Assembly (NCBI GenBank): GCA_034670305.1
Contig: JAXMNT010000041.1
Coordinates: 9,862 to 73,861 of the forward strand
Length of the DNA: 64,000 bases
From: Deltaproteobacteria bacterium
GTDB taxonomy: Bacteria > Myxococcota_A > Polyangia > Polyangiales > Houyiibacteriaceae
Direction: 5' to 3'
Shown here: positions 1-64,000 of the stretch, one piece after another
Layout: each line of letters opens with the position of its first letter
Position numbering within the stretch: the first letter of the stretch is position 1
Position numbers and translations under genes: made by a program
The notes under the pieces: model-generated
The model's database searches: none
What the model was told of the DNA's origin: nothing
Seen by the model: the letters and a program-made list of their open reading frames with translations, nothing else

Positions 1-1
1 C

Positions 2-2605
2 GCAGGTGGCATCGAGTCGGCTCGTGTGTTCGGCCAGGGCGACCTGGGTGGTGCCGCCGAGCAAGAGGGGTGCTTCGTCGCAAACGGCTTGGAGATCTTC
101 GATCTGCACGTTGAGCGCGCCGCGCGTGAACGGCTCGATCCCGCGACCGTCGATGGTGACGAAGTATGTGCCTGCCGCCAACGTCTGCGCGGCGGCGCCG
201 GTCGCGCAGACGACGTCGGACGCGCCACAGGTGGTCCCGATGCCGATCGCGCCGATCGCTCCGTCCGCGAGCGAGAGGTGCACTTGGCTGGCCGTCGCGA
301 GTTCGAGTCGGTAGACGAGGTCGGCGCCGCCGTCGAGACCACAGCTCAGCCGTTCGTCGTCGTGGGCATGGAAGCTGTCGATCGCGACCCGGCCGCTGCC
401 TTCGATGGTGCCCGGCGCGTCGCAGCTGTCCGCTTCTGCCCCGTCGCCGTTCTCCGGCAGCACCTCGCACTGCAACGTGTGGGCGCCATGCGCGCCGAAG
501 TCGGATCCATCGACGACGATCGCGTGGGCGCCGGCGTCGGCCATGCCCTGCACCATCGCGTTGCGGGTCGAGATGCCGAACGCGCACCGGCGCTCAGTCT
601 CCGGGTCGGCGCAGTCGCTGCGCCAGTAGAGCACCTGCTCTCCGCCCGACGTCACTTCGCATCGAAGCCGGGATCGTTCCGCCACGGTGAGCGTGTGCAC
701 GCGTTCGTTCGCGCCGACCCCGCCGCAGGTGCCCTGCATCCGGTCTTCGCCGCGCCGGGTGTCCGCCACCGTGCTGTAGGGCGCGCGAAACGCCGCGGCG
801 TCCTGGCATGCGGCGGCGTTGGCACCCTCCGGCCGCACTGCGGCGTACACTCGAAACGGTCCATCGGCCCCTTCGTCCATGGTGTCGACGAACACCGTGT
901 ACACCCCGGGATCGAGCTCCGTGACGAGCTGGATGTCGTCGCTGCAAGCGACCTCAGTCGTGGCTTGGGCGCAGTCCTCTCGGATGTAGATCACCGGCGC
1001 GAACTCCTCCCCATCGACTTCGATCGCGACCTCGGAGCGTTCGCTCACGACCAGCCGAAACGCGGACTCGGGCATCGCCATCGCTTCGTAATCGTCGTCC
1101 GTGTAGTCGTTGTAGTCCTCCATGTCGTCGACGGAGGGCCCGCAGGTTCCCGAGAAGAAGTCGACGCCGCGTTCCAGCGCGCCTCGGGTGACCCGGTTGG
1201 CGACGAGCGGATCGGGGTTCTGGCAGCCGTAGCTGACCCGCACCGTGCCGGTGGTGTAGCGCTCGAGCCCCACCGCTTGGCGCGCCTTGGCGCGGACGTT
1301 CTCCCACAGCGCTTCGACCGCGTGCTGGTAGACCTCGGCCAGACTCATGTCGCCCTGCGCTCGGAAGAACTCGAGCGCGATCGACGAAGGCGCGCGGAAG
1401 ATCTCTTCGTTGCTGAACGTGCCGCTGCCCGGCAACGACACGTCGGTCTTCACGTGCAGCGCGATGCCCGGCACCGCTTGACCACTCGGCGTGACGAACC
1501 GCTCGTGAGATCGGAGCGAGACGGTGATGTGCGCATTGAAGGGCGCGACCGCGTCGCCTTCCACCAGCCGCAAGACCCCGCCGGTGGCCTGCTCGAGATC
1601 CGGCCCGATCTCACTCACGATCGCCGCGGCGTGTTCGTCGAGTGCGATGCCTTCGAGCATGGCGCGCACCGACTGACTCTCTCCACTCGGGTGGATGTCG
1701 ATGCCCGCGTCCTCTGCGAAGACCTCGTGCGAGACCTCGAACTTGAGACTGGCCTCGCACGGATGGGCCCGGGCCCACGCGAACGCTCCAGTGAAGGCGT
1801 TCTGGATCCCAGGCGGCGTCTCGCGCTGTGCGAGCGCCGCGGTGTAGGCGGCCTGGCTGACGGCCACGCGTTCGGCGAGCCCTTCGGTGGCCAGACGCGT
1901 CGCCTCCGAGGCGGCGGGTTCCGCCCGGATGATTTCGCAGAGCAGCGGGTAGTTCTCCGCGGCCACCGCTTCGCGGGTGCGGGCGAGGACGACGTTCTGG
2001 TTCGCGGTGTGTTCGTGGTCGTCGAACTCGGTGAACCGGGACGTCATCCAGCCCGTGAGGCCGCCGCTCTCTCGGAGCTCGGCCGCCCAGTCGACGTACG
2101 CCTGCCAAGTCGCTTCCGTGTCGCCACGGCGCGCCGCGGCGAACTGCCGCCGCTCTTCGCCCTTCGCGTCGATCAACAAGTAGGAGAGCAAACCGCCCAC
2201 CGCGAAGAGGACCGCGAGCGCGATGAGTCCGATCTTCAAGCCGCGCGACTTCTTCTCGGCTTCGGCTTTGACCTCCATCGGATCGGCGGCTTCTGCCTCC
2301 ACGAGGTCGTCTTCGGTGACCGGCTTGCGCGCCCGGAGCTCTCGGTTGTCCGGGATGCCGTTGCCGTTGTCGTCGCCTTCGACCGGCTCGGCGTCTTTCG
2401 GCGGTTCGGCAGATTCCTCGGAGCCCCCAGAAGACTCGGAAGCCTCTTGGCCCTCACCGTCCTTCGCCTGCCCGTCCTTGGGCTCACCGTCCTTGGCCTC
2501 ACCCTTGGCCGGCCCGTCCTTGGTCTGGGCGAGGGGCGACTCCGCCGAGGTCGCGTCGGAGGGGTCGCTCTTGGATTGCGGATCGTTGTCGTCGTGGTCG
2601 GTCAT
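2..2605 (-). CDS. Membrane-anchored protein with repeated Cys-containing PPC-like (pre-peptidase C-terminal-like) beta domains; partial, runs off left edge
   Basis: Manual translation from ATG at 2605 (MTDHDDNDPQSKSD...) is open to base 2 with GC3-rich codons. Acidic low-complexity N-terminus, one TM segment (IGLIALAVLFAVGGLLSYLLI), then repeats such as PGVYTVFVD, ADLVYRLELATASQVHLS, AGTYFVTIDG. Absent from the ORF track because no stop lies in the window. Confidence 0.8.
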   Translation of the reverse strand, partial: MTDHDDNDPQSKSDPSDATSAESPLAQTKDGPAKGEAKDGEPKDGQAKDGEGQEASESSGGSEESAEPPKDAEPVEGDDNGNGIPDNRELRARKPVTEDDLVEAEAADPMEVKAEAEKKSRGLKIGLIALAVLFAVGGLLSYLLIDAKGEERRQFAAARRGDTEATWQAYVDWAAELRESGGLTGWMTSRFTEFDDHEHTANQNVVLARTREAVAAENYPLLCEIIRAEPAASEATRLATEGLAERVAVSQAAYTAALAQRETPPGIQNAFTGAFAWARAHPCEASLKFEVSHEVFAEDAGIDIHPSGESQSVRAMLEGIALDEHAAAIVSEIGPDLEQATGGVLRLVEGDAVAPFNAHITVSLRSHERFVTPSGQAVPGIALHVKTDVSLPGSGTFSNEEIFRAPSSIALEFFRAQGDMSLAEVYQHAVEALWENVRAKARQAVGLERYTTGTVRVSYGCQNPDPLVANRVTRGALERGVDFFSGTCGPSVDDMEDYNDYTDDDYEAMAMPESAFRLVVSERSEVAIEVDGEEFAPVIYIREDCAQATTEVACSDDIQLVTELDPGVYTVFVDTMDEGADGPFRVYAAVRPEGANAAACQDAAAFRAPYSTVADTRRGEDRMQGTCGGVGANERVHTLTVAERSRLRCEVTSGGEQVLYWRSDCADPETERRCAFGISTRNAMVQGMADAGAHAIVVDGSDFGAHGAHTLQCEVLPENGDGAEADSCDAPGTIEGSGRVAIDSFHAHDDERLSCGLDGGADLVYRLELATASQVHLSLADGAIGAIGIGTTCGASDVVCATGAAAQTLAAGTYFVTIDGRGIEPFTRGALNVQIEDLQAVCDEAPLLLGGTTQVALAEHTSRLDATC

Positions 2606-2710
2606 GGCGCCGCCGATGATGCGTCAACCACGGCGCGCACGCGACCCCCTGCGTCGTGGGATCCCGGCGAGGTACCTGCGTTCCTACAAAGACCACGGTA
2701 CAGTGCGCGG

Positions 2711-4561
2711 ATGCGTCGCTTTCTACCTCTTGCCATTGCCCTCTCCCTCTCCTTCTCCCTCGCCTGCGGAGACGACTCGTCCCCCACCGAAGACGGTGGC
2801 ACCGGCACCGACGCGCTCACCCCAGACACGGGCATGGGAGAAGACACCGGAGGCGGCGGTGAAGATTCCGGCTGCCCCGACACGGATGGAGACGGGGTCT
2901 GTGACGACGAGGATCAGTGCATGAACGGCGACGACACCGTCGATGCCGATGGGGACGGAACGGCCGACGCGTGCGACCAGTGTCCCGACGGAGACGACGG
3001 CGAAGACGCCGACGCCGATGGCATCCCCGACGCGTGCGATTGCGATGCGGCGACCTGCGTCGAGAACGCAACGTGCGAAGAGACCGCGATGGCGCTCTCC
3101 GCGTGCGTCTGCGACGAAGGATTCGTCGGAGACGGAACCACCTGCGAAGCGTTCGACTGTGGCGCGCTCACCGCACCGACCGACGGCATGCTCACCGTGG
3201 ACACCACGACCTTCGGTTCGATGGCGAGCTACACCTGCGACGCCGGGTTCACGCTGGTCGGGCCCGCCATGCGCACGTGTCTCGCGGACGGGTGGAGCGA
3301 CGCGGATCCAATCTGCACGTCGGTGGACTGCGGCTCGCTCGACGCACCCGCCAACGGCAGCATCGAGCTTCCCTCGACCGGCTTCAGCGCGGTCGCGACC
3401 TACACGTGCGACGAGGGCCACCTGCTGGCTGGCGACACCACCCGCACCTGTCAGATGAGCGGCATGTGGGACGGCGCCGAACCGACCTGCACCTTGGTCG
3501 ATTGTGGTGCACTCGCTGCACCGGTCGAAGGCATGGTCGACACCGATCGCGACACCCTCGGCGGCACCGCGACCTACACCTGCAACCCCGGCTACATGGC
3601 GATGGGCCCGACGAGCCGCACGTGCCGGCCCGACGGAACCTGGTCCGCCCGCGCGCCGACCTGCGCACCGGTGGACTGCGGCGCGTTGCCGGCACCTGCG
3701 AACGGCGCGGTGGATGCGATGTTCACGACCTTCGGATCGATCGCGTCGTACTTCTGCAACGACGGCTACGAGCTCGTCGGCCCAGGCACCCGCAGCTGCG
3801 GCGAAGATGGGCTGTGGACCGGCACCGAGCCGACCTGTGAGCTCGACATCGTCGACTGCGGCGCGCCGCCTTCGCTCCGCGACGGCTCGGTCAGCGCGCC
3901 CGACACCACCGTCGGACAGATGGCGGTCTACTCCTGCAACCGTGGCTTCCGCATGCTCGGCGGCCACCGCGCGGTGTGTACCTCGGCGGGCACCTGGCTC
4001 GGTCGGCCCCCGAGCTGCGGACAGCTGCTCAGCTGCGTCGGATGCGGCATGGCACAGGGCGAACCCATCCGCGCGATCGTAGACAGCCCGTCGGGCGCGA
4101 CGGGTGTTCTGACTGGACGACGCGGCAACGTCCGGGCTGGTCGGACTGCTGGCACACTCCCTCAACTCCTCGAGTGGGAAAGCTGGACCGGGGGACACAG
4201 CGGGTTCTGTTCAAGCGCGACGTGCGGGAGTTGTTCGGACAGTGGCTCGGCTCGCTGGTGGACCGCGTGCAACCAGTTCGAGACCAACCGCTTCACCTGC
4301 ACCTGCAACGGCGCCTTCGCGCCGGGCGACCGGGTGGTCGCGCTCGTGAACTCGCCCACGGGCGCCCGTGGGATCTCACAGGGTCACCAGGGCACGGTCG
4401 TGGGTGGCCATTCGTCGGGGCCCACCAACATTCTGGTCAGCTGGGACGGCTGGACCGATGGTCACGAGAACTGCAGCTTTGCGGACTGTGGCCAGTGCGA
4501 TGCGCTCGCCCCCGACACCCACTGGTGGGTGGGCTGCGCCGACATCGGCCGCGCGCCCTGA
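2711..4561 (+). CDS. Lipoprotein with TSP3-like Ca-binding repeats, EGF-like unit, five Sushi/CCP domains and a duplicated C-terminal domain
   Basis: True start ATG 2711 (MRRFLPLAIALSLSFSLAC, lipobox). DxDGDG repeats; repeated VDCGxLxAPxNG...ATYTCxxGYxLxG...RTC..DG.W....P.C Sushi pattern. Confidence 0.9.
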   Translation: MRRFLPLAIALSLSFSLACGDDSSPTEDGGTGTDALTPDTGMGEDTGGGGEDSGCPDTDGDGVCDDEDQCMNGDDTVDADGDGTADACDQCPDGDDGEDADADGIPDACDCDAATCVENATCEETAMALSACVCDEGFVGDGTTCEAFDCGALTAPTDGMLTVDTTTFGSMASYTCDAGFTLVGPAMRTCLADGWSDADPICTSVDCGSLDAPANGSIELPSTGFSAVATYTCDEGHLLAGDTTRTCQMSGMWDGAEPTCTLVDCGALAAPVEGMVDTDRDTLGGTATYTCNPGYMAMGPTSRTCRPDGTWSARAPTCAPVDCGALPAPANGAVDAMFTTFGSIASYFCNDGYELVGPGTRSCGEDGLWTGTEPTCELDIVDCGAPPSLRDGSVSAPDTTVGQMAVYSCNRGFRMLGGHRAVCTSAGTWLGRPPSCGQLLSCVGCGMAQGEPIRAIVDSPSGATGVLTGRRGNVRAGRTAGTLPQLLEWESWTGGHSGFCSSATCGSCSDSGSARWWTACNQFETNRFTCTCNGAFAPGDRVVALVNSPTGARGISQGHQGTVVGGHSSGPTNILVSWDGWTDGHENCSFADCGQCDALAPDTHWWVGCADIGRAP

Positions 4562-4604
4562 CGTGTCCTGACCGGCCTGGCGCCGAAGCCAGGCCGGACG
4601 CCTG

Positions 4605-6605
4605 ATGCCGTTCTCCGTTCGGGTCTTCGTTTTCCTCGGCGCGGCGCTCCTCTTCGCGATGGAGCCGCTCGTCGGCCGCGTGCTCCTGCCAGCGTTCGGC
4701 AGCGCCGAGCACGTGTGGTCCACGCTGCTCATGTTCTTCCAGGCAGTGCTGCTGCTCGGGTACTTGTACGTGGCCGTCGTATTGCCGCGCCTCGGTGCGC
4801 TGCACCTCGGCCTCCTGCTCGCACCGCTTCTGTTCTTGCCCTTCGGGCTCGGTTGGGGCGCGCCACCGCCGCCAGTCGACGATTCGGTCGCGTCGCTCTT
4901 GAGGCTGCTCGTGCGCGGCTACGCGGTGCCCTTCTTCGTGCTCTCCACGACCACCCTCGTCGCGCAACGGTGGTCGGAAGAGCGTTCGCCGGACCAAGAC
5001 GTACACCCGCTCTACGCGACCTCGAACGCCGCGTCGGTGGTGGCGCTGCTCGTGTACACGCTGGTGTGGGAGCCGTTCGGCGGGCTGCGTTTGCAGAGCT
5101 GGCTCTGGGCGGTGGGCTACCTGCTCTACCTCGGGTTCGCGATGCTCGCGTTCGCACACACCCGGCGCGACGAAGTCGACGCGCGTCCGACAGCGACGGA
5201 GGACCGACCGGCGCCGGTGTTGCTCGACGTCCTCTACTGGATCGCGCTCGCCGCCGGTCCGAGCGCGCTCTTGCTCGCGGTCACCCACGCGTTCGTGCTC
5301 GACGTGGGCAACCTCCCGCTCGCGTGGACCGCGCCGCTGGTGCTCTACCTCGCGTCGTTCGCGCTCGCGTTCCGAGCCGGTGCGGCGGGTGGAGAGATTG
5401 CACCCGGTTGGCTCCGCCACTGGCCGCTCGCATCGCTCTTCGGTGCGCTCGCGTTCACCCGGCTGATGAACCTCGACGGGCCGCTCGTGCTGTTGCACCT
5501 AGGGCTCTTCGGCTACGTCGCGTGGGGCGCGCACGCGGAGCTTCGCCGGACAGCGCCGGAGGGATCGTCGCCGGTGTTCTACGTGGCGGTCGCGGCGGGC
5601 GGGCTGCTCGGGAGCGCCTTCGTCGTCTTCGTCGCGCCGAAGTTCGTCGCGCTCTTCGAGTATCCGTTTGCGTTGCTCTGGCTGACCGCGGTGTACGTGG
5701 TTCGGCACCCGCCGTGGATGGCGCCGCTCCGCACGAAGCTCTTCTTCGGGGGACTGCTGGCGTTCGTGGTCGCCCTCTCTCTGGCGATGCCGCCGGTGCG
5801 CGGCGTGCGGCGACTCGCGCGCGCCCGCAGCCCGTATGGCGTCTACAGCGTGCAGCAGATCGTGGTCGACGGATCCCGCGTCCGGCAGTTGCTGCACGGC
5901 CGCACGGTGCACGGCATGGCGCGGGTCCGCGGCGCGGGCGGCGACGACTTCGTGACCGCGGAGGCGATTGGCTACTACCACCCGGCCGGTCCGTTCGGCG
6001 ACCTCTTCCGCACCCTGCCGCACCCGACCCGGGTTGGCATCGTCGGTCTCGGTTGCGGCGGGCTGCTGTCGCATCTGAACGAAGGCGACCACGCGGTGTT
6101 CTACGAGATCGATCCCGAGATCGAGCGGCTGGCCCGCACCCACTTTCGATTCCTCGAGGCCTCGCCGTCGGATGTGGAGGTGGTGATCGGAGACGCGCGC
6201 CGCTCGCTCGATCGCGCCACCGAAGAAGTCTTCGACATGCTCATCCTGGATGCGTTCTCGGGCGACGCGGTCCCCGTACACCTGCTCACCCGCGACGCGT
6301 TCGATCTGTACCGGGCGCGGCTCGCCCCGAACGGCGTCCTCGTCGCGCACGTGTCGAACCGCATCTTCGATCTGCGCCCCGCGGTGCTCGGCGCGGCGCG
6401 TCACCTCGGGCTCGACGCAGTGTGGATGGAGCGCACCGAGTTCGAGCCGCTCGAGACGATCGCGACGGTGGTCGCGCTCGGCCCTCGCGAGCGGCTCGAA
6501 CCCCTGCGCCAGGCCGGCTGGCAAGATCTGGCGACCACGCTCGGCGGGCGGGCCCGCGTCCTCACCGACGACCGAGCCAGCCTGTTGCCGATGGCGCACT
6601 GGTAA
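4605..6605 (+). CDS. Fused multi-pass membrane / spermidine-synthase-like SAM-dependent methyltransferase protein
   Basis: Long hydrophobic N-terminal half; C-terminal [44 protein letters not shown] motifs. Confidence 0.85.
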
Positions 6606-6617
6606 GGGTCCAACCCA

Positions 6618-6787
6618 GGCGTCGGCTTCGGCGTCGGCGTCGGCTTCGCCTTCGGTTTCGGCTTCGGTTTCGGCTTCGGCTTCGGCTTCGGCTTCGGCTT
6701 CGGCTTCGGCTTCGGCTTCGGCTTCGGCTTCGGCTTCGGCTTCGGCTTCGGCTTCGGCTTCGGCTTCGGCTTCGGCTTCGGCTTCGG
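6618..6787. repeat. (GGCTTC)n hexamer tandem repeat, about 28 units with a degenerate 5' part
   Basis: Directly visible, starting just after the stop at 6605. Confidence 0.97.
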
Positions 6788-6820
6788 GGTCCGGGTGGTG
6801 CCATCGGCCGACGGAAAGAG

Positions 6821-6856
6821 GAACGCCCCGCACGAGGGAGGGCGTGCGGGGCGTTC
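6821..6856 (-). terminator. Perfect 14-bp stem hairpin between convergent genes; probable terminator
   Basis: GAACGCCCCGCACG-N8-CGTGCGGGGCGTTC; followed on the minus strand by CTCTTT (weak U tract). Confidence 0.55.
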
Positions 6857-6937
6857 GGCCCAGGCGCGGTGCTGGCTCACCAGCCGCAGTGCTGGTGGTG
6901 AACCGCTGCGTCGCCTGGGAAAGACTCTTCGTCTCGG

Positions 6938-8419
6938 TCAGTAGCCGAGGGCGTCCATCGACTCGGAGTGGGCGCGGCGGAGGCTGCGCTCCACGCTGGC
7001 GGGCGGAGCGCTCGGGGCTTCGCCGGGGCTGGAGCGGATCGAGCGGCGGAAGGTGTCTTGGGCTTCGGCCTGCGCAGCGTAGCTGCCGTCCTCGAAGTCG
7101 TACTGGTGCTGCTCGAGCAGCGCCGTGGCGGCTTGGACCTGACCAGTGCGCACCATCTGGATCGCCTGCAGCGTGGCGGCCGCGGCCTGGAGCGCCTGGG
7201 CCGTCTCGTGTACCGACGCGTTGCGGCTCGCTTCGACGACCTGCGCATCCGCGTTGGCCCGGGCGCCGAGGAACGCACTGCGGCGGAGCTGTCCGGCTTC
7301 CACCACGTTGTCGACGAACACCAAGTTCGCGTCGAGCAGTTCGACGAGCGCACCCGCGCGGCGTCCAGGCGCGCTGAGGCGCACAACGAGCTCACGGCTT
7401 TGGCCTTCGCTCAGGTCGCCGAGCGCGAGGCTCAGCCCACCGCCGCCCGCGGGCGTCTCCTGTCCGAGCACTTCCAGGATCTCGACGCCCGGTCCCGGCT
7501 GAAGCGTGAGGCCGGCGCCGCGCGCCACCACCTGGTCCATGCGGAGCAGCTCGTCGCGAAACACCTCGGCGACGCGCGCCGGCTCTTCGACGTACTCGAA
7601 GTGGCCGTTGGAGAGCTGCGCGATCTGACCCATGAGGATCTCGTCGTTCTCGAGTCCGAGCCCGATGGCGGCGATGGGAATGTTGGCGGTGCCGTACTGC
7701 TGCGCGAGCGGGATGACGCGCGAAGGATCGTTGGGTACTCCGTCGCCGAGCAGAACGACGCGGTTGATGCCGTCGGGGTTCATGTGTCCGGCCACCTGTT
7801 GAAGGCCGAGCTGCATGCCGCCGGCGAGGTCCGTGGTGCCCCGCGCTTGCATCGCGTCGATCTTCTGCCCGAGCTCGGCGAGGTCCGCGTCGTCGACCAG
7901 GGTCGACTCGAACACCGTCTCGGCGAAGCTGTGAAACGAGATGACCGAGATGCGGTCGCCGTCGCGCAGCATGCCGAGGATGTTCTTGCTCGCTTCGCGC
8001 GCCGTCTCGATCGCTTCGCCTTCCATCGAACCGGAGGTGTCGATGACGAGCGCGAGGTTGAGGGGTGCGCGCACGCCGCGGTTCACCTGGCCGGCGCGGA
8101 CCCGCAGCCGAACGAGCACTTCGCCGCCGGCTTCCGCGAGGACCTGCTCGTGGCCGAGCTCGGCGACCAGGTCGATAACGCCCGGGTCTGCCGGGGTCTC
8201 GGCCACCTGCGGATGGCAGGCACCCACCAGCGCGGTCAGGCACATCAGTCCAAGAAATCTCAACCCCAACATGTTCGTCGTCTTCATGGGGGTGCCAACG
8301 CCGCGCGGTGCGGTGGGCTTACAGACAATCTTGGGGGCACGGCCCCCAAACCCCGTCCGTGACACGCCTTGCTCGCTTCGCTCGGCTTCGCCGCGTCGGA
8401 TACTGTTCGTCTTTTTCAT
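6938..8419 (-). CDS. VWA-domain lipoprotein (YfbK/Ca-activated chloride channel homolog type); start 8419 or 8287
   Basis: MIDAS motif LVIDTSGSM, GTTDL, VVLLGDG; lipobox LVGAC. ATG 8419 has AAGGAGG Shine-Dalgarno; a second in-frame ATG lies at 8287. The track's extension to 8869 is translated repeat DNA. Confidence 0.88.
   Translation of the reverse strand: MKKTNSIRRGEAERSEQGVSRTGFGGRAPKIVCKPTAPRGVGTPMKTTNMLGLRFLGLMCLTALVGACHPQVAETPADPGVIDLVAELGHEQVLAEAGGEVLVRLRVRAGQVNRGVRAPLNLALVIDTSGSMEGEAIETAREASKNILGMLRDGDRISVISFHSFAETVFESTLVDDADLAELGQKIDAMQARGTTDLAGGMQLGLQQVAGHMNPDGINRVVLLGDGVPNDPSRVIPLAQQYGTANIPIAAIGLGLENDEILMGQIAQLSNGHFEYVEEPARVAEVFRDELLRMDQVVARGAGLTLQPGPGVEILEVLGQETPAGGGGLSLALGDLSEGQSRELVVRLSAPGRRAGALVELLDANLVFVDNVVEAGQLRRSAFLGARANADAQVVEASRNASVHETAQALQAAAATLQAIQMVRTGQVQAATALLEQHQYDFEDGSYAAQAEAQDTFRRSIRSSPGEAPSAPPASVERSLRRAHSESMDALGY
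8329..8398 (-). repeat. Dispersed ~70-nt REP-like element, copy 1
   Basis: CGACGCGGCGAAGCCGAGCGAAGCGAGCAAGGCGTGTCACGGACGGGGTTTGGGGGCCGTGCCCCCAAGA; close match to 49141-49207 and partial match to 32359-32427. Confidence 0.75.
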
Positions 8420-8596
8420 GTCCACATCCTCCTTGTCGCCCGAGAGAGTTCTGCAGGTTGGCAGGTCCGTTGGCGTGGGTGCGGTCGACGCATCAGCCCG
8501 ACAAAGGGTCTCGCCGAAGAGAAAAAAGAAAGCCGTGAATAGAAGGCGATGAAGCCGCGTCGCGCGGCGCGGCAACCGGCGAAAGCCGGTGGCCAA

Positions 8597-8892
8597 GCCC
8601 CTTGCCCTTGCCCTTGCCCCTGCCCGTGCCCGTTGCGTTCGCGGAAGCGGAAGCGGAAGCGGTAGCGGTAGCGGTAGCGGAAGCGGACGCGGAAGCGGAC
8701 GCGGAAGCGGAAGCGGAAGCGGAAGCGGAAGCGGACGCGGTAGGGGTAGCGCGGAAGCCGACGCCGAATCCGAAGCCGACGCCGAACCCGAAGCCGAAGC
8801 CGAATCCGAAACCGAATCCGACGCCGAAGCCGTCGCCGAATCCGAATCCGAATCCGACCCCGACCCCAACCCCGACGCCGCTCCCGATCCCG
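8597..8892. repeat. Composite hexamer microsatellite cassette (GCCCTT/GCCCGT)n-(GCGGAA)n-(GCCGAA)n-(CCCGAC/T)n
   Basis: Directly visible; abuts the stop of the 8894 gene. Confidence 0.95.
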
Positions 8893-8893
8893 C

Positions 8894-11800
8894 TTAGCCG
8901 AGCAGGGCGGTCAGGGCGCGGGGTTCGGCGCTTTCGCGGTAGCGGACGACGTGTTCTTTGCGCATCGCGGTGGCGCGGCGTTCGAGCGCGTCTCGGGCGC
9001 GGTCTCGAGCCTCCGAGGTCGCGTCCGGATCGCACTGCAGGCGCGCGCGCCAGACGAACACCGCGTCGCCTTCCATGCCGACGAGTGCGCCGATGGCGTC
9101 GGTCGCTTCGCGTGCGCAGGCGGCGGCGGCCTCGTGGCCGAGGCCGTGGAGTGCGAGCGCCTTCGCGGCCAGGCAGAGCACGCGCAGCGGCGGGATGCCT
9201 TCGACGGCTTCGAGTGCGCGCTCGGCGGCTTCGTGTGCGGCCGTCATGTCGCCGCTGCGCTGCGCGATGCGGCTGAGGTAGAACCACGCGCCGCCGATCA
9301 GCGGGGGGCTCGAGAGATTCTTGCCGAGCTCGAGCGCTTCGTATTGCAGCGCGCGGCCGGCGTCGAGGTCGCCGAGTTGCGCGGTGGCCCAGCCGAGGTT
9401 TTGGAGCGCGAACCCTTCAACGAAGGAGAGGCCGAGCCGGCGCGAGGACTCCCGTGCGATGACCAGGGCCGTCTGGGCTTCTTCGAGCGCGCCGATCTCC
9501 ATCCAGCCGTAGCCGAGACGCACGCGTTGGTTGCTCGCGTGCCGCTGGTCGCCGGCCTGGTCGTAGGCCTGCACCGCGGCGGCGGTGTGGTCGAGGTAGA
9601 CGCTGACGTTGCCCGCGTGAAGCGCGCGCGCCGCGGCGGTGGTCTCGCGCCATGCGATCGAGACGACGTCGCCGAGCGCCGCTTCGTTGGCCGCTTCGAT
9701 GAGCGCGTCGGCGGCATCGAGCTGTCCGCGTCCGAGCATCTGGTGTGCCCCGCGGCAGAGCGCGATCAGTCGCTCGCGCGCGGCGTCGAAGGAGCCGTCG
9801 GCCGTCACCCGCGCACGCTCGGTGTACTCGTCGACCACCTTCGCTTCGCCGGTGATGCCCGCCGACACGAGCCCGTTGCCGAGCGCCTGGAAGTAGGGCG
9901 CGGTCCCCGGTGTCAGGTGGTCGAGCGCGTCCCGCGCGAACGCGGCGGCGAGCGCGTACTCGCCGCGCCACCGGTGCGCTTCGGCGCCGAGCAGGGCGAG
10001 TTCTCCGAGAAGCGCCGCGTTCGACGCACCGCGCGCGGCTTCGCTCCGCCCGGACTCGGCGAGCCCCGCCGCGCGCTCGAGATCGCTCGCTTCGAGCGCG
10101 CGGCTGGCGGCTTCTGCGAACGCTTGAGCGGCTCGGTCGGGCGAGTCGCCGCGGCTGAAGTGGTGCGCGAGGATCTCGGGGTCGGAGACGCCGTGCCCTT
10201 GCGACCACGCCTCTTGCAGCCAGTCGGCCGCGAGCCGGTGCCCGAGCGTGCGGTCCTCGTCGGTCAACATCGCGTACGCGGCGTCGCGCACTGCGCTCTG
10301 CCGGAAGACCCACTCGGTCTCTCCCGCGATCGCGCTGACTTCGCGGCGCGTCAGCAGCTCGTCGTCGGCGAACGTCGAGAGCCACCGGTCCGCGCCGATC
10401 TCGCCCGCCCCCGCCCGCCCGAGGAGCCGTTGCACCGCGCCGGTCCAGAAGCGGGCGCCAAGCACACTGGCGGCGCGGAGCACGCGGCGTCCACTTCCGT
10501 CCATCGCGGTCAGGCGCGTTTCGATCATGCCGAGCACGCTGTCGGGCAGGTCGCCGTCGCCTTCGCCGCGGCCGACGGCGCGCACGAGCTCCTCGAGAAA
10601 GAACGCGTTCCCATCGCCGCGCTCGACGATGCGATCGACGCTCTCGTCGTCCGCATCTTCCAGTGCGGCGCGCACGAGTTTGCCCGCAGCCCGGCGGGTC
10701 AGCCGAGCGAGCCGCACTTCTTGTAGGTCGCGCTCCGCCCACAGATCCGGGAAACGTTCGCGGGCTTCGGGGCGTCCGGTGGCGACCACGAAGAGCGGCG
10801 CTTCTTCCAGTCGCCGCAGGAGCCCGTCGACCGCGTGCACGGTGGGCTGGTCGGCCCATTGGAGATCCTCGAGCACGAGCACGACGGGTTGGGCGGCGCA
10901 CTCGAGCGCCATCCAATCTTCGAGCGCGCTGCGCACGCCGTCGCTCATCAGCTGCGGATCGTGACGCGCGGCTTCGAGCGCGGGAAGCACGTCTTTTTGA
11001 AACGGCACCCGAACGAGCTCCCCGAGGAACACCGTCAGCCGCGCGCGTTCGGCGCCGACGGCGACCCGTGCCACGTGGCTCGCGAGTTTGCGCCGCCGGA
11101 TCTCGAGCGGCTCGCCGTCGATGATGTCCGCGCTGCGCCGAATCGCGGACGCGAGGGCGGCGTAGGGCGCGCCTTGCATTGGATCGGCCGCGCCGAACAT
11201 CAAGGTGTGCGGTGCGTCGATGCGTTCCAGCAGTTCTTCGACCACCCGCGTCTTGCCACCACCGGCCGGCGCCTCCACCCACACGACACGCGCGACCGGC
11301 TCTTCGGTCGCCTCTTCGAAGATCGCCTCGAGGGTGCCGAGCTCGCGCCGCCGCCCCATGCACGCGACCTCGCGGCCGAGCAGGGTGCGGCGCGCGCGTT
11401 CCACCGGGCGCATGCGGTGCAGCCGGCGCAGGCCGGCGTCTCCGGTGCGAAAGAACCGTTCGTCGAGCAGTCCGTCCACCACGTCGTCGATGCGGATCGC
11501 TCGGGGTCCGGGCTCGGCCTCGGGTGGGTCGACGACGGTGTCCGAGAGTGCGGCGGCGCCCCGGTCGATGACCTCGCCGGCGGGCAGGCGCGAGGTCACG
11601 ACGCTGCGCCCAGCGACCACGGCGATCGGGGCTTCCGGCAACACCGCGCGCAGCGCGAGCGCGAGCCGGGCCGCGCGTTCGGCTTGATCCGTCACCACGC
11701 CGCGGCTGCCGATGCTGGCGACCATCGAGCCGTCGGCGACCAACTCGACCGCGGCGCCGTGCGATTGCGCGAGCTCGCGCAGCTCGCCGTGCAGGTCGCC

Positions 11801-12877
11801 GCTGAGTTCGTCGGTCGAGAGCACCGTGGGCGCGCTGGCGCCGTAGCCGCCCACGTCCGCGACCATGACCACACAGAGCAGCCGCTGCTCCGAGGTCCCG
11901 AGCGCAGGCGGCAGGCTGGGGCGCGCCTTGCGTGCGCTCAGCGTCTCCAAGTCGAGTGCGTCGAGACCGGCCACCACACCGGCGCCGTCTTCCGGGCGCG
12001 CGGCGGGATCTTTTGCGAGCATCGACATCACGAACTGTTCGACCGGCTCGGGGAGGTTCGGCACCGCGAGCGCGGGCGCGTCTTCGAGGAGGATCTTGGC
12101 GAGCACCGCGAGCGCCGTGTCGCCTTCGAACGGGCGCCGGCCGCTCAGACACTCGTAGAGCACGACGCCGAGCGCGTACACGTCGGTCCGGGCGTCGACC
12201 CGCTTGTCGGCGCGCGCTTGTTCGGGCGACATGTAGTGCGGGGTGCCGATGGCGGCGCCGGTGGCGGTGAGGGTGTGTCCCCGGCCCATCTGGCGCGCGA
12301 TGCCGAAGTCGAGCACCCGGCAGACCGCGGCCGGCGGCGTCGGTGCGCGGGGCGTGCCCGAACCGACCGTGGTGCCTTTGGTCTCCGACGCCTCGGCCGA
12401 CGCCTCGCCCGCTTCTTCTGCCGTGCCCTGGGTGTCGAGGAAGAGGTTGGCCGGCTTGAGATCCCGATGCACCACACCGCGCGCGTGCGCGTCGGCGAGT
12501 GCGGCCGCGGCCTGACGGATCATGGAGACCGCTTCGGCGGGATCGAGACCACCGCGCTGCAACTTCTCGGCGACGGTCATGCCCTCGAGCCACTCCATCG
12601 CGAGCCACACTTTGCCCGCGGCCGTGCCGCTCTCCGGGCCCGCGACCCCGTGCGCGACGTACCGCACGATGCCCGGGTGGCCGAGCTGCTTGAGGAGGGT
12701 GGCTTCGCGTTCGAAGCGGGTGATGTCGACGACGTTCGAAGACCGCAGGAGCTTGACCGCCACGCGCTGTCCGGTGAGTCGATCGATCGCCTCGTGCACG
12801 ACGCCCATGCCGCCTGCCCCGACGATGCGCCCGAGTTCGAACCGGTCTGCGAGCACCAGGTGGGGCGGCGGGATCAT
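8894..12877 (-). CDS. Ser/Thr kinase fused to degenerate cyclase-like domain, STAND-type ATPase and TPR-like repeats
   Basis: GAGGMGVV, VAVK, HRDLKPAN, DFG, GTPHYMSPEQ; Walker A APAGGGKT; Walker B VLVLEDLQWAD; GNAFFLEEL. ATG 12877 overlaps the upstream stop (ATGA). Confidence 0.92.
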   Translation of the reverse strand: MIPPPHLVLADRFELGRIVGAGGMGVVHEAIDRLTGQRVAVKLLRSSNVVDITRFEREATLLKQLGHPGIVRYVAHGVAGPESGTAAGKVWLAMEWLEGMTVAEKLQRGGLDPAEAVSMIRQAAAALADAHARGVVHRDLKPANLFLDTQGTAEEAGEASAEASETKGTTVGSGTPRAPTPPAAVCRVLDFGIARQMGRGHTLTATGAAIGTPHYMSPEQARADKRVDARTDVYALGVVLYECLSGRRPFEGDTALAVLAKILLEDAPALAVPNLPEPVEQFVMSMLAKDPAARPEDGAGVVAGLDALDLETLSARKARPSLPPALGTSEQRLLCVVMVADVGGYGASAPTVLSTDELSGDLHGELRELAQSHGAAVELVADGSMVASIGSRGVVTDQAERAARLALALRAVLPEAPIAVVAGRSVVTSRLPAGEVIDRGAAALSDTVVDPPEAEPGPRAIRIDDVVDGLLDERFFRTGDAGLRRLHRMRPVERARRTLLGREVACMGRRRELGTLEAIFEEATEEPVARVVWVEAPAGGGKTRVVEELLERIDAPHTLMFGAADPMQGAPYAALASAIRRSADIIDGEPLEIRRRKLASHVARVAVGAERARLTVFLGELVRVPFQKDVLPALEAARHDPQLMSDGVRSALEDWMALECAAQPVVLVLEDLQWADQPTVHAVDGLLRRLEEAPLFVVATGRPEARERFPDLWAERDLQEVRLARLTRRAAGKLVRAALEDADDESVDRIVERGDGNAFFLEELVRAVGRGEGDGDLPDSVLGMIETRLTAMDGSGRRVLRAASVLGARFWTGAVQRLLGRAGAGEIGADRWLSTFADDELLTRREVSAIAGETEWVFRQSAVRDAAYAMLTDEDRTLGHRLAADWLQEAWSQGHGVSDPEILAHHFSRGDSPDRAAQAFAEAASRALEASDLERAAGLAESGRSEAARGASNAALLGELALLGAEAHRWRGEYALAAAFARDALDHLTPGTAPYFQALGNGLVSAGITGEAKVVDEYTERARVTADGSFDAARERLIALCRGAHQMLGRGQLDAADALIEAANEAALGDVVSIAWRETTAAARALHAGNVSVYLDHTAAAVQAYDQAGDQRHASNQRVRLGYGWMEIGALEEAQTALVIARESSRRLGLSFVEGFALQNLGWATAQLGDLDAGRALQYEALELGKNLSSPPLIGGAWFYLSRIAQRSGDMTAAHEAAERALEAVEGIPPLRVLCLAAKALALHGLGHEAAAACAREATDAIGALVGMEGDAVFVWRARLQCDPDATSEARDRARDALERRATAMRKEHVVRYRESAEPRALTALLG

Positions 12878-14358
12878 TCGACCGCGACCACGGTCTGGCT
12901 GGGCCCGTTCACCGACACGACCGCGCCTCCCCGTCGCGGGTCCCCGAGCCCTTCGGAGGTTCCGTCCCGGCGCAAGACCGCCTGCACCCCGCCAAAGAAG
13001 AAGGCGCGCTCCGGGAACGGATGCACGTGTTCGAACACTTCGCGGAGCGCCGCGATCGTCTGGTCCGGCTCGCCGCGTTCCGGCATCTCGAGCCACACGT
13101 CCTTCTCTTCGGCGTGGATGCGAGGGGCGAAGATCGCGTCGTACAGGCTGGCTCCGGCCCCCACCGCGCGCAGCACTTGTGAGACGACGCTGCGAATGCG
13201 GTTGGCGCCGCCGCTGCCGAGCGCGAGCACCGCGCCGTTCTTTGTGCGTGCGATGGTCGGGGCGATCGCCGAGGGCAAGGGATCACCGGGCGCATGAAGA
13301 AAGAAGCCGTCGGGGTTCAGGTCGGCTTCCCCGAGGAAGTTGTTCATCTGCACGCCGGTCTCGGGGACCAAGTACCCGCAGCCTTCGCCGTTGGTGAGCG
13401 TGAGGCTCGCGGCCCCCCCGTACTGGTCGAGGGCACTGATGTGGGTCGTGCCGCCGAGCAGCGAACCCGGGTCCTTCGCGCGGTGGCCGGCGCGGCACGC
13501 GTGGGCCAGCGCGAGCGCAGTCTCCATCGGGCTCGGGGCCTCGGCTTCGGCATCGAACGCGGCGAGCGCGGAGACGATGACCTCGATGAGCCGACCGCCG
13601 AGACGCGGAGAGCCGAGCACCTCCCAGCGGTCGTCGCCGAGGGTCACCTCGAACCGGCGCGGCGCCACGACCTGCGGTTTCGCGACGAGATCATCGGCGG
13701 TCAACGATCCGCCCACCGTGCGACCGAACTCGCCGAGCAATCGGTCGCGGAACTCGGTCGCGGCGCCGGTCTTGGCGTAGGTCTCGAGCAGCGCCGCCAT
13801 CGGTGGGATGGCGAGGCGTTCGCCCGAGCGCGGGGGCATGCCGTCTTTCGAGTAGAGCGCGCACGTGTCCGGATGCAGCACGTTGATCGGCCAGAGCAGC
13901 CGGAACACCTCCGCGGACTGGGGGCTCAGCGGCGCGCCATGGCGGGCCAGTGCGATCGCGGGCGCGACGCAGGCCTCGAGCGGGAGCCGGCCGTACCGCT
14001 GGCTGGCGAGCGCCAGACCTTCGAGTGCGAGCGGCGGCGCGGCGGAACCTCGCCCGACGTGGAACTCTTGGGTGGCGGAACCGAAGTCGATGAGCACCGA
14101 GACGAAGTCGCGCGGCACGTCGGTCGGCGCGGCGCCGCGTCCGGGCGCTTCGGAGAAGAAGTCCACCACGACCGGTGCTTCGCCGTCCGGGGCGATCGTG
14201 AGCATGCCGGCGCCGCCGGCGCTCGCCAGAAGGGGTTCGCTGACGAACGACGCGAGCCCGCCTGCGATGGCGGCATCGACCGCGTTGCCACCTTCGCGCA
14301 ACACCGACGCCGCAGCTTCGGCGGTGTGCGGGTTGCCTGCTGCTACGACACCGGACAC
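12874..14358 (-). CDS. ggt: Gamma-glutamyltransferase family protein (cytoplasmic type)
   Basis: LREGGNAVDAAIA, nucleophile motif GTTHISALD, MNNFLGE, GSGGANRI, DPRRGG; no signal peptide. Confidence 0.88.
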   Translation of the reverse strand: MSGVVAAGNPHTAEAAASVLREGGNAVDAAIAGGLASFVSEPLLASAGGAGMLTIAPDGEAPVVVDFFSEAPGRGAAPTDVPRDFVSVLIDFGSATQEFHVGRGSAAPPLALEGLALASQRYGRLPLEACVAPAIALARHGAPLSPQSAEVFRLLWPINVLHPDTCALYSKDGMPPRSGERLAIPPMAALLETYAKTGAATEFRDRLLGEFGRTVGGSLTADDLVAKPQVVAPRRFEVTLGDDRWEVLGSPRLGGRLIEVIVSALAAFDAEAEAPSPMETALALAHACRAGHRAKDPGSLLGGTTHISALDQYGGAASLTLTNGEGCGYLVPETGVQMNNFLGEADLNPDGFFLHAPGDPLPSAIAPTIARTKNGAVLALGSGGANRIRSVVSQVLRAVGAGASLYDAIFAPRIHAEEKDVWLEMPERGEPDQTIAALREVFEHVHPFPERAFFFGGVQAVLRRDGTSEGLGDPRRGGAVVSVNGPSQTVVAVE

Positions 14359-14417
14359 GGCCGCGGACTATACGCGATCGACGTCGCTCTTGGGCCCGCA
14401 AGCGAAGCCGCAGAGGT

Positions 14418-14525
14418 TCAAGCTGGCCGTCTTGCCCTTGCGCTTGTCCGCCAAGGCAGGGGCTGCCGCTCGCCTCCGCAGCCGATGGTGGACACGACGA
14501 GGAGGACGGTGAGACGGAGATGCAC
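14418..14525 (-). CDS. Possible 35-aa micro-lipoprotein or truncated lipoprotein remnant
   Basis: GTG 14525 gives MHLRLTVLLVVSTIGCGGERQPLPWRTSARARRPA*; signal-peptide-like with IGC lipobox; no clear RBS. Confidence 0.3.
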   Translation of the reverse strand: MHLRLTVLLVVSTIGCGGERQPLPWRTSARARRPA

Positions 14526-14594
14526 GGAGTGTTTCTACGCTTTGGCGACGGTGGTTCTTCCACAGGTCGTTCGACCCGCGTGCGACGCTCCCCG

Positions 14595-15605
14595 CTACTC
14601 CGACTCTTCGTCGTCTTCGCCGCCGGGACCGGCGTCGTCTACGCCCGCATCCAGGATGGCTTCGGTTCCTGGGCGGGCCATCTCTTTGGCGTCCATGAAC
14701 GCGCGCATCACGCGGGGCGAGGTTCGGACGCTGTCCATCTGCATGTCCGGCTGCCGGTCGAGCGCCGCGCGAAACGCGTCGCGCGCGAGGTCGGGCCGGG
14801 CGAGCGCGACGTAGGCGGTGCCGAGGTGCCGTTGAATGGTCACCACCTGGTTGCCGGTCAGCGACTCCGCGCCGAGGAGCCGGTTGCCGAGCGCGACCGT
14901 CTCGGTGAAGCGGCCGTGGCGCAGGTGCTCGCGCATGCCCGGCAGCTCTTGTTCGATCCGCTCTTGGAGTTCCCGGAGGCCGCCCGCTTGCGGGGCACTG
15001 CCGGTCTCTTCTTCGATGATGTGTCGGCCTTCTTCGCTCAGCGAGAGATCCGTCAGCGGCACGAGCACGATCTGTCCACGGGTGAGCCGGTTGAAGCGCA
15101 GGTTGTTGAAGCGGCGGAGGCGGCGCGCGTGTTCGACGCCGGAGCCGTGGTAGGTCTTCGCGATCCGCAGCACGTTCTCGCCCTGCGCCGTCACATGGCG
15201 GAGCGGGTAGGGCACGACGAGCTGCGCGCCCACGTCGGGTTGCTCCGCCTGCGAGCCGTGGTTCGCCTCGACCAGGATGAACGCGCGACGCGCGTCGCCG
15301 TAGAAACGGCGGGCGAGCTCGGCCCAGGTCTCGCCCTGCTGGACTTCGTGAAAGCTCACGTGCGGGATCTGCAGCCGCAGGCCGACTTCGATCGGCGCGC
15401 CGCCCTGAGCGGTCAGCCCATTCTCGGCCACCAGCACGTTCTCGCGGCGCGGGTCGCCGTAGTAGCGCTCGGCGATCGACGCGAGGGTCTCGCCTTCCCG
15501 CACGACGTGTTGGTACCCGCGGTCCGCCCGCGCCGACGTCAGCCATCCGACCAAGAGGAAGGAGCCGACCAGGCTGGCGGCGAGCGCCCATCGCACGCGG
15601 GTCAT
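14595..15605 (-). CDS. Exported LysM-repeat protein with C-terminal TPR-like helices
   Basis: Signal peptide; HVVREGETLASIAERYYG, HEVQQGETWAELARRFYG, HVTAQGENVLRIAKTYHG; start overlaps the kinase stop (ATGA). Confidence 0.88.
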   Translation of the reverse strand: MTRVRWALAASLVGSFLLVGWLTSARADRGYQHVVREGETLASIAERYYGDPRRENVLVAENGLTAQGGAPIEVGLRLQIPHVSFHEVQQGETWAELARRFYGDARRAFILVEANHGSQAEQPDVGAQLVVPYPLRHVTAQGENVLRIAKTYHGSGVEHARRLRRFNNLRFNRLTRGQIVLVPLTDLSLSEEGRHIIEEETGSAPQAGGLRELQERIEQELPGMREHLRHGRFTETVALGNRLLGAESLTGNQVVTIQRHLGTAYVALARPDLARDAFRAALDRQPDMQMDSVRTSPRVMRAFMDAKEMARPGTEAILDAGVDDAGPGGEDDEESE

Positions 15606-16948
15606 TCCGAACCCTCCGAGGGCTCTTCGCCGTCGAGCACGTGCAGCGGCTGAAGTTCGACCTCCACCGTCTCGGTCTCTTCCGTAACGATGCGAACTTC
15701 GGTCTGGAACTCCTGGTAGTACGGGTTGATGAACTTCAGGTAGTGCGTGCCCGGGCTCAGCGCGATCGGCTGCGCGGTCGGGGTCGTGACCACGTGCTGT
15801 CCATCGATGTAGACGTCCGCCCAGGGGTCGACCACGACGCGCAAGAACCCGGCGCGCTCGGGCACCACCGGGCTCTGTCCGGGCGAGACAAAACTCTCCG
15901 CGTCCTCGTCGAAGCGTCCGGTGCCGGCTTGAATCACACCGCCCGCGCCGACGATGCCGGCAAAGAGCAGCGTGCTGAAGAACGTCGCGTGCCGGACGAG
16001 ACGTTTGTCCTTCATGCCGCTGCGGCGCACGTTCCTTGGCGCGCCGGCCGCCAGCATCTCGTCCGCGGCGCTGTCCGTCAGGATGCCGACGTCGCGCTGG
16101 AACATGACAAGGCGCGCCGAGTAGTTCATCGCCACCCGCGGCGCGAGGAACTCCTGCAGGTCGTCGATGAGCGCCTGCGTGGTCGGGTACCGGTTCGCCG
16201 GCATCTTCTCCATGCAGCGTCCGAGGATCCGCTCGAGCTGCCGCGGCACCTTCGGGTTGATCTTGCGGGGCGACACGTACCGATCGAGCCGGATCTTCTG
16301 CATCACGGTGCGGGCTTCGTCTTCGACGAAGGGCTTCTGCCCCGTGACCATCTGGTAGAGCACGATGCCCACGCTGAAGAGGTCGGATCGGAAGTCGAGT
16401 TTGTCGCCGAGGATCTGTTCCGGGCTCATGTAGCTCGGGGTGCCGAGCCCGGTGCCGGTCTCGGTCAGGTCGCTGAGCGTCTCGTCCCGCGCGATGCCGA
16501 AGTCCATCAACTTCACCTCGCCCTGGCGCGAGATCATGATGTTGGCGGGTTTGATGTCGCGGTGAATGATCCCGCGGAAGTGGGCGTAGTCGAGCGCGCG
16601 CGCGACCTGGAGTGCCGCAATGGCCGCGACTTCGGGCGGAAGGGTGGGCGAGTGCTCGAGCAGATCGTAGAGATCGATGCCTTCGACGAACTCCATGATG
16701 ATGTACATGGAGCGGCCGTCCTTCACGAAGTCGACCACGTGAAGAATGTTCTCGTGCTGGAGCGACGCCATGAAGTGCGCCTCGCGCTCGAAACGCTTGG
16801 CGAACTGGCTGTCCATCGCGATGGACGGCTTGAGTGCCTTGATCGCGACGATGCGGCCCAGCGGCTCCTGGATGGCCTTGTAGACCACGGCCATCCCGCC
16901 GCTGCCGATCTCGCCGAGAATGCGGCAGTTGCCGATGCGGTCGCTCAT
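15602..16948 (-). CDS. Membrane Ser/Thr protein kinase with C-terminal PEGA-like domain
   Basis: GSGGMAVVYKA, HRDIKPAN, DFG, GTPSYMSPEQ; TM segment; PWADVYIDG...TTP...LSPGTH; likely start MSDRIGNC at 16948. Confidence 0.92.
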   Translation of the reverse strand: MSDRIGNCRILGEIGSGGMAVVYKAIQEPLGRIVAIKALKPSIAMDSQFAKRFEREAHFMASLQHENILHVVDFVKDGRSMYIIMEFVEGIDLYDLLEHSPTLPPEVAAIAALQVARALDYAHFRGIIHRDIKPANIMISRQGEVKLMDFGIARDETLSDLTETGTGLGTPSYMSPEQILGDKLDFRSDLFSVGIVLYQMVTGQKPFVEDEARTVMQKIRLDRYVSPRKINPKVPRQLERILGRCMEKMPANRYPTTQALIDDLQEFLAPRVAMNYSARLVMFQRDVGILTDSAADEMLAAGAPRNVRRSGMKDKRLVRHATFFSTLLFAGIVGAGGVIQAGTGRFDEDAESFVSPGQSPVVPERAGFLRVVVDPWADVYIDGQHVVTTPTAQPIALSPGTHYLKFINPYYQEFQTEVRIVTEETETVEVELQPLHVLDGEEPSEGSE

Positions 16949-17058
16949 CCGAAGGAGGCGAAGGTACGGAGACAACGCCCTCGGTGTCAACGGAGGTCTC
17001 GTGCCGCGAACGGGTTGAAGTTGACCTGGACGGGCCGGCGGACCCAGGATGGCGGCTC

Positions 17059-18501
17059 GTGTTGGACCGCGACGTCGACGACCCGATGCTGGCCCAGCGC
17101 TGTGTCGATCAAGAACCCGGGGCGTGGGATCTGCTCGTGGCGCGCTTCGAGGGGCCCGCGCGTATGGTCACCGCCCGGGTGCTCGACGAGCGCCGGGACA
17201 CCTTCGATCTGGTGGAACTCGGGCCTTTGGTCGAGAAGGTGTGGGGCCGGTTGCGCCGGCGGGACGCGGCTGCGCTGCAGCTTTGGCGGGGTCAGCGGCT
17301 CTTGCCCTACCTCTGTCTGCTGACCCGGCTCGAAGTGGAGCGGGCGGTCACCGATCAGACCCCCGCGGTCTCCCTGGTGGCGCCGCTGCCCACCCCGGTG
17401 TCCATCAGCCGCGACACCGTGGCCGAGCCGGTCACCCTCCGGGTGATCGACTCGCTGCGCCGCCTCCCGCCCCGCAATACGGTGCTGATCCGGCTGCGTC
17501 AGCATGGGCTCGGGCTCGAGGAGATCGCACTCACGGTCGGCAGCCCGGAGCACGCGGTCGAAGAAGAGCTCCAGCGGATCGCCGGCCACCTGGCCAAACG
17601 GCTCGACGACGACGCGGAGACCTGGCGGGTGACCCTCGACTGCGCCGACATCGCCGAAGCGGTGCAGGTGGCCATCCGGACCGAAGAAGATGGTGCCTAC
17701 CGCCGGCGGCGGACCCGCGCGGAGACGATCTGGCGGCAGCTCGGACACGCCCTTCGGGGGGCCAACCTCGGCGCGTTGCCCGCCTCGCAGGGGGGACCGC
17801 TCCAGGATCCGGCGGCGGTCGCTCGGTTCGTCGATGGATCGATGAAGGGGTCGGAACGGACCCAGGCCGAAGGCCATCTGATGGGGGACGGGCAGGTGGT
17901 CGACCAGGTCGCCGCTCTGCTGACGGATCTGGGCGCGGTCGAGTGGCTCCGGCGTGGCAGCCACCTGCCCGAGGCGTTGAGTCTCGCGGCCGGGTCGATC
18001 GGCGCGGGTCGCTTCCGGCTCGCCACCAAGGTGCTGGCCGCGGCCCGCCGCGAAGAAGCAGCGCCCAAGAGCGAGCGTGCGATGGCCCTCCTCGGCCGCC
18101 TGGCGCGGGTGGGCCTCTCGCTCCAGCGAGGCGAAGGCCGTGCGGCCACGTTGCCCGAAAAGGAGGCGTTGCCGCACGACGACGAAGCGCCGCTCGTCGC
18201 ATTCGAAGCGTTGATTCACCAGGATCCGGAGACCGCCCGCCACGCGATCGACGACTATGCGGTGAAGCAGACCATCGGCCGCCGGTTGCGATTGCTCGCA
18301 TCGGGATCCGGCGCCGACCTGGCCGAGGCGCGTGCCGACGCCGAGCGCATCGTCCGCTGGACGAGCCCGGACCCAGGGGTGCTCGAGGACGCGTGGGCGG
18401 TGTTGGCGCTCCCCCAAGGCCGGGCGCTGCCGTGGGAGATCGCGACCGCTCGGCTGCGGGATGCCCTAGCCGACGCGGTACGCTTTCTGCTCTCGCGCTA
18501 G
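17059..18501 (+). CDS. ECF sigma-factor-like N-terminus fused to anti-sigma-like and helical C-terminal region (start uncertain, 16984-17086)
   Basis: LAQRCVDQEPGAWDLLVARF (region 2-like), SLRRLPPRNTVLIRLRQHGLGLEEIALTVG (region 4-like), VARFVDGSMKGSERTQAEGHL (zf-HC2-like without Cys). Confidence 0.65.
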   Translation: MLDRDVDDPMLAQRCVDQEPGAWDLLVARFEGPARMVTARVLDERRDTFDLVELGPLVEKVWGRLRRRDAAALQLWRGQRLLPYLCLLTRLEVERAVTDQTPAVSLVAPLPTPVSISRDTVAEPVTLRVIDSLRRLPPRNTVLIRLRQHGLGLEEIALTVGSPEHAVEEELQRIAGHLAKRLDDDAETWRVTLDCADIAEAVQVAIRTEEDGAYRRRRTRAETIWRQLGHALRGANLGALPASQGGPLQDPAAVARFVDGSMKGSERTQAEGHLMGDGQVVDQVAALLTDLGAVEWLRRGSHLPEALSLAAGSIGAGRFRLATKVLAAARREEAAPKSERAMALLGRLARVGLSLQRGEGRAATLPEKEALPHDDEAPLVAFEALIHQDPETARHAIDDYAVKQTIGRRLRLLASGSGADLAEARADAERIVRWTSPDPGVLEDAWAVLALPQGRALPWEIATARLRDALADAVRFLLSR

Positions 18502-18534
18502 ACCGCGCCTACGAACGCCGGTAGGTGTACCCCG

Positions 18535-19734
18535 ATGTCCGCGCAGACCGAGGATCCGCCCGCCGAGTCTGAGGCCGATGTCGCACCCATCGCGCCGACA
18601 GACGCGGCGGCGCCGGATGTGAAGCCGGGTGGCGCGCCGGCCCACGCGAACGTGCTGCGGGTCGACAAGCTGCGTCTGCGCGGCTTTCGCAACCTGGCGT
18701 CGACCGATCTCGAACCGGGCGCCGCGTTCAACGTGATCCATGGCGACAACGGCGCGGGCAAATCCAACCTGCTCGAGGCACTCCACTACCTCGGTGCGCT
18801 GCGCAGCTTCCGCGGGGCGCGCACCGAAGACATGCTCTCGCAACAGGGCGACGAAGCGATCCTCCGGGCGCGGGTCTCGGGGGAAGCCGCACCGCGCGCG
18901 TTCTCGATCCAGCTGCAGCGCAGCAAAGCGCGCACCCTGGTGCTCGACGCCAAACGGCCGCGCTCGATCTCCCGATGGCACCAGGCGATCCAGGTCGTGC
19001 TGTTCCACCCGGGCGATCTGCGCATGGCGATCGGGGGGCCGGAAGCGCGCCGCACGTTGCTCGACCGCATCCTCGAGCAGATGGATCCGACCTACACCTC
19101 GACGCTCGCGACCTACACCAAGGCGCTTCGCAGTCGGAACCGGTTGCTCAAGAAAGAAGACGTCGACCGCCGAAGCATCACCGCGTTCGACCAGATCCTC
19201 GCCGAGGCCGGCGCCGTCGTCGGACAGACCCGGGCGCGCCTCGCCGACGAACTCGCGCCGTCGGCCGAGCGGGCGTTCGAGGAGGTCATCGGAGAATCGG
19301 TGCCGCTCGAGATCCGCTACCAGCACCGGGTGCCGCCGGATCCCGAGGAGATCCTCCGCGCGCTGCATGCGGCGTACGAGAAGGACCGCGCCCGCGGGTT
19401 CACCGCCGATGGACCCCACGGCGACGATCTGGTGATGCGGGTGCAAGAGGTCGTGGCCAAACACCACGCGTCGCAGGGGCAGCACCGCGCGATCGTCCTC
19501 GCGTTGAAGGTCGCCGAGCTCGACGTGCTCACCCGCTCGGTCGGCCGGGTGCCGCTCTTGCTCCTCGACGACGTCTCGAGCGAACTCGACCGCGCCCGCA
19601 ACCGCCGCTTCTTCCAGTTGCTCGCCAACCTCGGCGGCCAGGTCTTCCTGACCACCACCCACCCAGAGTTCATCCTGCTCGAACAGAACCGCGTCGACTT
19701 CCACGTGGAAGCCGGCGTCATCACCCGCGACTGA
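18535..19734 (+). CDS. recF: DNA replication/repair protein RecF
   Basis: GFRNL, Walker A GDNGAGKSNLLEA, RSFR, GPHGDDL, ASQGQHR, LLLDDVSSELD, QVFLTT. Confidence 0.96.
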   Translation: MSAQTEDPPAESEADVAPIAPTDAAAPDVKPGGAPAHANVLRVDKLRLRGFRNLASTDLEPGAAFNVIHGDNGAGKSNLLEALHYLGALRSFRGARTEDMLSQQGDEAILRARVSGEAAPRAFSIQLQRSKARTLVLDAKRPRSISRWHQAIQVVLFHPGDLRMAIGGPEARRTLLDRILEQMDPTYTSTLATYTKALRSRNRLLKKEDVDRRSITAFDQILAEAGAVVGQTRARLADELAPSAERAFEEVIGESVPLEIRYQHRVPPDPEEILRALHAAYEKDRARGFTADGPHGDDLVMRVQEVVAKHHASQGQHRAIVLALKVAELDVLTRSVGRVPLLLLDDVSSELDRARNRRFFQLLANLGGQVFLTTTHPEFILLEQNRVDFHVEAGVITRD

Positions 19735-19735
19735 A

Positions 19736-19857
19736 GGCTCGGCATCGGGATCGGTTTCGGCTTCGGTTCGGTTTCGGCATCGGGGTCGGCTTCGGAGCCA
19801 CAGGAACCGCGGGCACGGGCACGGGCACGGGCACGGGCACGGGCACGGGCGAACCGC
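19736..19857. repeat. Composite cassette: degenerate (GGCTTC)n followed by about six GGGCAC units
   Basis: Directly visible after the recF stop; reverse complement parallels 31161-31295. Confidence 0.92.
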
Positions 19858-20032
19858 ATGCTCGGCTTCGCCATCCTCGACCGAGTCGCGGTGTTGCTGA
19901 AGCGCTGGCGGCTGAGCGTCCGCAGTTCGAACGCGGCGGCGTACAAACAAACGGGAGATCATTCGAGATTTCCAACCATCCAATCGATGTGCAGCGGTGC
20001 GACTTCTGCACAACCCAGCTAGGCTGCGAGCG

Positions 20033-20038
20033 AGGAGG
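20033..20038 (+). promoter_or_regulatory. Shine-Dalgarno AGGAGG for ATG at 20045
   Basis: Perfect AGGAGG 6 nt upstream of ATG 20045. Confidence 0.75.
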
Positions 20039-20052
20039 GGCCCGATGACAAC

Positions 20053-20092
20053 CTCACTCACTCACTCACTCACTCACTCACTCACTCACTCA
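20053..20092 (+). repeat. Perfect (CTCA)10 tetranucleotide microsatellite
   Basis: Ten exact units counted between ATG 20045 and the downstream ORF. Confidence 0.98.
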
Positions 20093-20103
20093 TTCTTCTG
20101 AGC

Positions 20104-21252
20104 ATGCTCGCGGCGCTTGGATGTGACCCTCCCACCGGTTTCTTCATCGAGCCGACCGCCTCGGACGGGGAGCTCCAGACCTACCCACTCTTCGAAGGGC
20201 TCACGTTCGACGCGACCTCGGCGGCCATGCCAAGCGTGGCCGCCGAGGTGACCTCCGTCCGGTATCTGAACTCCAGCCGGCAAGTCCCCTTTCTGCTGCA
20301 AGGCGACACCAACTTGGGGAGCCCGTTGCTCGGGCTCCGCTTGCCCGCGTCCGGGGAAGCTGCTCGGACGGAGTCTGTGGGTCCAGCCGGGGCCTGGAAC
20401 AGTGTACGGGTATACGACCGAGGGGAGTGTTCGACCATTGAGGACTGGTACGCGACCGATGAGGATGGTGCGTCCGGCATCACGGTCGATCTCGCGGCTG
20501 GGCTCTTGGAGACCCTCTCATCGAGCAGCGACATCAGCGGTGCGGAGCTGCGGTTCGCAGAGTTCGACGTGGAACTCAACAGCCGGGGTCGCCTGGGCTA
20601 CGACATCACGGAAGACGTCGTGTCGCTCACCTTCCGCTTCTTCGCGGAGAACGTAGGCCCCAGCAATGTTCTCGGCTGCAAACGTGTGGAGTACACGATT
20701 GCCATGGAGTTGCAGCTCGTTCAGACCGACGCGGCGGTGGAGTCCATGGACGCCGTAGACTTCATGGAGCGCTGCCATCCCGACGCGTCGGGGTTCGGAC
20801 TCTTCCTCCTCGCGAACCGTGCCATCGAGGACCTTCGCGCCAGGACCCGCCCCACCTGTCCAGACGAGACATTGCTCCCTACGGAACGGCTCGGACTCGT
20901 TCGCTACGACGACGTCGACTCCATCGTACTGCGCGAGGACTACTCTGGATCCGAGGGCAGTCCTCGAGCCCACATCCTCTTCTTGTTCTCTGACCTCTCG
21001 GGCCGGCCGCTTGGCGCCCACGACGTACTCGTGCGCACCCTCCGTCCGGACGGGTTTGAAATCGTTCTGGCCGACTTCGTCGACGAGGATGTGCAAGCGG
21101 ACTTCTTCGGGGCAACCTCCTTCGTCACCCCCACGCTCTGCGGCCTGGAGCGCGACGAGTATGGCGACCCCGACACCAGTAGCGAGGAGTTCCCCAGGGT
21201 GGCCCCTCCCTTCCGGGTACTTCCCGAGGACATTGCTGGGGGCTCGCTGTGA
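20104..21252 (+). CDS. Hypothetical lipoprotein; probable true start 20045 is out of frame because of the (CTCA)10 tract
   Basis: 382-aa ORF beginning MLAALGC, preceded in frame by ILLS; less GC3-biased codons than neighbours; stop overlaps the next start (GTGA). Confidence 0.75.
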   Translation: MLAALGCDPPTGFFIEPTASDGELQTYPLFEGLTFDATSAAMPSVAAEVTSVRYLNSSRQVPFLLQGDTNLGSPLLGLRLPASGEAARTESVGPAGAWNSVRVYDRGECSTIEDWYATDEDGASGITVDLAAGLLETLSSSSDISGAELRFAEFDVELNSRGRLGYDITEDVVSLTFRFFAENVGPSNVLGCKRVEYTIAMELQLVQTDAAVESMDAVDFMERCHPDASGFGLFLLANRAIEDLRARTRPTCPDETLLPTERLGLVRYDDVDSIVLREDYSGSEGSPRAHILFLFSDLSGRPLGAHDVLVRTLRPDGFEIVLADFVDEDVQADFFGATSFVTPTLCGLERDEYGDPDTSSEEFPRVAPPFRVLPEDIAGGSL

Positions 21253-22091
21253 CTCGACTACTCGTGGGTGTGTTGCTCGTTGGGCTCGCGTGCGGAGGCC
21301 CGAGCGTCCCAAGTGACGGGAGTGTCGACGCCGGTGGGTTGGATGCCGGTCCAACAGACGCTTACCTACCGGGCGCATGCGGTTCTGACGGCACCGAAGC
21401 GTGCGGCTGTGTAGGACCCGTTCGAAGGTGCGACATGTGCCTGGACCGCTGCGAACGAGGATCCGTTTGCGGACGGGGCGCGTGCCAGTTGAGTGATCTC
21501 AGTACCTGCGCCTACCGCGCGGGCGACGGCGCCTACCAGTTTTGCAGTCGAGGTGTGTGCGCGGGATGGGAGGGGCCGCAGTACCCCGGCGGTGACGACT
21601 CGTTTGGAGGGATCTGCGTGAGGCCCGAGTACTGTATCGCGCGCGGAGACGCTGACCCGCCGCTCAGCCCAGATCTCGCCGAAGGAGCCTGCAGGTACAG
21701 CGACGGAACGGAAGTCGTGACCGGCCCGCCCCCACTCGACGCGTGCCCACCTTCCGATCCACGTGCTCGGTACTGCGGGGGGCCGTGTAGTATTTCCTGC
21801 CCCGAAGATGAGTTCGACTTCTTCGAGCACCGCCGGTTCCCCTGCGCCGGTCTCAGCGACAACCGTGGCTTCGGCGTCTGCGCGGTGAGCTTGCAGGTCT
21901 GTGTGGAGGGGCAACCGCGGCCGCTCAGCACGATCGACGGAGAGCAGGTCGTGTGCATGGTCCCGATGCCGCAGCCTGCCGAGCACCCGGCCCACGGCTA
22001 CGAGGTCCCGCTCTCGGTCTGCCGGGACTATGTGCGGCATCACCCCGACCACGCGACCTGCGTCGATGGCAACTTCGATCCGATCCTCTGA
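21249..22091 (+). CDS. Cys-rich lipoprotein, paralog A
   Basis: MTRLLVGVLLVGLAC lipobox; many Cys; collinear motifs shared with the next gene. Confidence 0.85.
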   Translation: MTRLLVGVLLVGLACGGPSVPSDGSVDAGGLDAGPTDAYLPGACGSDGTEACGCVGPVRRCDMCLDRCERGSVCGRGACQLSDLSTCAYRAGDGAYQFCSRGVCAGWEGPQYPGGDDSFGGICVRPEYCIARGDADPPLSPDLAEGACRYSDGTEVVTGPPPLDACPPSDPRARYCGGPCSISCPEDEFDFFEHRRFPCAGLSDNRGFGVCAVSLQVCVEGQPRPLSTIDGEQVVCMVPMPQPAEHPAHGYEVPLSVCRDYVRHHPDHATCVDGNFDPIL

Positions 22092-22974
22092 CCACATCGC
22101 TTGGCTCGGCCTGGTCCTCGTCGCTGGCTGTTACCTGAGCCACGGCGAGGTGCCGGGGTCGGACGGCGGAGTGGCGTCCGATGCTCGGGAGGACGGCGAA
22201 GTCGGATCCGAGTGCGGGTTCCTCGGGCCGTACCGTAGGTGCGACGTGTGCGACGTGCCGTGTCCCGCGCCGACCGAGTGTTACCCGCGAACCGGGGTCT
22301 GCCGGCCGCCGGACCGTGCCAGCCCGGGCGGGTTTCCGATCCACGACACGTGCGTGCTCCGCTTCGAGCCCGTGCCGTACGGCGACCGGCTCGACATCGT
22401 GGACTACTACCGGGCGTTCGGCTCGGTCGATGGGTGCGAGGACGCGGCGCTCTGTGCCGTCGGTCGGGAGGATGGTCCCACCCTCGAACAGCCGTTCACC
22501 GGCGTCTGCATGGATCCGGATTACTGCGAGGCGCTCGCGACCGTGCCCGAGACGGAGCTCGTATGCCGCGGCACCGACGGACGGGTGGTGGCACGGGCAC
22601 CCGCACCCGAAGCCTGTCCTCCAGGTTTGGGGTTCTGCGGTGAGGGTTGCGACCCGTGCCCCGACCACATGGTCTGCGCGGGGGTGTCCGAGACCCGCGC
22701 GGTCGGCGTGTGCGCTTCGGCGATTCCGTGCTTTCACCCGGACCAGACGCCGGTCGACGAAACCCGCATTCACCGCGACTACTTGGTGCTCAACGGCGCG
22801 CTCCGTGAATGCCGGGAGTACGCGATGACGGAGACCTGCCTGTGTCTGACCTTCGAGCCGTGGGCGTGGCCGGAGTATCCGGAGCAAGGCGTCGGGGTAC
22901 CGCTCGACGCGTGCCACGCGTACGCAGCGAGGTACCCCGGGGAGACGGTGTGTCATGAGGAGTGGGAACACTGA
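22066..22974 (+). CDS. Cys-rich lipoprotein, paralog B
   Basis: Likely ATG 22066 (MATSIRSSDHIAWLGLVLVAGC, lipobox); GPYRRCDVC, GVCMDPDYC, CAGVSETRAVGVCA align with paralog A. Confidence 0.82.
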   Translation: MATSIRSSDHIAWLGLVLVAGCYLSHGEVPGSDGGVASDAREDGEVGSECGFLGPYRRCDVCDVPCPAPTECYPRTGVCRPPDRASPGGFPIHDTCVLRFEPVPYGDRLDIVDYYRAFGSVDGCEDAALCAVGREDGPTLEQPFTGVCMDPDYCEALATVPETELVCRGTDGRVVARAPAPEACPPGLGFCGEGCDPCPDHMVCAGVSETRAVGVCASAIPCFHPDQTPVDETRIHRDYLVLNGALRECREYAMTETCLCLTFEPWAWPEYPEQGVGVPLDACHAYAARYPGETVCHEEWEH

Positions 22975-23027
22975 GGGCCAGCAGGTTGCTGCAGCGCCGA
23001 CCGGTTCGAATCGCCCGCGACTGAGCT

Positions 23028-24671
23028 TCAGGCTTGTCGGGCTGGGCGCGCGTCCAGCCAGGCGCGCAGGTCGGGCAGCGACTTGCAGTTGAGCACGTGC
23101 TCGGGCTTCAACCCCGCGCGCCGCGCGACCGCGACGCCGTGGTCCAGGTTGTCGAGTTCGCGCATCGCGTGGGCGTCGGCGGCGATGCTCACCGGCACGC
23201 CGCGTTCGCGCGCGAGACCCAAGTGTTCGACGCTCAGATCGAGGCGCGCGGGGTTCGCGTTGAGTTCGACTGCGCAGCCGGACGTGGCGCAGGCGTCGAG
23301 GAACCGGGCCGCGTCGATCTCCACCGCGGGGCGGCCGAGCAAGAGCCGCCCGGTCGGGTGTCCGATGACGGCCGTGTGCGGATTGAGCGCCGCGGCGACG
23401 AGCCGGTCGGTCGCCTGCGTGACGTCGTGTTTCACGCGCTTGTGCACCGAGGCGATCACGACCTCGAGCTCCTGGAGAAACGTGCCCGGGTAGTCGAGCG
23501 CACCCTCGTCGAGAATGTCGCTCTCGACGCCGGTCAACAGCACGCACGCGCTGCCTTCCTGGTTGAGCGCTTCGATCTCGAGGATCTGCGCCCGCAGTCG
23601 ATCTTGGTCGAGACCACGGGCGTAGAACGCGCTCTCGCTGTGTTCGCTGATGCCGAGGTACGCGAGCTGGGCGGCCGCGGCGGCGTCCCGCATCGCGCGC
23701 AGGGAGTGGCTGCCGTCGCTCGCGGTGGTGTGGTTGTGCAGTGCGCCGCGAAGCGACGCCCGCGTCACGTATTCGATCGGTGGACTGCCGCGCTGCACGA
23801 GCACTGCGTTGTCGCGGCGTTCGGGCGGGGTGGGCCAGAGCCCGAGCGCTTCGTAGACCGCGTCTGCGCGCTCGGCCGCCAGCGTGTCCCAGTCGACGCC
23901 GATCGAGGTCGCGTGTTGGCGCAGGGCGTCTCGGTGGACCCCGTCCGAGGTGTGCTCGATCGACACCCGGCCGAAGTCGTTCGGCGACACACACACGATG
24001 GCGACGTCCGCCGGCGCCTTCAGTTTTTCAGCGACGGTCTCGGGCAACGTCGCGAGGGCGTCCGGCGCCGCGGCCACGAGCAGGGAGAAGGTCTCGATCA
24101 GCTCGAGTCCGCGCGGCAGGTCGCCGACCACTTCCGCGCGCAGTACGCCGGGGATCTTCCGGACGCCGGCAAGCAGCTGCAGCGCGAGGGTGGTCGCTTG
24201 ATCGCGGCGGCGCTTGCGCGCGTTGCGACGGGCCTCTTCGATCTGCTCCAACACCTTGGTCTGGGTCTTGGCGCCAAATCCCTTGAGTGTCACCAGCCGG
24301 TTCTCCCGGCAGGCGTACTCGAGTTCGCCGAGGGTGGTGATGCCGAGGTCGATCCAGAGCGTCTTGATCTTCTTCGCGCCGAGCCCTTTGACCGTGCGGA
24401 CTTCGAACAGCCCCTCCGGAAGCGCGGACTCCATCTCCTTCACGACCCCCGGCTCGATGCCGTCGAGCAGGTCGGCGATGAGCGCGGCCGACTTCGGTCC
24501 GATGCCCCGCACCTTGGCGAGGCGGCGCTCCTCCAGCAGCACCGCGAGATCTTCGTCGAGTTGGCGCAGCGCCCAGGCCGCGCCCTTCCACGCACTCGCG
24601 CGGGGATCCGACCGCAGCTCCGCCGCAAATGCCAGCCGCTCGAACACCCGCACGATTTCACGCCGCGTCAC
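23028..24671 (-). CDS. polX: DNA polymerase X-family / PHP-domain protein (altered polymerase active site)
   Basis: HhH motifs VRGIGPKS, VKGLGAKK, LKGFGAKT; PHP motifs LHNHTTASDG, SEHS, GVESDI, ASVH, GHPTGR, ADAH. Confidence 0.9.
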   Translation of the reverse strand: MTRREIVRVFERLAFAAELRSDPRASAWKGAAWALRQLDEDLAVLLEERRLAKVRGIGPKSAALIADLLDGIEPGVVKEMESALPEGLFEVRTVKGLGAKKIKTLWIDLGITTLGELEYACRENRLVTLKGFGAKTQTKVLEQIEEARRNARKRRRDQATTLALQLLAGVRKIPGVLRAEVVGDLPRGLELIETFSLLVAAAPDALATLPETVAEKLKAPADVAIVCVSPNDFGRVSIEHTSDGVHRDALRQHATSIGVDWDTLAAERADAVYEALGLWPTPPERRDNAVLVQRGSPPIEYVTRASLRGALHNHTTASDGSHSLRAMRDAAAAAQLAYLGISEHSESAFYARGLDQDRLRAQILEIEALNQEGSACVLLTGVESDILDEGALDYPGTFLQELEVVIASVHKRVKHDVTQATDRLVAAALNPHTAVIGHPTGRLLLGRPAVEIDAARFLDACATSGCAVELNANPARLDLSVEHLGLARERGVPVSIAADAHAMRELDNLDHGVAVARRAGLKPEHVLNCKSLPDLRAWLDARPARQA

Positions 24672-24744
24672 CTCCGCATCCTACCAGCACCCCGTGCGCC
24701 AGGTGGCGGGCGCGGTGCGCGATCGGGTGCCACACTGAACGGGC

Positions 24745-26184
24745 GTGGGCGGGACAGGACGCAAGGGCTGGTTCGAGATCTCCCACGAGGGGTGGAGGCA
24801 GCGGGCCGAGTCGAGGCCGCTGGGCCGGCTGCTGCTCGAAGCGGTGCAGAACGCGTTCGATGCGCAGGCGTGCAATGTGCACCTGACCCTCACCGAGGGC
24901 GCGGTGGTCGTCGAAGACGACGCAGAGGCCGGCTTCGCGGACGGGCGGCTCGTCTACACCGTCTTCCTTTCGGACAAACACGCCGACCCGCGCAAACGTG
25001 GACGACTCGGGCGCGGCCTCAAGGAACTCATCGCCTCGATGGAGTCCGCCGTGGTCTCGACCGTGGGCGCGACGGTGGCCTTCGATGCGGACGGTCGCCA
25101 CAGCCAGACCAACGATCGTACGCGGGGCAGCCGCATCGAACTGCACCGCGAATTCGCGCCCGCCGAACTCGAGGACGCGCGAAGGGTGCTGCGCCTGTGC
25201 ATTCCACCGCCCCAGACGACCTTGCGGGTCGACGGCCGCGCGGTGCGGTCTCCGCGCACGGTGCTCACGCTCGCGTCGTGCGAGCTCGAGACCGTGTCTC
25301 TGGCGGGCGGGGTCGAGCGCGCCATCATGGGCGCCGCCCCGGTCTCGATCTATTCCGTCCGCCGGGGACAGGCCGCGCACCTCTTCGAGATGGGGGTCCC
25401 GATCCAGTCTTGGAACGTGCCCTGGCACGTCGACATCGGGCAGCGCGTGCCGCTGCTCGGCAACCGGGACGGGGTGCCCGAACGGTTCGAGATGAGCCTG
25501 AAAGCGCTGCTGCTCGAGTCAATGATTCACCGCTATCTGGAGACCAAAGATCTGCGCGCCGACTGGGTTCATGAAGTCATCGCCCGCTTCCCGATGAAAG
25601 CTTCGGTGCTCGATGCCTATGTGAGCCGCGCGTTCCCACGCGGCGCGGTGCTCGGCGGAACGAGCCGCGCCAACGACCGCGCCCGGCAGCTCGGGGCGCA
25701 CGTGATCGAGATCGCCACGATTCCGCACGGCGCCTACCTCGCGCTCGGCCGGGTCGTAGAGACCGCCGACGATTTCGTGCGCCGCCGCTCGGCCGAACTC
25801 GCGGGCGAAGCGGTCGAGCCGGACGCGGTGCAAGCGCGCTTCGCGGAGTCGGTCCGGTGGCTCGCGCGGCGCGTGGCTGGCCGGGTGGTGCGGGTCCGGT
25901 TTTTCGCCGCGGACCCGAGCGACGCCGGGTTGCTCGAGGACGCCACCTGCGACGCCGACGCGCGCATCCTCTCGTTCAACGTCCGGGCACCCCTTCGCTT
26001 CGACGACATCCTCGACCCCGCGACCTTGGGCGTCGTACTCCACGAGATCGCCCACCTCGAGACCCCGGAACACGACCACCGCTTCATCGATCGATTGCAG
26101 CTCTTGGCCGGACAGACCGCCCGAGTGCTCTGCGAGGGCGGTCCGGATCTCGCACATCGACTTCGGGGCGGAGATCCCGGGTGA
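24745..26184 (+). CDS. GHKL (HATPase_c-like) ATPase fused to C-terminal HEXXH zinc-metalloprotease-like domain
   Basis: EAVQNAFDA, VEDDAEAGF, RGRLGRGLKE, RGSRIEL; C-terminal VLHEIAHLETPEHDHRF. Confidence 0.82.
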   Translation: MGGTGRKGWFEISHEGWRQRAESRPLGRLLLEAVQNAFDAQACNVHLTLTEGAVVVEDDAEAGFADGRLVYTVFLSDKHADPRKRGRLGRGLKELIASMESAVVSTVGATVAFDADGRHSQTNDRTRGSRIELHREFAPAELEDARRVLRLCIPPPQTTLRVDGRAVRSPRTVLTLASCELETVSLAGGVERAIMGAAPVSIYSVRRGQAAHLFEMGVPIQSWNVPWHVDIGQRVPLLGNRDGVPERFEMSLKALLLESMIHRYLETKDLRADWVHEVIARFPMKASVLDAYVSRAFPRGAVLGGTSRANDRARQLGAHVIEIATIPHGAYLALGRVVETADDFVRRRSAELAGEAVEPDAVQARFAESVRWLARRVAGRVVRVRFFAADPSDAGLLEDATCDADARILSFNVRAPLRFDDILDPATLGVVLHEIAHLETPEHDHRFIDRLQLLAGQTARVLCEGGPDLAHRLRGGDPG

Positions 26185-26237
26185 GGCCACCCTGTGCAGC
26201 GGAGCCCAACCGAGACGGAGTGTGGCACCATCGCCGA

Positions 26238-27002
26238 ATGCGCCTCTCCGCCGTCCTGCTCGTGCTCTTCGCCTCGAGCGTCGCTTTCGGGCAGTCGGTC
26301 GTGGAGCGGGGCCGGGTGCTCTTCCTGGAGGCGGACTTCGAAGGCAGCCGAGCGGTGTTCGCAGAGGCACTGGAAGCAGAGGCCCAAGACCGCGGCGAGC
26401 TCGTCGCATCGCTCATGTACCTGACGGCCATCGATTCCGTGATGGGCGACGACGCGCAAGCCGAGCAGTGGGCCCAGGACGCGCTGGCCCTCGACGCCGA
26501 CGCCCAGCTTCCGGAGGGCTCGCCCAGCGAAGCGACCGAACGGGTCGAGGCGCTGCGCGGGCAGGTCGAGCCGATCGAGATCGAACTCGCGGTGGACGGA
26601 ACCGATCCCAACGTGCGCTTCGTGGTCGCCCGCCAGACCGGCACCCTGCACCTGCGCGCCGAGTTGGTGCTTCAGTGCGGCGAAGACGAGGTCGTGGGAC
26701 AGGACGGCGAAGCCCGGGTCGAGCTTCGCGCGACCCAGGATCGATGCGAGGCGGTGCTGCAATCGGAGAGTGGCGGCGAGCTCGTCCGGGAGTCCCTCGT
26801 GATCGCGCCGCTGGTCGTGACCGAACAGGTGGTGGTCGCGCCGGAAGAGACCGATGGCCCCCGGGTCGGTTTGATCCTCGGCATCGTCGGCGCGGTGCTC
26901 GCCGCGGCCGCGATCGGCATCGTGCTGGCGCTCGTCCTGGGTGGCTCCGAGTCGCCTCAGCTCAGCGGCATCGAAGTGGAGGGCTTCGGTGGCGGCGGCT
27001 GA
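26238..27002 (+). CDS. Exported protein with TPR-like N-terminus and C-terminal TM anchor
   Basis: ATG 26238 MRLSAVLLVLFASSVAFGQ signal peptide; C-terminal hydrophobic helix. Confidence 0.78.
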   Translation: MRLSAVLLVLFASSVAFGQSVVERGRVLFLEADFEGSRAVFAEALEAEAQDRGELVASLMYLTAIDSVMGDDAQAEQWAQDALALDADAQLPEGSPSEATERVEALRGQVEPIEIELAVDGTDPNVRFVVARQTGTLHLRAELVLQCGEDEVVGQDGEARVELRATQDRCEAVLQSESGGELVRESLVIAPLVVTEQVVVAPEETDGPRVGLILGIVGAVLAAAAIGIVLALVLGGSESPQLSGIEVEGFGGGG

Positions 27003-28641
27003 GGATGCGCCGGGTCCCGGCGATCTGAGTTCCGATCTGCGGGGGACGCGGGTCGATCGCTACGTGCTCGAAGAGCAGGTCGCGGTCGGAGGCATGGGCG
27101 CCATCTACCGCGCCACGATGGAGAGCGAGGTCGGGGGCCGCACGGTCGCGATCAAGATCATCCATCCGCACCTCGCGCAGATTCCCGTCTTCCGCCGGAT
27201 GTTCCTCGACGAGGTGCGCGTCGTCTCCAGCATCCAGCATCAGAACGTGGGCGCCGTCATCGACTTCGGCATGTCGAACCACACGCCCTACCTCGTGATG
27301 GAGTGGCTGCATGGTCAGTCGTTCACCCGCTTGCTCACGCGTGGACACAGCGCCGGAGAGAGCTTCCCTGCCTGGCTCGCGATCCGGGTCGTGGTGGAGG
27401 CGGCCCGCGGGCTGCACGCCGCCCACGAGCTCAAGGGTTCGGACGGCGCGGAGCTGTCGATCGTGCACCGGGATGTGTCCCCGTCGAACATTCACGTGCT
27501 CTTCAGCGGCGCGGTGAAGGTGATCGACTTCGGCATCGCGCATGCGCAGGGCCGGCTCACCGAAGCGACCGCGCCCGGGCAGGTGCGCGGCAAGGTGGCC
27601 TACATGTCGCCGGAGCAGATTCAGGGCGCAGCGGTGGACCGTCGCGCCGATGTGTGGTCGCTGGGGGTGGTGCTCTGGGAGTCGTTGACCGGGCGCCGGC
27701 TCTTCCGCGCGGACACCGAAGCCACGACGATGCTCCGCGTGCTCAGCCGCGAGGTGCCGCCGGTGCGGACCTTTCAGGCGGACATCGCCCCGGCGGTGGA
27801 GCTGGTCGTGGAAGAGGCGCTGCAGCGCGATCCCTCCAAACGCCTCGGAAGCGCCCTCGAGATGGCGGACCGCCTCGAGAAACATCTGTACGCACTCGGT
27901 CAGCCAAGCGGCGCGTCGCAGATCGCCGAGTGGATGAAGGACCGTTTCGAACACGACGACACGTCGGGGTTCATGCCGGCCGACGACATCAGCACCTCGG
28001 GTCTGATGAGCACGCCGAAGCTTCCTCTCGCCGACACCCTCCCGCCGAAGCTCCCGTCGGTGCCGGCCGAAGCGGCGCCGAAACGTTCTCCGCTGCTCGT
28101 CATGATCGGTGTGGCGCTCGCGGTGCTGGTCGGCTTGGCCGCCGGGTTTCTACTCTGGTCGCGCGCGGATGCGCCTGCGCCGACGGTGGTCGCGGACCAG
28201 GTGGGTGGGACGACGGAGACCGGGCCGCCCGAATCGGCCATGGCGGAAGCACACGGCACGCCGACACCCGCCGACGTCGCATCCATGGCACAAGAGGCCG
28301 TCGACCCGCCCGACGTCGATCCGACGATGGAGCCCGCGGAGTCGATGTCGATGGAGTCCGCGGAGACGATGTCGATGGAGTCCGCGGAGACGATGTCGAT
28401 GGAGACGATGGAGACGATGGAGCGCCGGTCGGCTGCGCCCGGTCGGGTGAACATCGTGGCCGTGCCCTCCGCCGAGGTTCGGTTCCGCGGCCGTCGGCTC
28501 GGGACCACCCCGCTGGCGGGGGTGTCGCTCCCGGGTGGCCGGCAGCGGCTGACGTTCGTCTGGCCGGACGGCACCACCAAGCGGGTGCCGGTTCGAGTGC
28601 GGCCGGGCGGGCTGGTTCGAGTCGGACCGATCCGGCGCTGA
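26989..28641 (+). CDS. Membrane Ser/Thr protein kinase with Met-rich linker and PEGA-like C-terminus
   Basis: AVGGMGAIY, VAIK, HRDVSPSN, DFG, GKVAYMSPEQ; GTG 26989 preceded by GGAGG. Confidence 0.9.
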   Translation: MAAAEDAPGPGDLSSDLRGTRVDRYVLEEQVAVGGMGAIYRATMESEVGGRTVAIKIIHPHLAQIPVFRRMFLDEVRVVSSIQHQNVGAVIDFGMSNHTPYLVMEWLHGQSFTRLLTRGHSAGESFPAWLAIRVVVEAARGLHAAHELKGSDGAELSIVHRDVSPSNIHVLFSGAVKVIDFGIAHAQGRLTEATAPGQVRGKVAYMSPEQIQGAAVDRRADVWSLGVVLWESLTGRRLFRADTEATTMLRVLSREVPPVRTFQADIAPAVELVVEEALQRDPSKRLGSALEMADRLEKHLYALGQPSGASQIAEWMKDRFEHDDTSGFMPADDISTSGLMSTPKLPLADTLPPKLPSVPAEAAPKRSPLLVMIGVALAVLVGLAAGFLLWSRADAPAPTVVADQVGGTTETGPPESAMAEAHGTPTPADVASMAQEAVDPPDVDPTMEPAESMSMESAETMSMESAETMSMETMETMERRSAAPGRVNIVAVPSAEVRFRGRRLGTTPLAGVSLPGGRQRLTFVWPDGTTKRVPVRVRPGGLVRVGPIRR

Positions 28642-28712
28642 CCGATCCGGCGCTGACCGATCCGGCGCGGACCGATCGGGCGCGGACCGATCGGGCGCTG
28701 ACCGATTCGGGC
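28625..28712 (+). repeat. 15-bp tandem repeat GACCGATCCGGCGCT, nearly 6 copies, overlapping the kinase stop codon
   Basis: Units start at 28625, 28640, 28655, 28670, 28685 and 28700. Confidence 0.92.
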
Positions 28713-28734
28713 AAGGGCCCGATGGCGCCGGACC

Positions 28735-29991
28735 GTGTACCCTGCGCTCGTGGTGGCGCGGTCGTTGGCTTCGATTCTGGGCATGCTGGCGCTGGTCGCC
28801 TGCACTGCGGACTCCGACTACACGGTGGCGGTCGACTTCGAACCCGACGCCCTCGGAGAACGCGTCGAGCGGGTCGTGGTCGAGGTCATGGACCGCTGCC
28901 CAACCGATGGGATCGAAGGTTCGGTGCGGGCCCGAAGCATCGTGACCCGCGCCGGCATGGGCACGATCCAGATCCCGCTCGACACCGGCACACAGGCCAT
29001 CTCGGTGGTGGCCGTCGGTGCGGCGTGCGGGGTCATCGGACACGGCTGCACCGAGCTGGACGTCCGTGCCGGCGAGAGCCAGCGGGTCGACGTGGTGGTC
29101 CGCGCGACCAGCCGCGGGGCGTGTTCGTTGTCGCGCTGCGGTTGTGAGGGCGGCGTGGACGCGGGCGTCGACGCGCCGAGCGTGGACGCGCCCAGCATGG
29201 ACGCACCGGGCGAAGATGCGCCGGGTGAAGACGCGCCGGGTGAAGACGCACCCGCGGACGTCGGCCCCGACGTGCCGGCGTGTTCGGTGGACTACGGCGC
29301 TTTGATCCGCGGGCAGAGTCCGGTCGCGTACTACCGCTTCGACGACGCGGCGGGCAGCCCGACCGCGGTCGACGACATGGGCGTACACGACGGCACCTAC
29401 CGTGGCACGGCGCCCGCCCCAGTGCTGGCCGGCGAAGGCGCGATCGCCGGGGACGAGTCGACCTCGGTGTACTTTGGCTACGGTTCGGACAACACGGCCG
29501 CGGCGCTGCGCCTGCCCGACACCCTTGACGCGACCATGACGATGTCGCCGCTCTCGATCACTCAGTGGGTTCGGGTGCACGACGTGCACCCGCCGTCGTT
29601 CGGCAACACGTTGATCATCTCGGAGCGGTTCGACGTCTACGGGTTCCGGTTCGGATACCGCGACGACGGCACGCTCTTGCTCTCCGCCAACAACAGCGGC
29701 GGCACCACCCGCCTCACCACCGACCCGGTGCTGCTCGACGGAGAGTGGCACCACGTCGGCATGCGCCTGTTGCCGCCCACCCGCGCCGAGATCTACGTCG
29801 ACGGGGTGCTCGCCAACTCGACCGACACGGCGGACTTCGTCCGGACCGGCGACGGCGACCTCGACACCGGCCTCGGGTACCTCCACGCCATCGTCTGCGA
29901 CGCCGACATCGACGAACTGGCGATCTACGATCGGGCGCTCACCCCCGAAGAGATCCGCGCCCAGTTCGACCTCGGCCACACCTGCGACTGA
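28735..29991 (+). CDS. Lipoprotein with C-terminal LamG/concanavalin-like domain
   Basis: Lipobox LVAC; (DAPGE)n linker; PVAYYRFDD, DGEWHHV, IYVDG, IDELAIYDRALTPEEI. Confidence 0.88.
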   Translation: MYPALVVARSLASILGMLALVACTADSDYTVAVDFEPDALGERVERVVVEVMDRCPTDGIEGSVRARSIVTRAGMGTIQIPLDTGTQAISVVAVGAACGVIGHGCTELDVRAGESQRVDVVVRATSRGACSLSRCGCEGGVDAGVDAPSVDAPSMDAPGEDAPGEDAPGEDAPADVGPDVPACSVDYGALIRGQSPVAYYRFDDAAGSPTAVDDMGVHDGTYRGTAPAPVLAGEGAIAGDESTSVYFGYGSDNTAAALRLPDTLDATMTMSPLSITQWVRVHDVHPPSFGNTLIISERFDVYGFRFGYRDDGTLLLSANNSGGTTRLTTDPVLLDGEWHHVGMRLLPPTRAEIYVDGVLANSTDTADFVRTGDGDLDTGLGYLHAIVCDADIDELAIYDRALTPEEIRAQFDLGHTCD

Positions 29992-30011
29992 CGCACGCGC
30001 CAGCGTGCGTC

Positions 30012-30048
30012 CCCTTGCCCTTGCCCATGCCCTTGCCCTTGCCCTTGC
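30012..30048. repeat. (GCCCTT)n hexamer tract
   Basis: About six units; same unit as at 8597, 31308 (reverse) and 63922. Confidence 0.85.
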
Positions 30049-30162
30049 GGTTGGTCCGGGACTGCGCGTCGTTCGGAAGGACAGCACTGCGGTTCTGCCG
30101 CAGCGCCCATCCTTTACCGAGCCCTTACGTCGCGACTCGGATCGGCGCGCCATGCTGGGTTC

Positions 30163-30354
30163 ATGAAGAAGACCACGCTCTTGCTCGTCGCGCTCGCCAC
30201 CCCGCTGCTCGGAACCACTGCGTTCGCGCAGACCAGCGACACGCCTGCCGGCAACTCCAAGTACCCGAGCTACGACGAACCCACCGAGGGAGACGGCGAC
30301 GAAGACCGCGATGCGGAAGACCGACCGGACGCGCCGGCGGACGACGCGGGATGA
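30163..30354 (+). CDS. Small secreted acidic peptide (63 aa)
   Basis: MKKTTLLLVALATPLLGTTAFAQ signal peptide; stop overlaps the next ATG (ATGA). Confidence 0.72.
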   Translation: MKKTTLLLVALATPLLGTTAFAQTSDTPAGNSKYPSYDEPTEGDGDEDRDAEDRPDAPADDAG

Positions 30355-31127
30355 ACTTCGAACTCTCGTGGCGCGGCGGTCAGAGCGCGCGCCGGTTCCG
30401 CCGAGCGCGGCCCATGCCCGAGTTCGACTGGGACACGTTGTCTCCCGCGCCCTACGACCCGTTGCTCGTCGAGCGGGCTCGGGCGAGTTGGACCTACGGC
30501 GCGTACCTCGAACACGCCACCGCGCTGCAGTTCGCGGCGATGACCGAGACGCTGCTCGAGCTGCGGGCGCCGCTCGATCTGGTGGGCGTGACCGCCGGGT
30601 TCGTGTCGGACGAGCTGCTGCACGCCGAGCTCAACGCACGCATCGCGATGTGTCTTGGCGGCGGAGCGCCGCTCGAGGTCGAGACCCGGCTGCCGGAACT
30701 GCCCGGGTCCGCGCGCATGCGGCTGGCGGCGCTCGCGGTGCACACCTGCCTGGTCGGCGAAGCGTTCAGTGTGCCCTTGCTCGCGGCCACCGCGGCCGGC
30801 AGCGCGCATCCGCTGGTGCACGCGGTGCTCACCCGCATCGTGCGCGACGAAGCGCCACACGCGCGGGTCGGCGAGTGGATCCTCGACTGGCTCGAACCGT
30901 TCACCGACGCCGAGAAGCAGGTGCTCGGCGCCACCGCGGCGCGCGCGCTCTCCGATGCGCTGCGTGGTCTCGACCGCTTGCCCCCGGACCCGACGGGGCC
31001 ACGTGCGCAAGCCGTCTCGGAACTCGGCTGGTTGCCCGCCACGAGCTGGCGGGAGGTCGCGCTGCGGTGCGTGGAAGGGCGGATCCGACCGGCGCTCGCG
31101 CGGCGCGGGTTTTCTCTGGACGCGTGA
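30351..31127 (+). CDS. Ferritin-like di-iron domain protein
   Basis: Ligand pattern YLEH...DELLH...VGEA...DEAPH; start MNFELSWRGG at 30351. Confidence 0.82.
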   Translation: MNFELSWRGGQSARRFRRARPMPEFDWDTLSPAPYDPLLVERARASWTYGAYLEHATALQFAAMTETLLELRAPLDLVGVTAGFVSDELLHAELNARIAMCLGGGAPLEVETRLPELPGSARMRLAALAVHTCLVGEAFSVPLLAATAAGSAHPLVHAVLTRIVRDEAPHARVGEWILDWLEPFTDAEKQVLGATAARALSDALRGLDRLPPDPTGPRAQAVSELGWLPATSWREVALRCVEGRIRPALARRGFSLDA

Positions 31128-31341
31128 ACCGAAGCCGACGCCGAAGCCGATGCCGAATCCGATGCCGACCCTGAAGGAGTGCGGTTCCCGTGCCCGTGCC
31201 CGTGCCCGTGCCCGATCACTCCGAAGCCGAAGCCGAAGCCGAAATCCGACCCCGAAACCGAAGCCGAATCCGACGCCGAAGCCGAAGCCGATGCCGCGTC
31301 GAGCAACGGGCAAGGGCAGGGGCAAGGGCAAGGGCAAGGGG
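31126..31341. repeat. Composite cassette (GAAGCC)n-(CCCGTG)n-(GAAGCC)n-(GGGCAA)n
   Basis: Directly visible, starting at the stop of the ferritin-like gene. Confidence 0.93.
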
Positions 31342-31437
31342 GCTTGCCTGTGGGCAAGCCGCCGGCACGTGTCCTGCAGAGATCCCCGCAGACACCGCGC
31401 CGTGACCCACTACGGCACACCCCTACAGGTTCTCCCC

Positions 31438-32274
31438 ATGCTTCGCACCGTCCGCTCCTTCGCCCTCCTCGTCTCCCTCCTCGTCTCGTTCGGATGTGGA
31501 TCCGACGTGCAGCCAGCCGATCCCAGCCTCGTGCAATCCGAGCGTTCGCTCGTCGATGTCGGCTACATGACCGGCGTCACGGTGGACGAACACGGACAGC
31601 TCTTCGTGCTCACCCGCGATGGGGTGCTCATGGAAGAAGTGGACGGCGCGTGGACCATCCGCTTCCGCGCCCGCACCGGGGCCACGTTTGAAGACGTCGT
31701 CTCGCTCGGCGAGGGCCGCTTCGCGCTGACCACCATCGACATGGGATTCGAACTCGACGTGGCCACCGGAGAGTTGACCCAGCACTTCTGCTACCTGCCC
31801 GACGACGACATCCGGGAAGAGGATCCGCCCCAGACGCCGATCCCGACCAGCGAGCTCGCCCGCGCGGTGACGTTCGACCACGAGACCGGACTGCTCTACG
31901 CGCAGCCGCAGACGGTCCAGCAGACCGACGGCCTCGGCACCTTCTCCGAGGTCGCGTCGTTCGACCGCGTGACCGGCACCGAACTCGAGTTCCGCAACCT
32001 CGGCGACGCGTCCTTCAGCGCCGGCGGCATGGTCGTGCTCGGCCGCGGTGAGGCGGGCACGACTCTGCTCGCGGCCGACGGCAGCATGCTGCACACGATC
32101 GTCTTCGAGACCGGTGCCAAACGTGCGGTGCTCGACCTGAGCTCCCTCGGCATCGAGGATGTGGCCGGCATGGCCATCGATTCCGGCCGCGGCGTGCTGC
32201 ACGTGCTCGACCAGCGCGGCACCCGCCCGATGCACATCGCACTCGACCTGGCGCTTCTCCGCGCCGAACTCTGA
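31438..32274 (+). CDS. Hypothetical lipoprotein, probable beta-propeller
   Basis: MLRTVRSFALLVSLLVSFGC lipobox; blade-like segments GVTVDEHGQLFVL, AVTFDHETGLLY, GMAIDSGRGVLHVL. Confidence 0.8.
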   Translation: MLRTVRSFALLVSLLVSFGCGSDVQPADPSLVQSERSLVDVGYMTGVTVDEHGQLFVLTRDGVLMEEVDGAWTIRFRARTGATFEDVVSLGEGRFALTTIDMGFELDVATGELTQHFCYLPDDDIREEDPPQTPIPTSELARAVTFDHETGLLYAQPQTVQQTDGLGTFSEVASFDRVTGTELEFRNLGDASFSAGGMVVLGRGEAGTTLLAADGSMLHTIVFETGAKRAVLDLSSLGIEDVAGMAIDSGRGVLHVLDQRGTRPMHIALDLALLRAEL

Positions 32275-32340
32275 TCGACGCTCGGGTGCTCCGCGCACCA
32301 CGAACGTGAGGAATGCCGGCACCTGACGCATACTGCGTAG

Positions 32341-33150
32341 GTGCCGGTTCTGTTTCTAGTGGGGGCGCCGCCTCCAAACCCCCTCCCCGAGGCGCGCTTC
32401 CGTTTGCCGGGCTCCGCTTCGCTGCGTGGGTTTCGAGTGCTCCTCTCGGGCGTGTTGTTGGTCTGCGTGGCTTGTGGGGGCGAGGGTGGACCCACCACCG
32501 AACCCCGCGGCATCGGCGAGCCCCGCGCGCCTCACGCGGCGACGTCGCCTCGGCCGGAGCCGCGACGGCCTGTCTTTCAGCCGCCGCTGCAGCGCCACAC
32601 GAACCCACCGATTCGGGTCACCGAGCGGGTGGAGATCCCAGCGCCTCCCACCCCGGCGCCCCCCCGCGATCTCTCCGCCGAACTGCGCGGACTCGTGGGC
32701 GGGCCGTCGGGTTGTGGCGACCTCGGCGATCAGGAAGAGGTGCGGTTGCGCGCGTCCGCGGTGGTCACCCAAACCGGCATCGTCACCCGCGCGCGCGTGT
32801 CCGGGGTGCCGAGCGCGGCCGCCGATTGTTTCCGTCGGCGCATCGAGGCGGGACGCTTTCGGGGGCCGGTCGAGCAGCGCACCGTGACCGCCGAGTTGGT
32901 GTTCCGGGGCACCCGCACGATCACCGACCGCACCGAAGACGTCTCCGCTGGGCCGACCGCGGGCACCGGTTTCGAACTACAGCGCGGACAGAGCTACGCT
33001 GGCACCGGCATGGCGTACGAAGGTTCGTACGCGGGTGCTCGGCCGATTGAGGCGGCGCCTTCGATGGCGATTCAGCCGGCGGCCGGCACCGAGATCCAGC
33101 CGTCGTCGAGCCGGATGATCGACGGGCCCTCGGGCACCAGCATTCGCTGA
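32341..33150 (+). CDS. Hypothetical lipoprotein, Pro-rich linker plus TonB-C-like region; start uncertain
   Basis: VLLVCVAC lipobox-like; VVTQTGIVTRARVSG..AADCFRRRI; N-terminus overlaps a repeat element. Confidence 0.68.
   Translation: MPVLFLVGAPPPNPLPEARFRLPGSASLRGFRVLLSGVLLVCVACGGEGGPTTEPRGIGEPRAPHAATSPRPEPRRPVFQPPLQRHTNPPIRVTERVEIPAPPTPAPPRDLSAELRGLVGGPSGCGDLGDQEEVRLRASAVVTQTGIVTRARVSGVPSAAADCFRRRIEAGRFRGPVEQRTVTAELVFRGTRTITDRTEDVSAGPTAGTGFELQRGQSYAGTGMAYEGSYAGARPIEAAPSMAIQPAAGTEIQPSSSRMIDGPSGTSIR
32359..32427 (-). repeat. Dispersed REP-like element, divergent copy 2
   Basis: Minus strand ACGCAGCGAAGCGGAGC...GGGGGTTTGGAGGCGGCGCCCCCAC shares both ends with copy 1. Confidence 0.6.
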
Positions 33151-33210
33151 GCGCGACGTCGGCGCATGCGCCCGCGTGCGCGGCCTGCGGCTGCGTGGCA
33201 CACCGGCGTC

Positions 33211-33798
33211 ATGCGTTTGGCAGTCGTGGGTCTCGGAGTGATCGTGGTCGCGGTCGCGGTGTACATCTTCCTGGACACGCCCGATCCGCCGCCGGCGGTG
33301 AGCGACGCGGGGGTGGCGGAGTCGATCACCGAGGAACCGGATGCTGGTACGGCGGTCGCAGATCTAGGCGACCCGGTGCCTGCCGGGGAGCTCGAAGAGA
33401 TCCATGCGCTCATGGAAGAGCTCGCTGGCGAGATCGGCGACCCGAGCGTCGGGGCAGAGACCGAGGAAGTGGCGCAAGCGGCCGAGCCCGAAGTCGCGCC
33501 ACCCGAAGACGAACCGCCCCAGCCCGTCGACGACAGGGACGACCCGCACGCGACCGAGAACGTCGGACCGACGACCTCCGAAGAACAGATCCGCCGCAGC
33601 ATCGTGCGCTGGACCCGCTCGCTCGAGATGGTCGACCGGTTGCTCGCGTCCCTCGACGAACGCCTCCCGACCGTCACCGATCCCGCCGCGATCGAGCGCA
33701 TGCAAACCCAGCGTGCCCGCCTCGTGACCCGTCAGACCGCCATCGCGACGGGCCTCGAGGATCTGCGCAGCCGAGCCGAACCCACCAGCCCGCAGTAG
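33211..33798 (+). CDS. Hypothetical membrane-anchored acidic protein
   Basis: ATG 33211 MRLAVVGLGVIVVAVAVYIFL; C-terminal helical region; typical codon bias. Confidence 0.72.
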   Translation: MRLAVVGLGVIVVAVAVYIFLDTPDPPPAVSDAGVAESITEEPDAGTAVADLGDPVPAGELEEIHALMEELAGEIGDPSVGAETEEVAQAAEPEVAPPEDEPPQPVDDRDDPHATENVGPTTSEEQIRRSIVRWTRSLEMVDRLLASLDERLPTVTDPAAIERMQTQRARLVTRQTAIATGLEDLRSRAEPTSPQ

Positions 33799-33829
33799 CG
33801 ACGGCGCCTCGGTTGACCCGTGACTGGGG

Positions 33830-34657
33830 CTAGCGGTACGTGAAGCGGAGCTGGTAGTCGCAGATCTGGACGAGGTCGCCCTCTTCGATCCGCTTGCTGT
33901 CGATGCGACGGCCCTGGTACTCGATGCCGTTCGTGCTGCCGAGGTCCTTGATGTAGAACGCGCCGCCCTGGAAGACGACGGCGGCATGACGACGGCTGAT
34001 GTTGCCGTCCTTGATCGGGAGGTCGGCGGTCTTGCTGCCGCGACCGATGACGAACTCGTCTTTGGCGACGGGGATCTTCTGGCCGTTGAAGATCACGAAG
34101 AGCGAGGGGCGTCCGCCGCCGTAGGCGGCTTGGGGTGCGCCGGGAAGCGGCGGGGGTGCGCTCGGCCGCGCGGGCGGAGGCGGGTAGCTCGAGGGTCCGG
34201 GGGCCGGGTAAGGTGCGCCGCCGTACTGGGGCGCTTGAGGCGGTGCGCTGTAGGGCGGAGCGGCTCCGCCGTAGCCACCGTAGCCGGGTGGACCCGCGGA
34301 GGGCGGCGGCGGAGGCGCGGACGGGATCGCCGGTTTCGAAGGTCGACCGAGCGATGGAATGCCAGGGCCCGAGGGCGGCGGCGCCATGCCAGCGGGGGGA
34401 CCCGCTTGGGGCATGCCGACGCGGGGTGCGGGCGCAGCCTGTGGTGGCGCCGCCGATGGCGGAACCGCGCGGGGCATCCCGGGTTGAGAGGTGCCGCGCA
34501 CGCCGTAGTTCCGGGAGCGCGCGTACTGGCGCATCGCCTCGTTGATGAGGTAGTCCACCGAACATTCGAGCTCGCCGCTCATCTGTCCGAAGATCTCCCA
34601 GAGGTAGTCGCGACACTGAAAACTTCGGAGCGTCTTTTTGGTCTGATCGTGGGTCAC
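33830..34657 (-). CDS. FHA-domain protein with N-terminal ribbon-helix-helix-like segment and Pro-rich linker
   Basis: FHA motifs FVIGRG, ISRRHA, IKDLGSTNG; N-terminal RSFQCRDYLWEIFGQMSGELECSVDYLINEAMRQY; GTG 34657. Confidence 0.88.
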   Translation of the reverse strand: MTHDQTKKTLRSFQCRDYLWEIFGQMSGELECSVDYLINEAMRQYARSRNYGVRGTSQPGMPRAVPPSAAPPQAAPAPRVGMPQAGPPAGMAPPPSGPGIPSLGRPSKPAIPSAPPPPPSAGPPGYGGYGGAAPPYSAPPQAPQYGGAPYPAPGPSSYPPPPARPSAPPPLPGAPQAAYGGGRPSLFVIFNGQKIPVAKDEFVIGRGSKTADLPIKDGNISRRHAAVVFQGGAFYIKDLGSTNGIEYQGRRIDSKRIEEGDLVQICDYQLRFTYR

Positions 34658-34667
34658 CGCTCCACCT

Positions 34668-36272
34668 TCACTCCTCGGCGGGCGCGTCGCCACCTTCGGG
34701 GGATTCATCCATGGCCGTCGCACCTGCATCCGCAGGACCGGCCAGCCGTTCCCGGAGGGCGGCGATCGTGTGTTCCGCGACCTTGCCCACCGTCTGCATC
34801 TCACGCAGCTCCCATCGTTTGCCGACGGTCGCGGCGCGGTCGCTGACGAGCCGCTGCATCGCGGGGATGTCCTCGGCGGTTCCGCGTCGCTCCAAGAAAC
34901 GAAGCGCGGCCACGCGGGCGTACCAGTTGGGCGAGCGGAGCTGGCGGACCATGATGTCGCGCGGGAGCGGCGTCATCTGGCTCATCTGCGTCGCGTAGCC
35001 TTCCAGCTCGTCCGGTTCGTATTCGACGGCGTTGTCGGAAGGCAGGCGGGTCAACAGTTCGGCGACGATCTCGGAGCCACCGATCGCGAGCACGAGCTCA
35101 CCGGCGCGCCACCGAAGGCGCTTCGGCAAGTCTTCGTTCTCGGACGTGGACACGAGCGGCCAGAGGCGCGGGATCGACGCCCGGCTTCGAATGTCACCCA
35201 CCCGGTCGAACGCGTAGTCGCGCACGTTGATGGGGTTGTCTTCGTCGAGCGCCAGGTCGAGCAGCTGCGTGAGTTGCGCTTCGGACGCGTTGCCTTCCAT
35301 CGCCTGAAGCGCCTTCTGGCGGCGTTCGTTCAGCGCGACGACCATCGGCTGGGCGGTGCCTTCGGGCGGCACGGTCGAGGCGATCTCGAGCAGTCGGTTG
35401 CGCACGGCGTCCACGCCGGCCAGATGTTTCATCGACGGCAGCGCGCCGTCGTTGATGAAGTTCTCGCGGTTGAGCAGCGCGATGCCGCGCACGCGGTCGG
35501 CCGGCGCTTCGCGGCCCTGCTCCGTCAACGAGTCGGTGATCTTGCTGGCAAGCCAGTTGATGAAGTCGTCGCTCTCCATCTCGCGTTCGATCTCGACCAG
35601 GCGTTCGCCCGCCCGCTGCTTCGTGGCGGCGTCGCCGATCTGTCCGATGAGCTGCGCGATCTTCACCATCGCGCGCTGCGGCTGATGGCTGTTCAACGCG
35701 TCCACCAAGAGTCCCGCCGCGGGTGCACCGAGCGAACGCACGACCTGCTCCGCGCTGTAGTCGCCGGAGAGCGATCGGTCCGCGAAGTCCACCGCGTACC
35801 ATCCGATCACGGCGCTCATGAGTTGCTGCTTCGACGCGGGGCTGGCGTACGCAATCAAGATGTACGCTGCGTCCTTCGCGCGCTGCTGAGACAAGGGCGG
35901 ACCACCCTCCTCGGTGCCCGGCGCGCTCTCGCCGCCGCGCATCATCGCTTGCAGACCCGGCACCATGCCGTCGACCACCTGCTGGGTGACCTCCGGGTTG
36001 GTGCTCTGCAACGCCTGCAATGCGCGTTGGAGTTCGCCGACGCCACTGACGTCGTTGCGCTCCATCTCGATGAGCGCGAGCGCCGCTTGGGTTCGGAGCT
36101 CGAGCGGGTAGCGCTCAGATGAGAGCACCGCCACGATCTTTCCGGGGCCCTTGACGGTCCCCTTCCAGTACTCGATGTCGTCTGACGTCACCTTACAGCC
36201 AGACAGCAAGGTGAACGCCAACATGGCGAGGAGGAGGGCCGGTACGCCCCCTCGGGCAGCAGGAAGTCGCAT
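34668..36272 (-). CDS. Lipoprotein with HEAT-like helical repeats (start 36272 or 36317)
   Basis: LLLAMLAFTLLSGC lipobox; INVRDYAFDRVGDI, NWYARVAALRFL. The track's extension to 37835 is antisense to ftsK. Confidence 0.8.
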   Translation of the reverse strand: MRLPAARGGVPALLLAMLAFTLLSGCKVTSDDIEYWKGTVKGPGKIVAVLSSERYPLELRTQAALALIEMERNDVSGVGELQRALQALQSTNPEVTQQVVDGMVPGLQAMMRGGESAPGTEEGGPPLSQQRAKDAAYILIAYASPASKQQLMSAVIGWYAVDFADRSLSGDYSAEQVVRSLGAPAAGLLVDALNSHQPQRAMVKIAQLIGQIGDAATKQRAGERLVEIEREMESDDFINWLASKITDSLTEQGREAPADRVRGIALLNRENFINDGALPSMKHLAGVDAVRNRLLEIASTVPPEGTAQPMVVALNERRQKALQAMEGNASEAQLTQLLDLALDEDNPINVRDYAFDRVGDIRSRASIPRLWPLVSTSENEDLPKRLRWRAGELVLAIGGSEIVAELLTRLPSDNAVEYEPDELEGYATQMSQMTPLPRDIMVRQLRSPNWYARVAALRFLERRGTAEDIPAMQRLVSDRAATVGKRWELREMQTVGKVAEHTIAALRERLAGPADAGATAMDESPEGGDAPAEE

Positions 36273-36491
36273 GTGTTCTTTCGCCTGGCCCGCGTGGGCC
36301 CGCTTGAAGGTCGGCATGATAGACGGAACCACACCCGTTCTGTAAAGCCCCGTAACCGTTGATGTCCCGATCTCTTCTCTCCGGGGTCGATCGCCGGGAA
36401 AAGGCGATGGTGGAACGCAGCGGGTCCGGCGTGTCGTTTTGTTGACGCCTGGCCCCCGATCCGTAGCCTGCAAAGGAGGAGTGTCTCCTAC

Positions 36492-38909
36492 TTGAGCGCA
36501 CATCAGACTACATCTGCCCACGGTGACCTGGCCGCGCCTGTCGCGCGCCGCTGGGAGGTCGTGGGGCTCGTCACCGCCTCGATCGCCATTTTGGCGACCC
36601 TTTCGCTCTATTCGTACGACGCACGGGGTGGCGAGAACCTGGTCGGGCCCGTCGGGTCCGGCGTCGCGGGCATGCTCGTTGGCGCCTTTGGGGTCGCTGG
36701 CTGGGTGATCCCGATCGAGTTCGGGTTCATGACCTGGCGCCTCTTCCGCGGCCGTTCCGCGGTGCTCGGTGTCGCGACGGTGGTCTCGACCTTGGTGATC
36801 GTGCTCGTCGGCTGCGGCATGTTGCACCTCGCGCTCTTCGGGAGCGAAGTCTACGGCGGCCATCTTCCGGGTGGGGTGCTCGGCGAAGTGCTCGGCGAGG
36901 TCCTTCGTTCGCTCTTCGGCGACGCCGGCGCGTACGTCGTGGGCACGACGATCTTGCTCGTCACGATGGTGCTGCGCACGCCGGTGTCGGTCACCGCCAC
37001 TCTCCGCAAGGGGTGGCAGTGGACGCGCGCGACCGGCGTCCGTGCGCGCGACGGCGCCAGCGCGGTGCTGGAAGCGTGGCGCGAGGCGCGCGAACTCGAG
37101 CGGCAAGAGCGCGAAGAACGCGAGCGGGCCGACGCGCCGCGCATCGTCGACGAAGACACGATCGACTCCATGCTCGACGAGCCCTCGCCCGCCGAGTCCG
37201 AAGACGACGCGACCGAAGACGACGTCGAAGAGGTCGAGGATCTCGAGGAAGACGAAGCCGAAGACGAAGCGCCGAAACCCAAAGCGAAGAAGAAGTCGAA
37301 GAAGGATGAAGGTCCGCGGATCATCGCGCCGAAACCGACGCTCCCCAAGGCCAAGAAGCCGACCACCCCGAAGCCGACCCACGGCGCGTTCGAGCTGCCC
37401 TCGCTGGACCTCTTGGACGTACAACAGGGCGGACGCATTCGGATCGACCCAGCCGTTCTGCGCGACAACGCCAAACGGCTGACCGAGAAGCTCGAGTCGT
37501 ACGGCGTCAAGGGAAGGGTGGATGAGATCCATCCGGGTCCGGTCGTTACGATGTATGAGTTCGAGCCGAAGAGCGGCACGAAGATCTCGAAGATCGCGGG
37601 CCTCGAGAACGACCTCGCGCTGGCGCTCGCCGCACAGAAGGTGCGCATCGTCGCGCCGATCCCGGGCAAGGCGCGGGTGGGCATCGAGTTGCCGAACGAA
37701 GACCGGCAGACCGTGTTTCTTCGGGAGATTCTGGAAGACGAGCGCTGGGAGAAGTTCGACGCGAAGCTCCCGATCGCGCTCGGCAAGGACATCGCGGGAC
37801 AGCCGGTCTACGGCGACCTGGCGAAGATGCCGCATCTGCTCGTCGCGGGTGCCACCGGCTCAGGCAAGTCCGTCGGATTGAACGTCATGCTCGCTTCGCT
37901 TCTGTACAAGAAGACCCCCGAAGAAGTCCGCATGTTGATGATCGATCCGAAGGTGGTCGAGTTGAAGATGTTCAACGCGATCCCGCACATGCTGTTGCCG
38001 GTCGTCACCGACATGAACAAGGCGTCGCTCGCACTCAAGTGGGCGGTCGACGAGATGGAGCGCCGCTACCAGCTCTTCGCCGACGCCAGCGCGCGGAACA
38101 TCTCGAGCTACAACCGGCGGGTCGAGAAGGTCCTCGCCGGAGACCTCGCGCCCGAGAAGGTGATGCCGCGCCAAGTGGGCAAGATCCGTGGCGTCGACGA
38201 GAACGGCACCGTGTCGTGGCACGAGCCGACCGAAGGCGAGACGGTGACGCCCGTCATGCCGGAGAAGCTGCCGTACGTCGTGGTGGTCGTCGACGAGTTC
38301 GCCGACCTGATGATGGTCGCGGCCAAAGACGTTGAAGCGTGCATCGCGCGCCTCGCGCAGAAGGCGCGCGCTGCGGGCATCCACGTCATCCTCGCGACCC
38401 AGCGTCCGAGCGTCGACGTGATCACCGGCATGATCAAAGCGAACTTCCCGGCTCGGATGGCCTTCAAGGTCAGCCAGCGCGAAGACAGCAAGACCATTCT
38501 CGGCCGGGTGGGTGCGCAGAACCTGCTCGGGCGCGGCGACATGTTGATGATCCCACCGGGCTCCAGTGATCTCTCCCGCGTGCACTGCGCCTTCGTGAGC
38601 GAAGAAGAGGTCGAAGGCATCTGCGACTTCCTGCGCACGCAGGGCAAACCCGTGTACGACGAGAGCATCCTGCAGCCCCGCGAAGACAGCGGCACAGGCG
38701 GCGCGCCGAGCGACGACCCACAGTACGACCAAGCGGTCGCGGTGGTGGCGCAGGCCGGCTACTGCTCGATCAGCCATCTCCAACGGCAGCTCAGCGTCGG
38801 CTACAACAAAGCCGCCAAGCTGGTCGAGCGCATGGAGAAAGAGGGCGTCATCGGCCCGCCCAGCAAGAAAGCCGGCGGCCGCCGCGAAGTCCTCGTCTCG
38901 CCTCTTTAA
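36492..38909 (+). CDS. ftsK: DNA translocase FtsK
   Basis: N-terminal TM domain, GPVVTMYE, MPHLLVAGATGSGKS, VVVDEFADLM, LATQRPSVDVITG, gamma domain SISHLQRQLSVGYNKAA. Confidence 0.97.
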   Translation: MSAHQTTSAHGDLAAPVARRWEVVGLVTASIAILATLSLYSYDARGGENLVGPVGSGVAGMLVGAFGVAGWVIPIEFGFMTWRLFRGRSAVLGVATVVSTLVIVLVGCGMLHLALFGSEVYGGHLPGGVLGEVLGEVLRSLFGDAGAYVVGTTILLVTMVLRTPVSVTATLRKGWQWTRATGVRARDGASAVLEAWREARELERQEREERERADAPRIVDEDTIDSMLDEPSPAESEDDATEDDVEEVEDLEEDEAEDEAPKPKAKKKSKKDEGPRIIAPKPTLPKAKKPTTPKPTHGAFELPSLDLLDVQQGGRIRIDPAVLRDNAKRLTEKLESYGVKGRVDEIHPGPVVTMYEFEPKSGTKISKIAGLENDLALALAAQKVRIVAPIPGKARVGIELPNEDRQTVFLREILEDERWEKFDAKLPIALGKDIAGQPVYGDLAKMPHLLVAGATGSGKSVGLNVMLASLLYKKTPEEVRMLMIDPKVVELKMFNAIPHMLLPVVTDMNKASLALKWAVDEMERRYQLFADASARNISSYNRRVEKVLAGDLAPEKVMPRQVGKIRGVDENGTVSWHEPTEGETVTPVMPEKLPYVVVVVDEFADLMMVAAKDVEACIARLAQKARAAGIHVILATQRPSVDVITGMIKANFPARMAFKVSQREDSKTILGRVGAQNLLGRGDMLMIPPGSSDLSRVHCAFVSEEEVEGICDFLRTQGKPVYDESILQPREDSGTGGAPSDDPQYDQAVAVVAQAGYCSISHLQRQLSVGYNKAAKLVERMEKEGVIGPPSKKAGGRREVLVSPL

Positions 38910-38921
38910 TTGCGCTACGGC

Positions 38922-39178
38922 CCTGGCTCGCTTCGCGAGACTGGCGGGCCTAATTCGGCGTCCAGAGCACCTTCACGTGCTCGCCGCCCAAGCATTTGGA
39001 CGCACTGAAGGAGCGATGGGAACAACTGGCGGCTGCGCGCGGTGAAGGCACTCCCGCCGCCTCTATGACGCGGGGAGTGCACCAGTTGCTCGGCCTGCGG
39101 GCTGCGCAGGTGCACCAGTGGAGATGCCTGACTCGCTGGCGCTGTTCGAGGCCTGGCTCGCTTCGCTCGACTGGCGGG
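38922..39178. repeat. Pair of 27-bp direct repeats (25/27 identical) flanking a 203-nt spacer
   Basis: CCTGGCTCGCTTCGCGAGACTGGCGGG at 38922-38948 and CCTGGCTCGCTTCGCTCGACTGGCGGG at 39152-39178. Confidence 0.85.
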
Positions 39179-39203
39179 GCTGCGTTCTGCCGGACGGCCC
39201 GGT

Positions 39204-40226
39204 TCAGTCTCGGTCTTCTTGGGTGCCGTCGGCGTGGATGGCGAAGCGGCCTTTGTCGCGGGGGTGCACCGGGGCGTTGGCGGGCCAGGGCCAGCCTCCG
39301 AACTGGGTGCGCTGGTAGTCGCGCATCGCGTCCTGCAGCTCGGCGTGGGTGTTCATCACGAACGGTCCGTGGTGCGCCACCGGTTCGCCGATCGGCCGAC
39401 CCTGGAGCATGAGCACCTCGGTCTCCACATCGCCGGCCCGAAGCTTCGCCGGCACGTTCGGTTCGATCTGAACCGCGCGTTCGAGCGGGATCGACGCCCC
39501 CTCGATCTCCAAGGCGCCGCGGAAGAAGTAGAGGGTGCGGTTCACGTTCGACGGCCCGGCCGGCAACGTCCACTCGGCGCCCGGCTGCATTCGAATCGTC
39601 CACACTGCCACGTGCGCATCCGGTCGCGCTGCCCAGCTGTGCGGCGGCGGCGAAGCAGCGGCGAATGTCTCGCCGTCGATCGACACCGAACCGGCGAACA
39701 CCTCCACCGTGGTCTCGCGCCCTTGCGCGTCGCGGTGCACCGGCCGCGGGGTCTCTTCGGTCCACAACATCTTGAAGTGGGGCTCGACGAACTTGTCCTC
39801 CGCGGGCAGGTTCAACCAGATCTGAAAGAGCTCCGCCGGGTTGTCCTGGTCGCGGTTCCGAAGCGGGAACATCTCCGAGTGCACGATGCCGGCGCCCGCG
39901 GTCATCCACTGGGTGTCGCCCCGGCCGAAGCGCGCGGTCGCGCCGAGGGAGTCGGCGTGGTCGATGAAGCCGCTCCGGGCCACGGTGATGGTCTCGAAGC
40001 CCCGGTGCGGGTGCCGCGGAAATCCCGGCACCACGTCGCCGTGGTACATGCGCCAACCGTCCTTCAGCTCGAAGTCCATGCCGAGGCGCCGTCCGGCGAG
40101 GCTGGCGTCGGGACCCATCGCTTCGTTCCCCCGCGGATAGGCGTCCGCGTGATGCACGCAGAAGAGAAACGGGTCGAAGGTCTTCCATGGAAAACCGAGC
40201 GGGTGGATGGCGCGTACGATCGACAT
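39204..40226 (-). CDS. Pirin family protein
   Basis: DPFLF, FPRHPHRGFETIT, HADSLG, QWMTAGAGIVHSE, FQIWLNLP, GPFVMNT. Confidence 0.95.
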   Translation of the reverse strand: MSIVRAIHPLGFPWKTFDPFLFCVHHADAYPRGNEAMGPDASLAGRRLGMDFELKDGWRMYHGDVVPGFPRHPHRGFETITVARSGFIDHADSLGATARFGRGDTQWMTAGAGIVHSEMFPLRNRDQDNPAELFQIWLNLPAEDKFVEPHFKMLWTEETPRPVHRDAQGRETTVEVFAGSVSIDGETFAAASPPPHSWAARPDAHVAVWTIRMQPGAEWTLPAGPSNVNRTLYFFRGALEIEGASIPLERAVQIEPNVPAKLRAGDVETEVLMLQGRPIGEPVAHHGPFVMNTHAELQDAMRDYQRTQFGGWPWPANAPVHPRDKGRFAIHADGTQEDRD

Positions 40227-40341
40227 GCGGGGATCGTCGGGCATCGCGCGAAGAACGCAACCAACCCGACGCGCGTCTCCTCACGCGTGAGGCGAGCGAC
40301 CGCCGCGTGCCCACCGCCTCGCGGCTGTGCTAACGCCACCG

Positions 40342-41307
40342 ATGGCCACTTCCAAAACCATGCGCCTGGTCTTCGTCATGGACCCGGTCGGCACCGTCAT
40401 CGTCGACGAGGACACGTCGTTCGCCCTGATGTTCGAAGCGCAGTCGCGCGGGCATCGGGTGGACCATTGTCTGCCGCGGGACGTGGAGTTGCTTCAGGGC
40501 CGAAGCCGCGCGGCGGTGCGGCAGGCAACCATGAGCCGCGATGCGGGCACGTCGCCGATCGTGCTCGGGGAAGAAGAGCTCGTGGACCTGGCGGATGTCG
40601 ACGTGGTGTTCATTCGGAAGGATCCGCCCTTCGACGACGACTACATGTGGCTCTCGCTCGTGCTCGAGCCGGTGCGGGGCACGACGCTCGTGGTCAACGA
40701 TCCACGCGGCCTGCGGGACGCGAACGAGAAGCTCTACGCCTGTCACTTTCCAGAGCACATGCCGCCGACGTTGGTCAGCGCGCACAAGGGCCGCATCAAA
40801 GAATTCTTGGCCGACATCGGCGGCAAGGGCGTCATCAAGCCGGTCGACGGGCACGGCGGGCACGGCATCTTCAAGCTCGGCCTCGACGACCCGAACCTCA
40901 ACGCCTGCATCGAGACCGTGACACTCGCAGGCCGACGTCTGGCGATGGTGCAGGGGTTCCTCGAGGCGGTTACCGAAGGGGACAAGCGGATCCTCTTGCT
41001 CGATGGCGAACCGCTCGGGGCGATCTTGCGCGTCCCTCAAGGCGGGGATCTGCGCGGCAACATCCATGTGGGTGGCAAGGTCGTGGCGACGGAGATCGAC
41101 GCCGCTGACCGGGCGATCATCGCGGCGGTGGCGCCGCGGCTCCGGGCGGATGGCCTGGTGTTCGTCGGACTGGACGTCATCGGCGGCAAACTCACCGAGG
41201 TGAACGTCACGAGTCCAACCGGGATCCAGCAGATGTCCCGCCTCAGCGGCAAGAACTGCGAAGCCCCCGTGCTCGACTGGCTGGAAACCCGAGCCGCCGC
41301 GCTCTGA
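40342..41307 (+). CDS. gshB: Glutathione synthetase
   Basis: VFVMDP, DTSFALM, RKDPPFD, NEKL, KPVDGHGG, GDKRILL, RGNIHVGG, TEVNVTSPTG. Confidence 0.96.
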   Translation: MATSKTMRLVFVMDPVGTVIVDEDTSFALMFEAQSRGHRVDHCLPRDVELLQGRSRAAVRQATMSRDAGTSPIVLGEEELVDLADVDVVFIRKDPPFDDDYMWLSLVLEPVRGTTLVVNDPRGLRDANEKLYACHFPEHMPPTLVSAHKGRIKEFLADIGGKGVIKPVDGHGGHGIFKLGLDDPNLNACIETVTLAGRRLAMVQGFLEAVTEGDKRILLLDGEPLGAILRVPQGGDLRGNIHVGGKVVATEIDAADRAIIAAVAPRLRADGLVFVGLDVIGGKLTEVNVTSPTGIQQMSRLSGKNCEAPVLDWLETRAAAL

Positions 41308-41350
41308 CTCTGGGGGCAGAATGGGGTAGAAGGGCGCGACGGGATATTTC

Positions 41351-43507
41351 GTGACGCGCACACACTTCCAACACACCGCTCTTTGCCTCCTCGCCCTCAG
41401 CTTCACCACGGGCTGTCCACCCAAGGCCCTCCAGCTGGACGCGAGGACCACGCCGACCTTCCAGACCGGCAACTTCTCCCGTGAGATCCGCACCCTCACG
41501 GATCTGGACACGGTGCGGGACATCGCCAGCGAAGGCACCACGGTCTACGTCGCCACCGACCGCGGCCTGCTCGTCTACCCCGAAGGCTCCCGCCCGACCC
41601 GCATCGTCGATGGCATCGGTCCCGATGTGCGCGCCGTCTCCGTGAGCGCGCAGGGCGTGGCGATCGCCGCGTCGGCCACCGGCCTCTTCTCCTTCCGCGG
41701 CACCGAACCGGGCGCCGCGCTCTCCGAGCCCCCCGTCGGCGATGTGGTCGCCCTCCACACCGACCTCGAAGGCACCGTCTGGGCCTGCGGAGACCTCGGC
41801 GTGGCCCGCCTTCGGTCCGGCGCCGGGTGGGAAGGCTACGGCGAACCCGCGCAGTGCACCGGCCTGTGGCCGACCCCGGAAGGACGCCTCTGGATCGGCA
41901 CCACCCGCGGGCTCTGGTACCAGGACGCCGAAGACGTCATCCGCGAGCACGGCGAGAGCCGCGGCATTCCCGCCGGCTGGGTCGTCGGTGTCGTGCCGGC
42001 GCAGCCCGGCCAGGCGTTCGTCCTCGTGCAGAACACCAGCGAGGCGTACCTCGGCTGGTTCGATGGCAACCGCTGGTACGGCTACACGATCCCCGAGTTC
42101 GAACCGCATGTGGTCGGCCTCTCGCGGCGCGGCGCCGACGCAGTCCTCGTCACCCGGCAGCACGCCTACGTCATCCAGGACGCGGCGCGCGGCGCAGGCG
42201 TTCCGCTTCGGGCCCTCAGCCGCGGCGACCGCAACCGCGTGCTCAGCTACGGCGCGCGCATCACCACCGGCGACAACCCGAACACGAGCGAACCGCTCCC
42301 CGCCCGCGGTCCAGTGCGGCTCGCCGCGGTGCCGCCGAACCACCCGAGCATCGAAGCGCCTGGCTTCGTCGCGTCGCCCCTGACCGAAGCCGGTCAGGCC
42401 GTCTACCTCGTGCGCCAGGTCGGCGGCACGACCTACGTGGCCGACCGCAACCAAGGCGTCGCGGTGCTCGGCACGGGCGTCGAAGGCGCGCCCGAACCCC
42501 GGCGTCTGCGCAGCCAGGATCTGGTCGCGCAGCGGGATCTGCAGGTCGTGAGCGATGAGCGGGGCAACACCTGGATCCTGACCGACGACGGCGTCATCGG
42601 CCGGTTCCGCGACGGCATCCTCCAGAAGATGGACGCACCGGCGCAGGCGGGGTCTCCGCAGGCCATCGCCTCGGCGCGGCGCGGCGTCTACGTGGCGACC
42701 CGCAGCGGCAACCAGGTCTCGATCTTCCGCTGGGCGACCGACCAGTGGGAGCTCGCCGCGCGGCGCACCCTCTTCGAGACGACCGGTGCACCAGAAGCCG
42801 CACCGGCGGCTCCCGAAGCCGAGGCCGCCGCACCGAGCGGTACCCAGCTGGCGTCGGTCCCGATGCTCGGCGTGACCGACGACGAGACCTTCTGGGTCGC
42901 CGTGCGCGTCGGCACCGAAGAGCGCGCCCGCCCGCGCGGCGTCGCCGTGTTCTCCGGCGCCGAAGGTCCGGTCGTCTACCACCACCACGGCAGCAACCCC
43001 GCCACCGATGGCGAGGGATCGCTTCAGCTCATCGACGACATCGGCAACATCGATCTCAACGAGAGCGGCATGGCGTGGTTCAGCACCCTCAACGGCGCGG
43101 TCCGCCTCGGCAACCACCAGGCGGTCGTGTTCGGCGAAGCCCGCGGGGTGCGTGGTGAGGTCGTCAGCGACGTCTTGGTGGGCGGCGAAGGCCGCGTCTG
43201 GGTCGCGGCGGCCGAAGGCCCTGGTTACTACTTCAACCGCGCGTTCGAGTTCCGGATGCCCGCCGCGGTCCGGGCCGCCCGTCCAATCGCGTTGGCGCTC
43301 GACGCCACCGGCCACGTCTGGGGCGCGGGACCCAACGGCCTCGTGCAATACGATGGGTCCAACTGGTCCATTTATGGAAACGACAGCGGCCTTCCGACGA
43401 CCGAGCTGGTCGACATCGAGGGCGATGCCGCCGGCAACCTCTGGCTGCTCGGCCGAGACCAGGTCGTGCTGCTCGGACCTCCGCGTCGCGCGACCGCACC
43501 CGAATGA
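41351..43507 (+). CDS. Lipoprotein with beta-propeller repeats (two-component regulator propeller-like)
   Basis: Lipobox FTTGC; repeats GRLWIGTTRGL, GNTWILT, GHVWGAGPNGL, SGLPTTELVDIEGDAAGNLW. Confidence 0.82.
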   Translation: MTRTHFQHTALCLLALSFTTGCPPKALQLDARTTPTFQTGNFSREIRTLTDLDTVRDIASEGTTVYVATDRGLLVYPEGSRPTRIVDGIGPDVRAVSVSAQGVAIAASATGLFSFRGTEPGAALSEPPVGDVVALHTDLEGTVWACGDLGVARLRSGAGWEGYGEPAQCTGLWPTPEGRLWIGTTRGLWYQDAEDVIREHGESRGIPAGWVVGVVPAQPGQAFVLVQNTSEAYLGWFDGNRWYGYTIPEFEPHVVGLSRRGADAVLVTRQHAYVIQDAARGAGVPLRALSRGDRNRVLSYGARITTGDNPNTSEPLPARGPVRLAAVPPNHPSIEAPGFVASPLTEAGQAVYLVRQVGGTTYVADRNQGVAVLGTGVEGAPEPRRLRSQDLVAQRDLQVVSDERGNTWILTDDGVIGRFRDGILQKMDAPAQAGSPQAIASARRGVYVATRSGNQVSIFRWATDQWELAARRTLFETTGAPEAAPAAPEAEAAAPSGTQLASVPMLGVTDDETFWVAVRVGTEERARPRGVAVFSGAEGPVVYHHHGSNPATDGEGSLQLIDDIGNIDLNESGMAWFSTLNGAVRLGNHQAVVFGEARGVRGEVVSDVLVGGEGRVWVAAAEGPGYYFNRAFEFRMPAAVRAARPIALALDATGHVWGAGPNGLVQYDGSNWSIYGNDSGLPTTELVDIEGDAAGNLWLLGRDQVVLLGPPRRATAPE

Positions 43508-43514
43508 CCCGACC

Positions 43515-45320
43515 ATGACCCCCTCGCTCCCCCCCGGCCGAACGTTCGCTTGGCTCGCGCTCTTGCTCGCGTGTGCCTCCGTCGGATGGCCGGGCGAGGA
43601 TGTGTCTGGTCAGACGGTTCCGTCCGCAGAAACGCTTTCGGCAGCAGAGACCTTTCAAGCCCAGTACGGCGAGTTCGCGGTGTCCGCGGATCATCCGGAC
43701 GCTTCCGAAGCCGGCGCGCAGATCCTCGCTGCGGGCGGCAACGCGGCGGACGCCGCCGCCGCGACCATGCTCGCGCTCGGGGTCGCCAACCCGGCTTCGA
43801 GCGGACTCGGGGGCGGAGGCTTCGCGCTCTATTACGACGCGGCCAGCGGCGAGCTCACCTTCCTCGACTTCCGCGAGCGCGCGCCAGCCGCCTCGACGCC
43901 CGATCTCTACGAAGGCCGCGAACCGCCGATGCCGGGGCGCGCCAACGCGGCGTCTCAAGTCGGCGGTCTCTCGAGCGGCGTGCCGGGCGAGCCGGCCGGG
44001 GTCGAAGCGCTGGTACGCCGCTTCGGCAAACTGGATCTCGCGCGGGTCACCGCACCGGCGATCGCACTCGCGCAGCGTGGCGTCGCGGTGTCGGCGCCGC
44101 TGGCGCGCATGGCCGGCGGGTTCGGCGATCAGATGCGTCGCGACCGCGTGATGCGAACGTGGTTCGAGGGCGGCGGCATGGAGGAGGGCGCCACGCTTCG
44201 GCGGCCAGCGTTGCTTCGCGCGTTGCAAGCCTTCGCCCGCCGCGGCGCGCGCGGGCTCTACGAAGGCCGCATCGGCGCCCAGATCGTGCGCGAGAACCGC
44301 GCGGCCGGCGGCATCTTCACCGCCGCCGATCTGCGCGACTACACGGTTGTCGACCGCACCCCACTCGAAGCCAACCACTTCGGTCTGCGCTGGGTGACCG
44401 CGCCTCCACCGAGCGCCGGTGGGTTCACGATGCTCCAGAGCCTCGCGATCCTCGAGCGGCTGCCCGCCCGCTGGCGACCGATGCAAGACGCGCACTTGCA
44501 GACCGAGACCCACGCGCGCCTGCTGCACGCGATGGCGGAGTCCTGGAAGGGACCGTTCCAGGATCGGCAGCGCTACTTCGGCGATCCCGACCACGTCACC
44601 TTGCCGCTCGCGCAGATGATGCAGGACGCGCGCCTCGATGCGCGTGCGCGCGCGTTTCATCCGGGGCTCGCGATGCCGCCCTCGGACTACGACCAACCGC
44701 TGCGCGCACCCGACCCCGTCGTGCAGAGCGACAACGCCGGCACGAGCCACCTGTGCGTCGTCGACGCGGAGGGCAACGTCGCCGCCGTCACCACGACCGT
44801 GAACTTGCCCTTCGGCGCGCGCTACACCGCCGGCGGGCTCGTGATGAACGACGAGATGGACGACTTCGCGCGTGCGGTCGGCGAGGCGAACGCCTTCGGT
44901 CTGGTCGGCGGCGCACCGAACCTGCCGGGTCCCGGCAAACGTCCGGTGTCGACCATGTCGCCGACCATCGTCTTCGACGCACACGGACCGGTGATGTGCA
45001 TCGGCGCGTCGGGCGGCAGCCGCATCGTGACCGCCACCCAGCAAGTGGCGATGAACGCGCTTCTGCTCGGCATGGACGCGGGCGAGGCCATCGTCGCGCC
45101 GCGGGTCCATCACCAGGCGTCGCCGAACCAGCTCCGCAGCGAGACCTTCGCGGAGCTCGCGCCCGAGACCATTGCGGCGCTCACCGCGCGCGGCCACGTC
45201 CACGAACCGATCCACAACGTGGCCACGGTCCAGCTGATTCACATCCTGCGGGCGGGCGGGACTCGGCGGCTTCACGCCGCCGGCGATCCCCGCAAGAGCG
45301 GCCGCCCCGCCGGGCGCTAG
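43515..45320 (+). CDS. ggt: Exported gamma-glutamyltransferase
   Basis: Signal peptide from ATG 43515; GGNAADAA, SGLGGGGF, LDFRERAP, GTSHLCVVD, NDEMDDF, PGKRPVSTMSP, GASGGSRI. Confidence 0.93.
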   Translation: MTPSLPPGRTFAWLALLLACASVGWPGEDVSGQTVPSAETLSAAETFQAQYGEFAVSADHPDASEAGAQILAAGGNAADAAAATMLALGVANPASSGLGGGGFALYYDAASGELTFLDFRERAPAASTPDLYEGREPPMPGRANAASQVGGLSSGVPGEPAGVEALVRRFGKLDLARVTAPAIALAQRGVAVSAPLARMAGGFGDQMRRDRVMRTWFEGGGMEEGATLRRPALLRALQAFARRGARGLYEGRIGAQIVRENRAAGGIFTAADLRDYTVVDRTPLEANHFGLRWVTAPPPSAGGFTMLQSLAILERLPARWRPMQDAHLQTETHARLLHAMAESWKGPFQDRQRYFGDPDHVTLPLAQMMQDARLDARARAFHPGLAMPPSDYDQPLRAPDPVVQSDNAGTSHLCVVDAEGNVAAVTTTVNLPFGARYTAGGLVMNDEMDDFARAVGEANAFGLVGGAPNLPGPGKRPVSTMSPTIVFDAHGPVMCIGASGGSRIVTATQQVAMNALLLGMDAGEAIVAPRVHHQASPNQLRSETFAELAPETIAALTARGHVHEPIHNVATVQLIHILRAGGTRRLHAAGDPRKSGRPAGR

Positions 45321-45349
45321 GACCGCCTCGCTCGCGGACCGAACACGCG

Positions 45350-45790
45350 TCAGCGAATGCGGGCGCTTCGCAGGTACCAGCGCTCGCCATGCTTGCGCAG
45401 CTCGAAGGTGACATCCATCAGCCCGCGCGGTCCGCGCAGACGCACGCCCACCTGCCCGGCGTCGTCTTGCACCCGCACCGAGTGCTGCACGAGCTCCAGT
45501 TCCTGTCCAAGGTACGGCGCCAGAGTCTCGCGCGCGAGCGCGCCGAGCTCCGCGTCGTCGCCTTCCCCGAACCACTCGTTCTGATCCGGCGCGCGCAGCT
45601 CCACCTCTTCGTGCCGCGTGGAGATGAAACTCAGCGCATCGTCGATGCGCCCGGTCTCGATGTCGCCACTGATGGCATCCACGAACGCCTCGAGCCGCTC
45701 CTCGTCCGTGACGAAGAGCGCGTCCGCCACAGCGGAGAGTCCGAGGAGCACGGCGACGGCGATGGAGAGGGTGACGGCGATTCTGCGCAT
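45350..45790 (-). CDS. Small exported hypothetical protein, possibly NTF2-like fold
   Basis: Hydrophobic N-terminus MRRIAVTLSIAVAVLLGL; C-terminal VTFELRKHGERWYL. Confidence 0.7.
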   Translation of the reverse strand: MRRIAVTLSIAVAVLLGLSAVADALFVTDEERLEAFVDAISGDIETGRIDDALSFISTRHEEVELRAPDQNEWFGEGDDAELGALARETLAPYLGQELELVQHSVRVQDDAGQVGVRLRGPRGLMDVTFELRKHGERWYLRSARIR

Positions 45791-46009
45791 GCCCGGGTGC
45801 AATGCAGCCCGCGTACCAACGCCTCCGCCCCATCCGCGAGGCCAGATCTCGGAGTCGGCGGGTCCTCCCGCGCTGACACAATGTCAGCCACCGCGAACCC
45901 GCCGCGCGGCGTTTGACAAAATGGTCGTGGGAGGGCGCACGCAGTTCGCGACGCATGGGCGGCCACTCGCGCGTCCGCGAGGCCGGAGTTGGGGTATGAT
46001 GGTTGGAGG

Positions 46010-46510
46010 ATGAGTGACGCCAGACCAGCTCAGCGACGGTCTCCGGTCCGGGTGTTCACCCGCGCGGGCTGGATCGAGGGCAAACTGCACGTGCCCGAGT
46101 CGATGCCCTTGCTCGACTTCCTCAACTCGAAGAACACCTTCTTCAACCTCACCGACGTTCGCATCGGTGGAGACACGAAGCTCAAGTTCCTCGCGCTCTC
46201 GCGGGCGGGCATCGTGTTCGTGGAGCCCACCACCGAAGAGAAGATCGAGGCGATGCTGCGGACGAGCAGCCGGACCAAACTGCGGCAGGTCAGCTGTCTG
46301 TTCGACGGCGGCATGGTGATGGGCACGCTGGCGATCGGCGCGGACCACCGCGTCTCGGACGACTTGATGGCGAGTCAGGACTTCGTCTTGCTCGGCAACT
46401 GCACGGTTGGTGTCGACGACCACGGCACCCCTGGCCAGCCGAAGATGGAATCGGTGACGTCGTTGTTGTTCCAGACGACCCACCTGGTCGCTGTCGCCGA
46501 GATGGGGTAG
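46010..46510 (+). CDS. Hypothetical protein with two tandem copies of a small beta domain (DUF6812-like)
   Basis: IEGKLHV...LLDFLN...FFNLTDV and VMGTLAI...VSDDLM...FVLLGNC internal repeat. Confidence 0.72.
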   Translation: MSDARPAQRRSPVRVFTRAGWIEGKLHVPESMPLLDFLNSKNTFFNLTDVRIGGDTKLKFLALSRAGIVFVEPTTEEKIEAMLRTSSRTKLRQVSCLFDGGMVMGTLAIGADHRVSDDLMASQDFVLLGNCTVGVDDHGTPGQPKMESVTSLLFQTTHLVAVAEMG

Positions 46511-46547
46511 CGCGATCCCGACCCCGTCGTCGGTCGCCATCGTCGGT

Positions 46548-47216
46548 GTGGGCGCGAACCTGGGCGCGCGGTGGGCCACCCTGAACGCCGCCGCGCGGCT
46601 CGCTGCTGGACGGGGGCTGACGCTCGAACGCCGAGCGTCCGTGTACGAGACACCAGCGCTCGTGCCTGAGGGCGCGCCGGCTGGGCCAGCGTTCTTGAAC
46701 ACCGCGTGGCGGGTGCGGTTCGCGGGCTCAGCGAGCAACTTGCTGGCCACGCTCTTGACCATCGAACGACACCTCGGACGCGATCGCGCCGCCGGTCGGT
46801 GGTCGGCGCGCACCTTGGACCTCGACCTGCTCTGGCTAGAGACCGGCGGCCGCGCCGTGCGGGTCGACCTTCCCCAGCTCCAAGTGCCGCACCCGGCACT
46901 CCGCCAGCGGGCGTTCGCCCTGGCGCCGCTGCTCGACGTCGCGCCCGAGTTGCGCCACCTCCGCCCACACCTTCGGGAGATCCCTCGCCGCCTGCATGGC
47001 CCACCGGACACTCCGGAGGAAGCGCGCGCCGCCGAACTCTCTCGCCAACTGCGATCCGCGCGCCACGCCACGACCGGTTGGCAGTGCGTGGTCCTTCGAG
47101 CGGGAGAGCCGATGCCGCCCGAATGGTCCACCGCTGCGGTGACCGTTCAGCGGGCGGGCTTGGACGAGATCCGCTACCTGGTGGGGTCCACCAAACGGGA
47201 CTGTCGTTTCCGGTGA
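46548..47216 (+). CDS. folK: 2-amino-4-hydroxy-6-hydroxymethyldihydropteridine diphosphokinase; true start probably upstream of 46548
   Basis: (VAIVG)VGANLG, SVYETP, FLN, IERHLGR, RWSARTLDLDLL, VPHP..RAFALAPL. Confidence 0.9.
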   Translation: MGANLGARWATLNAAARLAAGRGLTLERRASVYETPALVPEGAPAGPAFLNTAWRVRFAGSASNLLATLLTIERHLGRDRAAGRWSARTLDLDLLWLETGGRAVRVDLPQLQVPHPALRQRAFALAPLLDVAPELRHLRPHLREIPRRLHGPPDTPEEARAAELSRQLRSARHATTGWQCVVLRAGEPMPPEWSTAAVTVQRAGLDEIRYLVGSTKRDCRFR

Positions 47217-47284
47217 CTTCCGAGTAACCTTGCCCGGCAAAGACAGGGCCCCGACGACCTTCTTGGACCGGGGATCAGGAGACG

Positions 47285-49096
47285 ATGGCCGACACCCGCA
47301 AGGATCGACGAGCACCCCTCGAACTCAAGGTTCGCTTCAAGAGCGCAACACTCGACGACTTCGTCGATCAGTACAGCGCCGACATCTCGCGGGGAGGCAT
47401 CTACATCAAGTCGAAGCGCCCGCTGAAGGTGGGCACCCTCCTCAAGTTCGAGTTCCAGTTGAAAGACCAGACCTCGCTCATCCATGGGGTGGGCCGCGTG
47501 GTCTGGGTCAAGCAGCCGGAGGACGAAGGCCCGATCCCGCCGGGCATGGGCATCAAGTTCATCAAGATGGACGCGGAGAGCCGTGCCCTCGTGCAGGACA
47601 TCGTCAGCAAGCGCGGCGACGGCCCCGGACGCTTCGACACCGGCTCCGAGAAGGAGTCGATGTTCCCGGACGAGGGTCCAGCGGAACTCCCGCCCCCGGA
47701 GGACCGGACCAGCGTTCGACACGCGAGTGAGTTCCTGGCCGAAGCGCTCGCAGGCGCGGGCGGTTCCTCGGCGGAAGAAGCCGAGGCGGAGGCGGAAGCC
47801 GCCCGCAAACGCACCGAAGAGATTCAGGCCAAACGCGCGGCCGAAGAGAAGGCACGCAAACAAGCGGCCGACAAGAAGCCCGAGCCGGCCGCCGAACCCG
47901 ACGACGCCGGCGACGGGTTCGACGAGTCGCCCACCCGCGTGGTGGATCGCTCGTCGATCGAAGACCTGGCCGAAGAGAGCAAAGAGGCGCTCGACGTCGA
48001 CGTGGACGAGTCCGCGGACACGGTCTCCTCCAGCGACTCCAAGAAGGCTGCGGCCGAAGAAGCCAAACGCGTGGCCGAGGCGAAGAAGTCCAAAGACGAG
48101 AAGTCTGGGAAGTCCGCCCAAGCCGAGGCGCCGCAGAAGGACCGGGAAGAGAAGAAGGACTCCTTCCGTCCGCCGCCCAAGCAGCGCACCCTCAAGACCG
48201 ATCCGCCCCCGCCTCAAGAAGAAGAAGGCGGCAGCAAACTCCCGCTCATTCTCTTCTTGCTGCTGCTCGTCGGTGGCGGCGCCGGTTGGTACTTCTTGTA
48301 CGGGCCCGGAAAGACGCCGGATCCGGTCGCGAACATCGAACCGGAGGTCGAGCCCGAGGTCGAACCCGAGGTCGAGCCCGAGGTCGAACCGGAAGTCGAA
48401 CCTGAGGTCGTCATGGCGACGCTCTCCATTCGTTCCGAGCCAGCGGGCGCGCGCATCCTCCTCGACGGAGAAGAAGTCGGCGTCACGCCGGCCGATGTCG
48501 AAGCGCCGCTCGGCGAGTCGGTCGTCGTGCGGCTGCAACTCGCGGGTCACGCGGCCACGGAGCAGACCGTCGAGGTCGCGGAAGAGAACCCGCCGATCGA
48601 CGCGGAGCTCGCCGCGCTCCCCTACATCTTGACGGTCGTGACCGATCCCGAAGGGGCGCGGGTCCGCATCGCGGGACAGACCGTCACCGGTCCGGGTGAG
48701 ATCACGCTGCCGAGCTGGGACAGCGAACAGCAGGCGACCGCGACAGCGAGCGGCCGACAGACGGCCAGCGCGGTCGTGCGGGCCGAGGACTTCAGCGCCG
48801 CGCCGGACGCGATGCGCTACACGTTGCGACTCTCCCTCGAAGCGCGCGCCAGCAGCATGGGGTCGAGCATGGTCACCACCATGATGGAGACCGCGATGGA
48901 GACGGTGATGGAGACCGCGATGGAAACCGCGATGGAAACCGCGATGGAAACCGTCATGGAGACCACGATGGAGACCGTCATGGAGACCACGATGGAGACC
49001 GCGATGGAAACCACCATGGAGACCGTCGTCATGGAAGTGCCGATCGTGATGGAGTCCGCCATGACGGACATGGCCCCCCCAGAAAACCCCTTCTGA
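47285..49096 (+). CDS. TIGR02266-type PilZ-domain membrane protein with PEGA domains and Met-rich tail
   Basis: RKDRR (RxxxR), DISRGG (DxSxxG), GMGIKF; TM helix; (EPEV)n; IRSEPAGARILLDGEEVGVTP; (METx)n. Confidence 0.88.
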   Translation: MADTRKDRRAPLELKVRFKSATLDDFVDQYSADISRGGIYIKSKRPLKVGTLLKFEFQLKDQTSLIHGVGRVVWVKQPEDEGPIPPGMGIKFIKMDAESRALVQDIVSKRGDGPGRFDTGSEKESMFPDEGPAELPPPEDRTSVRHASEFLAEALAGAGGSSAEEAEAEAEAARKRTEEIQAKRAAEEKARKQAADKKPEPAAEPDDAGDGFDESPTRVVDRSSIEDLAEESKEALDVDVDESADTVSSSDSKKAAAEEAKRVAEAKKSKDEKSGKSAQAEAPQKDREEKKDSFRPPPKQRTLKTDPPPPQEEEGGSKLPLILFLLLLVGGGAGWYFLYGPGKTPDPVANIEPEVEPEVEPEVEPEVEPEVEPEVVMATLSIRSEPAGARILLDGEEVGVTPADVEAPLGESVVVRLQLAGHAATEQTVEVAEENPPIDAELAALPYILTVVTDPEGARVRIAGQTVTGPGEITLPSWDSEQQATATASGRQTASAVVRAEDFSAAPDAMRYTLRLSLEARASSMGSSMVTTMMETAMETVMETAMETAMETAMETVMETTMETVMETTMETAMETTMETVVMEVPIVMESAMTDMAPPENPF

Positions 49097-49140
49097 CATC
49101 TCATCGCGGCCCGAGAGCGCCCACCGGACCCGAGGGCGCG

Positions 49141-49207
49141 CGACGCGGCGCAGGCGAGCGAAGCGAGCAGCCGTGTCACCGGGACGGGGTTGGGAGCGGC
49201 GCCAAGA
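49141..49207 (+). repeat. Dispersed REP-like element, copy 3 (intergenic)
   Basis: CGACGCGGCGCAGGCGAGCGAAGCGAGCAGCCGTGTCACCGGGACGGGGTTGGGAGCGGCGCCAAGA aligns end to end with copy 1. Confidence 0.75.
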
Positions 49208-49302
49208 AAGAAGACCCGCAGTCTCGTGAAGCGCGCCAGCTCGTGGGCGGCGGCAGGAAATGAACAACGGACGTGGTCCATGCGTCTGTACACTTCGTAC
49301 CC

Positions 49303-50049
49303 ATGCGACCGCTCCATCTGCTCCTCCTCTTCGCGCTGACTTTCGCCGCGACCTCCGCCACGTCCGCCGAGGCTCAGCCCCCGGACGTCGCAGCGGCGCG
49401 GGGGCGCGCGGCGCGGGCGATCGACTGCGTGGCGCGTTTGCACCGCACGCTCGGCACCCAGCTGCAGCTGCTGCGCGAGGCCCAGGCGCAGCTCAACGTC
49501 TCCGACACCGAGTTGCGCGAAGCCGCCGCCCACACCGTTCAGTCGATCGAACAGCGCATCGACGACCTCGGGGAGCAGCTGCGCGCCTGTGTGCCGCGGT
49601 CGGCGCGCCTCGAGACGCAGGTCCGGGTCGAGGAGCACAGTGGTGCGGAAGCCGCGGTGGGCCAAGAGAACGCGCACACCCAACGGGTCGAGGCGGACGC
49701 CGCGTTGACCCAGTACGTACACGTCCAGGTCGGTGAACGGGTGGACGGGCACGGACAGCTTCCGGTGGCGACCGTACGGCAGATGGTCCATGGGATCGGA
49801 GCCCGCCTCGGGCGGTGTTACGACCAACTGGCGGAGCGCAGCAGCCTCGAGCGCGGCACCCTCGTGCTCTCCTTCACGGTTGACGGGCGAGGTCGGGTCC
49901 AGCGCGTGCGGGTGGAAGCCCAGCACATCGGCGACAGCCACTTCAACCGGTGTGTGCGGCACGCTGGACAGCGGATGCGCGCGGGCGCTTCCCCAAGCGG
50001 GGGAGACGTGCGATACGCGTACACCCTGCGATTTGGCCCAGCACGCTAG
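49303..50049 (+). CDS. Exported protein with AgmX/PglI C-terminal (TonB-C-like) domain
   Basis: Signal peptide from ATG 49303; LGRCYDQ...GTLVLSFTVDGRGRV...NRCV...YTLRF. Confidence 0.78.
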   Translation: MRPLHLLLLFALTFAATSATSAEAQPPDVAAARGRAARAIDCVARLHRTLGTQLQLLREAQAQLNVSDTELREAAAHTVQSIEQRIDDLGEQLRACVPRSARLETQVRVEEHSGAEAAVGQENAHTQRVEADAALTQYVHVQVGERVDGHGQLPVATVRQMVHGIGARLGRCYDQLAERSSLERGTLVLSFTVDGRGRVQRVRVEAQHIGDSHFNRCVRHAGQRMRAGASPSGGDVRYAYTLRFGPAR

Positions 50050-50115
50050 GAAATCTGCCGGCAGAGTTCCGCGGGTTTGCCAAGCGACCCCCAGATTGGG
50101 TAGGTTCCGCTCGGC

Positions 50116-51846
50116 TTGAACTTTTCGTCCCCACGGGATCGGCGCGCCCGGTGGGTGGGCCTCCACCTCGGCCACTGGTTGATTCTGCTCTTGTCGCTTG
50201 TGGTCACCACGGCCGCTTGGTGGTTCAGCGACCAGCAGATCAGACACCAGACCGACGCGCGCTTCGAACAAGAGACCCATCGGGTGCGTTCGCTGATCGT
50301 CGAGCGGATGGAGACCTACGAAGACGCGCTCATCGCTGGCATCGGGACCATCGACGCGCTCGGCGGCGAAGTCAGTACGGCCGAGTGGGCTCGGTTCGCG
50401 GGTTCGCTGCGACTCGAACGACGCTACCCGGGCATCCACGGCATCGGGGTCATCGAACAGGTCCACGACGTCCAGGCCTACGAGGCCCAGCAACGTCTGG
50501 ACCGGCCCGACTTCCACATCTTTCCGGCACACGAACGGGACGAGTGGTTGCCGATCATCTTTGTCGAACCGTTGGCCGACAACTCCCGCGCGGTCGGCCT
50601 GGACATGGCGCACGAGGACAACCGCTACCAGGCTGCCGTCCGCGCGAGGGCGTCGGGCACGACTCAGATCACGGGGCCGATCGCCCTGGTTCAGGAAGAC
50701 GAGCCGACCCCCGGGTTCTTGATCTTCGCGCCCCGGTACGAAGGCCCGACCGCCACCGCTGCGGAACGCCGTGATTCGTTCAAGCAGTTCGTGTACGCGC
50801 CGTTCGTCGTCCACCGGTTGATGGAAGGTGTGCTGGCGCGCGACACCCGATTGGTCGACGTGCGCGTGACGGATGCGGACGAAGTGACCTTCGACGAGAT
50901 CGAAGACGACCCGGCCCGACGCCGGGGCTCGGAGGCGATGCCCTTCTACGGACGGACCTGGCAACTGGACTACCAAGCGACGCCTGGGTTCGCGCGGGCC
51001 ACCGCGTCTGCTCAACCGCTCTTGATCCTCATCGCCGGACTGACCATCGATCTGGTGCTGCTCTTCCTGTTTCTCACGATCGCACGCGCCCGGGAACGTG
51101 CGGAGCTCGCCGCCACGCAGCTCCAGGAGAAACACGCCCAGGCCGTCGCCTCCAACGAGGACCTCGAACGGTTCGCCTACGTCGCGTCGCACGATCTGCG
51201 GGAACCATTGCGCATGGTGACGTCGTACCTCGGGGTGCTGCGCGAGCAGCTCGACGGACGGCTCAACGAGATGGAGCAGACGTCCCTCGGCTTTGCGCTC
51301 GAAGGCGGCACGCGCATGCAGCAGTTGCTGGACGCGCTGCTCGCGTACGGACGCGCGGGTCGAGAGGTGGATGTCGACGCAGTGGTCGATCTGGACGAGG
51401 TCATGGCCGAGGTGGCGGACACGCTGGCGCCGCTTCGCGAAAAAACTGGTGGGTCGCTCGACGTGTCGGTTCTGGGACAGGTCACGGGCAACCGGGTGCT
51501 CCTCACCCAGCTGCTCCAGAACCTCGTCTCCAATGGGTTCAAGTACCACCGCGAAGGCGTGGCGCCGCAGGTCGAGGTGCGCGCCGTGCCGGATGGCGAA
51601 CATGTGGTGTTGTCGGTGCGAGACAACGGCCTCGGGATCGAAACCGAACACTTGGAGCGCATCTTCGAACCGTTCAAACGACTCCACCGCCACGCCGACC
51701 TCGAGGGGTCCGGCGTGGGGCTCGCCATCTGCGCGCGGGTGGCCGAGCGACACGGCACCCAGATCGAAGTGCATTCTGAACTCGGATGCGGCGCCACCTT
51801 CTCTGTTCGACTCGCACGCCCCAACGCCCCACCGGAGCCGCCATGA
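50116..51846 (+). CDS. CHASE-domain sensor histidine kinase
   Basis: YPGIHGIG, AVGLDM, ITGPIALVQ; H-box FAYVASHDLREPL; NLVSNGFKY, DNGLGI, GSGVGLAIC. Confidence 0.93.
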   Translation: MNFSSPRDRRARWVGLHLGHWLILLLSLVVTTAAWWFSDQQIRHQTDARFEQETHRVRSLIVERMETYEDALIAGIGTIDALGGEVSTAEWARFAGSLRLERRYPGIHGIGVIEQVHDVQAYEAQQRLDRPDFHIFPAHERDEWLPIIFVEPLADNSRAVGLDMAHEDNRYQAAVRARASGTTQITGPIALVQEDEPTPGFLIFAPRYEGPTATAAERRDSFKQFVYAPFVVHRLMEGVLARDTRLVDVRVTDADEVTFDEIEDDPARRRGSEAMPFYGRTWQLDYQATPGFARATASAQPLLILIAGLTIDLVLLFLFLTIARARERAELAATQLQEKHAQAVASNEDLERFAYVASHDLREPLRMVTSYLGVLREQLDGRLNEMEQTSLGFALEGGTRMQQLLDALLAYGRAGREVDVDAVVDLDEVMAEVADTLAPLREKTGGSLDVSVLGQVTGNRVLLTQLLQNLVSNGFKYHREGVAPQVEVRAVPDGEHVVLSVRDNGLGIETEHLERIFEPFKRLHRHADLEGSGVGLAICARVAERHGTQIEVHSELGCGATFSVRLARPNAPPEPP

Positions 51847-52265
51847 AGATCCTTCGATCCGTCCTCGTCATCGACGACAACCCGGCGGACGCCCACTTCG
51901 TGCGTCTGAAGTGGATGCCGACGGGCCGCGTCGGGACCCTGGCCGTGGCGAACGGCGGGGAGGCCGCGCTCGAGATTCTGCGGGATCCGAAACGCTGCGC
52001 GGAGTTGTTCGAGGGGCGGCCGGTGCCCGATCTCATCTTGCTCGACATCAACATGCCGCGGATGGATGGATTCGAGTTCCTCGAGCGCTACCAGCCGAAC
52101 ACGCTGCCGCCGGCCATCATCCTCCACACCTCGTCCGCCGAGCCCGAGGATCGACAACGGGCGAGCGCGCTCGGCGCCCACGGTTTGCTCCTCAAACCTC
52201 CCAAGCCGCGCGATGTGATCCGACTCGCGGAGGAGTACGGCCACGAAGTTGCGTCGCCTCTCTGA
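51843..52265 (+). CDS. Single-domain response regulator
   Basis: VLVIDDN, PDLILLDINMPRMDGFE, TSS, LLKP; ATGA overlap with the kinase. Confidence 0.92.
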   Translation: MKILRSVLVIDDNPADAHFVRLKWMPTGRVGTLAVANGGEAALEILRDPKRCAELFEGRPVPDLILLDINMPRMDGFEFLERYQPNTLPPAIILHTSSAEPEDRQRASALGAHGLLLKPPKPRDVIRLAEEYGHEVASPL

Positions 52266-52284
52266 GGTCGGGTCGTGCGAGACG

Positions 52285-52350
52285 AGTGCTGGCCTCGGGA
52301 ATCGCAGTGCTGGCTGTGGGAATCGCAGTGCTGGCTGTGGGAATCGCAGT
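52285..52350. repeat. 21-bp tandem repeat AGTGCTGGCTGTGGGAATCGC x3
   Basis: Units at 52285, 52306 and 52327 between convergent genes. Confidence 0.9.
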
Positions 52351-52358
52351 CCTGAGCG

Positions 52359-53105
52359 TCAGGACTGGCGGACGACGCGGACGAACGCGCGGATGCCTTG
52401 CAGCAGTTCGCGGTCTTCGGTGAGTTTGGCCATGGAGCGTTCGAGCTCGAGCAGCACGGTGTTCACCTTCTCGTCGTACCGTCCCTCGCGCAGACGCGCG
52501 GCGTGTTCTCTGGTCTCGAGATCCTTCTCCAGCCGCGCGTCGGCTTCGCTCAACATCGGGAGCTCCGAGTCCGCGATCTGCGCGAGGCGAAGTTCGGCTT
52601 CCCGGAGCCGTCCACGAAGTTCGACCACGTCTTCGCGCGGGTAGCGGGCGCGCTGGCGCAGGTCGAGCAAGCGTCGGCGCAAGTGTTGGTACGCCGCGCC
52701 AATCGGCCGGAGCACCAACCCGAGCACGAAGAACCCGGCGAACAGATACCCGACTTGCCCGCCGGTCGCGTAGGTCACGCCAGCGACGGTCCCGGCGCCG
52801 AGGAGGTGCAGGCCGACCGCGACCGCGAGCAGACGCGGTGCCATGCGCCGGGCGACATCGCGGTCGCCGGCCGTCACCTCGACGCCGCGTGCTTCGCTCT
52901 CCTTCTGCTCGTAGGCGAGCTCGCGGGCCGAGAAGTAGAGGTCCCACGGGAGCCAGACCACGGCCCACAACGCCACCAGCGCGACCGCCCCCATGCCGAG
53001 GTCGAGTGCGTGGGTTGCGTTCAACCATCCCATCCAACCGGCGAACACGCCGGTGAGTACGAAGAGCGTGAGGAGCCAGACAAAGGCGGTACCGGTGCGT
53101 CGCAT
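52359..53105 (-). CDS. Hypothetical membrane protein (about 4 TM) with C-terminal coiled coil
   Basis: ATG 53105 MRRTGTAFVWLL; VWLPWDLYFSAR; upstream extension in the track is repeat DNA. Confidence 0.78.
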   Translation of the reverse strand: MRRTGTAFVWLLTLFVLTGVFAGWMGWLNATHALDLGMGAVALVALWAVVWLPWDLYFSARELAYEQKESEARGVEVTAGDRDVARRMAPRLLAVAVGLHLLGAGTVAGVTYATGGQVGYLFAGFFVLGLVLRPIGAAYQHLRRRLLDLRQRARYPREDVVELRGRLREAELRLAQIADSELPMLSEADARLEKDLETREHAARLREGRYDEKVNTVLLELERSMAKLTEDRELLQGIRAFVRVVRQS

Positions 53106-53235
53106 GCGACGGGTAGAGCAACCTCCGTGCCGATGCGAAGAGACCTGAGGAAACCGCGCGGCGTCCGCGGGTCTCTCCCGGGTGAAGCATCGGGTGAAGC
53201 ATCGGGTGTGCGGGGCATGTACATGGGAGGTACGC

Positions 53236-53540
53236 CGCCCGCGCCCGTGCCCTTGCTGCCCTTGCTGCCCGTGCTGCCCGCGCTGCCCTTGGAGATCGAT
53301 CCCGAAGCCGAACCCGAAGCCGATCCCCAAGCCGACGCCGATCCCGAAGCCGAAAGCCGAACGCCGATCGCGATCCCGAAGCCGATCCCGATCCCGAAGC
53401 CGACGCCGATCCCGATCCCGAAGCCGAAGCCGAAGCCGAAGCCGATTCCCGAAGCCGAAGCCGATTCCCGAAGCCGAAGCCGATTCCCGATTCCCGATTC
53501 CCGATCCCGATCCCGATTCCCGATTCCCCGATCCCGGCCC
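53236..53540. repeat. Composite cassette (GCCCKT-like)n-(CCGAAG)n-(CCCGAT/CCCGATT)n
   Basis: Directly visible; lies just downstream of the aldo/keto reductase stop. Confidence 0.93.
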
Positions 53541-53557
53541 GGAGTCGCGAAACCGTC

Positions 53558-54397
53558 TCAGGCGCGGTACGTGCGGGTGAGGCGGGCGGCCAGCGGGGGG
53601 GGCAGGTCGATCGAGGGGGTCGACATGCTGCTGCGCACGTTCTTCTCCGAACTTCCGCCGCAGACCGGGACGAGGCACTCGGACGTGCGCAGAAGCCACG
53701 CCAAGACGACTTCGTGGGGGCTGTGCCCGAGTTGAGTGGCGACCTCTTGCAGCACCGGTTCGTGCGCGACGCGGCCGGCGCGCCACCCGCCCATCGGCGC
53801 GTACCCGAGCAGCGCGATGCCTTCGCGGGCGCAGTACGCCAGCAGATCTCGGTCGGGCGCGACGAAGACGCTCGCTTCGTTCTGCACGCTCACGATCTCA
53901 GCGACCGCGCGGGCACGTTCGACTTCTGCGAGCGTGACGTTCGAGAGGCCGAGCAGCCGTGCTTTGCCTTCGTCTTGGAGCCGCGCGAGCGCGCCCACGC
54001 TCTCTTCGATCGCGACCTCGGCGTCGACCGCGTGCAACTGGAGCAGGTCGATGGTCTCGACCCCGAGCGCCGCAAGCGAACCTTCGCATGCACCGCGCAG
54101 GTGGTCGGGCCGGCCGCAGTGAAGCCACACCGCGCCCTGGCGCACGACCCCGACCTTGGTCGAGAGCAGCACGTCGGGGTGCGCCCGCAGCGCCTTTCCA
54201 ACCAGCCGTTCGTTGTGGTGGGGCGCGTAGATCTCCGGACCGTAGACATCGGCCGTGTCGACGAGCTGTGCGCCCGCTTCGATCGCTGCGTGCACCGTCG
54301 CGATGGCGTCCGCTTCCGCCGGTCCGAGCGAGAGGTTCATCGCGCCGAACGCGACCGGATGAACGAGCCGCCCGGCGACGCGGCGGGGCGGGATCAC
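53558..54397 (-). CDS. Aldo/keto reductase
   Basis: FGAMNL, VDTADVYG, NERLVGKAL, STKVG, IDLLQLH, LGLSN, SVQNE; GTG 54397 overlaps the Hsp70 stop. Confidence 0.92.
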   Translation of the reverse strand: MIPPRRVAGRLVHPVAFGAMNLSLGPAEADAIATVHAAIEAGAQLVDTADVYGPEIYAPHHNERLVGKALRAHPDVLLSTKVGVVRQGAVWLHCGRPDHLRGACEGSLAALGVETIDLLQLHAVDAEVAIEESVGALARLQDEGKARLLGLSNVTLAEVERARAVAEIVSVQNEASVFVAPDRDLLAYCAREGIALLGYAPMGGWRAGRVAHEPVLQEVATQLGHSPHEVVLAWLLRTSECLVPVCGGSSEKNVRSSMSTPSIDLPPPLAARLTRTYRA

Positions 54398-56358
54398 TTC
54401 TTCTTGCGGCCGAAGAGTCCGCGCAGCCGCGAGAAGAACCAACCGAGGCCGGAAGTTTGGGGCTGCAGCCGGTCGAGCGCGTCGTCCGGTCCTTCGTACG
54501 CGCCCAGTTCCTCGAGGACGTGTTCGATCGACGGAAGCCGCTCGACCCGCACGTCGACCGGCGCATCGGAGGCGATCATTTTGCCCGACACCTCCAGCAT
54601 GCACTGGTCGTCGAACGCGAGCGTCAGTTCGATCTCCGAGCCCGGGGGACCCGCTGGGATCGGTTCGATCAAGATCGTCCCGAGGTACTCGTTGTTGCCT
54701 GCGTCGAGGCGTTCGCCCTGGAAGAGCGGGACGCTGTGGCAGGTTTGGTTCTCGCTCGTCGTCTTGAGCACGAACGAGCGGGTGGTCGGAACGGGCGTGT
54801 TGCGAGAGACGAGTCGAAGAAATCGGCGGCCCTTGCCCGCGACCCCGATGGAGAGCGGGAGCACGTCGATGAGCTCGACCGACGTGTCCGTTTCGGCGAG
54901 CAACGCCGCACCCAGCGCCACCGCTTCGTCCGGGTTGATGCGTTTGCTCGGGGGCCGACCGAACAATGCTTCGACCGCCGCCTGCACCTGAGGCAACCGG
55001 GTGGACCCACCCACCAAGAGCACATCGTCGACCGACCGCGGGTCGATGTCCTTGCTCTCGAGGGTCTTCTTCGTGATGTCGACGAGCCGCTGGCAGAAGT
55101 CCGCCGTCAGCTCGGTGAGTTCCTCCTGCGTCATGCTGGACTGCAGGTGGATCTGTTCGCCGTCCACCATGGCGAAGTACTGCAGCTGCACCGCGAACTT
55201 CCGCTGCACGCTCAGCCCCATCTTGCACTGCTCGGCGACTTCTCGGAGTCGAGCGATCTGCTGCGGCTCCGGTTCTACGAACTTGTGGTGTTGCTTCCGG
55301 AACTCTTCCAGCAGGTGGTTGGCGATGCGGTCGTCGACGTCGATGCCTCCGAGGAACGCGTCGCCACCGGTGGCGACCACCTCGAAGCGGTGGCCCGAGA
55401 GTTCCAACAACGACACGTCGAAGGTGCCGCCGCCGAGATCGAACACCAGGAGGCGCGCCTTCTCTTTGCGCCCGTAGCCGTACGCGACGGCGGCGGCCGT
55501 CGGTTCGTTCACGATGCGACCGACCGTCAGTCCGGCGGCTCTCCCGGCCCGTCGAACCGCGGCCCGCTGTGCTTCGCCGAAGTAGGCCGGCACCGTGATC
55601 ACCGCGCGATCGATCGGCTGGCCGAGGTGTGCGGCGGCCATCGCCTTGGCTTCCGCGAGCACCCGCTGCGCCACCTCTTCGAATGAGATCACCTGGTGCC
55701 CAAGCGACGCACCGAACTGATGATCCGCGGTCTCCACGAGCGGGTACGCGAAGTACGGCTGGAACTCGTCCGCGAGCTCTTCGCTGAAGCTGCGGCCAAC
55801 GAGCCGCTTGCTTCCGTACACGGTCTCCTGCGGGTTGAGGATCAGCCGCTTGGCGGCGGGCTGTCCGACCATGATTCGACCGTCGACGAGTGCGAGCACG
55901 CTCGGGATCGTGGTGGTGCCCCAGCGGGTCGGAATGACGATGGGTTTGCCATCGACGACGGCCGAGACGCAGGTGTTGCTGGTGCCGAGGTCGATGCCGA
56001 TCGCGACGCCCACACTCGCGCCGCGTCCACGCAGCCGGGTGGTGACCTTGGCGGTCCGCGGCGGACCTTCTGGCACCTCCGGTTTCACGTCCGCTGCACC
56101 TGCACTGGGAGGCGCCGTCACCCGCGCGGCCGAAAGCACTTCGACGTCGGTGGTCTTCCCGTCCGTCTCGCCCACCCGGATCTTCCCGCGGGCGAGGATC
56201 TTCTGATCCGCGTTGAGCAGCTCCACCGCGACCTCGAGGCCTTCCTCCGGGATGTGGTCGAACGAGATGCGAAGCGTCCGTCGGCCGGCGGCGACGATCG
56301 GGTAGGTCGCGGTGCGGCCGTCGGGCCAGGTGATCCGCGCGTGCTTGGGCTCAGTCAT
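54394..56358 (-). CDS. Atypical Hsp70-family protein with N-terminal extension and no C-terminal lid
   Basis: IGIDLGTSN, ITVPAYF, NEPTAAA, FDLGGGTFDVS, LVGGSTRLP, NPDEAVALGAA, IDVLPLSIG. Confidence 0.92.
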   Translation of the reverse strand: MTEPKHARITWPDGRTATYPIVAAGRRTLRISFDHIPEEGLEVAVELLNADQKILARGKIRVGETDGKTTDVEVLSAARVTAPPSAGAADVKPEVPEGPPRTAKVTTRLRGRGASVGVAIGIDLGTSNTCVSAVVDGKPIVIPTRWGTTTIPSVLALVDGRIMVGQPAAKRLILNPQETVYGSKRLVGRSFSEELADEFQPYFAYPLVETADHQFGASLGHQVISFEEVAQRVLAEAKAMAAAHLGQPIDRAVITVPAYFGEAQRAAVRRAGRAAGLTVGRIVNEPTAAAVAYGYGRKEKARLLVFDLGGGTFDVSLLELSGHRFEVVATGGDAFLGGIDVDDRIANHLLEEFRKQHHKFVEPEPQQIARLREVAEQCKMGLSVQRKFAVQLQYFAMVDGEQIHLQSSMTQEELTELTADFCQRLVDITKKTLESKDIDPRSVDDVLLVGGSTRLPQVQAAVEALFGRPPSKRINPDEAVALGAALLAETDTSVELIDVLPLSIGVAGKGRRFLRLVSRNTPVPTTRSFVLKTTSENQTCHSVPLFQGERLDAGNNEYLGTILIEPIPAGPPGSEIELTLAFDDQCMLEVSGKMIASDAPVDVRVERLPSIEHVLEELGAYEGPDDALDRLQPQTSGLGWFFSRLRGLFGRKKK

Positions 56359-56473
56359 CCGGGGCGATTGTAGACCACCCCGCCCGCCTCCCGGAGGATT
56401 TGGCGAGGCGCCCTCCGAGCCAGAGCGGCCTCGGGGCCGGGGCCGCGCCGCTCGACTGCGCGCTTTCTCAGAG

Positions 56474-58144
56474 TCAGCGGGGGAGCCGCCGGGGCGGTGG
56501 GTCGGGCGCGAAGGGCGGGGCGTCGGTGCGCGCAGGGCTCGGGGCGGTTCGTTCCACCAGCCGAGGCAGGCCGCTCGCGACGGTGTAGCCGATGGCGAAA
56601 CTGGCCTCGCCCTGATCGGCGCGCACTCCGTCCACGACGAAGTAGTCCGTCAGGAGCTCGCCCGCGCTCAGGTCGAGGACGATCCAGCCGCGCTGTTTGA
56701 AGTTCACGTATCGAATGTGCGGGTTCGCGTCGTACGCGGCGTTCTCGATCGCCGTGCCGACGATGCCCTCGACGCCTGGGGAGGTCACGCCACTGGTGAC
56801 GAACTCGACCCCGATGGAGCCCATGCCGGTGTCCGGGTCGTAGCGCCCCGGGTCGTGGGGATCGGCGGTCAGCTCGAGCGCCCAGTGGGAGTGGATGTCG
56901 CCGGTCAGTACGACGGGGTTGTCGACGCCGTCGAGCGCTTCGAAGAGCCGGCGGCGTGCGTCTGGGTACCCGTCCCACTGATCGTAGTTGGTCGGGATGT
57001 AGCCGCCGTCCGAACTCTCCGAGTCCCACTGTCCGACCATCACCTGCTGGCCGAGCAGCTTCCATGTGGCGGTCGACTCCGCGAGTTGCTCGGCGAGCCA
57101 GAGCTCCTGGTCGGCGCCTAGGATCGAACGGGTCGGATCCAGGCCGAGCTCGGCACGGCCGATCTGTTCGTCGCGCCCCCACAGCCGGGTGTCGAGCAAC
57201 AGGATGTCCGCCATGGTGCCGTACGAGAGCTTGCGCCAGATCTTCCCCGGCTCGTCCGAGCGGATCGGCATCCACTCGAGGTAGGCCTGGTACGCCACCG
57301 CCTTGCGTGCGCCCCAGTCGCCTTCGGACGCGTCGTGGTTCTCCGCTCCATCGCGGTGGGCGTTGTTCGCGCTCTCGTGGTCGTCCCACACGCACAGGAA
57401 CGGATGCTGTTGGTGTACCGCCTGAAGATCCGGATCGCGCCGGTACTGCGCGTAGCGCCGCCGGTAGTCCTCGATCGAAACGATCTCGTGGTCCGGTTCG
57501 TAGGGGCGCTCGTCGCCGTAGCCACCGGTCGCGTACTCGTAGATGTAGTCGCCGAGGAACAAACACGCGTCCACGTCGAGCTCCGAGACGTGGCGGTACA
57601 CGTGGAAGTACCCATGCGCGAGGCTCGCGCAGCTCATCACCGCGAAACGGAGCCGGTCCACCTCCAGGGCGGGTGCGGTCTTGGTGCGTCCCACCAAGCT
57701 CGAGAACGCGCCGGACTGGAACTGGAAGTAGTAGGTGGTCGAAGGGTCGAGTCCAGCCGCGTCGATCTTCACCGTCCAGTCGCGGGATGCATCGGTGGTC
57801 ACGGTGTCGGTCAAGACCACGTCCGTGAGCGCCGCATCGGTGGCGACGATCAGATCGACGTCCGCGTCTGCTGGCAGGGGGGCGTCCGGGGTGAACCGTG
57901 TCCAGAGCACCACGGCATCGGGCACCGGGTCCCCACTCGCGACGCCATGCACGAAACCAACCGTGGGAAGAGGGGGCAGCGGCGGGCCCGCATCGGTGCC
58001 TGCGTCAGCGACGGGTGCGTCGCTGGAAACGTCCGGCACCGCGGCGTCGATCGGTGTGCCGTCGTCGTCTCCGCACCCGACCCCCACGACCGTGCCGAGC
58101 CCGACGAGCCCAGTGCGTTTCAACCAATCGCGACGTTTGATCAT
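56474..58144 (-). CDS. phoD: Alkaline phosphatase D family, Tat-exported lipoprotein
   Basis: KRRDWL twin-arginine and VGC; FVHGVASGDP, LGDYIYE, WDDHE, LLDTR, DQWDGY, LTGDIH. Confidence 0.94.
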   Translation of the reverse strand: MIKRRDWLKRTGLVGLGTVVGVGCGDDDGTPIDAAVPDVSSDAPVADAGTDAGPPLPPLPTVGFVHGVASGDPVPDAVVLWTRFTPDAPLPADADVDLIVATDAALTDVVLTDTVTTDASRDWTVKIDAAGLDPSTTYYFQFQSGAFSSLVGRTKTAPALEVDRLRFAVMSCASLAHGYFHVYRHVSELDVDACLFLGDYIYEYATGGYGDERPYEPDHEIVSIEDYRRRYAQYRRDPDLQAVHQQHPFLCVWDDHESANNAHRDGAENHDASEGDWGARKAVAYQAYLEWMPIRSDEPGKIWRKLSYGTMADILLLDTRLWGRDEQIGRAELGLDPTRSILGADQELWLAEQLAESTATWKLLGQQVMVGQWDSESSDGGYIPTNYDQWDGYPDARRRLFEALDGVDNPVVLTGDIHSHWALELTADPHDPGRYDPDTGMGSIGVEFVTSGVTSPGVEGIVGTAIENAAYDANPHIRYVNFKQRGWIVLDLSAGELLTDYFVVDGVRADQGEASFAIGYTVASGLPRLVERTAPSPARTDAPPFAPDPPPRRLPR

Positions 58145-59376
58145 GCGTCCTCCGGCACCTCGTTGCGGCGCACTACTGCGGTTCCCGCAGCACCGCCGAC
58201 CGTGTGCGCAGCTGGGGGCACCGCTGCATCGGCGGTGTGACCGCTCTGTGTCGTTTGCCGGCTCTGATCACCGGGAGGCCGCGATCGACCGCGCGCCGAG
58301 AGGAAAAGAGGCCGCTCGAGCAGAGCCTCGACGTGGACCCGCGCGGCGTCGAATACCTGGCCTGCGTCGACGTCGGCGTCGAGGCGGACGAACGCCCAGC
58401 CGCGCCGCTCGAACGAGGCCTCGACCGCGGTTGCGATCTGCCGCTGGCGTGGCGTCTCGCTTCCCTTGCGGAGCACGAAGCGAAGATCGTGCGAGGCGGA
58501 CAGCGGCGGATCGGAGAATGTCTTGCCGGCATGGCGTCGCTCGGCGGCACTGCGCGCCCACGCCAGCAGCTGGGTCGCGCCGGTGTCGCAGAAGAGCAAC
58601 CGGTTCGCCTGCGCGGCGGCTGCGTCTTCGGTGGCCTGCTGCATCCGGATCAACATCCCGACGTCCTCTTCCGAGACCCGGTCCACGTGTTCGTTCCAGG
58701 TGCGTGCGTATTCGGGCACCGAGCGCGTTTGGTAGTGCGCGCCGAGGCGCGCAACGAGCGTGCTCTTGCCGACGCCCCCGCCCCCGAAACACGCCACGCG
58801 TCGCACGACGTCTGCGCGGGCGGCGGGCAGCACGTGCGCGAAGTGTGTCATCGGATCGTTGAAGAGCGCGCTGCTCGAGATCGGCACGGCCGCTCGGTCC
58901 GGATCCACGAGGCGGTGGGGCACCGAGAACGCGCGGGCGAGGGCGGCGCCGGAGTCGGCCTCCGACGAGAACACGACCCCAGGCGGCGTCCGAAGCGACC
59001 GCGCCACGGTCTGCGCCGCCGCGTGCCAATCCTCCACCACGCCCAGAGCGACCTGGACGATCTGCGCGTCGGGGAACGTGCGCCGCAGCCAGTCGGCGCG
59101 CAGCGTCCACGGAAGTCGGTCGGTCGCGCGGGTGCACAGCGCGATGGTGGTGCGCTTGGCCAACCTCGGATCGCCTGCGGTGGCGATCAGGTGTTGGTGG
59201 CCCGCGTGTGGCGGATCAAAGCGTCCCGCGACGAGCGCGGACTCGAACACGGCGGGCCACTGCATGGGTGCCGGGACCGGCGGCGCCTGGACTTCGTCTT
59301 CGGGCGGCGGCTTGGGGGGCTCCGGCGGATCGTAGGGCTGCCAGTCCCCACCCCCGGTCCACGATCGTTTCGACAT
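58141..59376 (-). CDS. NadR-like nucleotidyltransferase / P-loop kinase fusion (no HTH)
   Basis: GRFDPPHAGH (HxGH), VPISSS, GGGGVGKSTL, VPEYAR, LFCDT; start MSKRSW at 59376. Confidence 0.82.
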   Translation of the reverse strand: MSKRSWTGGGDWQPYDPPEPPKPPPEDEVQAPPVPAPMQWPAVFESALVAGRFDPPHAGHQHLIATAGDPRLAKRTTIALCTRATDRLPWTLRADWLRRTFPDAQIVQVALGVVEDWHAAAQTVARSLRTPPGVVFSSEADSGAALARAFSVPHRLVDPDRAAVPISSSALFNDPMTHFAHVLPAARADVVRRVACFGGGGVGKSTLVARLGAHYQTRSVPEYARTWNEHVDRVSEEDVGMLIRMQQATEDAAAAQANRLLFCDTGATQLLAWARSAAERRHAGKTFSDPPLSASHDLRFVLRKGSETPRQRQIATAVEASFERRGWAFVRLDADVDAGQVFDAARVHVEALLERPLFLSARGRSRPPGDQSRQTTQSGHTADAAVPPAAHTVGGAAGTAVVRRNEVPEDA

Positions 59377-59432
59377 GCGCCAAGGTACCAAGCTCCGCGG
59401 GGCAACCGAATGGCCCCCCGATACGGGAGTCA

Positions 59433-60527
59433 TCAGGCGCCGCGCCAGCGGAGGGGAAGTGTCGCGTGGCCACAGAGAAAGTCGCTGATGCGCGGCGTGG
59501 GCGCGCCGGCGATCACCGGGCGGATCCGAAGCGTGTCGAGGGTTTCGAGCACGGCCCGAAGCACGCTGCGCGCCCAGGCTTCGCCGAGGCAGCGGTGCGG
59601 TCCGGCGCCGAACGCCAGGTGCGGGTTGGGGCGCCGGTCCAGTCGGAGTGCGTGTGGCGCTTCGAACACCACTGGGTCTCGGTTGGCGAGGCCGAAGAAG
59701 ACCACCACTTGAGCGCCCTCCGGCAGCGCTCGACCGGCGAGCCAGAGATCGCAGCGCGTGGTTCTCGCGAACTGTCGGATCGGGGACGCGAGGCGGAGGA
59801 GTTCGTCGACGGCCAGCGCGCCGGTCACTGGGTCGTCCGTCGGGCCGGCCTCTGCGAGCAACCGGAGCGCCGATGCGACGGCGTCCACCACGGTGACCCA
59901 GCCCGCTTGCAGCATCAGTTTGAGCAGGCCGGTGTCTTCCGATGGGTCGCCTCCGGCCGGAACTGGGCAGCTTGCGATGGTCTCCATCAGCGATCGGTTC
60001 GCCTCTTCGACCTCGCCCCGGTGCGCGGGGCAGTCCAACCGAAGAAGGCGGGCTGCGGCCTCGTGCGACTTCGCCGACGCGTGCCCGACCGCGTGCAAAC
60101 GTTTTGGATCCTGACCGAGCGCACACGCCAACAGGTCGCTCGCGATCGGTTCCGCGAGCGCCTTCACCGCGTCGAAGGCGCCGTGGCGGGTGTCGAGTGC
60201 GCGCGTCTGTACGATCTGCCGGACGAGGTCTCGGTCGACGGCTCGGAGCAGTTCGCGTCCGCGGGCACGGGGCGTCGTGTGGGCGGGCGGGTCGAGGTTG
60301 TGCAGCAGTCGGTCGGTGCCCGGAGGCCGCTGTCGAAGCGGCCTCGTGCCTCGAAACGACGAGTACCAGTCGGGATGCGTGAGCACCTCGAGCGCCGGCG
60401 CGTGATCGACCACGGCCCAGTACCCGGCCCGCGGCGCGCTCTGCGGCCGCGCGACGAAGAAGACCGGCGCGCCTCGATCGTAGTCTCGCTCGGTCCCTCC
60501 GTCGGCGAAGAAGCGAAGCGGATCCAT
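59433..60527 (-). CDS. Cytochrome P450
   Basis: LDPPAH, VDELLR (ExxR), ANRDP..F, HLAFGAGPHRCLG; ATG 60527 overlaps the upstream TGA. Confidence 0.93.
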   Translation of the reverse strand: MDPLRFFADGGTERDYDRGAPVFFVARPQSAPRAGYWAVVDHAPALEVLTHPDWYSSFRGTRPLRQRPPGTDRLLHNLDPPAHTTPRARGRELLRAVDRDLVRQIVQTRALDTRHGAFDAVKALAEPIASDLLACALGQDPKRLHAVGHASAKSHEAAARLLRLDCPAHRGEVEEANRSLMETIASCPVPAGGDPSEDTGLLKLMLQAGWVTVVDAVASALRLLAEAGPTDDPVTGALAVDELLRLASPIRQFARTTRCDLWLAGRALPEGAQVVVFFGLANRDPVVFEAPHALRLDRRPNPHLAFGAGPHRCLGEAWARSVLRAVLETLDTLRIRPVIAGAPTPRISDFLCGHATLPLRWRGA

Positions 60528-61543
60528 CACACCCTCGGCCGCATGTACACGGTCAGTCGGGGTCGACCATCGATGTGCTGCAACGAGACGAAGTGGTGCA
60601 CCAGGTCTTGCGCCGCCAGCGCCTCGTAGGGCGACGGGTCGATGCCCAGATCGGCCGCGACGCGGGCCAGTCGTGGTTCGTCGCTGTTCAATGAACGATG
60701 CAGGGCCACCCGTTCGACGGCCTGGTCGTGTGTCGCGGGACAACCGCTGGCGAGCGTGTGCCCGACCAACCACCGCTCGCTTCCAGCGCCTCCGCAGACG
60801 CCCAGAAACGTCTCCCAGCCCGGTCCGTCGTCCAGGAGCAGCTGGGACCGCAGCGTCCGCCGGTCGATCGCGGGGTGCAGGGTGTACAGCTTGACCGGCC
60901 CCTCGGGTTCGAGGTGCACACACAAGACCGTCTCGTCGGCGGTTGCTGCGAGCTCTGTGCCGTTCGTGCGGGTCGTGGCACCCATCTCTGCGCCCATCTC
61001 TGCGCCCATCTCTGTGCACCGGGCCCGCAGCCGATGAAGCGCCACACCTCGTCCGAGCGCGACCGCCGCTTGCTTGGTCTGCGCCGGCCGCCCGCGCGTG
61101 CTCAGGTACACCCGGTGGCGTGGCGGCGCGTGCGCGCCGAACGCGACCGCGAACCAGATCCGAAACGGCGAACGCGGACCCGGCCGCAACGTCTCCGCGA
61201 CCCGCTCGAACGGAGACACATCGGTCCCCGGCTGGGTGCCGATGAAGTCCACCATGCGCCGCCCGACCTCGAAGTAGCGGTCCGCGTCGTCGACCTCGGC
61301 CTGCGCCTCGAGAAACACCCGAAGCTCTGGCGCGCCCTCGCCGCAGACCACCGAGAGACCGGTGGGGATCCGATGGCCGAGCCCCGACGCGAGCAGTGGT
61401 TGGTCCGCCGTCCGGCCTGCCCACGCGTTCGGTGCACAAAGCGTCTGCAGCAGGTCGCGGTGTTCGTCGGCGCGGCCGATGCCGATCGTGCGGGCGACCG
61501 CCTCGAATCGGGCGCAGAGCGCCTCCAGTCGCCGCGTGCTCAC
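60527..61543 (-). CDS. DMATS/ABBA-type aromatic prenyltransferase-like protein
   Basis: APELRVFLEAQ, FERV, RIWFAV, HRVYL, VKLY, RLTVYM in the order expected for bacterial Trp_DMAT-family proteins (from memory); GTG 61543 overlaps the upstream stop. Confidence 0.68.
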   Translation of the reverse strand: MSTRRLEALCARFEAVARTIGIGRADEHRDLLQTLCAPNAWAGRTADQPLLASGLGHRIPTGLSVVCGEGAPELRVFLEAQAEVDDADRYFEVGRRMVDFIGTQPGTDVSPFERVAETLRPGPRSPFRIWFAVAFGAHAPPRHRVYLSTRGRPAQTKQAAVALGRGVALHRLRARCTEMGAEMGAEMGATTRTNGTELAATADETVLCVHLEPEGPVKLYTLHPAIDRRTLRSQLLLDDGPGWETFLGVCGGAGSERWLVGHTLASGCPATHDQAVERVALHRSLNSDEPRLARVAADLGIDPSPYEALAAQDLVHHFVSLQHIDGRPRLTVYMRPRV

Positions 61544-62589
61544 GGAGCGCTCGGGTCGCGGCTCGGGTCGTCGCACGCTCGCGGATCGCTCCCGCGGGTC
61601 GATCGGTGCTCCTCGAAGTCTGGGTGATGCCACCCCCACGCCACCTCGAAGAGGTGACGGCTGTCTCGGACCAAGTGGAGCTCGACCACCACCTCGTCGC
61701 CCGTTCGCACGATGCGTGGCGTCAGCGGAAAGAACACCTGGCGCCACCCCGTCTGCGGATCGGCGGGGCCGGTCGCGAGCCGGTGGGCGTCGGTCAGGTC
61801 CGCGTCGAACCACGCACCGATCCCGTGCACCACCGCGTCTCGGCCGACCCGCAAGTGCGCGCGACCGTGCCGCTCGGCCTCCGGTGCGCCGTCGCGCAGA
61901 TCGACCTCGAGCAACACGGCGGCGTCGCTCGCGAGTTCCTCTTGCGCCAGGACCACCTGAAAGAAGTTGGAGCGGAGAACGTCGCTCAAGGCGCTCAGAT
62001 CGAGCCCATGCCGGGGTACTTCGAAGCGGTCGACGAACGCGTGGCATGCGGGGCTCTCGACCAGCGCACCCATCGTGCGAACTCGGCGCGGCAGCACGTG
62101 CCCGTCCGGCTTCAAGCAGCGCGCCCGAAGCCGCATCACGTCGTCGATCATCGTACTGCCGAGACCGAACACCCCGAAGCACTCCGAGACGATCGCATCG
62201 AGTGGCGGAAGCACTGCGTCGTCCGAGTGCACCCCGAGCACCGTGACCGCATCCGCGCCGTTGTCGCGACATACGTGGGCGCAGATCTCCGCCATCGGGG
62301 TGTGTTCCACCGCGAACACCGATCGCGCACCCGCGCGTGCGGCCGCGACCGAGAGCAGCCCAGAGCCAGCGCCGAGGTCGCACACCACGTCACCCGGTTG
62401 CACGCACGCGCGCACGGCCTCGACCATCGTTTCGCACCGGACCGTGTCGTCCAGCAGCGGGCCGTGGTGATCGGCGACGCCGGGGTAGCCCGCGAGCATC
62501 CGGCGGAAACGGATCTTCGACTGGTCCTCGGGTCGCTGCACCTCGCTAGGTGGGGCTGCGCTTGGGAAGAACAGCAGTGCGTGTTTCAT
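61540..62589 (-). CDS. PRMT-like (protein arginine methyltransferase fold) SAM-dependent methyltransferase
   Basis: HGPLLDDTVR, VCDLGAGSGLLS..AARAGA, AVE, DAIVSE, LKPDG..LP, beta-barrel VHGIGAWFD, TGP..PQTGWRQ. Confidence 0.85.
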   Translation of the reverse strand: MKHALLFFPSAAPPSEVQRPEDQSKIRFRRMLAGYPGVADHHGPLLDDTVRCETMVEAVRACVQPGDVVCDLGAGSGLLSVAAARAGARSVFAVEHTPMAEICAHVCRDNGADAVTVLGVHSDDAVLPPLDAIVSECFGVFGLGSTMIDDVMRLRARCLKPDGHVLPRRVRTMGALVESPACHAFVDRFEVPRHGLDLSALSDVLRSNFFQVVLAQEELASDAAVLLEVDLRDGAPEAERHGRAHLRVGRDAVVHGIGAWFDADLTDAHRLATGPADPQTGWRQVFFPLTPRIVRTGDEVVVELHLVRDSRHLFEVAWGWHHPDFEEHRSTRGSDPRACDDPSRDPSAP

Positions 62590-62649
62590 GGGCAGCACTG
62601 CGACTCCCGCCAGTACCGCGTCGCTTCCAGCGCTTCGGTGGCAACGTGC

Positions 62650-63840
62650 TCACGGCTGACACGTGGACCCGCCGGTGGCGGCGGACCGGCAGGTGAGCCC
62701 CGTCGGACACAATCGGTCGAGCGTGCACAGCCGGGTGCAGAAGCCACTCGGGTCGCACAGGCCGCTGTGGCACTGCGGTCCAAGCGTGCACGCTTCGCCG
62801 AGGTCGAGGCCGGTGGTCACGTCCTGACAGACCAGGACCACGCCGCCGCCGCCGTCGTCGGTCGGCACACACGCGAGCCCTTCGCCGCAGCCGGTCGACT
62901 CGCCGCATCCTTGGGTGCACACGTCGCGCATCGCGTCGTCTTCCAGACAGATGCCGCTTCGGCATTGGTTCGCCTCCCCGGTGAACACGCACATGTCCGC
63001 GATGGCGTCGTCGCCGATCACCGCCGCGTTGGGCGCGCAGACGCCGCCCATGCACGTGTACTCGAGGCCCGCGATCGTGCGCGGGCAGTCCGATGGCCTG
63101 CGGCAGTTGGAGGTGCATCCTTGGCCGCTCGCCAAACACAGTCCGGTCGAACAGCGCGCGCAGGGCCGTTCGATGTCAACGCACACGAACGCGCCGCCCG
63201 CGTCGGCGCAGGCGAACCCCGCCGGGCAGTCCGCCGCGCTGTCGCAGCGCCGGGTGCACTCCCCTACGCCCGTCATCGGGTTGCCCGCGCACAGGTTCAG
63301 CGCGCAGTCGGACGCTTCGTCGCAGATGCCGCCGACGTCGTCGGGTACACATTGCCCCGTCGCACAGACGTGTTCGCTCGCACACTCGGCGTCGGTCGCG
63401 CAGGTGCGGGAACAGAACCGGGTCGATCCCTCGTCGTCGACGCAGCGGCCCGAAGTGCAGTCGCCCGGCACGAGACATCGATCGAGGTAGGTGCCGGGTA
63501 CGGATGCGTCAGTGCCCGCGTCCGGAACGAACGCGTCGGTGCCAGCGTCCACACCGGGCGCATCGATGGGTACGAAGGTGTCGGGGCCGGCATCGACTGG
63601 GCCGCCCGAGTCCAGGCCCCCCGAGTCGACGCCACTGTCTGGGCCACCCGGCCCGAGACACTGGCCGAGGTCGTTGCAGGACTCGCCGTCTTCGCAGTCG
63701 AAGTCCTCGCGGCAGTCCTGCCGGCACGTGTCGCGATCGCAGTAGTGCTGGCGCGGACACTCGCTGTGGAACGCACAGGGATCCTCCCCACACGCGCCCA
63801 AAGCCACACCGAACACCAACCCCAAGACCCAGCTCCGCAT
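62650..63840 (-). CDS. Myxobacterial Cys-rich repeat lipoprotein
   Basis: MRSWVLGLVFGVALGAC lipobox; repeated C..DC.SG.C and FCSRTC..DAEC units; DAG/DSG linker. Confidence 0.9.
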   Translation of the reverse strand: MRSWVLGLVFGVALGACGEDPCAFHSECPRQHYCDRDTCRQDCREDFDCEDGESCNDLGQCLGPGGPDSGVDSGGLDSGGPVDAGPDTFVPIDAPGVDAGTDAFVPDAGTDASVPGTYLDRCLVPGDCTSGRCVDDEGSTRFCSRTCATDAECASEHVCATGQCVPDDVGGICDEASDCALNLCAGNPMTGVGECTRRCDSAADCPAGFACADAGGAFVCVDIERPCARCSTGLCLASGQGCTSNCRRPSDCPRTIAGLEYTCMGGVCAPNAAVIGDDAIADMCVFTGEANQCRSGICLEDDAMRDVCTQGCGESTGCGEGLACVPTDDGGGGVVLVCQDVTTGLDLGEACTLGPQCHSGLCDPSGFCTRLCTLDRLCPTGLTCRSAATGGSTCQP

Positions 63841-63880
63841 CGTCCGCAGCTTACCCCATGCCGCTCCGGAGGCGTTGCTA

Positions 63881-63923
63881 GCAGGTTGCTGAAGAACGCC
63901 CGCAGGGCGTTCTCGCAGCCTGC
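63881..63923. repeat. Palindrome resembling abutted IS terminal inverted repeats, or a simple hairpin
   Basis: GCAGGTTGCTGAAGAACGCCC-GCA-GGGCGTTCTCGCAGCCTGC, preceded by CTAG. Confidence 0.6.
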
Positions 63924-63957
63924 CCCTTGCCCCTGCCCTTGCCTTTGCCCTTGCCCG
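63922..63957. repeat. (GCCCTT)-type hexamer tract
   Basis: Same unit family as 8597 and 30012. Confidence 0.8.
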
Positions 63958-64000
63958 CGGATCAGCGGTCAGATCGCTTGATCAGCGCGACGAGCATCGC

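Follow-up and report, generated by a model that had tools for sequence, protein, structure and literature searches.

Ten perfect CTCA units near the 5′ end of a lipoprotein gene of a Polyangiales bacterium probably form, or until very recently formed, a slipped-strand contingency switch that turns the gene ON and OFF. The tract appears to fall where the signal peptide is encoded, in the gene that leads an operon of three lipoprotein genes, within the stretch of 64,000 nt analysed here (the window, C41:9862-73861), which belongs to a genome (G000) of 7,933,502 bases with 68% G+C. According to the proposed mechanism, ribosomes would initiate at an ATG led by a Shine-Dalgarno motif (20045) and, with ten units in place, would halt at 20099-20101; no exportable protein would then be made and the gene would be OFF. 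If slipped-strand mispairing added one unit or removed two, the leader would come into frame with the hydrophobic core, the lipobox Cys and the protein body, and the gene would be ON. The switch would be common to the whole protein family, with other repeat units at the matching site. Phase variation as the reading of these leaders is strongly supported by the comparison of family members, on which it rests rather than on reads. From the sequences we infer that tract length would change at a high rate and that selection would favour such change, and what is said below of the protein's function is drawn from them in the same way. The mechanism itself is classical; the novelty is in the lineage and in the spread of repeat types across one family.

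Anatomy of the leader and its reading frames

A first-pass annotation of this locus had described a Shine-Dalgarno motif ahead of an ATG, ten perfect CTCA units, an early TGA and a long open reading frame (ORF) starting at 20104, and the sequence, the Tandem Repeats Finder (TRF) output and the ORF listing bear out each of these elements, all on the forward strand. The motif AGGAGG (20033..20038) stands 6 nt 5′ of ATG 20045, and a GGAGG-type motif likewise precedes the start codons of homologues. The leader frame as assembled, which is the OFF reading, occupies 20045..20101 and consists of 18 codons (MTTS, LTHS repeats and FF) closed by the TGA at 20099-20101. The (CTCA)10 tract proposed as the slipped-strand switch (20053..20092) begins 8 nt past ATG 20045 and was reported by TRF with period 4, 10.0 copies, 100% matches and a score of 80. 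Two nucleotides separate the leader stop from ATG 20104, where the body ORF of the family member begins (20104..21252, 382 codons in the ORF listing) in a frame that differs from that of the leader. A predicted hydrophobic core followed by a lipobox ending in Cys, LILLSMLAALGC (20089..20124), is read in the body frame, and its Cys falls in the same alignment column as that of the homologous lipoboxes; the assignment uses the usual lipobox pattern.

The body frame is free of stops back to TAG 20020-20022, and between that codon and 20104 it contains no ATG, GTG or TTG. No Shine-Dalgarno motif is present within the 20 nt preceding ATG 20104, and with n = 10 units the sole start that has such a motif is read in a frame other than that of the signal peptide. 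Since just 6 residues lie ahead of the lipobox Cys when translation begins at ATG 20104, a product initiated there could not be exported, in agreement with the earlier view that the signal encoded from 20104 alone is too short. When unit counts of n = 6-14 were simulated, leader and body were fused at n = 8, 11 and 14 and stayed unfused at n = 6, 7, 9, 10, 12 and 13; by the same arithmetic n = 2 and n = 5 also fuse them, and the leader joins the LILLSMLAALGC core and lipobox only if n = 2 mod 3. The arithmetic of the first-pass annotation was thus correct. The alleles fused by these in silico changes in unit count regain a signal peptide and lipobox, and their leader, MTTS(LTHS)n, has no Lys or Arg in the n-region, where homologues do have K/R. 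Ten perfect units also surpass the cut-off of 5 units that PMC6321876 gives for phase variation by tetra- and pentanucleotide simple sequence repeats.

Tandem repeats in the window and the genome

The CTCA tract is the only period-4 entry among the 102 TRF rows of the window, which agrees with the earlier remark that no second perfect tetranucleotide tract occurs in the 64 kb. In the whole genome, three tetranucleotide tracts have at least 4 units and the CTCA tract alone has at least 5. Under an order-0 model, the expected number is 5.0 for tracts with a minimum of 4 units, 0.06 for a minimum of 5 and 2e-11 for a minimum of 10. CTCA/TGAG in three or more units has no second occurrence across the genome. 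The tract is far beyond chance. Hexanucleotide tracts of at least 4 units number 925, so that the genome can be called repeat-rich, and its other repeats with units not a multiple of three (GCGAACA x9, CCTTCGGG x5 and others) are intergenic.

Leader repeats across the protein family

Related loci were fetched by protein homology alone and their 5′ ends were read afterwards, which gave 33 loci and, with the window, 34. Twelve 5′ ends could not be read, nine of them running past the edge of the locus or contig (L002, L016, L017, L018, L020, L022, L023, L029, L030) and three being unclear (L015, L026, L037). At 14 of the 22 readable ends, in 11 of 19 genomes, the leader contains a repeat with a unit length not divisible by three (1, 2, 4, 5 or 7 nt), which in every case is preceded by a start codon with its Shine-Dalgarno motif and followed by the lipobox. 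The family leaders together use at least 11 different units. Besides CTCA x10 in the window, tetranucleotides are found in G176 (TCTG x7) and G146 (TCGT x11), and pentanucleotides at three loci of G025 (GCAGA x9, GCAGA x8 and CAGGA x6), at two of G028 (GCAGA x7 and GAGAA x7) and in G189 (AGAGC x4, which is under the usual 5-unit cut-off of PMC6321876). The remaining tracts are a heptanucleotide in G072 (CGTTTCT x7), a dinucleotide in G263 (GA x17) and homopolymers in G095 (G9), G197 (G9) and G118 (C12). Eight of the 22 readable ends carry no leader repeat (L006, L010, L011, L014, L021, L027, L031, L033). Repeat-free homologues, e.g. those of G035, G114 and G194, are ordinary one-frame lipoprotein precursors. 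Orthologues that begin at the Met equivalent to 20104 had been named beforehand as evidence against a switch, and the repeat-free homologues instead encode the whole lipoprotein signal peptide without a change of frame (G035, G114, G194, G287, G017). Of the three refuting observations named in the first-pass annotation, none was made wherever the data allowed a check.

As a control, tracts were counted in about 115 kb of the homology-fetched DNA with thresholds of at least 9 units for homopolymers, 6 for dinucleotides, 4 for tetra- and pentanucleotides and 3 for hepta- and octanucleotides. Fifteen tracts were found, 13 of them inside family leaders; the other two were a G9 within a partner gene and, upstream of the gene in G193, an A9. 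In five genomes the pentamer pattern occurred at the family loci and in one other gene only. That gene encodes a small G028 lipoprotein, in which the repeat encodes the hydrophobic core in frame.

The frame state was judged at nine loci, seven of which are OFF (G000, both G028 copies, G176, G146, G118 and G095) and two ON (G189 and G072, the latter by three-frame reading). The frames of the three G025 copies, of G263 (start codon unclear, contig edge) and of G197 (whose body contains a second shift) were left unjudged. At every OFF locus, a change of one unit in one direction or the other opens one continuous frame of over 300 codons that includes the signal peptide and lipobox, and no internal stops were found in the bodies of family members. 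Two near-identical paralogues of G025 differ in having 9 and 8 GCAGA units. The three G025 copies cannot be brought into frame by any unit count, each of them needing 1 nt more at a short homopolymer, which may stem from decay or from an assembly error; the names and lengths of the G025 contigs would suit a long-read assembly. Frame-shifting repeats at a shared position, with both ON and OFF states among the loci, are the signature of a contingency locus, and the family comparison thereby supports the reading that the first-pass annotation had proposed from the window sequence.

The protein family and its operon partners

Searches of Pfam assigned the window protein to no family at E <= 0.1, its partner genes to no family, and four homologues to nothing at E <= 1 except a sub-threshold PAN_4 match. 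Among 5.8 billion proteins, the 382-aa product matched only itself, P0002 (96% identity) and P0003 (97%). A profile built from 11 full-length homologues and run against 1.84 billion proteins retrieved 232 representatives at E <= 0.001, 67 of them at E <= 1e-30, and the neighbours in a protein atlas are unnamed Myxococcota clusters with scores of 0.80-0.83. A sample of Polyangiales contained a match in 30 of 401 genomes; in a class-wide sample, for which 4 candidates per genome were scored, 2 of 401 genomes matched and none lay outside the order. With the window protein as sole query, a match was obtained in 4 of 41 genomes of relatives, the genus itself consisting of a single genome. Profile searches returned seven loci from genome contigs, every one already known, and a single short fragment from metagenome contigs. 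The relatives within the same family and order are Polyangiales, and the myxobacterial host named in the earlier annotation is thereby supported.

In the alignment the cysteines of the family are nearly invariant and the lipobox Cys is N-terminal. Modelled with AlphaFold, the G035 homologue gave a confident structure (pLDDT 92.9, pTM 0.89, 54 sequences), for which Foldseek found no match in the PDB at E <= 0.001. In a structural search, residues ~120-394 of the model matched BPI (Z 7.8, rmsd 5.0 over 182 residues) and further tubular lipid-binding (TULIP-like) proteins, among them CETP (Z 6.1), YceB, which is a lipoprotein of E. coli (5.7), and SPLUNC1 (5.0). Residues 22-123 matched the betagamma-crystallins 3hzb and Protein S 1nps (Z 3.6-3.8, rmsd 2.7-2.9, 81-83 residues), and the betagamma-crystallin match in Foldseek had a probability of 0.93 at E 0.02. 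The modelled fold of the homologue may accordingly combine a betagamma-crystallin-like domain with a TULIP/BPI-like one, which is a lead only because all Z scores are below 8.

Gene 2 (21249..22091, forward strand) encodes a Cys-rich lipoprotein and is the conserved partner of the family: the gene that follows the G035 homologue is 39% identical to it (E 3e-41), and the same partner adjoins a family member in G025. The GTG with which gene 2 starts shares bases with the stop of gene 1 (GTGA), and the state of the tract may for that reason affect the partner genes as well. Gene 3 (22066..22974, forward strand, start Met 22066 presumed) has the lipobox LVAGC and is a paralogue of gene 2 (26% identity, E 4e-11). 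The gene recF lies upstream of the locus.

Lesions in the window copy and in a related strain

The body of the window gene has an in-frame deletion, with its junction at 21039..21046 (forward strand), by which 128 codons (384 nt, 5 Cys) are missing relative to close relatives. The segment is retained in P0003, in P0002 (137 codons there) and in all distant homologues, and it covers the stretch predicted as a long central helix in the G035 model. The region is present as k=31 contigs in 11 public runs, of which X1, X3, X5 and X6 were examined. In X1 and X3, which come from the source study, an 8,310-nt contig in each run shows zero differences from the window at the deletion, and the deletion must therefore be real in the source population. 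The contigs of X5 and X6 contain the segment that the window lacks. In X5, from an independent marine study, a 2,207-nt contig that is 95-99% identical to the window and encodes P0003 joins 20037 to 20595; it has lost 20038-20594 (557 nt), a stretch that holds the start codon and CTCA tract as well as the signal peptide and some 165 codons, and has kept the 128 codons. The two deletions differ, so that two strains of the species bear two different lesions.

With 128 codons and 5 Cys missing, the ON product of the window copy is probably defective. The earlier statement that one slip (+1 unit) would switch the gene ON thus stands for translation only, leader and body being fused in the simulated n = 11 allele. 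Considered together with the loss of the tract in X5, the deletion suggests that the window gene, which belongs to a phase-variable family and is caught OFF, is probably in decay.

Alternative explanations

Several observations would also suit plain gene decay, that is, chance expansion of a repeat and an inactivating frameshift with no reversible switching, by which the gene seen here would be a pseudogene. Such are the missing part of the conserved core in the window body, the 5′ deletion in X5, the three G025 copies that are beyond repair by any unit count, the abundance of hexanucleotide tracts in the genome, and the excess of OFF over ON loci, which would equally be expected of pseudogenes; at 68% G+C, moreover, long open frames are common by chance. 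The ON leader without K/R and the repeat-free homologues also count against a switch. Chance does not explain, however, why repeats of five unit lengths, none of them a multiple of three, fall within one 100-nt leader of 14 of 22 homologues and hardly occur anywhere else: of the 15 tracts in the fetched DNA 13 are in leaders, and the genome has a single tetranucleotide tract of at least 5 units. Decaying repeats gather interruptions, whereas these tracts are perfect; the OFF bodies are unbroken in one frame for 300-500 codons, and the partner gene is well conserved. We consider decay without switching unlikely.

There is only a slim chance that the assembly miscounted the units, or chose among several counts, and that the true or dominant number is n = 11 or 8 with the gene in frame. 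The assembly, a draft in 105 contigs, derives from a metagenome, and the independent k=31 contigs of the two source samples, X1 and X3, break within 20046-20101, at the tract, and thus leave n = 10 without confirmation. Against a miscount, a tract of 40 nt fits well inside a short read, the contig depths beside it are 24-36 and 12-14, and six other loci in independent assemblies are likewise OFF by one unit; even if the count were wrong, the tract would still be a potential switch. Least probable of all is a fixed form of regulation, in which the 18 codons would serve as an upstream ORF with re-initiation at ATG 20104, or the ribosome or RNA polymerase would slip at a set rate. Re-initiation would be favoured by the short distance between the leader stop and that ATG, but its product, with 6 residues before the Cys, would not be exportable. 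A recoding site would be expected to be conserved, whereas the units and counts of the homologues vary, both frames occur, and the repeat-free homologues are read in a single frame. A slipped-strand switch, present or recent, is the reading that we prefer.

Relation to known contingency loci

The arrangement resembles that of the Opa proteins of Neisseria. There, too, the start codon is separated from the sequence of the mature protein by a repeat with a unit length not divisible by three, the copy number of which sets the frame, and the proteins likewise form a multi-copy family at the cell surface with ON and OFF copies. One homologue (G028:C62) even has the Opa repeat unit on the opposite strand (GAGAA = CTCTT). 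The window protein itself has no sequence relation to the Opa family, Pfam giving no match at E <= 0.1. The Opa family, with one repeat unit throughout, belongs to the outer membrane of a host-restricted pathogen, whereas the proteins described here are lipoproteins of free-living Polyangiales with at least 11 units, and switching in Polyangiales is proposed from sequence. The variable surface lipoproteins of Mycoplasma are also families switched by homopolymers or short repeats; those organisms are wall-less and host-associated, and many of their switches act in promoters.

In Haemophilus influenzae, the tetranucleotide contingency loci have their tract in the 5′ part of the ORF, as here, and units are gained or lost at about 1e-4 per generation against a basal rate of 1e-9, according to the introduction of PMC2651432. 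That species has many such loci in a small, AT-rich, host-adapted genome, whereas a single tetranucleotide tract is present here in 7.9 Mb with 68% G+C. The Neisseria gene pilC, as summarised in the introduction of PMC13190605, has its switch in the signal-peptide coding region; it is a homopolymer (poly-G) in the gene of a pilus-tip adhesin, and the window tract is a tetranucleotide. The distant family members with G9 or C12 resemble pilC in using homopolymers. The locus would thus work in the manner of opa, pilC and the Haemophilus loci, yet it is a member of none of the protein families concerned.

Literature searches of open-access papers and preprints found no report of repeat-driven phase variation in Myxococcota, and the first-pass annotation knew of no described example in a myxobacterium. 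The yellow/tan phase variation of Myxococcus xanthus is not known to be driven by repeats. It is the sole phase variation in the available part of a review of myxobacterial genomics (PMC8538405), where it occurs in the references. Contingency loci driven by repeats are described mainly in host-adapted bacteria, according to the introduction of PMC2651432.

Possible biological meaning

If the switch is real, myxobacteria, which are free-living and have large, GC-rich genomes, apply the same bet-hedging device to lipoproteins specific to their lineage. In that event, the many different units found in one position would make a clear example of mutability being selected for and would point to fluctuating selection, by phages, prey or kin, on a surface protein, and the locus could be tested in culturable relatives. 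A wider reading, speculative and rather doubtful as it stands, is that this Cys-rich lipoprotein family of Polyangiales, with its betagamma-crystallin-like domain, BPI/TULIP-like core and Cys-rich partner, has repeatedly and independently gained hypermutable leaders. Free-living social predators would in that case bet-hedge a lipid- or LPS-binding surface protein that acts as a phage receptor or as a factor in prey or kin recognition, and the selective agent would not be host immunity.

The repeats also bear on annotation. In about 14 of the 58 representatives that reach the N-terminus, the called start lies 4-11 residues before the lipobox Cys, as it does in the window protein; gene callers thus place starts inside the signal peptide, and exported proteins come to be mis-annotated as cytoplasmic. 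Three other representatives of the 58 have in-frame repeat peptides.

Repeat tracts in other lipoprotein genes

The genome from which the window comes (G000) carries, beside the window tract, a candidate second switch outside the window, formed by a run of 14 G on the minus strand of contig C9 (positions 101054-101067, locus L066). A signal peptide and its lipobox Cys lie immediately before this run, and a body of 190 residues, which matches the Trypsin domain (PF00089, E 6e-11), follows it. With 14 G, as assembled, the gene is OFF; 13 or 16 G would give an in-frame reading. A run of another type was found in G028, another genome of the Polyangiales, where a small lipoprotein that is not a member of the family of window gene 1 has a signal peptide whose hydrophobic core is encoded by a TCTGC-type pentanucleotide run of 40 nt (contig C184, positions 2238-2277, minus strand; locus L063). 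The reading frame of this gene is intact in the assembly, and directly downstream lies another gene for a Cys-rich lipoprotein.

Variation within the lipoprotein family

Two loci from genomes of one genus, L028 in G095 and L033 in G172, look like orthologues. In the former, a run of nine G separates the charged from the hydrophobic part of the signal peptide, and the gene is out of frame; the latter is in frame and has no G run. All three family copies of G025 (L007, L005 and L036) are one base short at any repeat number, the missing base being located in each at a homopolymer of 2 or 4 bases close to the lipobox; this common shortfall reflects either an error of long-read assembly or shared decay.

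Window gene 1 itself differs in structure between related populations. The marine contig that encodes P0003, its near-identical relative, lacks the equivalent of window positions 20038-20594, such that the upstream region is fused to the middle of the gene. The same contig and one other retain a 384-nt segment that has been lost from the window at 21039-21046.

Other repeats in the genome

Throughout G000, 925 hexanucleotide tracts of at least four units are present, compared with 3 tracts of tetranucleotides and 4 of pentanucleotides. Dense intergenic hexanucleotide arrays occupy window positions 6618-6787, 8641-8857, 19739-19850, 31129-31340 and 53297-53536, and are also present elsewhere. 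An intergenic heptanucleotide tract, nine units of GCGAACA on contig C14 (36768-36830), stops some 15 nt short of the GTG with which an ORF of 395 codons begins, and might act on a promoter or on a 5' untranslated region.
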